Shown: one piece after another, positions 1 through 64,000 of the stretch
How the letters are laid out: every line of letters begins with the position of its first letter
Position numbering within the stretch: the first letter of the stretch is position 1
Origin: Escherichia coli
GTDB lineage: Bacteria > Pseudomonadota > Gammaproteobacteria > Enterobacterales > Enterobacteriaceae
Length of the DNA stretch: 64,000 nt
Assembly (NCBI RefSeq): GCF_003334355.1
Contig: NZ_QOWP01000007.1
Direction: 5' to 3' (one strand)
Translations under genes and position numbers: made by a program
Notes under the pieces: model-generated
What the model saw: the letters and a program-made list of their open reading frames with translations, nothing else
What the model was told of the DNA's origin: nothing
Databases searched by the model: none

Positions 1-199
1 CGGTCGCCTGGGCGCTTAAGGTATGAATACCGCGATGCACCGCCGCGTAGCCGTGACGATAAAACTCGGCCTCGGCGTCAATCACCTGGCCCGGTTTCTG
101 CGCACTGGCGGCGCTGTCGAGATAAGCCAGCGGCAAACCGTTTACCTCACGAGAAAGCACCGGAAAGTCGGCCCGCACTTTGTCGACGGAAAAAGTCAT
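1..199 (-). CDS. sufS: Cysteine desulfurase SufS, N-terminal part (gene runs off the window start)
   Basis: Minus-strand ATG at 199-197 translates [13 protein letters not shown]..., matching the SufS N-terminus; ATGA overlap with the sufD stop. Confidence 0.9.
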
Positions 200-1467
200 C
201 TTACACCTCCTGGCAGTCGTTGACCGATTCGGGCCAGCACCTGCTGTTTAAGCCCCTCATCACGCAGTGCTTCCGTCAGTTCAGCAGCAAAGGCGTAAAT
301 GATCATCTGCTGGGCATCCTGCTGATTGATCCCGCGCGAGCGCAGATAGAACATCTGTTCATCATCAATACGCCCCACCGTCGCGCCGTGGCTGCATTTC
401 ACATCATCTGCATAGATTTCCAGCTGCGGTTTCGTATCCACTTCCGCCAGTTTGCCCATCAGCAGATTATTGTTGGTCATCTGACCATCCGTTTTGATGG
501 CGTGCTGCGCGACGTTGATCAAACCGTTAAATACCGCGCGGCCTTTGTCGCTGACGATAGTTTTGTGCAACTGTCGGCTGTTACAAAAACCTTTATTGTG
601 TTCCAGCCAGGTGCGGGTATCACACACCTCGTTTTTCACCGGCATCGCCAGGCTATTGATCCGCAGCGTGCTGTTTTCGCCATTGAGTTGCGTACTGGTG
701 TTGTGTCGTAACACTGCGCCACCCAGCAGGAAACTATGGCTAAATGCGGTGGCATCGTCAGCCAGCAACAAATCGTTATGGGCAAAGTGGTGACTGACCG
801 GGTTTTCAAACGCCAGCTTGATATGCTGCAAGTGGGCGTTCGCTGCGACATTGATAGTGAACCGTGCGCCGGTGAAGTGACGAGCATCATTAAGGCTGAC
901 AAAATGTTCGATCACCGTTGCTTCGGCACCTTCCGCCAGATCCAGATGATGTCGGTAATGGGCAGTGTTGACCTCTTCACCTGCCACGCCCTGGGTAATA
1001 TGCATTAACAGCAATGGCTTTGCCGGCCGTTGACCGCGCTTCACGGCGATATGCGTCACGCTTTGTGCCAGGCTTTCCGTCAAATGCAGAAACACTTCCG
1101 CCTGAATAGCGTCGGGTACCCCCTGACGGTCGTCGTTAATGCTCACTTCATACCCGCTGCCTTCAGTCGCATCGCTCAGTGCTGACACGTAACGTCCATC
1201 GACAAAAACCAGCCGCACAGCGTCTAATGTTAACGCTAAGGCATCACGCTGCTGTGGGGATATCTCTCCCGCAATGCTGACAAACTGGCTATTGGTCAGC
1301 CCTTCCAGCGGCGTATATTTCCAGTTTTCATGTTTACGTGTCGGCAGTCCGGTACGCAGCAATTGTTGTAAATGCTGCTGTGCTTGCGGAGAGCGTTTCG
1401 CTCCGTCAGCTTCAAACAAGTGATGCCACTGTTGCAGCGCGTTACTGCTGTTCGGTAAGCCAGCCAT
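196..1467 (-). CDS. sufD: Fe-S cluster assembly protein SufD
   Basis: 423-aa ORF; sequence and position in the suf operon. Confidence 0.95.
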
Positions 1468-2188
1468 AACCCTGCTCCTCCAGTTGTTTGACCAACGTGA
1501 AATCGCCGGATTTCACAATTCGTCCCTGATACAGCACATGGACGTAATCAGGCTTGATGTAGTCGAGAATGCGTTGGTAGTGCGTAACAATGATGAATGA
1601 ACGCTTGCCGTCACGCAGCGAGTTCACGCCATCGGCAACCACTTTTAATGCGTCAATATCCAGCCCGGAGTCTGACTCATCAAGAATGCATAACTCCGGT
1701 TCCAGCACCGCCATTTGCAAAATATCGTTGCGCTTTTTCTCGCCGCCGGAAAAACCAACGTTTACCGAACGGGTTAATAAATCTTCCGGCATCTTCAGGA
1801 GAGCGATTTTCTCTTCCATCAAATCCTGAAAATCAAAGCGGTCGAGCGTTTCCTGGCCGCGATAGCTGCGCACCGCATTAAGTGCCGTTTGCAGGAAAAA
1901 CTGGTTACTGACGCCGGGAATTTCCACCGGATACTGTAAGGCCATAAAGATGCCTTCGCCCGCGCGATCTTCCGGCGACAGCGCAAGCAAATCTTTGCCT
2001 TTGAACTCAACCGTGCCGCCCGTCACTTCATAATCTTCTCGCCCGGCAAGCGTTGCCGATAAGGTACTTTTGCCCGAACCGTTTGGCCCCATAATGGCGT
2101 GAACTTCGCCGGGATGAACGTCGAGGCTTAATCCGCGCAGGATAGCTTTATCTTCCACGCTGACGTGTAAATCTTTAATACTTAACAT
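1442..2188 (-). CDS. sufC: Fe-S cluster assembly ATPase SufC
   Basis: 248-aa ORF with ABC ATPase Walker A (GPNGSGKST); overlaps sufD start as in the suf operon. Confidence 0.95.
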   Translation of the reverse strand: MLSIKDLHVSVEDKAILRGLSLDVHPGEVHAIMGPNGSGKSTLSATLAGREDYEVTGGTVEFKGKDLLALSPEDRAGEGIFMALQYPVEIPGVSNQFFLQTALNAVRSYRGQETLDRFDFQDLMEEKIALLKMPEDLLTRSVNVGFSGGEKKRNDILQMAVLEPELCILDESDSGLDIDALKVVADGVNSLRDGKRSFIIVTHYQRILDYIKPDYVHVLYQGRIVKSGDFTLVKQLEEQGYGWLTEQQ

Positions 2189-2197
2189 GTTTATTCC

Positions 2198-3685
2198 TTA
2201 TCCGACGCTGTGTTCAAGACTGATGGCGAGGAGTTTTTGTGCTTCAACGGCAAATTCCAACGGCAGCTCCGAGAACACGTCTTTGCAGAAACCGTTAACA
2301 ATCATCGAGATGGCGTCTTCTTCGCTGATCCCGCGTTGCAGGCAGTAAAACAGTTGATCTTCACCAATACGTGATGTCGTTGCCTCGTGTTCCAGTTGCG
2401 CACTATTGTTACGACACTCAACATACGGGAAGGTATGCGCCCCACAATTAGCGCCAATCAGCATTGAGTCGCACTGAGTGAAATTGCGCGCATTGGTTGC
2501 CGTCGGCATGATTTTCACTAAGCCGCGATAACTGTTCTGACTATGTCCGGCAGAGATCCCTTTCGAGATAATGGTCGATTTGGTGTTTTTACCGATGTGG
2601 ATCATCTTGGTGCCGGTATCCGCTTGCTGATGACCGCTGGTCAGCGCCACTGAGTAAAACTCACCAATGGAGTTATCGCCGCGCAAAATGCAGCTGGGAT
2701 ATTTCCACGTAATCGCTGACCCGGTTTCTGATTGCGTCCATGACATTTTGCTGTTTTCGCCTTCGCACAAAGCACGCTTGGTGACGAAGTTGAGAATACC
2801 GCCGGTGTTGTTATCGCCAGGGAACCAGTTTTGTACCGTGGAATATTTCACCTCGGCGTTTTTATGGATGATGACTTCCACCACTGCCGCGTGTAACTGA
2901 TAGCTGTCACGCACCGGAGCGGAACAGCCTTCAATGTAGCTGACGTAGCTGTCTTCGTCGGCCACCAGAATGGTGCGCTCAAACTGCCCGGTTTTTTCCG
3001 CGTTAATGCGAAAATAGGTGGAAAGTTCCATAGGGCAGCGCACACCTTTAGGCACATAAATAAACGTACCGTCAGAGGCTACCGCCGCATTAAGCGCGGC
3101 AAAGAAGTTGTCATTCCCCGGTACCACGGTGCCGAGATATTTACGCACCAGTTCCGGGTGATCGTGGATCGCCTCACCAAAGGAACAGAAAATAATTCCC
3201 TGCTCCGCCAGTTTTTCACGATAAGTGGTGGCAACCGAAACAGAGTCGAAAATGGCATCCACCGCCACCTCTTTGCCTTCCCGCACGGGAACGCCCAACT
3301 GCTCAAACGCCGCCTCCACCTCTTTACTTAAAAAGGCGTTCGCGCCAGTTTGCTGCACCGCGCCGGGTTCAGACGCGCAAGTGTCGTCACAATTACCGCA
3401 CGATGGTGCTGAGTAGTAGCTGTAATCCTGATAATTCAGCTTGTCGTAGTGCGCTTTCAGCCAGTGCGGCTCTTCCATCTCCAGCCATGCGCGATAGGCA
3501 TTGAGACGAAACTCCAGCATCCACTCCGGCTCATTACGCTTCGCCGAAATTGCGCGCACCACCTCTTCGTTTATCCCCTTTGCCAGCTCATCGGTGGCTA
3601 ACTGGGTGAAGAATCCTTCTTTATAATTCAGCGGGCCGCCGGTCCAGGTTTTGACATCGTCAGTTGCTTCAGTATTACGAGACAT
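2198..3685 (-). CDS. sufB: Fe-S cluster scaffold SufB
   Basis: 495 aa from the internal Met ([10 protein letters not shown]...); the ORF track extends 13 codons further upstream. Confidence 0.95.
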
Positions 3686-3693
3686 AGTACCGC

Positions 3694-4062
3694 CTATACC
3701 CCAAAGCTTTCGCCACAGCCACATTCATTCTGGGCTTTAGGGTTGTGAAATTTGAATATCTGATTAAGTCCTTCACGAACGAAATCGACTTCCGTGCCAT
3801 CAATAAACGGCATCGCTTGCAGCGGGACAAACAGCTTCGCGCCGTCGTGTTCAAACAGCAGATCGTCTTTGTCCGGCTCGCTAACACTGTCGAGCACATA
3901 GCCAAAGCCCGCGCAGCCCGTTTGCTTCACGCCTAAGCGCACGCCGACCATACCTGGCTGCTTTGCCACCAGCTCGCGGATGTGTATCGCCGCTGCGGGT
4001 GTCAACGTTAAGCCTTGCCAGGCGAAATCTTGTGGGTTAAAGGTTCCTGAATGCATGTCCAT
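3694..4062 (-). CDS. sufA: Fe-S cluster A-type carrier SufA
   Basis: 122-aa ORF with C-terminal CGCGESF motif. Confidence 0.95.
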
Positions 4063-4105
4063 CGATTTACCTCACTTCATCGCTTTCAGCGTATAACAGC
4101 ATGTT

Positions 4106-4124
4106 AGTGATAATGATTATCAGT
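4106..4124. promoter_or_regulatory. Fur box in the suf operon promoter
   Basis: TGATAATGATTATCA at 4108-4122, about 45 bp upstream of the sufA start; close to the Fur consensus GATAATGATAATCATTATC. Confidence 0.6.
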
Positions 4125-4337
4125 TCAACCCAGCAAACGCAGGGGCTTTACCGTAAAACATGCTTTTTGCCTGCTTTTAATAAGCATAGACCCTGATGTG
4201 TGGGTTAACAGGCACGCTAAGAATTAGGTATCTCATTGTTAGATAATGGTTATTATCTAAGGAGCATTAAGGCTGTGATGAAAAAGAAAAAGTTGTATTG
4301 AAAATGACTATTTAAGAGATAGGTAAAAAAGTGCAGC

Positions 4338-4456
4338 GTTCAGAAATAAGAAAACCCTTAAGTCTGTGCGACACAGGCTTAAGGGTTTCTACCCCATCCG
4401 GCGCTTATCTCCGGCACTCTCAGTGGCTTAGCTCTTGAAGGGGCGATAAGAATAAT
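4338..4456 (-). ncRNA. Candidate small RNA region (rydB maps between sufA and ydiH in K-12); contains a strong hairpin at 4345-4375
   Basis: Stem CCCTTAAG...CTTAAGGG flanked by A-run and T-run at 4345-4380. Position recalled, not verified by alignment; exact ends uncertain. Confidence 0.3.
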
Positions 4457-4609
4457 CTCATAAAGCTAACCCGCCGTTTTAACACAAACTGCGATTAGTA
4501 TTATTTTTGAACAATATCAGGCGGTAGATAAGCAGTATTAAGAAGGTCATCGAACCTGGACGGAGGTTAATCCAGGTCGATTTGGCGAACTTGCGGCATT
4601 AAGTCAGGA

Positions 4610-4798
4610 TCAATGCACGCCCAGACGCCAGGCAAAGTAGATTTCTTCTTTTAATTCAGCAGAAGAGAGAGTAAGCAGGTCAGCAAATTCAAGTTCTAGT
4701 TGTTTCAGACGTTTGAGATATTGGGCAGGTGAAAGATTGCTCTGGTCACGGCGTAAAAATTCAATGGCCAGCTGGGTGGGATCAAGTTGAGTAGACAT
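4610..4798 (-). CDS. ydiH: Small uncharacterized protein YdiH
   Basis: 62 aa from MSTQLDPTQ...; longer upstream extension in ORF track is probably not translated. Confidence 0.7.
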   Translation of the reverse strand: MSTQLDPTQLAIEFLRRDQSNLSPAQYLKRLKQLELEFADLLTLSSAELKEEIYFAWRLGVH

Positions 4799-4897
4799 AG
4801 CATCCTCGCTTTTAGACAAGACCTGCACAGTATACCACCGTTTACTGTGCAGATAATGACCAAAAGCAATATGCGTCACACTTTTCTGGTGACAACG

Positions 4898-5308
4898 TCA
4901 CAAAATGGCGGTCGTCAATCGTGACGAACAGCACAAACGCCCTTTCTCATCGAAGATTTCAATCTGCCAGACCTGGTGACGCGAACCGAGATGCAACGGT
5001 TTGCATACGCCGCGCACCCGCCCTTCTCGTGCCGAGCGGACGTGGTTAGCATTGATTTCCAGACCAACCACTTTTTGCTCACCTTCGGTACATAAATAAC
5101 CGGCAACGGAACCGATACTTTCGGCCAGTACCACGGATGCTCCTCCATGCAGCAACCCGAAAGGCTGCTTTGTCCGCGAGTCTACTGGCATTGTCGCTTC
5201 AAGGGTGTCATCACCAATATGTTCAAAGCGAATATCCAGGAACCCCACCATGTTTCCTTCACCCATAGCATTCAGTGCTTCCAGGGTGATTTTCCGTTTC
5301 CATATCAT
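4898..5308 (-). CDS. menI: 1,4-dihydroxy-2-naphthoyl-CoA hydrolase (hotdog thioesterase)
   Basis: 136-aa ORF; ATGA overlap with the upstream ydiJ stop. Confidence 0.9.
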   Translation of the reverse strand: MIWKRKITLEALNAMGEGNMVGFLDIRFEHIGDDTLEATMPVDSRTKQPFGLLHGGASVVLAESIGSVAGYLCTEGEQKVVGLEINANHVRSAREGRVRGVCKPLHLGSRHQVWQIEIFDEKGRLCCSSRLTTAIL

Positions 5309-8300
5309 TTAATAATCTCCAGTAAAGCCTGCACAGGATGGCGTACCCCCGTGCCTTCAACCCGTTTTACCTGGCTACGGCAGGAATATCCGGTCGCCAG
5401 ACAGCGGTTACGCGGCAGTCGCTGCATAGCCTGATGCCAGGATAACTCATAGATCCCGAGCGAATTTTCATGGTTTTTCGCTTCATGTCCGTAAGTCCCT
5501 GCCATGCCGCAGCAACCCACGCTGACATTTTCCAGTTTCGCGCCAAAACGGGCAAATATCGCGGCCCATTGTGCTGGCGCACCCGGCAAGGCGGTAACTT
5601 CGGTACAGTGACCAAAGAAATACCATGATTCACCGCTGACTGTAGCCACTGGCTGTGACTCAAGTGCGCTTGCCAGCCATTCATTCGCCAGTAAGACGTT
5701 AAACTCGCCACGTTCCTCGCCCAGTGCCAGTTTATATTCATCGCGATAACAAAGTACCAGCGCCGGATCGACGCCTACCATTGGCATACCCAGCTTCGCC
5801 ATACGGTTGAGGAAATCCGCCGTCTTTTTCGCCGTCTTCGCAAAACGATTAAGAAAGCCTTTGATATGCTGGGCTTTGCCATTTGGTGAAAATGGCAGTA
5901 ACACAGGCTGGAAACCTAATTTTTCGACCAGACGGACAAAATCCGCCACCACTTGCGCATCGTAATAGCTGGTAAAGGGGTCCTGCACCACCAACACCGT
6001 GCGCGCTTTCTGCTCTGCATTGAGAGCTTCAAGCTGTTCCAGCGTCATGTTTGCCGAGCGATGCCCCACCATTTGTTGTTGTAGCGAGGGGACCGACAGC
6101 AGTGGCAAATCAACCATGCCGATATGTTTTTCCGAGAGTTTGCGCACCAGCGGCTGGTTAATGAAGAAGTTAAAGGTTTTCGGCGCACGTGCCATCAGCG
6201 GCGCGTAGCTCTCGACCGTAGCGACGAGGTGGTCGCGCAGCGGACGTAAATAACGGGTGTGATAGAGCTGCAGAAAACGAGAGCGAAACTCCGGCACATC
6301 AATTTTGATGGGGCACTGGGTCGAACACGCTTTACAGGCCAGACAGCCCGACATCGCCTCTTTGACTTCGTGTGAGAAGTCATATTCGCCTTTATTCGCA
6401 TGCCAGCTATTGCGCGTGCGGGCAATTAACGTCCGCAAACTGACGCCGGATTCAGGCAGTTCTTGTTCCAGTTTGAGTGGATCAACGCCGCGATCCGCCA
6501 ACAAACGCAGCCATTCACGCACCAGCGTTGCGCGCCCTTTCGGTGAATGAATCCGGTTCTGGGTGATCTTCATCGACGGACACATCGGACTACGGGCATC
6601 AAAGTTGAAGCATAAACCGTTGCCGTTACACTCCATCGCACCGCGCCACTGCTGGCGTACCGCAATGGGGATCTGCCGATCGAATGTACCGCGCTTCACC
6701 GCGTCCACTTTCATCATCGGCGCATCGAGACCTTCTGGCGGGCAAATCTTCCCTGGGTTGAGTCGGTTATGCGGGTCAAATGCCGCTTTCACTTTGCGCA
6801 GTTCTGCAAAAAGTTCCTCACCGAAAAACGCCGGGCTGTATTCAGCGCGAAAACCTTTGCCGTGCTCGCCCCACAACAAACCACCATATTTCGCAGTCAG
6901 CGCCACCACGTCATCAGAGATTTGCTTCATCAAAATCTCTTGTTGCGGATCGCACATATCCAGTGCCGGACGGACGTGCAAGACACCTGCGTCGACGTGA
7001 CCGAACATACCGTAGCTTAAGCCGTGGCTGTCGAGCAGCGCGCGAAATTCAGCAATATAATCGGCCAGATGTTCCGGCGGTACGCAGGTATCCTCAGCAA
7101 ACGGAATTGGCTTAGCGGCACCTTTGGCATTGCCAAGCAGACCAACGGCTTTTTTGCGCATTGCATAGATACGTTCAACCCCCGCCAGCTCACGGCACAT
7201 CTGCCAGCCGATGACACCTGCTTGATGACTGGCGATCAGCTCATCCAACCGCACACAGAGTGCATTTACCCGCTCGTCAATCAGCGCCTCATCATCACCA
7301 GCAAATTCCACAATGTTCAGCCCAAGCATCTCTTTGTCAGGCACATCGGTAATCAACTCGCTGACGGAATGCCAGACAATATCTTCCCGCGCTAGATTCA
7401 GCACTTTTGAGTCCACCGTCTCTACCGAAAGCGCCCGCGCCTCAACCATAAACGGCGCGTTACGCAGCGCTGAGTCAAAAGAGTCATATTTGACATTCAC
7501 CAGACGGCGCACTTTAGGCAAGGGCGTAATATCCAGCCGCGCTTCGGTAATAAAGGCCAGCGTCCCTTCTGAACCCGTCAGAATGCGCGTCAGGTCGAAC
7601 TCGGTCATCTCATCGTTAAAGACATGACGCAGATCGTAACCGGTAAGAAAGCGGTTAAGTTTGGGGAAGTTGTCGATGATTAACTGGCGTTGCTGACGGC
7701 AACGTTGATAAACCGTGTTATAAATTCGCCCGATTGTGGTATTGGATTTACCCAGCGTTTCCGCCAGCTCGACGGGTAAAGGTTGCGTATCGAGAATATC
7801 GCCCCCCAACAACACCGCGCGTACGCCAAGTACGTGATCTGACGTTTTGCCATAGACCAGCGATCCCTGACCAGAAGCATCGGTATTGATCATCCCACCG
7901 AGCGTTGCCCGGTTGCTGGTCGAAAGTTCCGGCGCAAAAAAGTAGCCGAACGGTTTCAGGTACTGATTGAGTTGATCTTTTATCACCCCGGCCTCAACGC
8001 GCACCCAGCCCTCTTCAGGGTTAATTTCGATGATGCGGTTCATATGGCGGGACATATCAACAATAATCCCCTGGTTGAGCGCCTGACCGTTAGTGCCGGT
8101 GCCGCCGCCGCGGGGGGTAAAGATCAGCGATGAATAGCGTTCCTGCGCGGCAAGACGGGCGATCAGCGCCACATCTGCGGTTGAACGCGGAAATACCACC
8201 GCATCGGGGAGAAGTTGGTAAATACTGTTGTCGGTCGACATTGTCAGACGATCGGCATAACTTGTCGCCGTATCGCCGGTAAAACCTTGTTGCTCCAGCT

Positions 8301-8361
8301 CTTGCAAAAAATTAAGCACCAGTTGAACGACGCCGGGTGCCTGGGAAATCTGTGGAATCAT
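5305..8361 (-). CDS. ydiJ: FAD-linked oxidoreductase with Fe-S domain, YdiJ
   Basis: 1018-aa ORF; FAD-binding N-terminal region and Cys clusters (CLACKACSTQC). Confidence 0.95.
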   Translation of the reverse strand: MIPQISQAPGVVQLVLNFLQELEQQGFTGDTATSYADRLTMSTDNSIYQLLPDAVVFPRSTADVALIARLAAQERYSSLIFTPRGGGTGTNGQALNQGIIVDMSRHMNRIIEINPEEGWVRVEAGVIKDQLNQYLKPFGYFFAPELSTSNRATLGGMINTDASGQGSLVYGKTSDHVLGVRAVLLGGDILDTQPLPVELAETLGKSNTTIGRIYNTVYQRCRQQRQLIIDNFPKLNRFLTGYDLRHVFNDEMTEFDLTRILTGSEGTLAFITEARLDITPLPKVRRLVNVKYDSFDSALRNAPFMVEARALSVETVDSKVLNLAREDIVWHSVSELITDVPDKEMLGLNIVEFAGDDEALIDERVNALCVRLDELIASHQAGVIGWQMCRELAGVERIYAMRKKAVGLLGNAKGAAKPIPFAEDTCVPPEHLADYIAEFRALLDSHGLSYGMFGHVDAGVLHVRPALDMCDPQQEILMKQISDDVVALTAKYGGLLWGEHGKGFRAEYSPAFFGEELFAELRKVKAAFDPHNRLNPGKICPPEGLDAPMMKVDAVKRGTFDRQIPIAVRQQWRGAMECNGNGLCFNFDARSPMCPSMKITQNRIHSPKGRATLVREWLRLLADRGVDPLKLEQELPESGVSLRTLIARTRNSWHANKGEYDFSHEVKEAMSGCLACKACSTQCPIKIDVPEFRSRFLQLYHTRYLRPLRDHLVATVESYAPLMARAPKTFNFFINQPLVRKLSEKHIGMVDLPLLSVPSLQQQMVGHRSANMTLEQLEALNAEQKARTVLVVQDPFTSYYDAQVVADFVRLVEKLGFQPVLLPFSPNGKAQHIKGFLNRFAKTAKKTADFLNRMAKLGMPMVGVDPALVLCYRDEYKLALGEERGEFNVLLANEWLASALESQPVATVSGESWYFFGHCTEVTALPGAPAQWAAIFARFGAKLENVSVGCCGMAGTYGHEAKNHENSLGIYELSWHQAMQRLPRNRCLATGYSCRSQVKRVEGTGVRHPVQALLEIIK

Positions 8362-8409
8362 TATATTGACCCTTTCCTGCGGTCTGTGATGTAGGTCGAT
8401 ACACTATTC

Positions 8410-8580
8410 TTTCAGGCGGCTGCAATAGCGCACTGAAAGGTGATGTTTATTTACTCTATGGATTTCGAGTTGCAGGAAGGCGGCAAGCGAGTGAACTCCA
8501 GGAGCTTACAATAGTAAGTGACTGGGGTGAACGAACGTAGCCGCAGCACATGCAACTTGAAATACGACGAGTAAATCGTT
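8410..8580. repeat. ERIC (enterobacterial repetitive intergenic consensus, IRU) element
   Basis: Contains AAGTAAGTGACTGGGGTGAACG and the reverse complement of GTGAACTCCAGGAGCTTACA, matching the two ERIC primer motifs with 1-2 mismatches. Confidence 0.75.
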
Positions 8581-8749
8581 TGCGTGTTGCCTGAGTTGTT
8601 GTACCACATTTTTTTCTAACACGCCCATCAGAATTAAGGGCAGAATCGGCCTGTTAAAAATCGCTGAAATTGCTCATCATTATGCAGGTGAGTTTCGCGT
8701 ATTCACGTCGCGTCGACGATTTGACGCACAAAAAAGGTGAAAAGTAGTT

Positions 8750-9862
8750 ATGGTAAATGTTCGTCAGCCCAGGGATGTCGCACAAATTCTGCTTTCGGTG
8801 CTGTTTTTAGCCATCATGATTGTGGCATGTCTGTGGATTGTTCAACCCTTTATTCTCGGCTTTGCATGGGCCGGTACGGTGGTTATCGCCACCTGGCCGG
8901 TATTGTTACGTTTGCAAAAGATCATGTTTGGCCGCCGCTCTCTCGCCGTTCTGGTGATGACGCTGTTATTAGTGATGGTGTTTATCATCCCTATTGCTTT
9001 GCTGGTTAACAGTATCGTCGACGGCAGCGGCCCGCTAATTAAAGCCATTTCCAGCGGTGACATGACGTTACCCGATCTGGCGTGGCTTAATACCATTCCG
9101 GTGATTGGCGCGAAGCTGTATGCAGGCTGGCACAACTTGCTGGATATGGGGGGGACGGCGATCATGGCGAAAGTCCGCCCTTATATTGGCACCACCACCA
9201 CCTGGTTCGTTGGGCAGGCGGCGCATATCGGGCGCTTTATGGTGCATTGTGCGCTGATGCTTCTCTTCAGTGCCCTGCTGTACTGGCGCGGTGAACAGGT
9301 TGCACAAGGCATTCGCCATTTTGCAACCCGTCTGGCAGGCGTTCGCGGAGATGCCGCCGTACTGCTGGCGGCACAGGCTATCCGCGCGGTGGCGCTGGGT
9401 GTGGTGGTGACGGCGTTAGTACAGGCAGTGCTTGGCGGTATCGGCCTCGCCGTTTCCGGCGTACCTTATGCAACTTTGCTAACGGTGTTAATGATCCTCT
9501 CCTGCCTTGTCCAGCTTGGCCCGTTGCCGGTACTGATTCCGGCGATTATCTGGCTCTACTGGACCGGCGATACCACCTGGGGAACGGTATTGTTAGTGTG
9601 GAGCGGTGTGGTTGGCACGCTGGATAACGTCATCCGCCCAATGTTAATTCGCATGGGTGCCGATTTACCGCTGATCCTGATCCTCTCTGGCGTTATTGGT
9701 GGTTTGATTGCTTTCGGGATGATCGGTCTGTTTATTGGTCCGGTTCTGTTAGCCGTTTCCTGGCGTCTGTTTGCCGCGTGGGTGGAAGAAGTCCCGCCGC
9801 CGACGGACCAACCGGAAGAAATTCTCGAAGAACTTGGCGAAATCGAGAAACCGAATAAGTAA
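8750..9862 (+). CDS. ydiK: AI-2E/UPF0118 family membrane transporter YdiK
   Basis: 370-aa hydrophobic ORF. Confidence 0.9.
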   Translation: MVNVRQPRDVAQILLSVLFLAIMIVACLWIVQPFILGFAWAGTVVIATWPVLLRLQKIMFGRRSLAVLVMTLLLVMVFIIPIALLVNSIVDGSGPLIKAISSGDMTLPDLAWLNTIPVIGAKLYAGWHNLLDMGGTAIMAKVRPYIGTTTTWFVGQAAHIGRFMVHCALMLLFSALLYWRGEQVAQGIRHFATRLAGVRGDAAVLLAAQAIRAVALGVVVTALVQAVLGGIGLAVSGVPYATLLTVLMILSCLVQLGPLPVLIPAIIWLYWTGDTTWGTVLLVWSGVVGTLDNVIRPMLIRMGADLPLILILSGVIGGLIAFGMIGLFIGPVLLAVSWRLFAAWVEEVPPPTDQPEEILEELGEIEKPNK

Positions 9863-9870
9863 TTTCTCAT

Positions 9871-9895
9871 CAGGCGGCTCTGCCGCCTGATTGTT
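9871..9895 (+). terminator. Hairpin terminator after ydiK
   Basis: CAGGCGGC-TC-TGCCGCCTG directly after the ydiK stop. Confidence 0.5.
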
Positions 9896-10047
9896 AACCA
9901 CCGCTAATTGATATTTGCTTGCTCTTCCCCATATTTTCCTGCTTACCGCCATTCAGCTGGTAGTACCTGTCGCAAATTCTTTACAGTTTTTAAACTAATG
10001 AGACGAATCTGATCGACGCAAAAAGTCCGTATGCCTACTATTAGCTC

Positions 10048-10152
10048 ACGGTTATAAATCAACATATTGATTTATAAGCATGGAAATCCCCTGAGTGAAA
10101 CAACGAATTGCTGTGTGTAGTCTTTGCCCATCTCCCACGATGGGCTTTTTTT
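10048..10152 (+). ncRNA. rprA: RprA small regulatory RNA (RpoS translation activator)
   Basis: ACGGTTATAAATCAACATATTGATTTATAAGCATGGAAATCCCCTGAGTGAAACAACGAATTGCTGTGTGTAGTCTTTGCCCATCTCCCACGATGGGCTTTTTTT matches the recalled RprA sequence and ends in its terminator hairpin and T-run. Confidence 0.9.
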
Positions 10153-10290
10153 TAACATTTTTCCGCATCGCTACCTCGCCCCTCACTCTTTCCAATAATG
10201 TTGCACAAGATACTGTGACTCTCTTCAAGCCGTCAGCAGGCTGATAATGTTATTTATATTTTATTGTTTATTTCATGCAGCCATTACACG

Positions 10291-10647
10291 ATGAACGCTT
10301 ATGAACTCCAGGCACTCCGCCATATTTTTGCCATGACTATTGATGAATGCGCGACCTGGATTGCCCAGACCGGTGACAGTGAAAGCTGGCGTCAATGGGA
10401 AAATGGCAAGTGTGCCATTCCTGATTGTGTAGTCGAGCAACTGTTGGCTATGCGTCAGCAAAGAAAAAAACATCTTCATGCGATCATAGAGAAAATAAAT
10501 AACCGCATCGGCAACAACACCATGCGTTTTTTCCCCGACTTAACCGCGTTTCAACAAGTCTACCCTGATGGCAATTTTATTGACTGGAAGATCTATCAAT
10601 CGGTAGCCGCTGAATTATATGCACACGATCTGGAGCGGCTTTGTTAA
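10291..10647 (+). CDS. ydiL: Uncharacterized protein YdiL
   Basis: 118 aa from MNAYELQALRH... Confidence 0.8.
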   Translation: MNAYELQALRHIFAMTIDECATWIAQTGDSESWRQWENGKCAIPDCVVEQLLAMRQQRKKHLHAIIEKINNRIGNNTMRFFPDLTAFQQVYPDGNFIDWKIYQSVAAELYAHDLERLC

Positions 10648-10746
10648 TTTCTCCACAAAAAGGAATTGTCGTTGTTACAACAATAATGAACGGATACTGA
10701 CACAACATCGCTACACTTTTTAAAGCACCTTTGCTAAGTAGAACCT

Positions 10747-11961
10747 ATGAAAAATCCCTATTACCCTACCGCACTTGGGTTGTATTTTAATTACCTGGTG
10801 CATGGTATGGGCGTCATTTTGATGAGCCTGAATATGGCCTCGCTGGAGACACTTTGGCAGACTAATGCCACGGGTGTCTCGATAGTTATCTCATCGCTGG
10901 GCATTGGTCGATTAAGTGTCTTGCTTTTTGCAGGATTATTATCCGATCGCTTTGGTCGCCGCCCTTTTATCATGCTCGGGATGTGCTGCTATATGGCCTT
11001 CTTTTTTGGCATCCTGCAGACCAATAACATCATTATCGCTTATGTTTTTGGCTTTCTGGCGGGAATGGCAAACAGTTTTCTCGATGCAGGCACTTATCCC
11101 AGTTTGATGGAAGCTTTTCCACGCTCACCTGGGACAGCCAATATTTTAATTAAAGCATTTGTTTCCAGCGGACAATTTTTATTACCGCTAATCATTAGCC
11201 TGTTAGTGTGGGCTGAACTGTGGTTCGGTTGGTCCTTTATGATTGCTGCAGGCATTATGTTTATTAACGCTCTGTTTTTATACCGTTGTACGTTCCCACC
11301 CCATCCGGGTCGTCGCTTACCTGTCATAAAGAAAACCACCAGCTCTACGGAACATCGCTGTTCAATTATCGATTTAGCCAGTTATACCTTATATGGCTAT
11401 ATCTCAATGGCAACGTTTTATCTGGTTAGCCAGTGGCTGGCACAGTACGGACAATTTGTTGCAGGCATGTCATACACTATGTCGATCAAACTACTCAGTA
11501 TCTACACCGTGGGTTCGCTGCTTTGTGTATTTATTACCGCTCCACTCATTCGTAATACCGTTCGCCCAACAACATTACTGATGCTGTACACCTTTATCTC
11601 ATTTATTGCTCTGTTTACCGTCTGCCTGCATCCCACATTTTATGTGGTGATAATATTTGCTTTTGTCATTGGTTTTACCTCTGCTGGAGGTGTTGTGCAA
11701 ATTGGCCTGACGTTAATGGCTGAACGTTTCCCTTACGCTAAAGGTAAAGCTACAGGGATCTATTACAGTGCGGGCAGTATTGCGACCTTTACTATTCCGT
11801 TGATTACGGCTCATCTGTCCCAAAGAAGTATTGCCGATATTATGTGGTTCGATACCGCCATCGCTGCCATCGGTTTTTTACTGGCACTGTTTATCGGCTT
11901 ACGCAGCCGCAAAAAAACGCGGCATCACTCGCTAAAGGAAAATGTCGCTCCGGGTGGGTAA
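10747..11961 (+). CDS. ydiM: MFS transporter YdiM
   Basis: 404-aa polytopic membrane ORF. Confidence 0.9.
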   Translation: MKNPYYPTALGLYFNYLVHGMGVILMSLNMASLETLWQTNATGVSIVISSLGIGRLSVLLFAGLLSDRFGRRPFIMLGMCCYMAFFFGILQTNNIIIAYVFGFLAGMANSFLDAGTYPSLMEAFPRSPGTANILIKAFVSSGQFLLPLIISLLVWAELWFGWSFMIAAGIMFINALFLYRCTFPPHPGRRLPVIKKTTSSTEHRCSIIDLASYTLYGYISMATFYLVSQWLAQYGQFVAGMSYTMSIKLLSIYTVGSLLCVFITAPLIRNTVRPTTLLMLYTFISFIALFTVCLHPTFYVVIIFAFVIGFTSAGGVVQIGLTLMAERFPYAKGKATGIYYSAGSIATFTIPLITAHLSQRSIADIMWFDTAIAAIGFLLALFIGLRSRKKTRHHSLKENVAPGG

Positions 11962-12187
11962 TGCAATATTCTTTTCAGGTCATGCAAGATCTTACGGATA
12001 AATAACTCTTTCTGCGCTAACTAAGGAAAATCGAGATCAAAAACAAACTATGACATGCAATATTCCTGGAAACATAAACTTTATGCCATGTACCCAGGGA
12101 AAATCATCTTCAGTATAGTAATTATGTAAACCGTCGGAGAACAATACGTACGGTAACGAAATTATCTTTCAGCAAGGAGCTGTGAAA

Positions 12188-13453
12188 ATGTCTCAAAATA
12201 AGGCTTTCAGCACGCCATTTATCCTGGCTGTTCTTTGTATTTACTTCAGCTACTTCCTGCACGGCATTAGTGTTATTACGCTTGCCCAAAATATGTCATC
12301 TCTGGCGGAAAAGTTTTCCACTGACAACGCGGGCATTGCCTACTTAATTTCCGGTATCGGTTTGGGGCGATTGATCAGTATTTTATTCTTCGGTGTGATC
12401 TCCGATAAGTTTGGTCGTCGGGCGGTGATATTAATGGCAGTAATAATGTATCTGCTATTCTTCTTTGGTATTCCCGCTTGCCCGAATTTAACTCTCGCCT
12501 ACGGTCTGGCAGTGTGCGTAGGTATCGCTAACTCAGCGCTGGATACGGGTGGCTACCCCGCGCTCATGGAATGCTTTCCGAAAGCCTCTGGTTCGGCGGT
12601 CATACTGGTTAAAGCGATGGTGTCATTTGGGCAAATGTTCTACCCAATGCTGGTGAGCTATATGTTGCTCAATAATATCTGGTACGGCTATGGGCTGATT
12701 ATTCCGGGTATTCTATTTGTACTGATCACGCTGATGCTGTTGAAAAGCAAATTCCCCAGCCAGTTGGTGGACGCCAGCGTAACTAATGAATTACCGCAAA
12801 TGAACAGCAAACCGTTAGTCTGGCTGGAAGGTGTTTCATCGGTACTGTTCGGTGTAGCCGCATTCTCGACCTTTTATGTGATTGTGGTGTGGATGCCCAA
12901 ATATGCGATGGCTTTTGCTGGTATGTCAGAAGCTGAGGCATTAAAAACCATCTCTTATTACAGTATGGGCTCGTTGGTCTGTGTCTTTATTTTTGCCGCA
13001 CTACTGAAAAAAATGGTCCGGCCCATCTGGGCTAATGTATTTAACTCTGCACTGGCAACAATAACAGCAGCCATTATCTACCTGTACCCTTCTCCACTGG
13101 TGTGTAATGCCGGCGCCTTTGTTATCGGTTTCTCAGCAGCTGGCGGCATTTTACAGCTCGGTGTTTCGGTCATGTCAGAGTTTTTCCCAAAAAGCAAAGC
13201 CAAAGTCACCAGTATTTATATGATGATGGGTGGACTGGCTAACTTTGTTATTCCGCTGATTACCGGTTATCTGTCGAACATCGGCCTGCAATATATCATT
13301 GTTCTCGATTTTACTTTCGCGCTGCTGGCCCTGATTACCGCAATTATTGTTTTTATCCGCTATTACCGCGTTTTTATTATTCCTGAGAATGATGTGCGGT
13401 TTGGCGAGCGCAAATTTAGCACCCGGTTAAACACAATTAAGCATAGAGGTTAA
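12188..13453 (+). CDS. ydiN: MFS transporter YdiN
   Basis: 421 aa from [11 protein letters not shown]...; paralogous to ydiM. Confidence 0.9.
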
Positions 13454-13464
13454 AGGAGTTAATT

Positions 13465-14331
13465 ATGGATGTTACCGCAAAATACGAATTGATTGGGTTG
13501 ATGGCTTATCCTATCCGCCACAGTTTATCGCCTGAAATGCAGAATAAAGCCTTAGAAAAAGCGGGATTGCCATTTACCTATATGGCCTTCGAAGTGGATA
13601 ACGATAGCTTTCCCGGAGCAATTGAAGGATTAAAAGCTCTAAAAATGCGCGGAACTGGTGTATCAATGCCGAACAAACAACTGGCGTGTGAATATGTTGA
13701 TGAATTAACGCCAGCAGCCAAACTGGTGGGTGCCATCAACACCATCGTTAATGATGATGGCTACCTGCGCGGCTATAACACCGACGGCACGGGCCATATT
13801 CGAGCCATTAAAGAGAGCGGTTTTGATATCAAAGGCAAAACAATGGTGCTGTTAGGGGCCGGAGGTGCCTCAACGGCGATTGGCGCGCAGGGGGCAATTG
13901 AAGGTTTAAAAGAAATTAAACTCTTTAACCGTCGGGATGAGTTCTTCGATAAAGCCCTCGCCTTCGCGCAGCGGGTTAACGAAAACACCGATTGTGTCGT
14001 CACGGTTACCGATCTCGCCGATCAGCAAGCCTTTGCTGAAGCCCTGGCTTCCGCCGACATTTTAACCAATGGCACAAAAGTGGGTATGAAACCCCTTGAG
14101 AATGAATCATTGGTTAATGATATCAGTCTGTTACATCCGGGACTGCTGGTCACTGAATGCGTGTATAACCCGCATATGACGAAGTTATTGCAGCAGGCGC
14201 AACAAGCTGGTTGCAAAACGATTGATGGATACGGCATGTTGTTGTGGCAAGGGGCTGAACAGTTCACGTTATGGACTGGCAAAGATTTCCCTCTGGAATA
14301 TGTTAAACAGGTCATGGGGTTCGGTGCCTGA
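13465..14331 (+). CDS. ydiB: Quinate/shikimate dehydrogenase
   Basis: 288-aa ORF with Rossmann GAGGA motif. Confidence 0.95.
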
Positions 14332-14361
14332 CAGGCTGACCGCGTGCAGAAAGGGTAAAAA

Positions 14362-15120
14362 ATGAAAACCGTAACTGTAAAAGATCTCGTCATTGGTGCG
14401 GGCGCACCTAAAATCATCGTCTCGCTGATGGCGAAAGATATCGCCCGCGTGAAATCCGAAGCTCTCGCCTATCGTGAAGCGGACTTTGATATTCTGGAAT
14501 GGCGTGTGGACCACTTTGCCGACCTCTCCAATGTGGAGTCTGTCATGGCGGCGGCAAAAATTCTCCGTGAAACCATGCCAGAAAAACCGCTGCTGTTTAC
14601 CTTCCGCAGTGCCAAAGAAGGCGGCGAGCAGGCGATTTCCACCGAGGCTTATATTGCTCTCAATCGTGCAGCCATCGACAGCGGCCTGGTTGATATGATC
14701 GATCTGGAGTTATTTACCGGCGATGATCAGGTTAAAGAAACCGTCGCCTACGCCCACGCGCATGATGTGAAAGTTGTCATGTCCAACCATGACTTCCATA
14801 AAACGCCGGAAGCCGAAGAAATCATTGCCCGTCTGCGCAAAATGCAATCCTTCGACGCCGATATTCCTAAGATTGCGCTGATGCCGCAAAGTACCAGCGA
14901 TGTGCTGACGTTGCTTGCCGCGACCCTGGAGATGCAGGAGCAGTATGCCGATCGTCCAATCATCACGATGTCGATGGCAAAAACTGGCGTAATTTCTCGT
15001 CTGGCTGGTGAAGTATTTGGGTCGGCGGCAACTTTTGGTGCGGTAAAAAAAGCCTCTGCGCCAGGGCAAATCTCGGTAACTGATTTACGCACAGTATTAA
15101 CTATTTTACATCAGGCATAA
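14362..15120 (+). CDS. aroD: 3-dehydroquinate dehydratase type I
   Basis: 252-aa ORF. Confidence 0.95.
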
Positions 15121-15264
15121 GCAATAATATTTCGGCGGGAATATCCTCCCCCGCCGAACTAAAAAAATATATTCAACCGTATTTAATAAAAATATTTCGT
15201 GAGTCTCTGTGCGCTAATTATCCATCTGGCGTAGGGAAAATCACACCTGAATCAGGAATTAACA

Positions 15265-16860
15265 ATGAAACCTGTAAAACCACCTCGTATTAATGGACGA
15301 GTGCCGGTCCTGTCGGCACAGGAAGCGGTGAATTATATTCCCGACGAAGCAACACTTTGTGTGTTAGGCGCTGGCGGCGGTATTCTGGAAGCCACCACGT
15401 TAATTACTGCTCTTGCTGATAAATATAAACAGACTCAAACGCCACGTAATTTATCGATTATTAGTCCAACAGGGCTTGGCGATCGCGCCGACCGCGGTAT
15501 TAGTCCGCTGGCGCAAGAAGGTCTGCTGAAATGGGCATTATGCGGTCACTGGGGACAATCGCCGCGTATTTCTGATCTCGCAGAACAAAATAAAATTATT
15601 GCTTATAACTATCCACAAGGTGTACTTACACAAACCTTACGCGCCGCCGCAGCCCACCAGCCTGGTATTATTAGTGATATTGGCATCGGGACATTTGTCG
15701 ATCCACGCCAGCAAGGCGGCAAACTGAATGAAGTCACTAAAGAAGACCTGATTAAACTGGTCGAGTTTGATAACAAAGAATATCTCTATTACAAAGCGAT
15801 TGCGCCAGATATCGCCTTCATTCGCGCTACCACCTGCGACAGCGAAGGCTACGCCACTTTTGAAGATGAGGTGATGTATCTCGACGCATTGGTTATTGCC
15901 CAGGCGGTGCACAATAACGGCGGTATTGTGATGATGCAGGTGCAGAAAATGGTTAAGAAAGCCACGCTGCATCCTAAATCTGTCCGTATTCCGGGTTATC
16001 TGGTGGATATTGTGGTGGTCGATCCGGATCAAACCCAACTGTATGGCGGTGCACCGGTTAACCGCTTTATTTCTGGTGACTTCACCCTTGATGACAGTAC
16101 CAAACTTAGCCTGCCCCTAAACCAACGTAAATTAGTTGCGCGGCGCGCATTATTCGAAATGCGTAAAGGCGCGGTGGGGAATGTCGGCGTCGGTATTGCT
16201 GACGGCATTGGCCTGGTCGCCCGAGAAGAAGGTTGTGCTGATGACTTTATTCTGACGGTAGAAACAGGTCCGATTGGCGGAATTACTTCACAGGGGATCG
16301 CCTTTGGCGCGAACGTGAATACCCGTGCCATTCTGGATATGACGTCCCAGTTTGATTTTTATCACGGTGGCGGTCTGGATGTTTGTTATTTGAGTTTTGC
16401 TGAAGTCGACCAGCACGGTAACGTCGGCGTGCATAAATTCAATGGTAAAATCATGGGCACCGGTGGATTTATTGATATCAGTGCCACTTCGAAGAAAATC
16501 ATTTTCTGCGGCACATTAACTGCGGGCAGTTTAAAAACAGAAATTACCGACGGCAAATTAAATATCGTCCAGGAAGGACGGGTGAAGAAATTTATTCGGG
16601 AACTACCGGAAATTACTTTCAGCGGAAAAATCGCTCTCGAGCGAGGGCTGGATGTTCGTTATATCACTGAGCGCGCAGTATTCACGCTGAAAGAAGACGG
16701 CCTGCATTTAATCGAAATCGCCCCTGGCGTCGATTTACAAAAAGATATTCTCGACAAAATGGATTTCACCCCAGTGATTTCGCCAGAACTCAAACTGATG
16801 GACGAAAGATTATTTATCGATGCGGCGATGGGTTTTGTCCTGCCTGAAGCGGCTCATTAA
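15265..16860 (+). CDS. ydiF: Acetate CoA-transferase YdiF (fused alpha/beta)
   Basis: 531-aa ORF. Confidence 0.9.
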   Translation: MKPVKPPRINGRVPVLSAQEAVNYIPDEATLCVLGAGGGILEATTLITALADKYKQTQTPRNLSIISPTGLGDRADRGISPLAQEGLLKWALCGHWGQSPRISDLAEQNKIIAYNYPQGVLTQTLRAAAAHQPGIISDIGIGTFVDPRQQGGKLNEVTKEDLIKLVEFDNKEYLYYKAIAPDIAFIRATTCDSEGYATFEDEVMYLDALVIAQAVHNNGGIVMMQVQKMVKKATLHPKSVRIPGYLVDIVVVDPDQTQLYGGAPVNRFISGDFTLDDSTKLSLPLNQRKLVARRALFEMRKGAVGNVGVGIADGIGLVAREEGCADDFILTVETGPIGGITSQGIAFGANVNTRAILDMTSQFDFYHGGGLDVCYLSFAEVDQHGNVGVHKFNGKIMGTGGFIDISATSKKIIFCGTLTAGSLKTEITDGKLNIVQEGRVKKFIRELPEITFSGKIALERGLDVRYITERAVFTLKEDGLHLIEIAPGVDLQKDILDKMDFTPVISPELKLMDERLFIDAAMGFVLPEAAH

Positions 16861-16873
16861 CAGGAGTATAATG

Positions 16874-18025
16874 ATGGATTTTTCTTTAACTGAAGAACAA
16901 GAACTGCTGCTGGCCAGTATTCGCGAACTGATTACGACTAACTTTCCGGAAGAGTATTTCCGCACCTGCGATCAAAACGGGACATATCCGCGTGAGTTTA
17001 TGCGGGCGCTGGCGGATAACGGTATTTCCATGCTTGGCGTGCCGGAAGAATTTGGTGGTATCCCTGCGGATTACGTCACCCAAATGCTGGCGCTGATGGA
17101 AGTGTCAAAATGCGGTGCTCCGGCATTTTTAATTACCAACGGTCAATGTATTCACAGTATGCGCCGTTTCGGTTCTGCAGAGCAGCTACGTAAAACGGCA
17201 GAAAGCACCCTGGAAACCGGCGACCCCGCCTATGCCCTGGCGTTGACGGAACCAGGTGCTGGCTCAGATAACAACAGTGCCACCACCACTTACACGCGTA
17301 AAAACGGCAAGGTTTACATCAACGGACAGAAAACCTTTATTACCGGTGCGAAAGAGTACCCGTATATGCTGGTGTTGGCGCGCGATCCGCAACCGAAAGA
17401 TCCCAAAAAAGCCTTCACCCTGTGGTGGGTCGACTCCAGTAAGCCCGGCATTAAGATTAACCCGCTGCATAAAATCGGCTGACATATGCTCAGCACCTGC
17501 GAAGTCTATCTCGACAACGTGGAAGTTGAAGAGAGCGACATGGTGGGCGAAGAAGGAATGGGTTTCCTCAATGTGATGTACAACTTTGAGATGGAGCGCC
17601 TGATCAACGCCGCGCGCAGCACCGGCTTTGCCGAATGCGCCTTTGAAGATGCCGCCCGCTATGCCAACCAACGTATCGCTTTTGGTAAGCCCATTGGTCA
17701 TAACCAGATGATCCAGGAAAAACTGGCGCTGATGGCGATTAAGATTGACAACATGCGCAACATGGTGCTGAAAGTGGCATGGCAAGCCGATCAGCATCAG
17801 TCACTGCGCACCAGCGCGGCGCTGGCAAAACTGTATTGCGCACGTACCGCAATGGAAGTCATTGATGATGCGATTCAAATCATGGGCGGTCTGGGCTATA
17901 CCGATGAAGCGCGCGTCTCCCGCTTCTGGCGTGATGTCCGTTGTGAACGTATCGGCGGCGGTACAGACGAAATTATGATTTACGTAGCAGGTCGGCAGAT
18001 CCTGAAAGACTATCAGAACAAATAA
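16874..18025 (+). pseudogene. ydiO: Acyl-CoA dehydrogenase YdiO, interrupted by an in-frame TGA at 17483-17485 (codon 204 of 383)
   Basis: Two same-frame ORFs (to 17482; from 17486) that together give exactly 383 codons; acyl-CoA dehydrogenase motifs on both sides of the stop. Confidence 0.8.
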
Positions 18026-18029
18026 TCTG

Positions 18030-18065
18030 CAGGCGGCGCAGCTTCTTAACAAACTGCGCCGCCAG
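18030..18065. terminator. Bidirectional hairpin between convergent ydiO and ydiP
   Basis: GGCGGCGCAG...CTGCGCCGCC inverted repeat with T-rich flank. Confidence 0.5.
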
Positions 18066-18067
18066 AT

Positions 18068-18979
18068 TTATCCAACAAGACTTACCGGTTGAGGAAATTC
18101 AGATAGGATTTCTTGTTCCGCAAAACAGTTTTTAAATTGCCTGCGGTAATCGCTGGGTGAACAGCCGACATGGCGCAAAAACAGTTTGCCAAAGTGATCG
18201 ACATTTTCATAACCCACACGCCAGGAGATCTCTGCCTGTGATAATTCAGTATTAGTGAGTAACCATTTCGCTTCCGTCATACGCCGTTGAATAACATAGT
18301 TAATTGGGGAAATACGATACTCTTTGGTAAATTCATGGCAAATATAACTGACGCTGGCACGAAATTTTTTCGATAACTGTTCTAAAGTGATTTTTTCGCG
18401 ATAATTATTATTCAGATAGAAAAGAATATCTTTTATCAGAACATCTTTTTTAATATACCCCTACTCCGAACGATAAGCATTTTTAAAGTTTTCGTAGTAA
18501 AGAATTGCTAATGTATAGGCAAATGCATCCCATAACGAAGATGTTTGGCTATTTTTACTTTGCGGCAAAATCACACTTAGCTCATTAAATAAGGTTTTAA
18601 TGACTTCTTTTCCCTGCCCCGCGGCAATTACCGGACAAGAATGCGGTTGCAGTAGATGATTTTCCTCAGCCCCCTGAAACTGAAAGCCGTACAGCGCACA
18701 GGTACACGTCGTTGCCGGATCGTTAACGTCAGAGGCCACCGCATGCAGCCTGCCGCGTTCTATCACCACTATATCATCTGCATGCGCGACATATAACGAA
18801 GAATCGATGGTAAACCTTGCCACCCCTTTCTTGACGTAAATCAGCTCGGTTTCATTGTCATGAACGTGATGTCCAGACTCCCATTTTGGATCATCGCTAA
18901 ATGCAAAACGTGAAAGCCGTGGCGTTTTACCAGCGACAAACAGCGTTTCACTGGCATTATCAAAACAGCGTTGATACAT
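18068..18979 (-). pseudogene. ydiP: AraC-family regulator YdiP, interrupted by an in-frame TAG at 18461-18463 (codon 173 of 303)
   Basis: N-terminal cupin part (172 aa) and C-terminal HTH part are in the same frame; hand translation of 18281-18460 is open and AraC-like, so a single stop is the only lesion. Confidence 0.75.
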
Positions 18980-19294
18980 GACAACCTCCCTATTCCATGA
19001 GCAAGCAAAAACAATATATGCCGGATAAAATACGGCGTGTATTGCGGTTATACAACCGCGTTTAGCGAGAGCTAAACAAGATTATTTACACTGAATGCAA
19101 GATTGTACGGTCATGGAATAACTATATTGCCGCAAATTGCACTTTTGTTTTAGCGATCGCATTTTTTTTGCAAGATTGTTGGCAAGGAAAACAGCTTGCT
19201 CCGTCGAAAACCCCGCACCGCTATCGCACACTATTTTCAGGCCATTTTTACCTTCCATCGGAGATGGTTCCGTATGCGACTCACAGGAGAAATC

Positions 19295-20059
19295 ATGAAA
19301 ATAATAACCTGCTTTAAGCTGGTGCCTGAAGAACAGGACATTGTTGTCACTCCAGAATACACCCTGAATTTCGACAATGCCGACGCCAAAATCAGCCAGT
19401 TCGATCTCAATGCCATTGAAGCTGCAAGCCAGCTTGCAACAGATGACGATGAGATAGCCGCGCTGACCGTTGGCGGCTCATTGTTGCAGAACTCGAAAGT
19501 GCGCAAAGACGTGCTATCCCGCGGGCCGCACAGCCTGTATATGGTGCAGGATGCACAACTTGAGCATGCACTGCCTCTCGATACCGCAAAAGCGCTGGCG
19601 GCAGCAGTTGAAAAGATCGGCTTCGATTTACTGATCTTTGGTGAAGGTTCCGGCGACCTTTATGCCCAGCAGGTTGGCTTGCTGGTCGGAGAAATTCTGC
19701 AACTTCCGGTGATTAATGCAGTGAGTGCTATTCAGCGTCAGGGCAATACACTGGTGATTGAACGCACGCTTGAAGATGACGTTGAAGTTATTGAACTCTC
19801 TGTTCCAGCCGTGCTCTGCGTCACCTCCGATATTAACGTGCCACGCATTCCTTCGATGAAAGCCATTCTCGGCGCGGGTAAAAAACCGGTAAATCAGTGG
19901 CAGGCAAGTGATATTGGCTGGAGCCAGAGCGCACCACTTGCTGAACTGACCGGCATTCGCGTACCGCCGCAAACAGAACGTAAGCACATCATTCTCGATA
20001 ACGATTCGCCGGAGGCCATTGCCGAGCTGGCGGAACATCTGAAGAAAGCCCTGAACTGA
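19295..20059 (+). CDS. ydiQ: Electron transfer flavoprotein beta-like subunit YdiQ
   Basis: 254 aa from MKIITCFKLVPEEQD... Confidence 0.9.
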   Translation: MKIITCFKLVPEEQDIVVTPEYTLNFDNADAKISQFDLNAIEAASQLATDDDEIAALTVGGSLLQNSKVRKDVLSRGPHSLYMVQDAQLEHALPLDTAKALAAAVEKIGFDLLIFGEGSGDLYAQQVGLLVGEILQLPVINAVSAIQRQGNTLVIERTLEDDVEVIELSVPAVLCVTSDINVPRIPSMKAILGAGKKPVNQWQASDIGWSQSAPLAELTGIRVPPQTERKHIILDNDSPEAIAELAEHLKKALN

Positions 20060-20078
20060 AGCCTACGGAGAAGAAACG

Positions 20079-21017
20079 ATGAGTCAATTAAACAGCGTCT
20101 GGGTCTTTAGCGATAATCCTGAACGTTATGCTGAACTGTTTGGCGGCGCTCAGCAATGGGGCCAACAGGTGTATGCCATTGTACAAAATACCGACCAGGC
20201 GCAGGCAGTTATGCCTTATGGTCCAAAATGTATTTATGTTCTTGAGCAAAACGACGCGCTGCAACGCACTGAAAATTACGCCGAAAGCATTGCTGCTCTG
20301 CTGAAAGATAAACACCCCGCTATGTTGCTACTGGCCGCGACGAAACGTGGTAAAGCTCTGGCAGCACGGTTAAGTGTGCAACTGAATGCGGCGCTGGTGA
20401 ACGATGCCGCGGCGGTGGATATTGTCGATGGTCACATTTGCGCCGAACACCGGATGTATGGCGGGTTAGCGTTCGCTCAGGAAAAGATCAACAGCTCGCT
20501 GGCGATCATTACCCTTGCACCCGGTGTTCAGGAACCGTGCGCCAGTGATAACTCTCATCAGTGCCCGACAGAAACGGTACCTTATGTTGCTCCGCGTCAT
20601 GAAATTCTCTGTCGCGAGCGCCGTGCGAAAGCGGCAAGCAGCGTGGACCTGAGCAAAGCAAAACGTGTGGTTGGCGTCGGTCGTGGTCTGGCAGCGCAGG
20701 ATGACCTGAAAATGGTCCACGAACTGGCGGCGGTGCTGAATGCTGAAGTCGGCTGTTCACGTCCAATTGCCGAAGGCGAGAACTGGATGGAGCGTGAACG
20801 TTATATCGGTGTCTCCGGCGTGTTGCTGAAATCCGATCTCTACCTGACGCTGGGGATCTCCGGGCAGATCCAACATATGGTTGGCGGCAACGGCGCAAAA
20901 GTGATTGTCGCCATCAATAAAGATAAAAATGCGCCAATCTTCAACTATGCCGACTACGGTCTGGTGGGCGATATCTACAAAGTCGTCCCTGCCCTGATTA
21001 GCCAGTTGAGCCGCTAA
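20079..21017 (+). CDS. ydiR: Electron transfer flavoprotein alpha-like subunit YdiR
   Basis: 312-aa ORF. Confidence 0.9.
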   Translation: MSQLNSVWVFSDNPERYAELFGGAQQWGQQVYAIVQNTDQAQAVMPYGPKCIYVLEQNDALQRTENYAESIAALLKDKHPAMLLLAATKRGKALAARLSVQLNAALVNDAAAVDIVDGHICAEHRMYGGLAFAQEKINSSLAIITLAPGVQEPCASDNSHQCPTETVPYVAPRHEILCRERRAKAASSVDLSKAKRVVGVGRGLAAQDDLKMVHELAAVLNAEVGCSRPIAEGENWMERERYIGVSGVLLKSDLYLTLGISGQIQHMVGGNGAKVIVAINKDKNAPIFNYADYGLVGDIYKVVPALISQLSR

Positions 21018-21072
21018 TTCCCCTTTCAACCACATCTCCCGCTGTAAACGCAGCGGGAAGGGAGCATAACGC

Positions 21073-22362
21073 ATGTCGGATGACAAATTTGATGCCATTG
21101 TGGTCGGTGCGGGCGTTGCTGGTAGCGTTGCCGCACTGGTCATGGCACGAGCCGGGCTGGATGTCCTGGTGATAGAACGCGGCGACAGTGCCGGATGTAA
21201 AAACATGACCGGCGGGCGCCTTTATGCCCACACACTTGAAGCAATCATTCCAGGCTTTGCAGCATCAGCGCCGGTAGAACGCAAGGTCACACGCGAGAAA
21301 ATCTCCTTCTTAACCGAAGAGAGCGCCGTTACCCTCGATTTTCACCGCGAGCAACCAGATGTTCCGCAACACGCATCTTATACCGTATTGCGTAATCGTC
21401 TGGACCCGTGGTTGATGGAACATGCCGAGCAGGCGGGCGCACAGTTTATCCCGGGAGTTCGCGTCGATGCGCTGGTTCGTGAAGGAAACAAGGTAACTGG
21501 CGTGCAGGCTGGGGATGATATTCTCGAAGCGAATGTGGTGATTCTGGCTGATGGCGTTAACTCGATGCTTGGCCGCTCGCTGGGAATGGTTCCCGCTTCC
21601 GATCCGCATCATTACGCTGTTGGTGTTAAAGAGGTTATTGGCCTCACACCAGAACAGATCAATGATCGCTTTAATATTACGGGCGAGGAAGGTGCCGCCT
21701 GGCTGTTTGCCGGTTCCCCTTCTGACGGCCTGATGGGTGGCGGATTCCTCTATACCAACAACGATTCCGTATCGTTGGGGCTGGTTTGTGGATTGGGTGA
21801 TATCACCCATGCGCAAAAAAGCGTGCCGCAAATGCTGGAAGATTTTAAACAACACCCCGCCATTCGCCCACTAATTAGCGGCGGCAAACTGCTTGAATAT
21901 TCCGCGCATATGGTGCCAGAAGGCGGTCTGGCAATGGTGCCGCAGCTGGTTAACGATGGCGTGATGATCGTTGGTGACGCCGCAGGCTTCTGCCTGAATT
22001 TGGGTTTTACAGTTCGTGGCATGGATTTAGCCATTGCATCGGCTCAGGCTGCCGCCACAACGGTGATCGCCGCCAAAGAACGCGAGGATTTCTCCGCCAG
22101 CAGTCTGGCGCAATACAAACGAGAGCTGGAACAAAGTTGTGTTATGCGCGATATGCAGCATTTTCGCAAGATCCCGGCGCTGATGGAAAACCCGCGCCTG
22201 TTTAGCCAATACCCACGAATGGTAGCCGACATCATGAACGAGATGTTCACCATTGACGGCAAACCAAACCAGCCGGTACGCAAAATGATCATGGGACACG
22301 CGAAGAAAATTGGGCTGATCAACTTGCTGAAAGATGGCATTAAGGGAGCAACCGCGCTATGA
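21073..22362 (+). CDS. ydiS: FAD-dependent oxidoreductase YdiS (FixC-like)
   Basis: 429-aa ORF with N-terminal GxGxxG dinucleotide motif (VVGAGVAGS). Confidence 0.9.
   Translation: MSDDKFDAIVVGAGVAGSVAALVMARAGLDVLVIERGDSAGCKNMTGGRLYAHTLEAIIPGFAASAPVERKVTREKISFLTEESAVTLDFHREQPDVPQHASYTVLRNRLDPWLMEHAEQAGAQFIPGVRVDALVREGNKVTGVQAGDDILEANVVILADGVNSMLGRSLGMVPASDPHHYAVGVKEVIGLTPEQINDRFNITGEEGAAWLFAGSPSDGLMGGGFLYTNNDSVSLGLVCGLGDITHAQKSVPQMLEDFKQHPAIRPLISGGKLLEYSAHMVPEGGLAMVPQLVNDGVMIVGDAAGFCLNLGFTVRGMDLAIASAQAAATTVIAAKEREDFSASSLAQYKRELEQSCVMRDMQHFRKIPALMENPRLFSQYPRMVADIMNEMFTIDGKPNQPVRKMIMGHAKKIGLINLLKDGIKGATAL

Positions 22363-64000: not shown

Follow-up and report, generated by a model that had tools for sequence, protein, structure and literature searches.

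The sufA–rydB spacer

The window under study (i.e., the whole 64-kb stretch of Escherichia coli DNA that was analysed, and to which all positions refer unless stated otherwise) is collinear with MG1655, the window coordinate equalling the NC_000913.3 coordinate minus 1,760,324; over 3 kb, the two differ by 20 substitutions. Its minus strand carries, in this order, sufA (3694–4062), the rydB sRNA, ydiH (4610–4798), menI, and ydiJ. The 547-nt spacer at 4063–4609 is present in 5,422 of the 5,426 complete E. coli genomes, mostly with an identity of at least 99%, and accommodates rydB on the minus strand at 4384–4444 according to Rfam (RF00118, 81.6 bits) or at the equivalent of 4389–4456 according to the MG1655 annotation. 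An Rfam scan of the region yielded rydB as its sole find, the remaining matches being far below the gathering thresholds. Directly 3′ of rydB, a 17-bp hairpin followed by TTTTCTTATTT (4352–4388, minus strand) is likely a terminator that shields the suf control region against transcription from upstream. The features discussed below, i.e., an inverted repeat and a short open reading frame, were situated by the initial annotation in the suf–ydiH intergenic region. They indeed lie upstream of suf, but since rydB and the hairpin intervene before ydiH, they are located in the sufA–rydB spacer rather than in a plain suf–ydiH spacer.

Two further observations concern this part of the locus. Both the MG1655 annotation of rydB and its Rfam match end just short of the strong hairpin at 4352–4388 (window 4341–4456). 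Since this hairpin looks like the rydB terminator, the annotated 3′ end of rydB may be too short; the stem of the hairpin varies across Escherichia species. Further upstream, a perfect inverted repeat (CTGCACAGTA-N10-TACTGTGCAG, 4822–4853) is located between menI and ydiH, just upstream of the ydiH start. It gave a sub-threshold Rfam match (mir-1278, 22 bits) and could be an operator or a hairpin in the ydiJ–menI–ydiH transcript.

The control region of the iron–sulfur operon suf, with its inputs from Fur, IscR, IHF, and the peroxide sensor OxyR, is among the best-studied in E. coli. The transcription start site of sufA is located on the minus strand at 4094 (NC_000913.3 position 1764418), where the SMRT-Cappable-seq operon table lists, among the rows considered, the reverse-strand start of the b1684–b1679 operon (supplement of PMC6131387). 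This start agrees with a –35 (TTGAAC) and –10 (TAACAT) pair flanking the suf Fur box (TGATAATGATTATCA, 4108–4122), which thus occupies the spacer between both promoter hexamers. An OxyR site with the tetrads ATtG-N7-CTAT-N7-ATAG (vs. the consensus ATAG-N7-CTAT-N7-ATAG-N7-CTAT; Toledano et al. 1994) is situated at 4297–4322, i.e., –203 to –228 from the sufA start site. Three elements of this control region have been named, i.e., ORE-I (OxyR), ORE-II (IHF), and ORE-III (IscR/Fur), and far-upstream binding of OxyR, binding and bending by IHF, the looping that requires IHF to bring OxyR near the sufA promoter, and the loss of OxyR-dependent induction in ihf mutants have all been described in the literature (PMC8593673; PMC8300815).

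Between the OxyR site (4297–4322) and the IHF core (4229–4241), and overlapping the conserved IHF site, the sequence TTAGATAAT-GGTT-ATTATCTAA at 4239–4260 constitutes a perfect 9-bp inverted repeat with a 4-nt spacer, spanning –145 to –166 relative to the sufA start site. Its 9 + 4 + 9 architecture is exact, and it is distinct from the suf Fur box. ORE-I is said to have been placed at –236 to –197 and ORE-II at –156 to –127 by Lee, Yeo and Roe in 2004 (Mol Microbiol 51:1745), limits that correspond to window positions 4291–4330 and 4221–4250, respectively; the IHF site at the palindrome is one that we take to be their ORE-II. Of the options offered by the initial annotation, the one that made the palindrome part of the suf upstream regulatory region has thus held up, as the repeat overlaps the conserved IHF site and lies promoter-proximal of the OxyR site. 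In other words, the OxyR–IHF regulatory region at sufA is already known, and the palindrome maps onto its IHF site and the neighbouring spacer.

Conservation of the IHF site and its spacing

One genome per species was scanned with SufA, which yielded 80 loci (five from Escherichia and 75 from other Enterobacteriaceae). Their upstream alignment revealed discrete conserved islands within a diverged background, i.e., an OxyR-type array, an IHF-type element, the 13-mer GGGTCTATGCTTA, the IscR region, and a block comprising the –35 box, the Fur box, and the –10 box. With the 13-mer taken as the anchor of the alignment, a perfect match to the IHF consensus WATCAANNNNTTR (Craig & Nash 1984; Rice et al. 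1996) was located exactly 50 bp upstream of this anchor in 44 of the 75 non-Escherichia species, while the remaining ones mostly displayed one mismatch at the identical register. In nearly all species, the OxyR motif was found 69–70 bp upstream of the IHF core, and the core 50 bp upstream of the anchor; a loop induced by a protein requires such a fixed OxyR–IHF–anchor geometry.

The position-by-position consensus of the element reads AAA-nnC-ATTATT-WATCAA-nnnA-TTR-AA, with a tract rich in A/T located roughly one helical turn 5′ of the core (AAA at –12 to –10 and ATTATT at –6 to –1 in the 75 species). In E. coli, this A/T-rich 5′ flank is the palindrome (ATAATAACCATTATC), of which the two arms fare very differently. 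The sufA-proximal arm (4239–4247, minus strand; sufA-strand sequence ATTATCTAA) has as its homologue the conserved ATTATTWAT, which in other genera abuts and overlaps the IHF core, while the distal arm (4252–4260, minus strand; TTAGATAAT on the sufA strand) is not conserved except for its last two bases, which lie in the conserved AAA tract. When computed over 72 species, the information content amounted to 1.26 bits per column for the IHF core and 1.19 for the proximal arm, vs. 0.40 for the distal arm. The trough of conservation for the whole region was situated at 4254–4286, and the distal arm, the Shine–Dalgarno (SD) sequence, and the ATG of the mini-ORF discussed below all fall within the least conserved stretch (0.2–0.4 bits per column), with the SD at 0.21, the SD-to-start interval at 0.27, and the start codon at 0.16 bits per column.

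The palindrome is therefore probably no element of its own but the A/T-rich 5′ flank of the sufA promoter's IHF site (ORE-II). The symmetry, together with the neighbouring seven-codon ORF, would have arisen by chance in the Escherichia lineage and would serve no function. IHF would bind the core at 4229–4241 together with its A/T-rich 5′ flank, which would be palindromic in E. coli by chance, and would sharply bend the DNA at this site. Since IHF bends DNA, OxyR bound about 70 bp further upstream (at approximately –203 to –239) could reach RNA polymerase, and the bend would bring it next to the polymerase at the Fur/IscR-controlled promoter. Selection would then act only on the sufA-proximal arm and the adjacent core, and the 30–40 bp between the IHF and OxyR sites would form a spacer constrained in length but free in sequence, inside which the distal arm, the AAGGAG motif, and the ATG of the mini-ORF would sit. 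This assignment fits with the E. coli sufA promoter, in which the ORE-II IHF site occupies the same place (approximately –135 to –166), with the far-upstream OxyR site on one side and the promoter on the other. The WATCAANNNNTTR core and A/T-rich 5′ flank are common to Enterobacteriaceae at a fixed spacing, whereas the flank is perfectly dyad-symmetric in E. coli and a few close relatives only, such symmetry being no hallmark of IHF sites.

In addition, the core of Escherichia carries two mismatches to the IHF consensus. The core in Escherichia (TAACAATGAGATA, minus strand) lacks the T at core position 3 that is present in 75/75 of the other species and the T at position 11 that is present in 70/75, and the E. 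coli core at 4229–4241 fits the IHF consensus at 7/9 specified positions on either strand, its complement (TATCTCATTGTTA) also scoring 7/9. Given these two departures at near-invariant positions, the precise contacts made by IHF in E. coli can be assigned only tentatively, and since the complement matches the consensus equally well, the Escherichia site may have changed in orientation or affinity. Judging from the alignment, the IHF site has been remodelled in the genus Escherichia, and the Escherichia-specific flank, palindrome included, could contribute to IHF binding or replace part of it. In the other 75 Enterobacteriaceae, the core reads TATCAAnnnnTTG, and the two Escherichia substitutions hit positions that are 93–100% conserved there; TATCAATGAGTTG represents the restored form of the Escherichia core.

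Within E. coli, strain AST217 (L087) carries a 6-nt deletion at window 4280–4285 that drops one unit of an AAAAAG-AAAAAG repeat and shortens the otherwise strictly conserved OxyR–IHF spacing by 6 bp in that strain.

The 13-mer that served as anchor (4181–4193, minus strand, approximately –87 to –99 from the sufA start site) deserves separate mention, as it is the most conserved element upstream of sufA (1.91 bits per column) and nearly invariant in the ~80 species. To our knowledge, no factor has been assigned to it. Read on the sufA strand, the 13-mer is TCTATGCTTA(A/T), in agreement with the extended –10 consensus of sigma-S (KCTAYRCTTAA). ChIP data from Salmonella have indicated binding of RpoS but not RpoD upstream of suf (PMC11548764), and SELEX with E. 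coli sigma32-holoenzyme has yielded a peak near window 4222 between sufA and rydB (PMC5493296). The 13-mer may be a second promoter or the site of an unknown regulator. Between this 13-mer and the IscR region, an E. coli-specific plus-strand sequence (AACATGCTTTT, 4158–4168) resembles an NsrR half-site (AANATGCATTT) and forms an imperfect inverted repeat with 4179–4187; other genera carry AAAAAGGGCG at this position.

Symmetry of the palindrome and candidate regulators

The probability of encountering a perfect inverted repeat of at least 9 bp with a spacer of at most 10 nt was estimated at ~0.03 for a 547-nt spacer of equal composition, and at ~0.006 for the local 55 nt. Across the 64-kb window, however, ~2 loci with a perfect inverted repeat of this class are expected by chance (vs. 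14 observed), so that a single chance palindrome is unsurprising.

Conservation of the palindrome across Enterobacteriaceae, proposed in the initial annotation as a check of its relevance, was not found. Outside Escherichia, the arm positions formed a mean of 2.6/9 complementary pairs, vs. 2.7 when the arms were drawn from different species, which places the symmetry at background in the 75 species. Within Escherichia, the distal arm occurs as TTAGATAAT, ATAGATAAT, TTTGATAAT, TTCGGTAAT, or TCCGATAAG, while the proximal arm stays ATTATCTAA and is only once ATTATTTAA, and no proximal-arm changes that compensate for the distal-arm variation could be detected among the six Escherichia species. Within E. 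coli, 59% of the genomes are identical over 4222–4305, and the commonest variant alters the spacer of the palindrome (GGTT to GATT), with some strains displaying an arm mismatch. The arms are intact in most of the E. coli genomes sampled; however, because the whole spacer is 95–100% identical across E. coli, this retention within the species weighs little either way. Taken over these comparisons, the symmetry of the palindrome appears not to be under selection, and we infer that it is without function.

The best surviving alternative, although an improbable one, is that a dimeric regulator uses the palindrome as its operator, i.e., as a second, weak Fur site or a site for another factor, which was acquired in Escherichia and competes with IHF or modulates OxyR looping. 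Its perfect symmetry is locally improbable, as estimated above, its arms are retained in most sampled E. coli genomes, and the degenerate IHF core indicates that the region was remodelled in this lineage. On the other hand, the symmetry decays within the genus without compensation and is absent elsewhere, and the ~2 palindromes expected by chance per window equally speak against this option.

The Fur variant of this alternative, which stems from the initial annotation reading the arms as a spaced Fur-like GATAAT/ATTATC pair, can be judged against the Fur consensus (GATAATGATAATCATTATC) and the 7-1-7 motif (TGATAATnATTATCA). The palindrome does resemble a Fur box in that one GATAAT and one ATTATC, both Fur-type hexamers, are inverted with respect to each other in a Fur-regulated promoter region, and it scores 13/19 on the consensus and 11/14 on the 7-1-7 motif. 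These scores nevertheless are at chance level, as the 64-kb window contains 25 sites with at least 13/19 and as 52% of random spacers of equal composition reach 12/19, while the true suf Fur box scores 16/19 on the 19-bp consensus and 14/14 on the 7-1-7 motif. Moreover, the hexamers of the palindrome are separated by 4 nt instead of the 1 or 7 nt of Fur sites, and are thus half a hexamer out of phase. A Fur box comprises at least three NATWAT hexamers in phase and is conserved in orthologous promoters; the palindrome presents no such in-phase array and its distal half-site is not conserved outside Escherichia, unlike the true suf Fur box, which is nearly invariant. The latter also overlaps the –35/–10 region, whereas the palindrome is located ~150 bp upstream of the promoter. 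The combination of a chance-level score, the wrong phase, and an unconserved distal half leaves the Fur reading unsupported.

A more specific version of this scenario, in which the remodelling of the Escherichia IHF site (with two core bases lost and a flank turned palindromic) would have created an operator for a second, dimeric regulator that competes with IHF (e.g., Fur at a weak, out-of-phase site, or an unknown factor), is very unlikely. If true, such a second regulator would gate the OxyR-dependent activation of suf by iron or another signal.

Elsewhere in the window, the second-best match to the Fur consensus (GATAATAAGAATCATTGTT, 14–15/19) was found at 29244–29268, just upstream of a small ORF starting at 29292 that is presumably ydiE (HemP-like). 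This match looks like an ordinary Fur box.

Less probable still is that the distal arm provides the –10 box (GATAAT, 4257–4252, minus strand) of a weak second promoter directed towards sufA, with ATCACA as its –35 box. A consensus scan did return this pair (ATCACA-16-GATAAT, 9/12, minus strand, 4279–4252), and the in vitro SELEX peak of RNA polymerase with sigma32 near window 4222 in the sufA–rydB spacer (PMC5493296) lies in the vicinity. This peak, however, is of low resolution and concerns sigma32 rather than sigma70, and a score of 9/12 is the minimum of the scan, with shuffled sequences yielding 1.4 such sites in the region. In addition, both hexamers are unconserved outside Escherichia, and the sole suf start among the listed rows of the SMRT-Cappable-seq operon table is that at 1764418.

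The seven-codon ORF

The other element pointed out by the initial annotation was a mini-ORF encoding MKKKKLY (ATG AAA AAG AAA AAG TTG TAT TGA; 4278–4301, plus strand), preceded by a GTG (4275–4277, plus strand) and by what was called a strong Shine–Dalgarno sequence. As sequence features, the ATG-to-TGA frame and the AAGGAG hexamer (4259–4264, plus strand) are indeed present. The distance from this hexamer to the ATG is 13 nt and that to the GTG 10 nt (vs. a usual spacing of 5–9 nt), and the hexamer is limited to K-12-like E. coli. At 13 nt from the ATG, the SD is too distant for efficient initiation.

That a divergent transcript on the plus strand is translated into MKKKKLY, which would then act as a leader or regulatory peptide, is the least credible of the functional readings, even though the mini-ORF has an ATG with a GTG directly before it, an AAGGAG, and a stop codon in frame. 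No promoter-like site was found on the plus strand upstream of the mini-ORF in a consensus scan of 3900–4950, and no forward-strand start between 1758864 and 1768976 occurs among the listed SMRT-Cappable-seq operon rows (PMC6131387 supplement). Furthermore, there is no plus-strand gene downstream that the mini-ORF could lead, and no feature is annotated at its position in the curated MG1655 record or in the RefSeq genomes inspected. Although the mini-ORF resembles upstream leader peptides and validated E. coli small proteins in being a short intergenic ORF with an SD-like sequence, it differs from leader peptides in its poor SD spacing and in having neither a promoter nor a downstream gene on its strand.

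The mini-ORF also differs from validated small proteins in that its SD, start, and stop are not conserved. The five other Escherichia species carry ATTGAG, AAGAAG, AAGTGG, AAGGGG, or GAAGAG at the position of the SD, and in four of these five a CGA or TGG replaces the TGA stop. In the same four, the second codon is GAA, so that the frame would yield MEKKKLYRK or MEKKKLYWK. While the ATG and the lysine-rich codons are kept in six Escherichia species, the moving stop and the K2E and Y-to-H changes argue against a maintained peptide, and in none of the 75 other Enterobacteriaceae species does the aligned position hold an ATG. The conservation of the mini-ORF across the family that was to be checked therefore does not extend beyond Escherichia for start, SD, or frame.

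Moreover, those bases across the mini-ORF that are conserved can be explained by overlapping transcription-factor sites. The lysine run corresponds to the AAAAAG-AAAAAG A-tract adjoining the OxyR site, and the ORF ends with two codons that run into the first OxyR tetrad. The conserved bases are accordingly those of this tetrad (under TAT-TGA) and of the adjacent T/A-tract that supplies the lysine codons. The deletion in strain AST217 leaves the frame intact, which could be taken to favour translation; yet, it is in frame only because the tandem repeat unit AAAAAG measures 6 nt, a single unit having been lost through slippage. On the comparative evidence, which speaks strongly against a gene, MKKKKLY is most likely not one, and the mini-ORF, like the symmetry of the palindrome, would have no function of its own.

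An RNA hairpin formed by the palindrome was rejected because its weak stem (–6 to –8 kcal/mol) is what any A/U palindrome would form, no U-tract follows, and no known transcript runs across it, while Lrp and LysR-type boxes at the palindrome were poor matches as judged by eye only.

The preferred reading thus remains that the palindrome is the A/T-rich flank of a known IHF site. As such, the finding itself matters little, and its useful outcomes are negative, i.e., the palindrome should not count as a second Fur box, and MKKKKLY should stay off small-protein lists. A minor comparative gain is that the OxyR–IHF–promoter spacing is strictly conserved in ~80 species of Enterobacteriaceae, with Escherichia carrying a degenerate IHF core.

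Follow-up and report, generated by a model that had tools for sequence, protein, structure and literature searches.

The hairpin between sufA and ydiH in Escherichia coli is very probably the Rho-independent terminator of the primary rydB transcript

Results

The window (the whole 64,000-nt stretch of E. coli DNA analysed here) carries sufA, rydB, ydiH and menI on the minus strand, with the small RNA gene rydB in the spacer between sufA and ydiH (Table 1). This spacer, 4063-4609, is 100% identical to that of E. coli K-12 MG1655, and window positions were converted to NC_000913.3 coordinates by adding 1760324. No terminator-like hairpin was found between ydiH and rydB by terminator scan or repeat search. 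On the other side, a CTAT-N7-ATAG-N7-CAAT motif lies between rydB and sufA and is kept beside the hairpin described below in Escherichia and in several Citrobacter copies in which sufA is adjacent (e.g. L026, L080, L084 and L085). This motif, at 4297-4322, probably corresponds to the distal OxyR site of the suf promoter that Lee et al. 2004 reportedly described.

The strain is not K-12. Compared over 31 kb, the window is 98.7-99.4% identical to MG1655, and a 2,985-bp insertion (30116-33100) splits selO; the genes that this insertion carries are given in Table 1 together with the other RNA elements of the window that scored above the Rfam gathering threshold.

Table 1. Positions of the features discussed, in window coordinates
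Feature	Position	Strand	Basis or remark
sufA CDS	3694..4062	-	Downstream of rydB, same strand
CTAT-N7-ATAG-N7-CAAT motif	4297..4322	-	Sequence; 20 nt downstream of the rydB terminator
U-rich tract UUUUCUUAUUUCU	4342..4354	-	Sequence; 3´ end of the 104-nt primary transcript at 4342
Probable terminator stem, 3´ arm CACAGACUUAAGGGUUU	4352..4368	-	Repeat search, fold, covariation
Probable terminator loop UCG	4369..4371	-	Repeat search, fold
Probable terminator stem, 5´ arm AAACCCUUAAGCCUGUG	4372..4388	-	Repeat search, fold, sequence; mature RydB 3´ end (4384/4382) inside
Mature abundant RydB, 61-64 nt, ending ...GGGGUAGAAACC(CU)	4384..4446	-	RF00118; Term-seq end 4384; 64-nt form 4382
rydB GenBank feature, b4430, 68 nt	4389..4456	-	NC_000913.3 1764713-1764780
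rydB transcription start site	4445..4446	-	Class I TSS RVS_(I)-1762793/1762794, U00096.2 (PMC4681348 supplement)
rydB promoter, putative extended -10 TGaGATTAT	4452..4460	-	TG 4460-4459, hexamer GATTAT 4457-4452; read from sequence
ydiH CDS	4610..4798	-	Upstream of rydB, same strand
menI CDS	4898-5308	-	
RprA	10048-10155	+	Rfam, above gathering score
ISL3-family transposase	30174-31451	-	In the selO insertion
Putative metal-efflux permease, SO_0444/SaoE type	31464-32498	-	Below family cut-off
ArsR/SmtB-type regulator	32598-32924	+	In the selO insertion
STnc540 (ihfA 3´ region)	37824-37982	-	Rfam, above gathering score
Phe leader	41822-41946	-	Rfam, above gathering score
ES036/CssrF	58890-58932	+	Rfam, above gathering score

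The spacer contains a strong hairpin. The sequence CCCTTAAGTCTGTGCGACACAGGCTTAAGGG, which reads on the plus strand as CCCTTAAG-TCTGTG-CGA-CACAGG-CTTAAGGG, has a single exact match in the 64-kb window, at 4355-4385 on the plus strand, and none of 100 shuffled sequences matched. The original prediction had given this string correctly but had placed it at 4345-4375, 10 nt to the left of its true position, which still falls inside the 4338-4456 interval that had been singled out. The flanks agree with the A-run on one side and the TTTCT on the other that had been described, with GAAAA at the 5´ side and TTTCT at the 3´ side of the plus strand. When the flanking AAA and TTT are included, the inverted repeat extends over 4352-4388, with two 17-nt arms (4352-4368 and 4372-4388) that are 94% complementary and a 3-nt loop. 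As 50-nt folds, the minus strand gave -22.0 kcal/mol (z = -6.6) and the plus strand -26.2 kcal/mol (z = -7.4), and for neither strand was any of 200 shuffled sequences as stable, in line with the strength claimed for the hairpin. Ranked among 37-nt single hairpins of the 64-kb window, it came third on the plus and 13th on the minus strand; in that scan, the minus-strand stem (-20 kcal/mol) was weaker than that of the plus strand (-24.5 kcal/mol). The lone stem mismatch on the minus strand is a C.A (C4377/A4363) that becomes a U.G wobble on the plus strand, and it is because of this single transition-type mismatch that the plus-strand stem is the more stable one in K-12.

On the minus strand, three G-C pairs of the 17-bp stem, which has this one mismatch, form its base beside the U tract. 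The first three U of the tract can pair with AAA 4388-4386, and six of the first eight nt after the core stem are T. A consensus terminator scan of the window did not report the hairpin, most likely because of the C.A mismatch on the minus strand and the presence of only four T on the plus strand, and this negative result is uninformative. No annotated feature lies beneath the hairpin match among the E. coli records listed. The hairpin is present in 5,421 of 5,426 complete E. coli genomes, at a median of one place per genome; this copy number and the single match in the window are not those of a repeated extragenic palindrome (REP), which occurs in many copies per genome.

The Rfam model for rydB (RF00118) matched the minus strand from 4444 to 4384 over its full length (model positions 1-61) with 81.6 bits, compared to a gathering score of 50. 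The match covers 4384-4444 and not the hairpin itself, and the hairpin 5´ arm starts where the match ends, the final two matched bases being the first two C of CCCUUAAG. Together with the position of b4430, this confirms that rydB maps to the sufA-ydiH spacer on the minus strand, as had been proposed in the original prediction, and the proposed Rfam scan thus gave its match in the expected spacer, abutting the hairpin. A permissive-E-value Rfam scan returned chance matches only, rydB aside, and ARAGORN detected nothing tRNA-like.

The start of rydB was mapped by Romero et al. (2014), who aligned their reads to U00096.2 (PMC4681348); the shift of +1976 from U00096.2 to NC_000913.3 was checked with the rprA TSS (1768396 versus 1770372, corresponding to window position 10048). 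The mapped start is 6-7 nt downstream of the GATTAT hexamer, and class-A rydB copies from several genera retain a TGAGAnnAT motif 5´ of the core. TGaGATTAT at 4452-4460 is therefore our candidate for an extended -10 promoter of rydB, as read from the sequence. The GenBank feature begins within the -10 hexamer, preceding the mapped start by 10-11 nt, and stops 5 nt short of the Term-seq end given below, with the terminator omitted. In E. coli genomes annotated with PGAP, this place has no feature. Given a start at 4445/4446 and a core that ends at 4384, both on the strand of the hairpin, the hairpin stands at the end of a transcription unit. When the full-length RydB sequence was folded, the core and the hairpin formed two independent domains.

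Two rydB forms have been reported from RNA-seq (PMC4681348), 1762690-1762794 (104 nt) and 1762730-1762794 (64 nt) in U00096.2 coordinates. In the window, their 3´ ends correspond to 4342, the end of the U tract, and to 4382, the ends of the 104-nt form having been taken from inspection of RNA-seq coverage and not from single-molecule 3´ mapping. Term-seq data (Adams et al., 2021; PMC7815308) give a single rydB 3´ end, 1764708(-), with 2.17 and 4.14 million reads. This end corresponds to window position 4384, two bases inside the hairpin 5´ arm, and its read number is more than 10-fold that of the lpp end in the same table; for lpp, position 51 of the 61-mer lies within the terminator U tract, which confirmed our reading of the table. 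No end was called in the table on either strand at 1764600-1764699, an interval that includes the U tract, and none was called for ydiH or sufA. For the U tract, then, RNA-seq coverage places the end of the 104-nt form at 4342, whereas Term-seq calls only 4384. The expectation that the hairpin forms the 3´ end of rydB consequently held for the 104-nt form but not for the abundant RydB, which ends at 4384/4382, at the foot of the hairpin. This mature end is 8-10 nt past the closing helix of the core (GGGG 4395-4392) and 2-4 nt into the hairpin 5´ arm. On northern blots, RydB reportedly has a size of roughly 60 nt.

In Salmonella, rydB has been annotated at 105 nt (PMC2515195), a length that is reached only when both hairpin and U tract are counted. 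A Rho-independent terminator is assigned to rydB by RepRanger (PMC12306157). Elsewhere in the window, the Term-seq 3´ end of ihfA (window ~37,900; NC_000913.3 1795230) falls within its terminator hairpin, in the 5´ arm or the loop, AAAAAGGCCGC|UCUGCGGCCUUUU (PMC7815308), and 3´ ends within terminator stems are therefore not unique to rydB.

For a comparative analysis, one genome per species was scanned with the invariant rydB core, yielding 120 loci, and the hairpin was aligned for 26 distinct orthologues from Escherichia, Salmonella, Citrobacter, Leclercia and Silvania. The hairpin follows the core by 9-10 nt in the 26 orthologues of these five genera. This spacing is unchanged in most Citrobacter, where ydiH lies at a distance of 2.1 kb, and in Salmonella diarizonae L093 and C. 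braakii L028, where sufA is separated by ~2 kb, indicating that the hairpin belongs to rydB and not to ydiH or sufA. Pairing is found in 92% of the alignment cells and collapses to 20-56% when the partner columns are slid by 1-3 positions. Changes on both sides occur in five of 14 pairs, all among the six upper pairs (28 cells), and a covariation score this high was reached in none of 500 column shuffles. The lower eight pairs, CCCUUAAG/CUUAAGGG, are invariant or show G.U variants only, while the upper stem and both flanks vary, and in 12 of the 26 the ninth pair is mismatched.

The two strands differ in what follows the stem. On the rydB strand, six or seven of the first 8 nt are T in all 26 orthologues; on the opposite strand the count is 2-5, mostly two, with four in Escherichia. 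Comparing G.U pairs with C.A mismatches gave a divided answer, with L021, L031, L050 and L018 favouring the rydB strand and the widespread C.A at the ninth pair favouring the other. It is thus the T-run asymmetry, not this test, that settles the polarity of the hairpin. The proposal that the hairpin can terminate transcription on either strand was not supported by this comparison, given that the T-run is conserved on the rydB strand only (26/26) and that no plus-strand 3´ end was called.

Beyond these orthologues, a terminator-like hairpin was present within 110 nt in 85 of 116 rydB-family copies from Enterobacterales, in most cases beginning 6-23 nt behind it. Between genera these terminators show no homology, and it is the presence of a terminator directly behind the core that is conserved rather than its sequence. 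The closing helix of the core is supported by covariation, with compensatory changes at five pairs among 44 family members. We also noted that the variable middle hairpin of the core covaries, and that the junctions and the hairpin CCGGAGAUAAGCGCCGG are invariant.

We considered whether the core and hairpin might form a riboswitch-like leader and rejected this, as the same-strand downstream ORFs of 115 copies fell into many unrelated clusters and a candidate antiterminator pairing was not conserved in Leclercia and Silvania. Since the downstream genes are unrelated, the family copies resemble RNA genes in their own right, with a fold that is compact and conserved.

Discussion

Collectively, these data make it very probable that the primary rydB transcript is terminated on the minus strand by the hairpin at 4352-4388 and the adjoining U tract (4354-4342), which together act as a Rho-independent (intrinsic) terminator. 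It has the sequence-level features by which an intrinsic terminator is defined, a stable stem-loop with a G+C-rich base and a U tract behind it, positioned where a transcription unit of that strand ends. Transcription would begin at 4445/4446 from the putative extended -10 promoter and proceed through the 61-nt conserved core, after which the hairpin would form in the nascent RNA and polymerase would stop in the U tract and release a primary transcript of ~100-105 nt. Subsequent removal of the hairpin would yield the very abundant 61-64-nt RydB, the 3´ end of which is mapped. This is the most likely origin of the short form, because no terminator-like feature precedes 4384 and the RNA is too short for Rho. 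Removal might proceed by an endonucleolytic cut in the stem, or by 3´-exonucleolytic trimming that stalls a few nt 3´ of the folded core.

The first of these routes raises the possibility that the hairpin is a maturation signal as well as a terminator, with an endonuclease that is specific for double strands or guided by structure, such as RNase III, cutting the 5´ arm at C4384/U4382 and thereby setting the mature end. Such a role would add to the terminator function and would not replace it, and we regard it as a tentative suggestion that is less likely to be right than wrong. The mature end does lie inside the stem, 13 pairs below the loop, and both the conservation of the lower 8 bp in the 26 orthologues, against a varying upper stem and varying flanks, and the recurrent mismatch at the ninth pair would fit a nuclease site. 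However, an identical end would result if an exonuclease came to a halt 8-10 nt 3´ of the closing helix, unrelated terminators stand behind the same core in other genera, and the ihfA 3´ end also maps within a terminator stem. In addition, neither RydB nor a nuclease site in it appears in the portion of the supplements to the Salmonella RNase E map that was consulted. Somewhat more speculative still is the broader idea that RydB is not a conventional base-pairing sRNA and instead is a very abundant, compact 61-nt RNA that is matured like a stable RNA by purposeful cleavage of its terminator hairpin, for which the lower stem and ninth-pair mismatch would provide nuclease recognition. If this were true, Escherichia, Salmonella, Citrobacter, Leclercia and Silvania would share the hairpin as a conserved cassette dedicated to maturation.

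The hairpin could also stop transcription on the plus strand, antisense to rydB, as a bidirectional terminator. The plus-strand hairpin is perfect, with U.G in place of C.A, and has a folding energy of -24.5 to -26.2 kcal/mol; the stem is followed by UUUCU in Escherichia, and the downstream gene in Salmonella is convergent (PMC2515195). Nonetheless, we consider this improbable. T makes up 4/8 of the plus-strand tail in Escherichia and 2/8 in most orthologues, sufA, rydB, ydiH and menI are without exception minus-strand genes, Term-seq called no plus-strand 3´ end here, and the lineage-specific G.U pairs on the rydB strand of L021, L031 and L050 would be C.A mismatches on the plus strand. The combination expected of a bidirectional terminator, a U tract on both strands and convergent transcription, is thus not what is found at this locus.

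About equally improbable is that the transcript is released at 4384 itself and that the hairpin serves only as a back-up, terminating or insulating against read-through from rydB and ydiH. The sole Term-seq peak, with its millions of reads, is at this position, and ydiH transcripts would need this hairpin since there is no ydiH-rydB terminator. Yet the closing helix upstream of 4384 is only 4-5 bp and is followed by UAGAAACC without a U tract, and there is a 104-nt form that shares the start site. An RNA of ~60 nt is also too short for Rho loading, which counts against release at this position. The least likely reading, to which we give almost no weight, is that the palindrome is a protein-binding site in the DNA of the suf regulatory region, as the invariant half-sites CCCTTAAG/CTTAAGGG and an OxyR-like motif 20-45 bp away might suggest, since the hairpin travels with rydB and not with sufA (Salmonella diarizonae and C. 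braakii, with sufA 2 kb away), the upper stem covaries as RNA pairing would, and the T-run is conserved on one strand only, which a DNA site does not explain.

An intrinsic terminator of rydB is not a new element as such. The gene (RF00118; b4430; synonyms tpe7 and IS082) is the same in locus, strand and sequence, the hairpin being the structure immediately 3´ of it. It has been in databases since 2001, and the 104- and 105-nt versions listed for E. coli (PMC4681348) and Salmonella (PMC2515195) already include the hairpin. The Rfam model and the 68-nt GenBank feature stop at the first two hairpin bases or before them, and the hairpin is consequently unannotated in RefSeq.

The terminators of Hfq-dependent sRNAs such as RprA, also encoded in the window, are likewise stable stem-loops with a U-rich tract that end a short, independent RNA gene. 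RprA, however, keeps its terminator hairpin and U tail in the mature RNA and in the Rfam model, whereas the dominant RydB, ending at 4384/4382, is without both and so lacks the retained 3´ module of Hfq-type sRNAs. In the precursors of stable RNAs (4.5S, M1, tmRNA and tRNA operons), intrinsic terminators are removed during 3´ maturation. As in these precursors, the abundant RydB ends upstream of the terminator, a few nt past the closing helix. By analogy, the rydB terminator most resembles the trimmed terminators of stable-RNA precursors, a likeness of behaviour and not a claim of membership. The absence of terminator and U tail in mature RydB is consistent with its reported Hfq independence (PMC3933206) and with its enrichment with Hfq of only 2.5-fold (PMC2515195). 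These features provide a modest hint that RydB might act as a structured RNA rather than as a typical Hfq-bound sRNA.

The significance of the hairpin is small beyond tidying the annotation, with two practical points. In cloning, deletion or over-expression of rydB, the primary transcript should be considered to be ~105 nt and the abundant RNA 61-64 nt, without terminator or U tail. In the design of suf promoter fusions, the strong terminator located 20 nt ahead of the distal suf regulatory site should be taken into account. From its position, the terminator would stop transcription from the strong rydB promoter ~20 nt before the OxyR-type suf site and would thereby insulate the regulated sufABCDSE operon. 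With no hairpin between ydiH and rydB, read-through from ydiH would be expected to end at the rydB hairpin too.

Finally, we noted that at least 12 genomes (Pantoea, Rouxiella, Raoultella, Sodalis, Serratia sp. and Enterobacter sp.) each contain two or three copies of the rydB core. Within the set L003-L122, examples are L013/L014, L023/L024, L039/L040, L043/L044, L045/L046, L057/L058, L096/L097 and L114/L115. Each family copy apparently comes with a separate -10-like element, and in many a separate terminator-like hairpin is present as well. The core also occurs in a divergent subgroup, ACCUUGUGAAGAGCUACCGUCAC...GAUGCCGGAGAUAAGCGCCGGAAGG, represented by L039 (position 21), L070, L105 (position 7308) and L114 (position 2126); the three divergent copies scanned, those in L039, L105 and L114, did not reach the Rfam rydB gathering score. 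The divergent copy in L114 is located ~470 nt downstream of a match to isrN.

Follow-up and report, generated by a model that had tools for sequence, protein, structure and literature searches.

The ydiJ-ydiK spacer contains a full-length ERIC/IRU element

The DNA analysed here is a stretch of 64,000 nucleotides of E. coli, referred to below as the window, in which the divergent genes ydiJ and ydiK are separated by a 388-bp spacer (positions 8362-8749). The identities of both genes come from the RefSeq annotation of identical or near-identical E. coli loci, MG1655 included, which also places rprA immediately after ydiK. ERIC elements were recognised in 1990-91, and the E. coli copies have been catalogued. 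A reading of the sequence alone had proposed that one of them occupies positions 8410-8580, and the RefSeq annotation of matching loci confirms that the element lies in the ydiJ-ydiK spacer; in MG1655 this annotation carries no feature at the ERIC site. The genes and the parts of the spacer described in this section are the following:

5305-8361, minus strand: ydiJ, D-2-hydroxyglutarate dehydrogenase, 1018 aa (ORF list; RefSeq, matching loci)
8394-8446, plus strand: unique 53-nt insert (alignment with empty alleles and outgroups)
8449-8474, plus strand: left terminal inverted-repeat arm, pairing with 8551-8576 (repeat search and family alignment)
8450-8575, plus strand: ERIC/IRU element (consensus alignment; nhmmer E = 1e-31 and 1e-36; sub-threshold Rfam matches)
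8495-8528, plus strand: central conserved inverted repeat with the ERIC1R and ERIC2 sites (fold; primer alignments)
8551-8576, plus strand: right terminal inverted-repeat arm (repeat search, fold and family alignment)
8750-9862, plus strand: ydiK, AI-2E family transporter, 370 aa (ORF list; RefSeq, matching loci)

We aligned the spacer with two reference sequences, the 127-nt E. coli ERIC consensus (Wilson and Sharp 2006) and the Salmonella SeRU-1 copy (PMC2759123, Table 1a). Local alignment gave 97/114 identities and a score of 141 with the former, and 107/123 identities and a score of 164 with the latter, while 500 shuffled versions of the spacer reached at most 27; the presence of an ERIC was thus borne out by direct comparison with the consensus. 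A profile built with nhmmer from the two published sequences matched positions 8452-8573 (E = 1e-31) and found no second ERIC in the 64-kb window at E ≤ 1e-3, while a profile of 11 ERIC copies matched 8450-8574 (E = 1e-36) over profile positions 1-125. As a result, we define a full-length element of 126 bp at 8450-8575 whose plus strand has the orientation of the Wilson and Sharp consensus and whose identity to the published consensus is 85-87%. The span first proposed does enclose the element, but begins 40 nt too early, since 8410-8449 is not ERIC and belongs instead to the separate 53-nt insert. Both ERIC-PCR primer sites are present: ERIC2 agrees at 20 of 22 bases, and the last 21 positions of ERIC1R at 19, the exceptions being a mismatch and a gap. 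They lie on opposite strands in inverted arrangement, so that the claim that both halves of the consensus are found in this arrangement also stands.

The central inverted repeat is made of the stems 8495-8501/8522-8528 and 8504-8509/8514-8519, closed by an AATA loop, and includes the exact 18-mer AGTAAGTGACTGGGGTGA, which occurs once in the window. The terminal arms, 26 nt each, are 81% complementary in an inverted-repeat search. The ends of the element read TTTAC...GTAAA where the consensus has TATAC...GTATA, that is, both arms have changed and their complementarity has been kept, and the junctions are 1-2 nt off the TA-duplication model. A TA duplication can no longer be read here and has probably decayed at this old insertion. 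In the plus strand, the element folds into a single long hairpin of -59.8 kcal/mol (z = -10.3), and in the minus strand the value is -42.2 kcal/mol (z = -6.3). An alignment of 11 family members revealed compensatory double changes in 12 of the 38 predicted pairs.

No Rfam family reached its gathering threshold on the element. Two of them spanned the full model below it, V_AS5 (RF02818) with 42.7 bits against a threshold of 96 and Ysr49 (RF02766) with 29.5 bits against 95; judged by sequence, these families look like ERIC copies of other genera, and the ydiJ locus is not a member of either. Every one of the 5426 complete E. coli genomes contained ERIC-like sequence, the number of detectable places ranging from 2 to 18 with a median of 12. 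Overall, of the defining features of the ERIC/IRU family that can be tested, this copy displays all but a readable TA duplication.

The element is transcribed only in the leader of the ydiJ operon

Transcription start sites (TSSs) published for MG1655 were placed on the window by subtracting 1,760,324 from the version 3 coordinate, version 2 coordinates being those of version 3 minus 1,976. The mapping derives from annotated gene coordinates, and the offset between versions was checked via rprA and the gene coordinates in the supplement. Kim et al. 2012 (PMC3415461, supplementary file 2) reported a ydiJ TSS at 1,766,938 (version 2), with 49 reads and a 229-nt UTR, which corresponds to window position 8590 on the minus strand. 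SMRT-Cappable-seq (PMC6131387, supplementary file 4) reported a reverse-strand TSS at 1,768,914/5, window 8590/8591, for the operons b1687-b1686 and b1687-b1686-b1685, so that two independent maps agree on 8590 as the ydiJ start. For ydiK, SMRT-Cappable-seq (PMC6131387) placed starts at 1,768,976 and 1,769,011, window 8652 and 8687, and Kim et al. 2012 (PMC3415461) listed weak starts at 8520 (3 reads, within the ERIC) and 8688 (2 reads). The transcription features of the spacer are:

8362-8590, minus strand: 5′ leader of ydiJ-menI-ydiH, 229 nt (Kim et al. 2012 and SMRT-Cappable-seq)
8441, minus strand: secondary ydiJ 5′ end, 25 reads (Kim et al. 2012; 1,766,789 in version 2)
8598-8606, minus strand: putative ydiJ promoter, with the -10 hexamer TACAAC at 8598-8603 and an upstream TG at 8605-8606 (sequence upstream of the TSS)
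8652-8688, plus strand: ydiK TSSs at 8652 and 8687/8688, both to the right of the ERIC (two TSS maps)

Given the ydiJ TSS at 8590 and the ydiK starts at 8652 and 8687, the ERIC is transcribed as its minus strand and only within the ydiJ-menI-ydiH leader, from 15 nt past the TSS; it is missing from the main ydiK transcripts, which begin further to the right. The sequence-only reading had regarded the element as a possible stability element for the flanking transcripts; with divergent genes and these start sites, that wording is too broad, being applicable to the ydiJ transcript and not to the main ydiK transcripts. Within the leader, the ERIC hairpin extends from +15 to +141 and is followed by the hairpin of the 53-nt insert. 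The leader of an allele lacking both would measure 54 nt.

Upstream of 8590 the minus strand reads TGTGGTACAAC, an extended -10-like motif that we infer to be the ydiJ promoter. The motif is kept across genera, where the plus strand of the spacer alignment reads GTTGTA(T/C)CACATTTTTTT. A scan for strict sigma-70 consensus promoters between 8300 and 8800 found none. The secondary 5′ end, at 8441, is located in the A/U-rich linker that separates the two hairpins: the ERIC hairpin has closed 9 nt earlier, and that of the 53-nt insert begins 2 nt further on. This end is either a processing site or the start of a weak promoter supplied by the ERIC. Its support is 25 reads in one data set, and the SMRT-Cappable-seq operon table (PMC6131387) does not list it.

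We also considered whether the hairpin might act as a terminator or attenuator. This candidate was rejected: full-length SMRT-Cappable-seq reads starting at 8590 enter ydiJ-menI(-ydiH) and, therefore, the ERIC does not stop transcription. A search for terminator-like sites in the 8362-8749 spacer found none, the ERIC hairpin is not followed by a U run (the RNA there reads GAGUAAAUAAACAUCACC), and the supplements searched of a published 3′-end map list no 3′ ends in the ydiJ leader. The paper on the ydiJ enzyme contains nothing on native regulation of ydiJ.

A compound two-state polymorphism in E. coli

We compared the spacer across 5426 complete E. coli genomes. The filled allele, with the full 388-bp spacer, was found in 4256 of them (78%) and an empty junction in 1168 (22%), which together account for 5424 of the 5426 genomes and make the locus biallelic. 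This comparison bears out the earlier suggestion that presence of the element varies between strains, and since the split of 4256 to 1168 is between two states, the proposed use as a typing marker would also work. In the empty allele the spacer measures 213 bp (for example, in an O25:H4 strain, locus L001), and hence the alleles differ by 175 bp instead of the 126 bp of the ERIC, a difference that corresponds to 53 + 126 - 4. The alignments indicate that the polymorphism is compound, consisting of the ERIC plus the 53-nt insert minus 4 nt, and is not a clean gain or loss of an ERIC. Within E. coli, the empty allele is expected to be essentially that of phylogroup B2. Sampled genomes without the ydiJ copy had 3-11 ERIC-like places, mostly 3-6.

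The 53-nt insert sits 3 nt to the left of the ERIC and is bracketed by a 7-nt direct repeat, GTGATGT, at 8387-8393 and 8440-8446. Its hairpin, formed by CTTTCAG (8409-8415) and CTGAAAG (8433-8439), is seen in the predicted fold of the leader. The segment 8389-8449 is present in single copy in exactly the same 4256 E. coli genomes as the ERIC and always co-occurs with it. The possibility that the left extension (8389-8451) is a shortened ERIC in opposite orientation was rejected, because 299 of 1000 shuffles scored at least as well against the ERIC consensus; the 11-sequence ERIC profile run with --max gave no match to this extension at E ≤ 10. As far as its sequence goes, the insert is not recognisably ERIC-derived.

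Insertion history of the spacer

We compared the spacer in a set of 80 species-level loci found with YdiK. At least 70 other Enterobacteriaceae, nearly all the non-Escherichia loci, have a spacer of 200-260 bp without ERIC, and the empty junction of B2 strains, ATGAGAGATTAATCG, can be aligned with TTGTGAATTTAATCG of Citrobacter; both observations point to the empty state as the ancestral-like one. The left flank of the ERIC, TGATGTTTA, together with its right flank ATCG rebuilds the Citrobacter ancestral sequence TGAATTTAATCG, from which it follows that the ERIC would have entered that TA. The empty allele is not an excision product of the present filled allele, as the two differ in the bases flanking the junction.

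The filled allele is also found in E. albertii, E. whittamii and two further Escherichia genomes, and Escherichia sp. (MOD1-EC7003) has the empty allele in common with the B2 strains. In a local gene tree based on four-fold-site distances, the filled allele is on the deepest Escherichia branches and the empty allele on two shallow branches that are not sisters, a pattern that disagrees with the tree. This history requires either one old insertion followed by exchange of alleles through recombination or a long-lived polymorphism.

ERICs have inserted independently into the ydiJ-ydiK spacer at four other loci:

L049, Enterobacter genomosp. O: ERIC at 2203-2329, opposite orientation
L042, Enterobacter sp. 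JUb54: ERIC at 2213-2339
L051, record titled 'Chryseobacterium sp. 18061': two ERICs, at 2090-2215 and 2330-2456
L021, C. amalonaticus: long ERIC variant at 2144-2347 with an 85-nt internal insert

The copy at 2330-2456 of L051 shows a clean TA duplication against the empty locus L057, and ERIC copies at other sites were detected in L069, L083 and L003. Four insertion events, the Escherichia one included, lie no more than a few bases from the conserved ATCGTTTGCGT block, which puts the insertion spot 11-16 nt downstream of the ydiJ start. At the same spot of the leader Salmonella carries an unrelated 50-nt insert. The spot is either a preferred target or simply a part of the leader that tolerates insertions. 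As to the other genera, ERICs occur in the leader in both orientations, an observation against a strictly orientation-dependent function; likewise, 22% of E. coli and most other genera have the operon without the ERIC, which speaks against a function in the leader.

Divergence of the element between Escherichia species

With the window sequence as reference, we counted differences to other Escherichia genomes in the ERIC and in its surroundings:

ERIC: 6/126 in E. albertii, 4/126 in E. whittamii
8389-8449: 5/61 in E. albertii, 5/61 in E. whittamii
Rest of the spacer, 8576-8749: 8/174 in E. albertii, 5/174 in E. whittamii
Four-fold sites of ydiJ and ydiK: 0.41 in E. albertii, 0.27 in E. whittamii
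Three neighbouring spacers: 10-16% in E. albertii, 9-19% in E. whittamii
rprA: 4.8% in E. albertii, 0% in E. whittamii

Between Escherichia species the ERIC thus differs by 3-5%, compared with 26-41% at the flanking four-fold sites and 9-19% in nearby spacers (14% for the three neighbouring spacers in E. albertii), and is as conserved as the neighbouring sRNA gene rprA. At the four-fold-site rate, so few differences in the E. albertii ERIC would have a probability of 2e-20, and in SCPM-O-B-8794, a genome labelled E. coli, the ERIC has 2 differences out of 126 against a four-fold-site value of 0.28. The element is also less diverged than the three spacers pooled (binomial P = 7e-4 and 8e-4 for E. 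albertii and E. whittamii, respectively; Fisher P = 0.0025 in each species). The deviations of the ydiJ ERIC from the consensus are common to all Escherichia copies, and for this reason its low divergence represents orthologous conservation and not homogenisation by other copies. Taken together, these comparisons suggest that the ERIC is under constraint.

The starts of ydiJ and ydiK are slow to diverge as well: over their first 150 nt they differ 2-5 times less than over the remainder of the genes, and this low divergence is found in empty-allele lineages and across genera too. What remains of the spacer is, like the gene starts, unusually conserved in every comparison. Since the gene starts are slow in the empty lineages too, part of the signal is regional and could reflect the region rather than selection on the ERIC. 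Recent introgression of the filled allele alone fails to explain the low divergence, as the empty lineages share it and it is seen across genera; the disagreement between the local gene tree and the distribution of the filled and empty alleles nevertheless leaves introgression some probability.

Possible role of the element in the ydiJ leader

The 229-nt ydiJ leader was folded together with 36 nt of coding sequence. Two separate hairpins are predicted, that of the ERIC and that of the 53-nt insert, and neither touches the ribosome-binding site, which is predicted to pair locally with the early coding sequence in both alleles. The minus strand of the ERIC contains UUGCCGCCUUCCUGC, complementary to the ydiJ ribosome-binding region, and we considered an anti-Shine-Dalgarno role for it; this was rejected, given that the two alleles are predicted to leave the ribosome-binding region equally accessible (mean unpaired probability 0.35 when filled, 0.37 when empty). 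The RNA actually made, that of the minus strand, is the one with the weaker hairpin (-42 vs -60 kcal/mol).

The interpretation that we favour, with a probability of about 0.55, is that the ydiJ leader carries an old, immobile ERIC/IRU copy that would act, if at all, on the processing or decay of this leader. The leader might be cleaved in the A/U-rich linker between the hairpins, leaving an mRNA that would start 2 nt before a protective stem-loop. Any effect on ydiJ expression would probably be modest, because B2-type strains do without the ERIC. The suggestion of the sequence-only reading that the element may affect mRNA stability is plausible in this restricted form, that is, for the ydiJ leader; such a role is proposed by analogy with Yersinia ERICs located between co-transcribed genes.

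The one indirect argument for a function is the low divergence of the element between species, and it is also what sets this interpretation against a neutral one, in which a dead selfish ERIC sits in a tolerant stretch of the leader, the low divergence is region-wide and the polymorphism is a matter of history. Several of the findings agree with such a relic. The slowly diverging block, 8212-8899, takes in the first 50 codons of both genes and is 2-5 times less diverged even in empty-allele lineages; 1168 genomes and most genera lack the element; insertions have occurred here in either orientation, with unrelated Salmonella inserts at the same spot; and the predicted accessibility of the ribosome-binding site is unchanged. 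Drift in a dead insert should, however, be no slower than in ordinary spacer DNA, and the ERIC, with a divergence of 3-5%, equals rprA and the promoter-bearing part of the spacer and is 2-4 times below the three neighbouring spacers and about 8 times below the four-fold sites. We therefore regard a neutral relic as a real but lesser possibility. At the other extreme, the ERIC and the 53-nt insert may have been co-opted as a conserved two-hairpin module of the ydiJ-menI-ydiH leader that sets the processing and stability of the D-2-hydroxyglutarate dehydrogenase mRNA, and the position ∼11-16 nt past the start may be a recurrent landing pad where ERICs became independently fixed in at least four further lineages because hairpins there are advantageous or targeted. 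This extended proposal is speculative and we think it rather unlikely.

Other explanations were also considered. The ERIC might donate promoters, with starts leftward at the ydiJ end 8441 and rightward at 8520 towards ydiK, where the central loop provides a TACAAT 7 nt upstream of 8520. Kim et al. 2012 (PMC3415461) listed the two positions as start sites on the basis of 25 and 3 reads, respectively, but these reads are few, neither position is in the SMRT-Cappable-seq operon table (PMC6131387), the hexamers preceding 8441 (TAAATA or TAAACA, with CTGCAA) make poor candidates and no promoter came out of the consensus scan, all of which makes promoter donation improbable. An action at the DNA level, the palindrome serving as a cruciform or as a protein-binding site that influences supercoiling or the divergent promoters, would fit a 126-bp near-palindrome 8-22 bp from the ydiJ promoter region, and the compensatory changes in the family are equally compatible with pairing in DNA or with a requirement for terminal repeats. 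Nevertheless, the element lies downstream of the ydiJ start and not between both promoters, and ERIC reviews give no DNA motifs beyond the terminal repeats (PMC2229807); we consider this explanation very improbable. Finally, an ORF through the reverse complement of the ERIC could encode a peptide, as in the proposal of Delihas, who describes a 42-aa frame in the ERIC consensus (PMC2759123). Minus-strand ORFs of 52 aa (8451-8609) and 40 aa (8506-8628) do overlap the element, but both start codons are upstream of the ydiJ TSS at 8590 and thus off the main transcript, and the only ATG in the leader, within the ERIC, has no Shine-Dalgarno sequence, which leaves a small-protein gene with hardly any probability.

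In kind the finding is already known: ERICs are a long-established family, whose presence has long been seen to vary between strains and for which a link to mRNA stability was proposed long ago. What this analysis adds is the exact limits of the ERIC, its placement in the ydiJ leader and its absence from the main transcripts of ydiK; a two-state polymorphism of 175 bp, compound in nature and distributed 78:22 over 5426 genomes, that offers a simple PCR-size marker; and a low divergence between species accompanied by repeated independent insertions at the same position of the leader. Its main value is correct annotation. In addition, the existence of natural filled and empty alleles makes the locus a convenient natural test of the effect of a leader ERIC on the fate of the mRNA.

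Comparison with known systems

Published ERIC/IRU elements and the ydiJ copy have the same length (126 vs 127 bp), with 85-87% identity over the whole consensus, and share the central inverted repeat with both primer sites, the terminal repeats and the long hairpin. They are also alike in being multi-copy in the same genomes, extragenic and transcribed, and polymorphic for presence or absence between strains. In contrast to the published copies, which lie between co-transcribed genes or follow them, the one described here is in a 5′ leader near the promoter. It has a unique 53-nt insert linked to it, its termini have changed, and its TA duplication is unreadable.

It is known that 5′-terminal stem-loops such as that of the ompA leader protect mRNAs from 5′-end-dependent attack by RNase E. 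The ydiJ leader would resemble these stabilisers only if cut at 8441, in which case the mRNA would begin 2 nt before a stem-loop. The primary ydiJ transcript differs from them in having ∼14 unpaired nt before the ERIC hairpin, and so the ERIC itself is not a 5′-terminal stabiliser.

For Yersinia ERICs, reviews (PMC2229807, PMC10969869) describe an orientation-dependent, RNase E-linked destabilisation of the upstream mRNA, reported by De Gregorio et al. 2005, and a proposed RNase E site in a terminal repeat. As described there, those elements and the ydiJ copy belong to the same repeat family and form an mRNA-borne hairpin, which in the ydiJ leader is followed by an A/U-rich single-stranded stretch with a 5′ end. 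According to the same sources, the Yersinia copies instead separate coding regions or follow them, and the model requires ribosomes that translate into the element, whereas nothing is translated upstream of the ydiJ ERIC.

The Correia elements (CREE/NEMIS) of Neisseria are a MITE family with TA ends that is often found in leaders near promoters and forms an mRNA hairpin that an RNase can process (PMC10969869). They are unrelated in sequence and host, and have IHF sites, documented promoters and RNase III cuts in the stem, features described for Correia elements. Like the ydiJ ERIC, they often lie in a leader next to a promoter and form a hairpin in the mRNA.

Recurrent ERIC insertion in the ydiJ-ydiK spacer

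Independent ERIC insertions, in both orientations, were found in the ydiJ-ydiK spacers of other Enterobacteriaceae, namely two Enterobacter loci (L042 and L049), C. amalonaticus (L021) and the locus L051. Four insertion events, that of Escherichia included, lie a few bases or less from a conserved ATCGTTTGCGT block, and the copies adjacent to this block are located 11-16 nt downstream of the ydiJ start. In L051 the spacer holds two ERIC copies, and a clean TA duplication is present at one of these.

L051 is titled 'Chryseobacterium sp. 18061' and is likely to be mislabelled or contaminated, since the ydiJ and ydiK genes that it contains are enterobacterial. In L006, titled E. coli SCPM-O-B-8794, 28% of the four-fold sites at the ydiJ-ydiK locus have a base other than that of the window, and the record therefore is not typical E. 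coli there.

Sequences flanking the ERIC

The features mapped around the ERIC and beyond ydiK are the following, the coordinates of the last three having been mapped from MG1655.

8387-8393 and 8440-8446: 7-nt direct repeat GTGATGT flanking the 53-nt insert
8394-8446: 53-nt insert, unique, which contains a separate hairpin (CTTTCAG...CTGAAAG)
10048-10153 (+): rprA, sRNA gene directly downstream of ydiK
10291-10647: ydiL, after rprA
from 10747: ydiM, after ydiL

The 53-nt insert is single-copy and completely linked to the ERIC in the 4256 genomes bearing the filled allele, and comparison with the ERIC consensus and the ERIC profile gave no match. At both edges of the spacer, the first 150 nt of ydiJ (8212-8361) and of ydiK (8750-8899) showed in every comparison a divergence 2-5 times below that of the remainder of the gene. 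This reduction extends to silent positions and occurred both across genera and within Escherichia. The pattern suggests that the 5′ coding regions of both genes, or regulatory sequence within them, are under constraint.

ERIC load and related elements

The median number of detectable ERIC places was 12 across all E. coli genomes surveyed. Sampled genomes without the ydiJ ERIC mostly had just 3-6 places (one had 11), whereas sampled genomes carrying it had 8-14, which suggests that ERIC load differs at the level of whole lineages; the lineage behind the low load is presumed to be B2.

Longer forms of the element were also found. In the ybtP-ybtA spacer of plasmid pH222-1 (L003 1487-1689), a divergent promoter region of the yersiniabactin island, 77 inserted nt interrupt the ERIC internally, and in the ERIC of C. 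amalonaticus S646 (L021 2144-2347) 85 nt are inserted at this internal position too. Together these look like a recurrent 'long ERIC' variant. Finally, two Rfam 'sRNA' families, V_AS5 from Vibrio and Ysr49 from Yersinia, aligned to the ERIC over their full model length with sub-threshold scores (8449-8614), and both families appear to be based on ERIC copies.

Follow-up and report, generated by a model that had tools for sequence, protein, structure and literature searches.

AraC-type promoters show direct-repeat half-sites with a period of 21 bp, a proximal pair adjoining the -35 element, an upstream pair in helical phase and a divergent gene encoding a regulator with a cupin domain and a double helix-turn-helix (HTH), and AraC binds DNA also without its inducer. 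At the Pm promoter of Pseudomonas putida, the XylS/BenR sites are TGCA-N6-GGNTA direct repeats, also with a 21-bp period, and we know of no distal pair there. CytR operators contain octamer half-sites (GTTGCATT / AATGCAAC) with flexible spacing and tandem CRP flanks, and the CytR regulon is that of nucleoside catabolism. The two LytTR regulators of E. coli have different published motifs. HTH dimers of the Aca2/Xre type normally bind inverted repeats and not 21-bp direct repeats, and FNR has the consensus TTGAT-N4-ATCAA. The ydi cluster of E. coli, whose ydiN, ydiB, ydiF, ydiO, ydiP and ydiQRST are long-standing orphan or half-annotated genes of the best-studied bacterium, contains conserved boxes upstream of both ydiN and ydiQ, with a layout common to the two promoters and helical phasing. 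In the literature searched, from which RegulonDB, EcoCyc and RegPrecise stood apart, no paper was found on ydiN and ydiQ together, on a YdiP motif or on the ydiN promoter; new here is a box sequence in what appears to be an AraC-like operator layout, which would tie two orphan operons together.

The window is the whole stretch of 64,000 nt that was analysed; its flanking genes differ from K-12 at about 2% of positions, and it belongs to an E. coli strain other than K-12. It contains exactly two copies of the 11-mer ATGCAATATTC, both on the + strand and 94 bp apart. This match is exactly 11 bp and cannot be extended, since different bases flank the two copies on either side. The original prediction had found the repeat, but placed its copies at 11963-11973 and 12056-12066, which is 2 and 1 bp too high, and gave their spacing as about 93 bp. 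The copies are between ydiM (ORF at 10747-11961 in the ORF listing) and ydiN (ATG at 12188, transferred from the K-12 annotation). The features of this spacer are:

11961 to 11971, + strand: copy 1 of the 11-mer ATGCAATATTC; the ydiM stop codon TAA ends on its first base.
11962 to 11973, + strand: ydiN distal box 1 (N_d1), TGCAATATTCTT, pattern TGCAA.ATT.TT; 10 of 12 positions are invariant in 17 species, and the box is also found in the quiR-bearing genera.
11983 to 11990, + strand: ydiN distal box 2 (N_d2), TGCAAGAT, 21 bp after N_d1; 7 of 8 positions are invariant.
12055 to 12065, + strand: copy 2 of the 11-mer.
12056 to 12092, + strand: ydiN proximal composite site (N_p) of 37 bp, TGCAATAT-tcc-TGGAAAC-a-TAAAC-ttt-AT-gcc-ATGTA.
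12077 to 12084, + strand: invariant AAC...AT, a possible weaker half-site within N_p, 21 bp after its first half-site.
12113 to 12122, + strand: GTATAGTAAT block, conserved in the 17-species alignment, whose TATAGT (12114-12119) is the likely -10 of ydiN.
12174 to 12190, + strand: Shine-Dalgarno sequence AAGGAG (12174-12179), conserved, and the ydiN ATG (12188-12190).

By itself, the 11-mer repeat is weak evidence of function, only suggestive. Any 11-mer direct repeat would arise in a 241-bp region of the same composition with P = 0.016 (Markov-1 simulations), and the window shows six 11-mer direct-repeat pairs no more than 150 bp apart, against 1.9 +/- 1.3 expected. Another of the six, TGCAAGATTGT at 19096 and 19169, bears the same core as ATGCAATATTC. 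The other four exact pairs are located at 38400/38418, 41356/41392, 50244/50286 and 62782/62848 (TTTACGCCAAC, ACGCGCATTCA, TACCCAAAGTG and CAGAATCGGTT, respectively). One-mismatch copies of the 11-mer at 36770, 44255 and 44287 were dropped, as they do not contain the TGCAA.AT core. A functionless chance match in AT-rich intergenic DNA would fit the 38% G+C of the spacer, the roughly two exact pairs within 150 bp that a 64-kb window is expected to hold and the lack of conservation of the last two bases of the 11-mer outside Escherichia. However, the core is kept at both positions in about 40 loci of about 12 genera despite diverged surroundings. This footprint contradicts the coincidence that the original prediction had allowed for, and makes a chance origin extremely unlikely. 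The ATGCAATATTC repeat is thus raised above chance because it is conserved and because the TGCAAGATTGT pair contains the same core.

The species-representative genomes scanned with YdiN gave 44 loci. The core alignment for the footprint contains 17 species of Escherichia, Citrobacter, Kosakonia and Intestinirhabdus, in which ydiM is directly upstream of ydiN; a footprint within E. coli is uninformative because the spacer is about 99% identical between strains. The Escherichia species, Citrobacter, Kosakonia and Intestinirhabdus show the 11-mer, or a variant with one or two mismatches, at both positions, and the Citrobacter counterparts are ATGCAATATTG and ATGCAATATAC. Only the 8-bp core TGCAA.AT of the 11-mer is conserved, the 3' 'TC' being specific to Escherichia, and this core is near-invariant at both 11-mer positions in 40 orthologous loci of about 12 genera. 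In the 17-species alignment, the three core boxes have 23 of 28 positions invariant and 94-96% identity, while the spacer outside them has 8 of 153 invariant columns and a mean identity of 61%. The third of these boxes, N_d2, is absent from the original prediction. The second 11-mer copy is the 5' end of the composite site N_p, whose core box (12056-12063, TGCAA.A(T)) has 6 of 8 positions invariant in the 17 species and whose extension has 12 of 29, with a mean identity of 0.88 and the pattern ..CCTGG..A...AA.C...AT...ATGTA. Yersinia, Brenneria, Serratia, Symbiopectobacterium, Prodigiosinella, Dickeya and Salmonella have all three boxes with order and strand unchanged, and the proximal block of the quiR-bearing genera, TGCAATAAA.TTGAAAAC.AAAAC...ATATTACGTAT, shows clear homology to E. 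coli 12056-12092. Overall, the 64-kb window shows no enrichment of the core (21 observed, 17 expected), and a cluster of three same-strand cores within 120 bp, as at ydiN, was obtained in 0 of 200 simulations of the window. The phylogenetic footprinting that the original prediction proposed thus gave boxes kept across orthologues, and the lack of conservation that it named as the contrary outcome did not occur. Its reading as sites for a regulator of ydiN-ydiB-aroD is supported by this conservation, with the amendment that there are three clear boxes and a weaker fourth instead of two.

Several other features of this spacer were recorded. Base 12034, between the boxes, is A in this strain and C in K-12 and six divergent E. 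coli, and the best match to the 351-bp spacer query does not exceed 99.7% among 5,324 genomes. Kosakonia oryziphila (L045) shows an insertion of about 150 bp between the -10 block and ydiN (alignment columns about 254-400), with terminal inverted repeats AGAGCCTATCCCA...TGGGATAGGCTCT, which resembles a miniature mobile element, and C. amalonaticus S646 (L012) shows a separate insertion of about 65 bp nearby in the ydiN spacer. Another TGCAATAT core is found inside ydiN at 13287-13294, with a similar 3'-end position in five other genera scanned. It most likely reflects coding constraint, because it encodes Leu-Gln-Tyr-Ile; an internal site ahead of ydiB is the other possible reading.

The divergent ydiP-ydiQ spacer, which holds the only other local core pair of the window (TGCAAGATTGT, 19096 / 19169), repeats the ydiN layout at 19075-19206, with two distal boxes at a 21-bp interval and a proximal composite site:

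18068 to 18979, - strand: ydiP, AraC-family regulator gene with cupin/AraC_binding and HTH_18 domains; candidate binder of the boxes.
19075 to 19086, + strand: ydiQ distal box 1 (Q_d1), AACAAGATTATT, pattern ..CAA.ATT.TT like N_d1; 11 of 12 positions are invariant in 6 genera.
19096 to 19106, + strand: ydiQ distal box 2 (Q_d2), TGCAAGATTGT, 21 bp after Q_d1; 8 of 8 core positions are invariant in 6 genera.
19169 to 19206, + strand: ydiQ proximal composite site (Q_p), TGCAAGAT-tgt-TGGCAAG-g-AAAAC-...-TCG, 73 bp after Q_d2.
19190 to 19197, + strand: possible weaker half-site AAC...AT within Q_p, 21 bp after TGCAA.AT.

Q_d1 reads AACAAGATT.TT, is exactly 21 bp 5' of the distal TGCAAGAT and has the ATT.TT tail in common with N_d1, and Q_d2 is 117 bp upstream of the ydiP start codon. 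In 6 genera, Q_p shows 8 of 8 invariant positions in the core and 16 of 30 in the extension. N_p and Q_p are homologous over about 38 bp (TGCAA.AT-N3-TGG.AAC-N-AAAAC-N3-T...). The comparison contigs, obtained by a search for YdiP homologs, belong to C. amalonaticus, Salmonella, Dickeya, Yersinia and Brenneria, and all five show the syntenic order ydiL-ydiM-[quiR]-ydiN-ydiB-aroD-ydiF-ydiO-ydiP<>ydiQRST-fadK. An nhmmer profile built exclusively from 20 non-Escherichia ydiN-proximal sites was run on both strands of about 168 kb from 6 genomes. In 6 of 6 genomes the best match is the ydiN site (12052-12094 in the window) and the next-best is the ydiQ-proximal site. For the latter, four genera give E-values between 1.1e-5 and 9.3e-5, Salmonella gives 2.4, and in the E. 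coli window, where the site ranks second, E is 0.16. The sole other match above the weakest ydiQ-proximal one is in the Brenneria ydiP-ydiQ spacer (E = 0.91). Given their conservation, the boxes of the ydiN and ydiQ spacers are very probably functional transcription factor sites, and the shared composite site argues that one factor probably acts at both promoters. Since the same boxes precede ydiQRST-fadK, the regulated unit would be larger than the shikimate/quinate module ydiN-ydiB-aroD named in the original prediction.

Two further features touch the ydiQ spacer. A terminator-like hairpin at 19060-19077 (+ strand), GTTTAGCGAGAGCTAAAC then AAGATTATTT, overlaps Q_d1; its stem, partly conserved elsewhere, covers 19075-19077 and its tail 19078-19086. 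Dickeya (L054) and Brenneria (L056) show about 200 extra common bases between the ydiQ-proximal box and ydiQ (alignment columns about 640-880), which contain CCGGAGAAAA.CATG, a Shine-Dalgarno sequence plus ATG, and may encode a small leader ORF.

The spacing of the boxes is also conserved. The period between distal boxes 1 and 2 at ydiN is 21 bp in nearly all of the 40 loci and 22 bp in Kosakonia, and N_d1-N_d2 and Q_d1-Q_d2 are same-strand repeats, as AraC-type half-sites are. Between N_d2 and the proximal site, Escherichia, Citrobacter and Intestinirhabdus have 73-74 bp, and E. albertii and Kosakonia have one helical turn more (84 bp), with no intermediates; measured from N_d1, the distance is 94-95 or 105-106 bp in Enterobacteriaceae. 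At the ydiN loci of Enterobacteriaceae the distal site is thus kept in helical phase with the proximal site. The 73-74 and 84-bp spacings occur in genera without the QuiR-like LysR gene, and in the quiR-bearing genera the distal pair is 264-391 bp upstream of the proximal site. At ydiQ, the corresponding distance from Q_d2 is 73 bp in E. coli and C. amalonaticus and 241-337 bp elsewhere. The long distal-to-proximal spacings of the other genera (241-396 bp) show no clear helical phase. The conserved islands could belong to a ydiM-ydiN read-through transcript and act at the RNA level, as a structured leader, riboswitch or sRNA target; the spacer may be part of a transcript, since no terminator was predicted between the two genes. 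Nevertheless, 11800-12300 has no Rfam match at E <= 1, and the islands are 73 to about 370 bp apart, with a divergent gene inserted between them in some genera; a folded RNA unit is incompatible with such variable spacing and with a whole intervening gene. As the same boxes are also present in the divergent ydiP-ydiQ promoter spacer, an RNA role is hardly credible.

With regard to the promoters, no consensus sigma-70 promoter was found on the + strand of the ydiN and ydiP-ydiQ spacers. The ydiN -35 position at about 12090-12096, set from the putative -10, is a poor match and would abut the end of N_p at 12092. Both features would fit activator-dependent ydiN and ydiQ promoters. The second proximal half-site, AAC...AT, is weak, with only 5 shared positions.

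Yersinia, Serratia, Brenneria, Dickeya, Symbiopectobacterium and Prodigiosinella carry a LysR gene between ydiM and ydiN, in divergent orientation. It encodes a QuiR-like protein of 299-300 aa (for example, L029 624-1526, - strand) and is found only in Yersiniaceae and Pectobacteriaceae-type genera (loci L026-L036, L041, L046 and L054-L056; Serratia is represented by S. marcescens). Its effector domain matches Listeria Lmo0488 (PDB 5TED) with E = 8.6e-66, and Lmo0488 is QuiR, crystallised with shikimate (10.1101/2025.04.08.647683). The distal box pair is 115-300 bp upstream of the LysR gene start, and the boxes could be sites of this shikimate-sensing activator, left in E. coli as relics or used by a LysR paralog. 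Against this reading, tblastn searches of the 64-kb window and of the Escherichia, Citrobacter and Kosakonia loci found no QuiR homolog, and blastn found no quiR match in 5,426 complete E. coli genomes, yet Escherichia, Citrobacter, Kosakonia and Salmonella keep the boxes invariant, which decaying relics would not be. The boxes are found ahead of ydiQ as well, a long way from quiR. As same-strand direct repeats, they do not show the T-N11-A dyad that typifies LysR sites, and three alignments revealed no conserved inverted partner. Finally, the Clostridiales loci with a QuiR homolog beside a ydiN homolog have no box cluster. QuiR would therefore not be the box binder, at least in the genera that lack it, since the boxes stay invariant there, and it is very unlikely to explain them; as the E. 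coli binder, the QuiR-like LysR was rejected because the gene is absent. Where quiR is absent, distal box 1 is near the ydiM stop codon (it abuts it in E. coli and is 17 bp after it in Salmonella). The quiR-ydiN spacers show the extra conserved blocks TTGTTAA and TTTTGTAAAATAAAAACA..TCATCAACA, which could be QuiR sites. In Clostridiales MAGs (L047 and L048), too, QuiR homologs are found beside ydiN-like genes.

The gene that best matches the layout is ydiP. YdiP shows the AraC domain layout (PF02311/PF07883 plus PF12833), is the only AraC-type protein encoded within the ydi cluster and has orthologs of 58-99% identity in every box-bearing lineage examined, on the same contigs as the boxes; ydiP is divergent from ydiQ in 6 of 6 genera examined. 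Box clusters are confined in the 64 kb to the two ydi promoters and the core is not enriched there, which argues for a local factor. In ChIP-exo with myc-tagged YdiP in glucose M9, a single uninduced condition, YdiP shows five weak peaks (sdhC, uxaB, secG, cspA and yihQ; S/N 1.7-5.5) and no peak in the ydi cluster, neither at ydiN nor at ydiQ (PMC8464067). Even a relaxed box was not found in these five peak regions. Another study connects YdiP with cold-shock genes (PMC9283627), and the supplement text of the YdiP ChIP-seq paper, in the part available, names no ydi-cluster genes. Because AraC does not need its inducer for binding, the missing peak counts somewhat against YdiP; as the cells were uninduced and the peaks are at highly expressed loci, these data weaken YdiP as a candidate and do not exclude it. 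The identification of the box-binding factor as YdiP, suggested by gene content and position, is therefore tentative, with chances a little below even. No boxes were found near the YdiP homologs of about 50% identity in rearranged clusters (L057 and L058), which is uninformative.

In the strain of the window, ydiP has an internal in-frame stop at 18461-18463 (- strand), codon 173 of 303, in comparison with K-12; if the factor is YdiP, the sites of this strain may have lost it because of this premature stop. Among the matches listed, this ydiP allele has a 100% match in one E. coli genome (FLI21), the others listed being at 99.7%. The ydiO gene also shows an in-frame stop relative to K-12, at 17480-17482 (+ strand), codon 203 of 383.

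Alternatively, the boxes may be functional sites of a regulator other than YdiP, either YdiL or an unlinked or global factor present Enterobacterales-wide. In addition to the YdiP ChIP-exo data, with no cluster peak and peaks without a box, this is favoured by the presence of ydiL in the same cluster in most genera and by an FNR ChIP-chip peak in the ydiP/ydiQ spacer (PMC1802558), so other factors act there. YdiL (window 10264-10647) belongs in Pfam to Aca2_YdiL (PF08965), an HTH family with known anti-CRISPR-associated repressors, and its gene stands first in the cluster in most genera. However, the restriction of box clusters to two ydi promoters does not suggest a global factor, the 21-bp direct repeats are not the inverted repeats of an Aca2-like protein, and Brenneria has intact boxes and a shikimate kinase gene beyond ydiM instead of ydiL. 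The FNR consensus is unrelated to the boxes, as is the site predicted at the FNR peak. A regulator other than YdiP is accordingly an unlikely, but by no means negligible, explanation. The motif comparison that the original prediction proposed, made by eye against consensus sequences, gave no fit among the E. coli motifs compared: Fur, NsrR, TyrR, CRP, MarA/SoxS/Rob, RcsAB, RcsB, OmpR, PurR, CytR, Lrp, ArgR, FadR and the sigma-54 -24/-12 elements fail at invariant positions or in spacing. The Brenneria kinase gene (SKI; L056 20825-20912), found where enterics have ydiL, is a further shikimate-pathway gene attached to the ydi cluster.

We lean, with modest confidence, towards the boxes as operator half-sites of one cluster-specific factor in an AraC-like arrangement, with YdiP as the most likely candidate. 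In this proposal, protein binding, the identity of the factor, activation or repression, the transcription start site and the inducer are read from sequence features. The factor would control ydiN-ydiB-aroD(-ydiF-ydiO) and ydiQRST-fadK through half-sites that are all on the sense strand. Each promoter would contain a proximal pair 21 bp apart, a strong TGCAA.AT and a weak AAC...AT, ending beside the poor -35; a dimer, proposed to be of YdiP, would bind this pair, recruit RNA polymerase and activate the operon. The upstream pair, also 21 bp apart and on the same helix face, may favour cooperative loading of the proximal site or, alternatively, may form a repression loop without inducer, as AraC does between araO2 and araI1. 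The inducer is possibly related to shikimate or quinate, as suggested by a strain that accumulates shikimate, in which ydiN, ydiB and aroD are co-induced when carbon is limiting (Johansson & Liden 2006, as cited in PMC4585142).

A broader proposal would make the 12-13 genes ydiM/ydiN-ydiB-aroD-ydiF-ydiO-ydiP-ydiQRST-fadK one YdiP regulon for a single unrecognised pathway. Imported quinate or shikimate would pass through YdiB and AroD and be converted to a CoA thioester by YdiF/FadK, and the CaiA-like YdiO would reduce the thioester, drawing electrons from the FixABCX-like YdiQRST. Such a route would serve as an anaerobic electron sink analogous to carnitine reduction, with the TGCAA.AT boxes as its inducible switch. 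Gut microbes convert quinate/shikimate to cyclohexanecarboxylate, and the pathway could be related to this conversion. The cis-elements and the synteny are observed; the chemistry is deduced from gene content and general knowledge, and the proposal as a whole is speculative and rather improbable. The operator set common to the shikimate/quinate and ETF/acyl-CoA modules would be the first cis-regulatory evidence for one regulon, and gives concrete targets in the 8-bp core and the 37-38-bp composite site. In industrial shikimate production, ydiB and ydiN cause by-product formation. The region also provides a candidate shikimate/quinate-responsive promoter for biosensors.

Compared with the known systems, the ydi boxes, with an 8-bp box plus 13 bp, fit the geometry of LytTR sites of the BtsR/YpdB type, which are 9-10-bp repeats with a 12-13-bp spacer, but no LytTR regulator gene was found in the ydi cluster. 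They share with CytR operators the TGCAA core, and copy 1 (AATGCAAT) matches 7 of 8 positions of the octamer; CytR also tolerates direct repeats. In contrast, the invariant 3' AT of the boxes is outside the CytR motif, the 5' AA and the 3' C of the octamer are not conserved at ydi (Citrobacter GATGCAAT, Yersinia TGTGCAAA), and the conserved tandem CRP sites (TGTGA-N6-TCACA) that flank CytR operators were not seen around the boxes in the alignments. QuiR (Lmo0488), of the Listeria qui operons, regulates quinate/shikimate dehydrogenase and dehydroquinase genes and has a close homolog beside ydiN-ydiB-aroD in Yersinia, Serratia and Dickeya, but E. coli, Salmonella, Citrobacter and Kosakonia keep the boxes without having it, and the boxes do not show LysR-type dyad symmetry. 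XylS/BenR at Pm, a comparison that serves as a lead, belongs like YdiP to the AraC/XylS family, regulates aromatic-acid metabolism and has repeats starting with TGCA, the proximal one beside the -35; its second sub-box differs in sequence and spacing from that of ydi (TGCA-N7-TGG.AAC), and YdiP is no close relative of XylS, as far as tested here.

AraC at araBAD (araI1-I2 and araO2) differs from ydi in its half-site, TAGC-N7-TCCATA against TGCAA.AT, in its distal element, which at ydi is a pair and not a single half-site, in the presence at ydi of two operons with one layout, and in the distal-to-proximal distance, 210 bp at ara and 73-94 bp in E. coli ydi. The likeness of the two systems is known from sequence, with binding, looping and inducer as candidate features of ydi. 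Both show 21-bp direct repeats, a proximal pair that abuts the -35, at ydi a putative one, with the weaker half-site nearest the promoter, an upstream auxiliary site in helical phase and a divergent gene of AraC layout, with a site near its own start.

Follow-up and report, generated by a model that had tools for sequence, protein, structure and literature searches.

A lineage-specific nonsense mutation in ydiO of Escherichia coli as a probable step in the decay of the ydi locus

The acyl-CoA dehydrogenase gene ydiO is interrupted by an in-frame TGA in the window, the 64,000-nt stretch of E. coli DNA analysed here (contig NZ_QOWP01000007.1; Table 1). With high confidence, we regard this TGA as a simple loss-of-function nonsense mutation and as one step in the decay of the locus. 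Lineage-specific nonsense pseudogenes are a known kind of event, and this exact allele is already public. A small sublineage of phylogroup-A-like E. coli acquired a G:C-to-A:T transition at 17482 that converted Trp203 (TGG) to TGA, and release factor 2 would stop translation after residue 202. The predicted product would retain the helical N-terminal domain and, except for its last strand, the middle beta domain, and would lack the whole C-terminal helical domain. The regulator gene ydiP was knocked out first and the enzyme gene ydiO later, as expected for the piecemeal decay of a dispensable locus, here the proposed anaerobic fatty-acid oxidation cluster.

Table 1. Features of the ydiF-fadK region (coordinates are positions in the window)
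Feature	Coordinates	Strand	Remarks
ydiF, acyl-CoA:acetate/3-ketoacid CoA-transferase	15265..16860	+	intact, 531 aa; upstream of ydiO on the same strand
ydiO, acyl-CoA dehydrogenase gene, here a pseudogene	16874..18025	+	383 codons and stop, interrupted at codon 203
Remaining N-terminal ORF of ydiO, 202 aa	16874..17482	+	N domain and truncated middle domain; Pfam N and M only
Premature TGA in ydiO	17480..17482	+	ancestral TGG (Trp203); mutated base 17482 (G to A); from comparison with HS, PSS-12, L020 and L022
Downstream in-frame ORF of ydiO, 179 aa	17486..18025	+	C-terminal domain; ATG 3 nt after the stop; given as a separate ORF by gene callers
Terminator-like G+C hairpin	18027..18041	-	between the convergent ydiO and ydiP
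ydiP, AraC-family regulator, pseudogene	18068..18979	-	convergent with ydiO; 912 nt, collinear with the intact 303-aa ydiP, one in-frame TAG
Premature TAG in ydiP	18461..18463	-	ancestral CAG (Gln173); G to A at 18463 on the + strand
ydiQ, ydiR, ydiS, ydiT and fadK	19295..24355	+	all full length; the PSS-12 counterparts, aligned without gaps, are annotated as intact

The stop codon, its ancestral state and the truncated product

The ydiO frame extends from the ATG at 16874 to the TAA at 18023-18025 and contains one internal stop only. A sequence-only reading had already reported an in-frame TGA in an otherwise open 383-codon ydiO, and its peptide ...LHKIG*HMLSTCEVYLDNVEVEE... was reproduced exactly by translation. 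Its coordinates, however, were shifted by one codon. The stop had been placed at 17483-17485, which is the next codon, CAT (His), and the affected base at 17484-17485, whereas the alignment puts the changed base at 17482. The codon number given there, 204, holds when counted from an upstream ATG at 16871 but not from the RefSeq start (ATG at 16874, MDFSL), from which the stop is codon 203.

Alignment to a reference ydiO, suggested in that reading as a check, was run against E. coli HS. The two genes are identical at 1151 of 1152 nt, and the sole mismatch is position 17482, the third base of codon 203, where TGG has become TGA. Because the only mismatch of this near-perfect match lies in the stop codon, the ydiO pattern is not a chance ORF. 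With Trp203 restored, YdiO matches the UniRef sequence YDIO_ECOLI exactly. Codon 203 is TGG in HS, in PSS-12 and in the compared loci L020 and L022, and TGA in L014, L017 and L021, which share the same background. PSS-12 (human faeces, Ecuador) is the closest complete genome, with 17 SNPs over ~39 kb, and its ydiO and ydiP are annotated as intact. These comparisons establish the base change and its ancestral state, and a TGG-to-TGA change, proposed earlier as the simplest explanation, is borne out by both HS and PSS-12. The intact ydiO of K-12 and HS is the same gene in the same place, between ydiF and ydiP, and differs from that of the window by this G-to-A change. Orthology is further supported by full-length near-identity to the reference and by the conserved neighbourhood, and the stop derives from a sense codon that is still intact in close relatives, as in other nonsense pseudogenes.

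In the restored YdiO, the Pfam N, M and C domains of acyl-CoA dehydrogenases cover residues 6-107, 121-216 and 228-376, respectively, and the three reside in one polypeptide only when codon 203 is read as Trp. The stop removes the end of the middle domain (its last strand) and the entire C-terminal domain. The restored protein can be aligned over its full length to many solved acyl-CoA dehydrogenases; the three best solved homologues have Gln, Leu and Leu opposite Trp203, and Trp at this position is therefore specific to YdiO. The expectation that homologues usually carry Trp or a hydrophobic residue here thus holds only approximately. In acyl-CoA dehydrogenases, the catalytic base resides in the C-terminal domain, which also forms the tetramer interface and takes part in the FAD/substrate pocket. 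Since this domain is lost, the 202-residue fragment is expected to be inactive. Enzyme activity has presumably been lost, and the loss was presumably neutral.

The gene order ydiF, ydiO, ydiP (convergent), ydiQRST and fadK agrees with the PSS-12 annotation. No gene follows ydiO on its strand before the convergent ydiP, and the stop therefore has no downstream gene on which polarity could act. The view that the neighbouring ydiQRST and fadK were left intact was confirmed by the gapless alignment to PSS-12, the sole change being a derived missense substitution in fadK (A161T; G to A at 23189, codon 161) specific to the lineage of the window. The nonsense mutation in ydiP had been overlooked in the sequence-only reading.

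Locus decay and recurrent nonsense alleles

The ydiP stop is present in the samples with the ydiO stop and also occurs together with an intact ydiO (TGG) in L020 and L022, the two samples of the same background (SRR30883905 and SRR18173635; 2-3 SNPs in 5.4 kb), and the ydiP lesion is therefore older than the ydiO stop. At least four further backgrounds, all diverged, also carry the ydiP Q173 stop (L013, L015, L016/L019 and L018). The lineage of the window acquired four substitutions within 10874-23482, namely one intergenic change, ydiO W203*, ydiP Q173* and fadK A161T.

Decay of the region is also apparent elsewhere. HS (L001, NC_009800.1, 7393-11163), a closely related phylogroup-A-like commensal that differs from the window by 5 SNPs in 7.4 kb, is likewise losing function at the ydi locus, but by other lesions: ydiO is intact, ydiF is frameshifted, IS1A is inserted in ydiP, ppsA lies directly next to it and ydiQRST-fadK is missing. 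The window, in contrast, has kept ydiQRST-fadK, and its lesions are point nonsense mutations in ydiO and ydiP. Insertions of IS903B and IS1 in ydiO were found in two complete genomes. Other E. coli loci have further broken genes near ydiO, namely ydiB split into 147 and 81 aa (L010, 2595-3460), ydiF split into 328 and 107 aa (L019, 6120-7715), ydiP shortened to 215 aa (L006, 7460-8107) and a fadK call of 424 aa rather than 548 (L005, 11985-12609).

Recurrence was seen at codon 203 itself. The ten loci retrieved with the 202-residue product represent at least four backgrounds that are 1-2% apart, and the stops at this codon comprise TGA on three backgrounds and TAG on two. L010 carries TAG and, outside this codon, matches one of the TGA backgrounds. 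The W203 stops thus have at least five independent origins. Those outside the lineage of the window share with it a stop at the same codon, but their backgrounds differ from it by 1-2% and the stop is either TGA or TAG.

A hotspot at codon 203 was tested by looking up the products of nine other single-transition nonsense changes of ydiO in public data. All nine were present, on 2-90 contigs each compared with 59 for W203*: Q104* (58 contigs), Q152* (46), Q173* (2), W184* (43), W185* (64), Q266* (71), Q278* (90), W303* (52, including Shigella boydii ATCC 9905, EFW56199.1) and W352* (39). The intact YdiO protein (WP_000347850.1) was on at least 1000 contigs. Given these counts, codon 203 is unremarkable, and a mutational hotspot or site-specific selection at this codon was rejected; on inspection, the codon does not lie in a CCWGG (Dcm) motif either. 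The other natural alleles (W303*, Q278*, Q266*, W185*, W184* and Q104*) resemble that of the window in being single-transition stops on tens of contigs with "partial" or pseudogene annotation, and differ from it in the codon hit. W203 stops recur because E. coli has been sampled very deeply and ydiO is dispensable. The sequence-only reading had named a TGA conserved in reference alleles as an observation that would speak against loss; this was checked, and the recurrence instead reflects independent TGA and TAG events at a frequency typical of ydiO nonsense alleles.

These data bear on whether positive selection, and not drift to fixation, removed the YdiO pathway in this lineage, a possibility that we consider unlikely. 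Of the four substitutions specific to the lineage in 12.6 kb, three hit ydiO, ydiP and fadK, two of these being nonsense, as adaptive inactivation would predict, but such counts are too small for a test. The repeated stops at Trp203 of ydiO (at least five origins) and at Gln173 of ydiP (several backgrounds), as well as the degradation of the locus by other routes in HS and other strains, point in the same direction. On the other hand, full-length ydiO DNA is retained in 5,358 of 5,426 complete genomes (aligned over at least 80%), those listed being annotated as intact. Moreover, the individual nonsense alleles are rare (tens of contigs versus more than 1000 intact) and no site is favoured, which fits mutation and drift in a deeply sampled species.

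A mutagenised or mutator strain was considered because of the two G-to-A nonsense changes 1 kb apart. It was rejected, since the window differs from PSS-12 by only 17 SNPs of mixed types over ~39 kb; the derivation of many of those within 10874-23482 on the PSS-12 side also counts against it. The PSS-12-specific coding changes that were polarised in this interval were nonsynonymous in four of four cases (ydiN Y230F, ydiF A208V, ydiO M71I and G90S). In PSS-12 (L012, NZ_AP027697.1, 12361-13574), an IS1203 absent from the window lies between rprA and ydiL.

Elsewhere in the window, selO (- strand) is split by a 2,985-bp insertion at 30116-33100 that is absent from PSS-12, leaving fragments at 29486-30100 and 33028-33915. 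The insertion contains an ISL3-family transposase (30174-31451) and a passenger permease (31464-32498) that is distantly related to the SO_0444/SaoE-type Cu/Zn efflux families, below the curated cut-offs, and it is flanked by the 8-bp direct repeat CAAATAAA (30108-30115 and 33101-33108). Two adjacent ORFs on the + strand, 45765-46238 (157 aa) and 46249-47664 (471 aa), lie between thrS and the ydiY side. An NCBIfam search of this pair gave no match; from its position, we take it to be probably arpB, an interrupted pseudogene in K-12.

Translation at the stop and authenticity of the allele

A leaky hypomorph rather than a null allele, with a few percent of the enzyme keeping the pathway partly alive, was given a small chance. 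The stop is followed by C, with which the ancestral His204 codon begins and which is common to all alleles. Because the context is UGA-C and the ancestral residue is Trp, any read-through by Trp-tRNA would regenerate wild-type YdiO. K-12 has a weak RF2 variant, and read-through values from K-12 may exceed those of natural isolates. Among the stop codons of E. coli, UGA leaks most. In K-12 reporters, misreading of UGA by Trp-tRNA(Trp), in competition with RF2, was ~2% at 37 C and 4% at 25 C (PMC10570021), and C after the stop weakens termination in E. coli (PMC5289835). Such leakiness is a property of any TGG-to-TGA mutation before C and not a designed feature. Traces of full-length YdiO may still be made, and the allele may be a strong hypomorph instead of an absolute null. 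If the allele were leaky, a "pseudogene" of this TGG-to-TGA type would be phenotypically buffered, with an enzyme level that varies with growth state. A nearby suppressor tRNA was rejected, as a search of the window gave no tRNA genes.

The chance is slimmer still that ydiO has become a split gene, in which reinitiation at the ATG at 17486 would yield 202-aa and 179-aa pieces that assemble into an active enzyme. The TGA-CAT-ATG layout fits termination-reinitiation, only residues 203-204 would be lost, and both ORFs are reported by gene callers. However, direct reading of AAAATCGGCTGACAT upstream of this ATG revealed no AGGAGG-like motif and hence no Shine-Dalgarno sequence, and the ATG is merely the ancestral Met205 codon. 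In addition, the break lies inside the middle beta domain and not at a domain boundary, and nonsense alleles at many other codons, which have no such ATG, are equally frequent.

A sequencing or assembly error, with G as the true base at 17482 and ydiO intact, would be expected to look like a one-base difference from close relatives. Furthermore, of the 5,363 complete E. coli genomes that match a 71-base query centred on the stop, not one contains it unchanged (none of the complete RefSeq E. coli genomes had the identical 71-mer), although a TGA allele with another nearby SNP would escape this search. Against an error, the TGA is present with flanks identical to the window over 5.4-12.6 kb in SRR3951466 and SRR3823860, read-derived Logan assemblies of different runs, and in the NCBI assembly GCA_014464935.1, one of which may be the window's own source. 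The 202-aa product also occurs on 59 contigs (WP_286040009.1 / MDL5428728.1, "acyl-CoA dehydrogenase family protein, partial"). The identical allele and flanks in three public assemblies or runs establish that the TGA is inherited and make a sequencing error very unlikely.

Programmed recoding, with the UGA read as selenocysteine or serving as a conserved read-through site, is the least credible alternative. To our knowledge, the only selenoproteins of E. coli are the three formate dehydrogenases. The ydiO stop resembles those of fdhF, fdnG and fdoG in being an in-frame UGA within an oxidoreductase gene, but differs from their UGA-Sec sites in having no SECIS hairpin, an ancestral Trp, no conservation of the stop and TAG in other lineages. 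In favour of recoding, Sec is encoded by UGA, no termination context is leakier than UGA-C, and a near-cognate Trp-tRNA would give back the ancestral residue. Nevertheless, the ancestral residue is Trp and the homologues have Gln or Leu, never Cys or Sec; the closest relatives carry TGG, the stop being confined to a sublineage; and codon 203 is TAG, which cannot encode Sec, in L002, L007 and L010.

Structure and flanking sequence agree with this. An Rfam scan of 16500-18500 (E<=10) gave no match overlapping the site; as far as we know, Rfam may have no dedicated bacterial SECIS model, and the weight lies on the fold and the comparative evidence. The 61 nt starting from the UGA fold with an MFE of -15.1 kcal/mol (z -0.89), and 31 of 200 shuffled sequences fold as well. 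The earlier impression that no SECIS-like hairpin was obvious is thus upheld by the scan and by folding of the downstream 61 nt. Over 30 nt on either side of the codon, the TGG, TGA and TAG alleles do not differ, indicating that nothing evolved around the stop. Considering the TAG alleles elsewhere and the same downstream sequence in TGG alleles, recoding is excluded.

Meaning for the ydi locus

Simple loss of function remains the preferred reading of the ydiO stop. [quoted passage not shown] In the strain of the window, ydiO and ydiP should be flagged as pseudogenes in the annotation. For a strain with this stop, a YdiO-dependent enoyl-CoA reductase or anaerobic beta-oxidation step should not be assumed, for instance when metabolic models are built or reverse beta-oxidation is engineered. 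Beyond annotation, the mutation has little significance.

At the current sampling depth, practically every possible nonsense allele of such a gene is already public. With so nearly complete a set, recurrence at one codon alone is not evidence of a hotspot, selection or recoding. The locus illustrates the piecemeal erosion of a poorly characterised, dispensable gene cluster in E. coli.

Follow-up and report, generated by a model that had tools for sequence, protein, structure and literature searches.

YdiP, also known as CsiP, has been reported to regulate cold-shock genes and to be non-essential, with deletion of its gene slowing growth at 15°C (PMC9283627). A literature search on ydiP retrieved this functional study; the Q173* allele considered here was not described. 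A role in anaerobic fatty-acid beta-oxidation has been attributed to the ydi genes (review PMC3896788, citing Campbell et al., 2003), with the function of ydiO still being thinly documented (PMC6412132). The Escherichia coli DNA analyzed here, a stretch of 64,000 nucleotides referred to below as the window, corresponds to the sufABCDSE/ydi/ppsA/aroH/btu/pheST/thrS/chb portion of the chromosome. The YdiP/CsiP protein of K-12-type strains (WP_000284783.1) presents the same residues as those encoded in the window, save at codon 173, and the same architecture, namely, a cupin domain and an HTH_18 domain. Unlike WP_000284783.1, the window YdiP ends at residue 172 and does not include the DNA-binding domain. 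By analogy with the ydiP deletion, the strain from which the window comes would be expected to grow slowly at 15°C.

The only complete genome found to share this lesion is that of strain FLI21 (NZ_CP139808.1), where the 912-bp ydiP gene is 100% identical to that of the window, including the CAG>TAG change at codon 173, and where the ydiN-ydiR haplotype is the same. FLI21 differs from the window in that ydiO is intact, ydiF contains a stop (Q108*), an IS1 element is found in ydiN and the flanking regions are 0.7-1% divergent. Examination of FLI21 positions 470001-506000 further revealed a rearrangement just past btuC at a copy of IS903B, many IS elements, and pseudogenes at ydiJ, ydiK, ydiN (interrupted by IS1) and abgT, with the caveat that errors of assembly could account for some of the frameshifts. 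FLI21 thus looks like an IS-rich, decaying genome. A broader parallel, drawn from 64 kb alone, is offered by the gene decay of Shigella and host-restricted E. coli, given how disrupted ydiP and ydiO, selO interrupted by an ISL3-type element and chbC interrupted by IS1 all lie within a single 64-kb stretch. Unlike those lineages, the window represents an ordinary commensal-type E. coli, close to the fecal isolate PSS-12. In light of these comparisons, ydiP Q173* is an ordinary nonsense pseudogene allele, one that public annotation has already marked and that does not constitute a new type of feature. It is very probably a genuine null allele created by spontaneous point mutation, a rare variant in a lineage in which the locus is decaying.

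The features considered are listed in Table 1. The earlier note had reported that the ydiP frame is open over 303 codons save for one amber codon after residue 172, and translation of the minus strand (18068-18979) indeed revealed that stop and no other internal stop; translation likewise bore out the identities given to ydiP and ydiO. The gene shares 99.9-100% nucleotide identity with annotated E. coli ydiP in more than 5300 genomes. Moreover, its position between ydiO and ydiQ, in convergent orientation with ydiO, is accompanied by the same neighbors in PSS-12, ATCC 8739, and FLI21. Relative to PSS-12, Q173* reflects a single G>A change at position 18463 of the + strand (CAG>TAG). As the ydiP gene forms a transcription unit of its own (monocistronic) and converges with ydiO, its lesion would be without polar effect.

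Table 1. Features of the ydi locus, in window coordinates.
Feature	Coordinates	Strand	Basis
ydiF (CoA transferase), intact in the window	15265..16860	+	ORF list
ydiO (acyl-CoA dehydrogenase) pseudogene, convergent with ydiP, W203*	16874..18025	+	Translation; PSS-12 comparison
ydiP (csiP) pseudogene, AraC-family regulator, 303 codons, one internal amber	18068..18979	-	Translation
Untranslated remnant of ydiP, residues 174-303, encodes HTH_18	18068..18460	-	ORF list; translation; Pfam
Premature TAG, codon 173; wild type CAG (Gln)	18461..18463	-	+ strand reads CTA
Remaining translatable 172-aa cupin/AraC_binding fragment, without DNA-binding domain	18464..18979	-	ORF list; Pfam
ydiQ-ydiR-ydiS-ydiT-fadK operon, divergent from ydiP, intact	19295..24355	+	Coordinates mapped from PSS-12 annotation

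When the repaired YdiP sequence was searched against Pfam, AraC_binding (residues 28-143; 9.4e-10), Cupin_2 (residues 30-89; 7.6e-11), and HTH_18 (residues 202-281; 7.6e-21) were detected. The amber codon, placed between the cupin and HTH domains in the earlier note, does fall in the linker between the two. As such, the N-terminal cupin/AraC-type ligand-binding domain is retained ahead of the stop and HTH_18 is encoded in DNA downstream of it, outside the translated product. The exact 172-residue product is listed under the name "cupin domain-containing protein [E. coli]" in 33 contigs. According to the ORF list, no in-frame ATG, GTG, or TTG is found between the stop and residue 234. The first canonical in-frame start past the stop is the ATG at 18280, which opens an ORF (18068-18280) of 70 residues that does not include the first helix-turn-helix. 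With no canonical restart upstream of that point, the domain with its two helix-turn-helix motifs could not be recovered.

A second lesion is found in the adjacent, convergent ydiO gene. Here too, translation upheld what had been noted earlier, with TGG at 17480-17482, the codon that follows residue 202, having been replaced by the single internal stop of the gene, TGA (G>A at 17482). This allele was seen in 0 of 5363 complete E. coli genomes, and the 202-residue product was found in 86 blocks of a larger assembly collection. Two divergent haplotype families contain W203* in the form of TGA and a third (L017) contains it in the form of TAG, with ydiP being mostly intact where these recurrent haplotypes occur elsewhere. 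Judging from these haplotypes, ydiO W203* is clearly recurrent, with an apparent minimum of 3-4 independent origins, as TGA and as TAG. Across ydiQRST-fadK, alignment with PSS-12 was gap-free, with fadK A161T being the sole difference. This operon is the presumed target of YdiP, as judged solely from the divergent arrangement of the two.

The complete genome closest to the window is that of the human fecal isolate PSS-12 (NZ_AP027697.1), which is 99.95% identical (24 SNPs and one single-base indel over ~61 kb) and in which both ydiO and ydiP are intact. An ISL3-family element of 2985 bp lies in selO (ydiU) at 30116-33100 of the window, with terminal inverted repeats of 24 nt and a duplicated target (30108-30115 and 33101-33108), and is missing from both PSS-12 and FLI21. 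The element is a 99.4% match to a segment found on tet(X) plasmids (e.g., NZ_CP059284.1), annotated as encoding an ISL3 transposase, a permease, and an ArsR/SmtB regulator, and interrupted there by an lnu(G) insert. In addition, an IS1 element begins at 63820 within chbC (chitobiose PTS IIC) and continues past the end of the window (63820-64000); chbC is intact in PSS-12. Five SNPs private to PSS-12, four of them missense, are clustered in ydiN-aroD-ydiF-ydiO (window positions 12876, 14553, 15887, 17086, and 17141), as compared to just 2-4 SNPs per 10 kb between PSS-12 and the window outside this cluster, a clustering that may point to a short recombined patch or to constraint having been relaxed in PSS-12 too. 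Finally, espL1 (window positions about 45300-47200) is frameshifted according to the PSS-12 annotation and the window is colinear there, with two substitutions, such that the window presumably contains the same old pseudogene.

The distribution of the amber allele was considered in complete genomes containing the 61-mer around the ydiP site (n = 5335). Comparison with the ydiP alleles of other genomes, a check proposed in the earlier note, revealed codon 173 to be CAG in 5334 of these and TAG in one, FLI21, for which PGAP lists ydiP (U0532_RS02175) among the pseudogenes with the note "internal stop." Given that a full-length frame with CAG is present in 5334 of the 5335 genomes, the stop is a derived lesion in a conserved ORF rather than a chance break. 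In the larger assembly collection, the exact 172-residue product was found in 59 blocks. Ten carrier loci were fetched (L007-L016), of which four are NCBI drafts and six are Logan assemblies, each from its own SRA run. At 18461-18463 of the + strand, where PSS-12 and ATCC 8739 read CTG, all ten read CTA, as does FLI21. In two of the ten, namely, SRR3951466 (0 differences from the window in 20.5 kb) and SRR3823860 (1 difference in 11.4 kb), the ydiP TAG is found together with the ydiO TGA, and ydiO fragments of 202 and 179 residues were called in both.

The carriers comprise several backgrounds. In the clade containing the window, the ydiP stop is joined by ydiO W203*. In L013, a close relative, the ydiP stop is accompanied by an intact ydiO; in L012, L015, and L016, the ydiP stop is found alone; and in FLI21, L009, and L010, it is accompanied by ydiF Q108* (CAA>TAA, window position 15586). 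Two further carriers, L008 and L011, differ from the window within the 3' part of ydiP. Several complete genomes contain the L008 ydiP haplotype save for a single mismatch, which is most simply explained as the TAG, and this suggests that the stop probably arose more than once. A single origin followed by spread through recombination was considered for L008, with independent mutation being the simpler account in view of that one-mismatch haplotype. For L011, with two mismatches to its best match, an independent origin is less clear than for L008. Taken together, these carriers place the amber allele on two or three ydiP haplotypes at a minimum. Near-identity over ~8 kb between FLI21 and the window was also considered as a sign of shared descent of the stop. 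This was rejected, since ATCC 8739, in which codon 173 is CAG, is equally identical there, indicating that the ~8-kb stretch is a widespread low-diversity haplotype.

Because L013 contains the ydiP stop and an intact ydiO gene, the ydiP lesion probably preceded that in ydiO in the clade containing the window. At the same time, sites 10870 and 18463 are phylogenetically incompatible, with the former grouping the window with PSS-12 and the latter, the site of the stop, grouping the window with L013, so that the order of the two events is not certain. Based on these two sites, the conflict would imply recombination or repeated mutation within a very close clade. A third combination of lesions was found in L021 (ERR8651211), which belongs to one of the divergent ydiO W203* haplotype families and in which that stop is accompanied by a +1 G frameshift in ydiP (L021 position 4030), yielding a product of 215 residues. 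Two hits in the ydi locus are thus found in three independent lineages, i.e., the clade containing the window, the FLI21 clade, and L021, with the order of the hits and the genes involved varying.

Whether codon 173 is a mutational hotspot was addressed in two ways. The wild-type context of the site, CCCCTGCTCC on the + strand, is not CCWGG, which argues against Dcm-related deamination at this position. As a control, the products of ten other transition-accessible ydiP nonsense mutations (at codons 100, 102, 111, 122, 140, 145, 150, 201, 231, and 239) were looked up in the assembly collection. All ten were present, in 1-132 contigs each, counts that may include some short fragments corresponding to contig-end partials. 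At 33 contigs, Q173* falls within this range, arguing against its being unusually frequent; the wild-type protein was found in at least 1000 contigs. Many of the truncated YdiP fragments came from records named Shigella flexneri. The picture that emerges is of Q173* as unremarkable, with every easy ydiP knockout segregating somewhere.

The earlier note had also proposed relaxed selection on the locus and had considered the pair of lesions unlikely to have arisen by chance in intact genes. Between divergent haplotypes, pN/pS values of 0-0.13 were obtained for ydiF, ydiO, and ydiP, reflecting strong purifying selection and arguing against relaxed selection across the species. With such species-wide constraint, the decay of the ydi locus must be recent and lineage-specific, and relaxed selection is retained for particular lineages, in keeping with the double hits in three of them. 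The eight SNPs derived in the window over its first 36 kb, all of which are GC>AT or GC>TA, comprise two nonsense, three missense, two synonymous, and one intergenic change, a spectrum that is the signature of a young, little-filtered branch. In these genes, a stop is the outcome of approximately 4.7% of GC>AT transitions. The probability of at least two nonsense changes among seven coding SNPs under unselected GC>AT mutation is thus ~0.04, and would be lower if both were required to fall in the ydi locus, which represents roughly a quarter of the coding sequence considered; this value is nominal, as the window was picked post hoc because of the very pair of lesions, and a genome on a young branch would carry many such mutations. 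The pairing is, therefore, improbable in the nominal sense alone, and the replication of double hits in three lineages is a better argument for non-independence than is the P value. These recurrent double hits fit, yet do not prove, a release of the remaining pathway from constraint after one of its components has been lost.

Accordingly worded, the reading considered very probable above would run as follows. A spontaneous G:C>A:T mutation converted Gln173 of YdiP into an amber codon, such that translation would end in the inter-domain linker and at most a cupin fragment of 172 residues would be made. This fragment would be unable to bind DNA, rendering the allele null. Q173* would then be kept at low frequency by mutation-selection balance; since poor growth at 15°C has been reported for a ydiP deletion (PMC9283627), the allele may carry a mild cost instead of being neutral. 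In the clone represented by the window, a second and independent nonsense mutation, in ydiO, accompanies the ydiP lesion, with selection on the rest of the ydi locus presumably having been relaxed following the first hit. On the strength of the two stops, the ydiFO/ydiP/ydiQRST-fadK locus would appear to be decaying in this lineage.

The alternative that fares best, albeit an unlikely one, is that loss was adaptive, with inactivation of ydiP and then of ydiO or ydiF having been favored in certain host-associated lineages as a convergent shutdown. The presence of the same amber allele on at least 2-3 haplotypes, the 3-4 or more origins of ydiO W203* in TGA and TAG form, the double hits involving the clade containing the window, FLI21 (ydiF Q108*), and L021 (ydiP frameshift), the abundance of truncated YdiP in records named Shigella flexneri, and the two nonsense changes among seven coding SNPs (P ~0.04) would all be in line with such selection. 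Yet the alleles are very rare, being found in one of 5335 (ydiP) and none of 5363 (ydiO) complete genomes and nowhere at high frequency, all of the comparator nonsense sites were also seen to be mutated, as sampling depth without selection predicts, and the species-wide pN/pS values of 0-0.13 describe genes that are normally kept. It is accordingly doubtful that the recurrent ydiP, ydiO, and ydiF knockouts reflect positive selection, in some gut-adapted E. coli lineages, for silencing of the anaerobic acyl-CoA dehydrogenase/ETF locus represented by the ydi genes, beginning with the regulator. Were this so, the flanking ydi operons would have to depend on YdiP for their expression.

That YdiP remains functional, with the amber codon being read through by a suppressor tRNA (supE-type glnV) or because of natural leakiness, is considerably less probable. 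A CAG>TAG change is exactly what a glutamine-inserting suppressor would correct, and the TGA in ydiO is followed by C (TGACAT), a weak termination context. Occasional decoding of UAG by tRNA-Gln would reinstate the glutamine of YdiP, and occasional decoding of UGA (followed by C) by tRNA-Trp would reinstate the tryptophan of YdiO, such that each allele may be slightly leaky, a caveat on the null-allele reading too. However, the carriers represent several unrelated backgrounds, unlikely all to be suppressor strains, UAG and UGA differ in type, such that one suppressor cannot rescue both, and the stop is not conserved, being found in one of 5335 complete genomes. Moreover, no tRNA gene lies within the 64-kb window and strong suppressors are generally rare in natural isolates.

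Still less credible is a split gene, in which re-initiation at the ATT corresponding to codon 176 would release a free, ligand-independent HTH domain alongside a free cupin domain. Such re-initiation is the sole means by which a free HTH domain could arise. The sequence around the stop reads GGAG-TAG-GGG-TAT-ATT, placing this ATT nine bases past GGAG, and a 128-residue HTH-containing ORF beginning there was called in the public annotations of two carriers (L010 and L012). In addition, some AraC/XylS regulators possess DNA-binding domains that show activity in isolation upon over-production. Against this, ATT is a very poor start and is followed by no canonical start before residue 234, the carriers are too recent to provide evidence of conservation, and the truncation alleles found along the whole of ydiP argue for simple loss. 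The 128-residue call is read as an annotation convenience rather than as a sign of expression. Lastly, an error of sequencing or assembly at one base, raised in the earlier note and conceivable in that both lesions are single-base changes, is highly improbable, since the same TAG is present in FLI21 and in 10 of 10 independent assemblies (the four NCBI drafts and the six Logan assemblies), the TAG and TGA pair recurs in SRR3951466 and in SRR3823860, the latter departing from the window at another site, and both sites lie outside homopolymers; judging from these independent assemblies, the ydiP and ydiO stops can, for practical purposes, be taken as real and base-calling error as out of the question.

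With Q173* considered as a null allele that arose by point mutation, ydiP and ydiO are to be marked as pseudogenes in annotation and should be neither corrected as errors nor, in the case of ydiP, broken up into a "cupin" gene and an "HTH" gene. Both YdiP/CsiP regulation and YdiO activity are predicted to be missing from the strain, and the relevance of this is limited to uses of the strain that involve anaerobic fatty-acid metabolism, reverse beta-oxidation, or cold adaptation. Beyond this strain, the lineages in which the ydi locus was hit twice represent a small natural data set bearing on whether YdiP controls the neighboring ydi operons.
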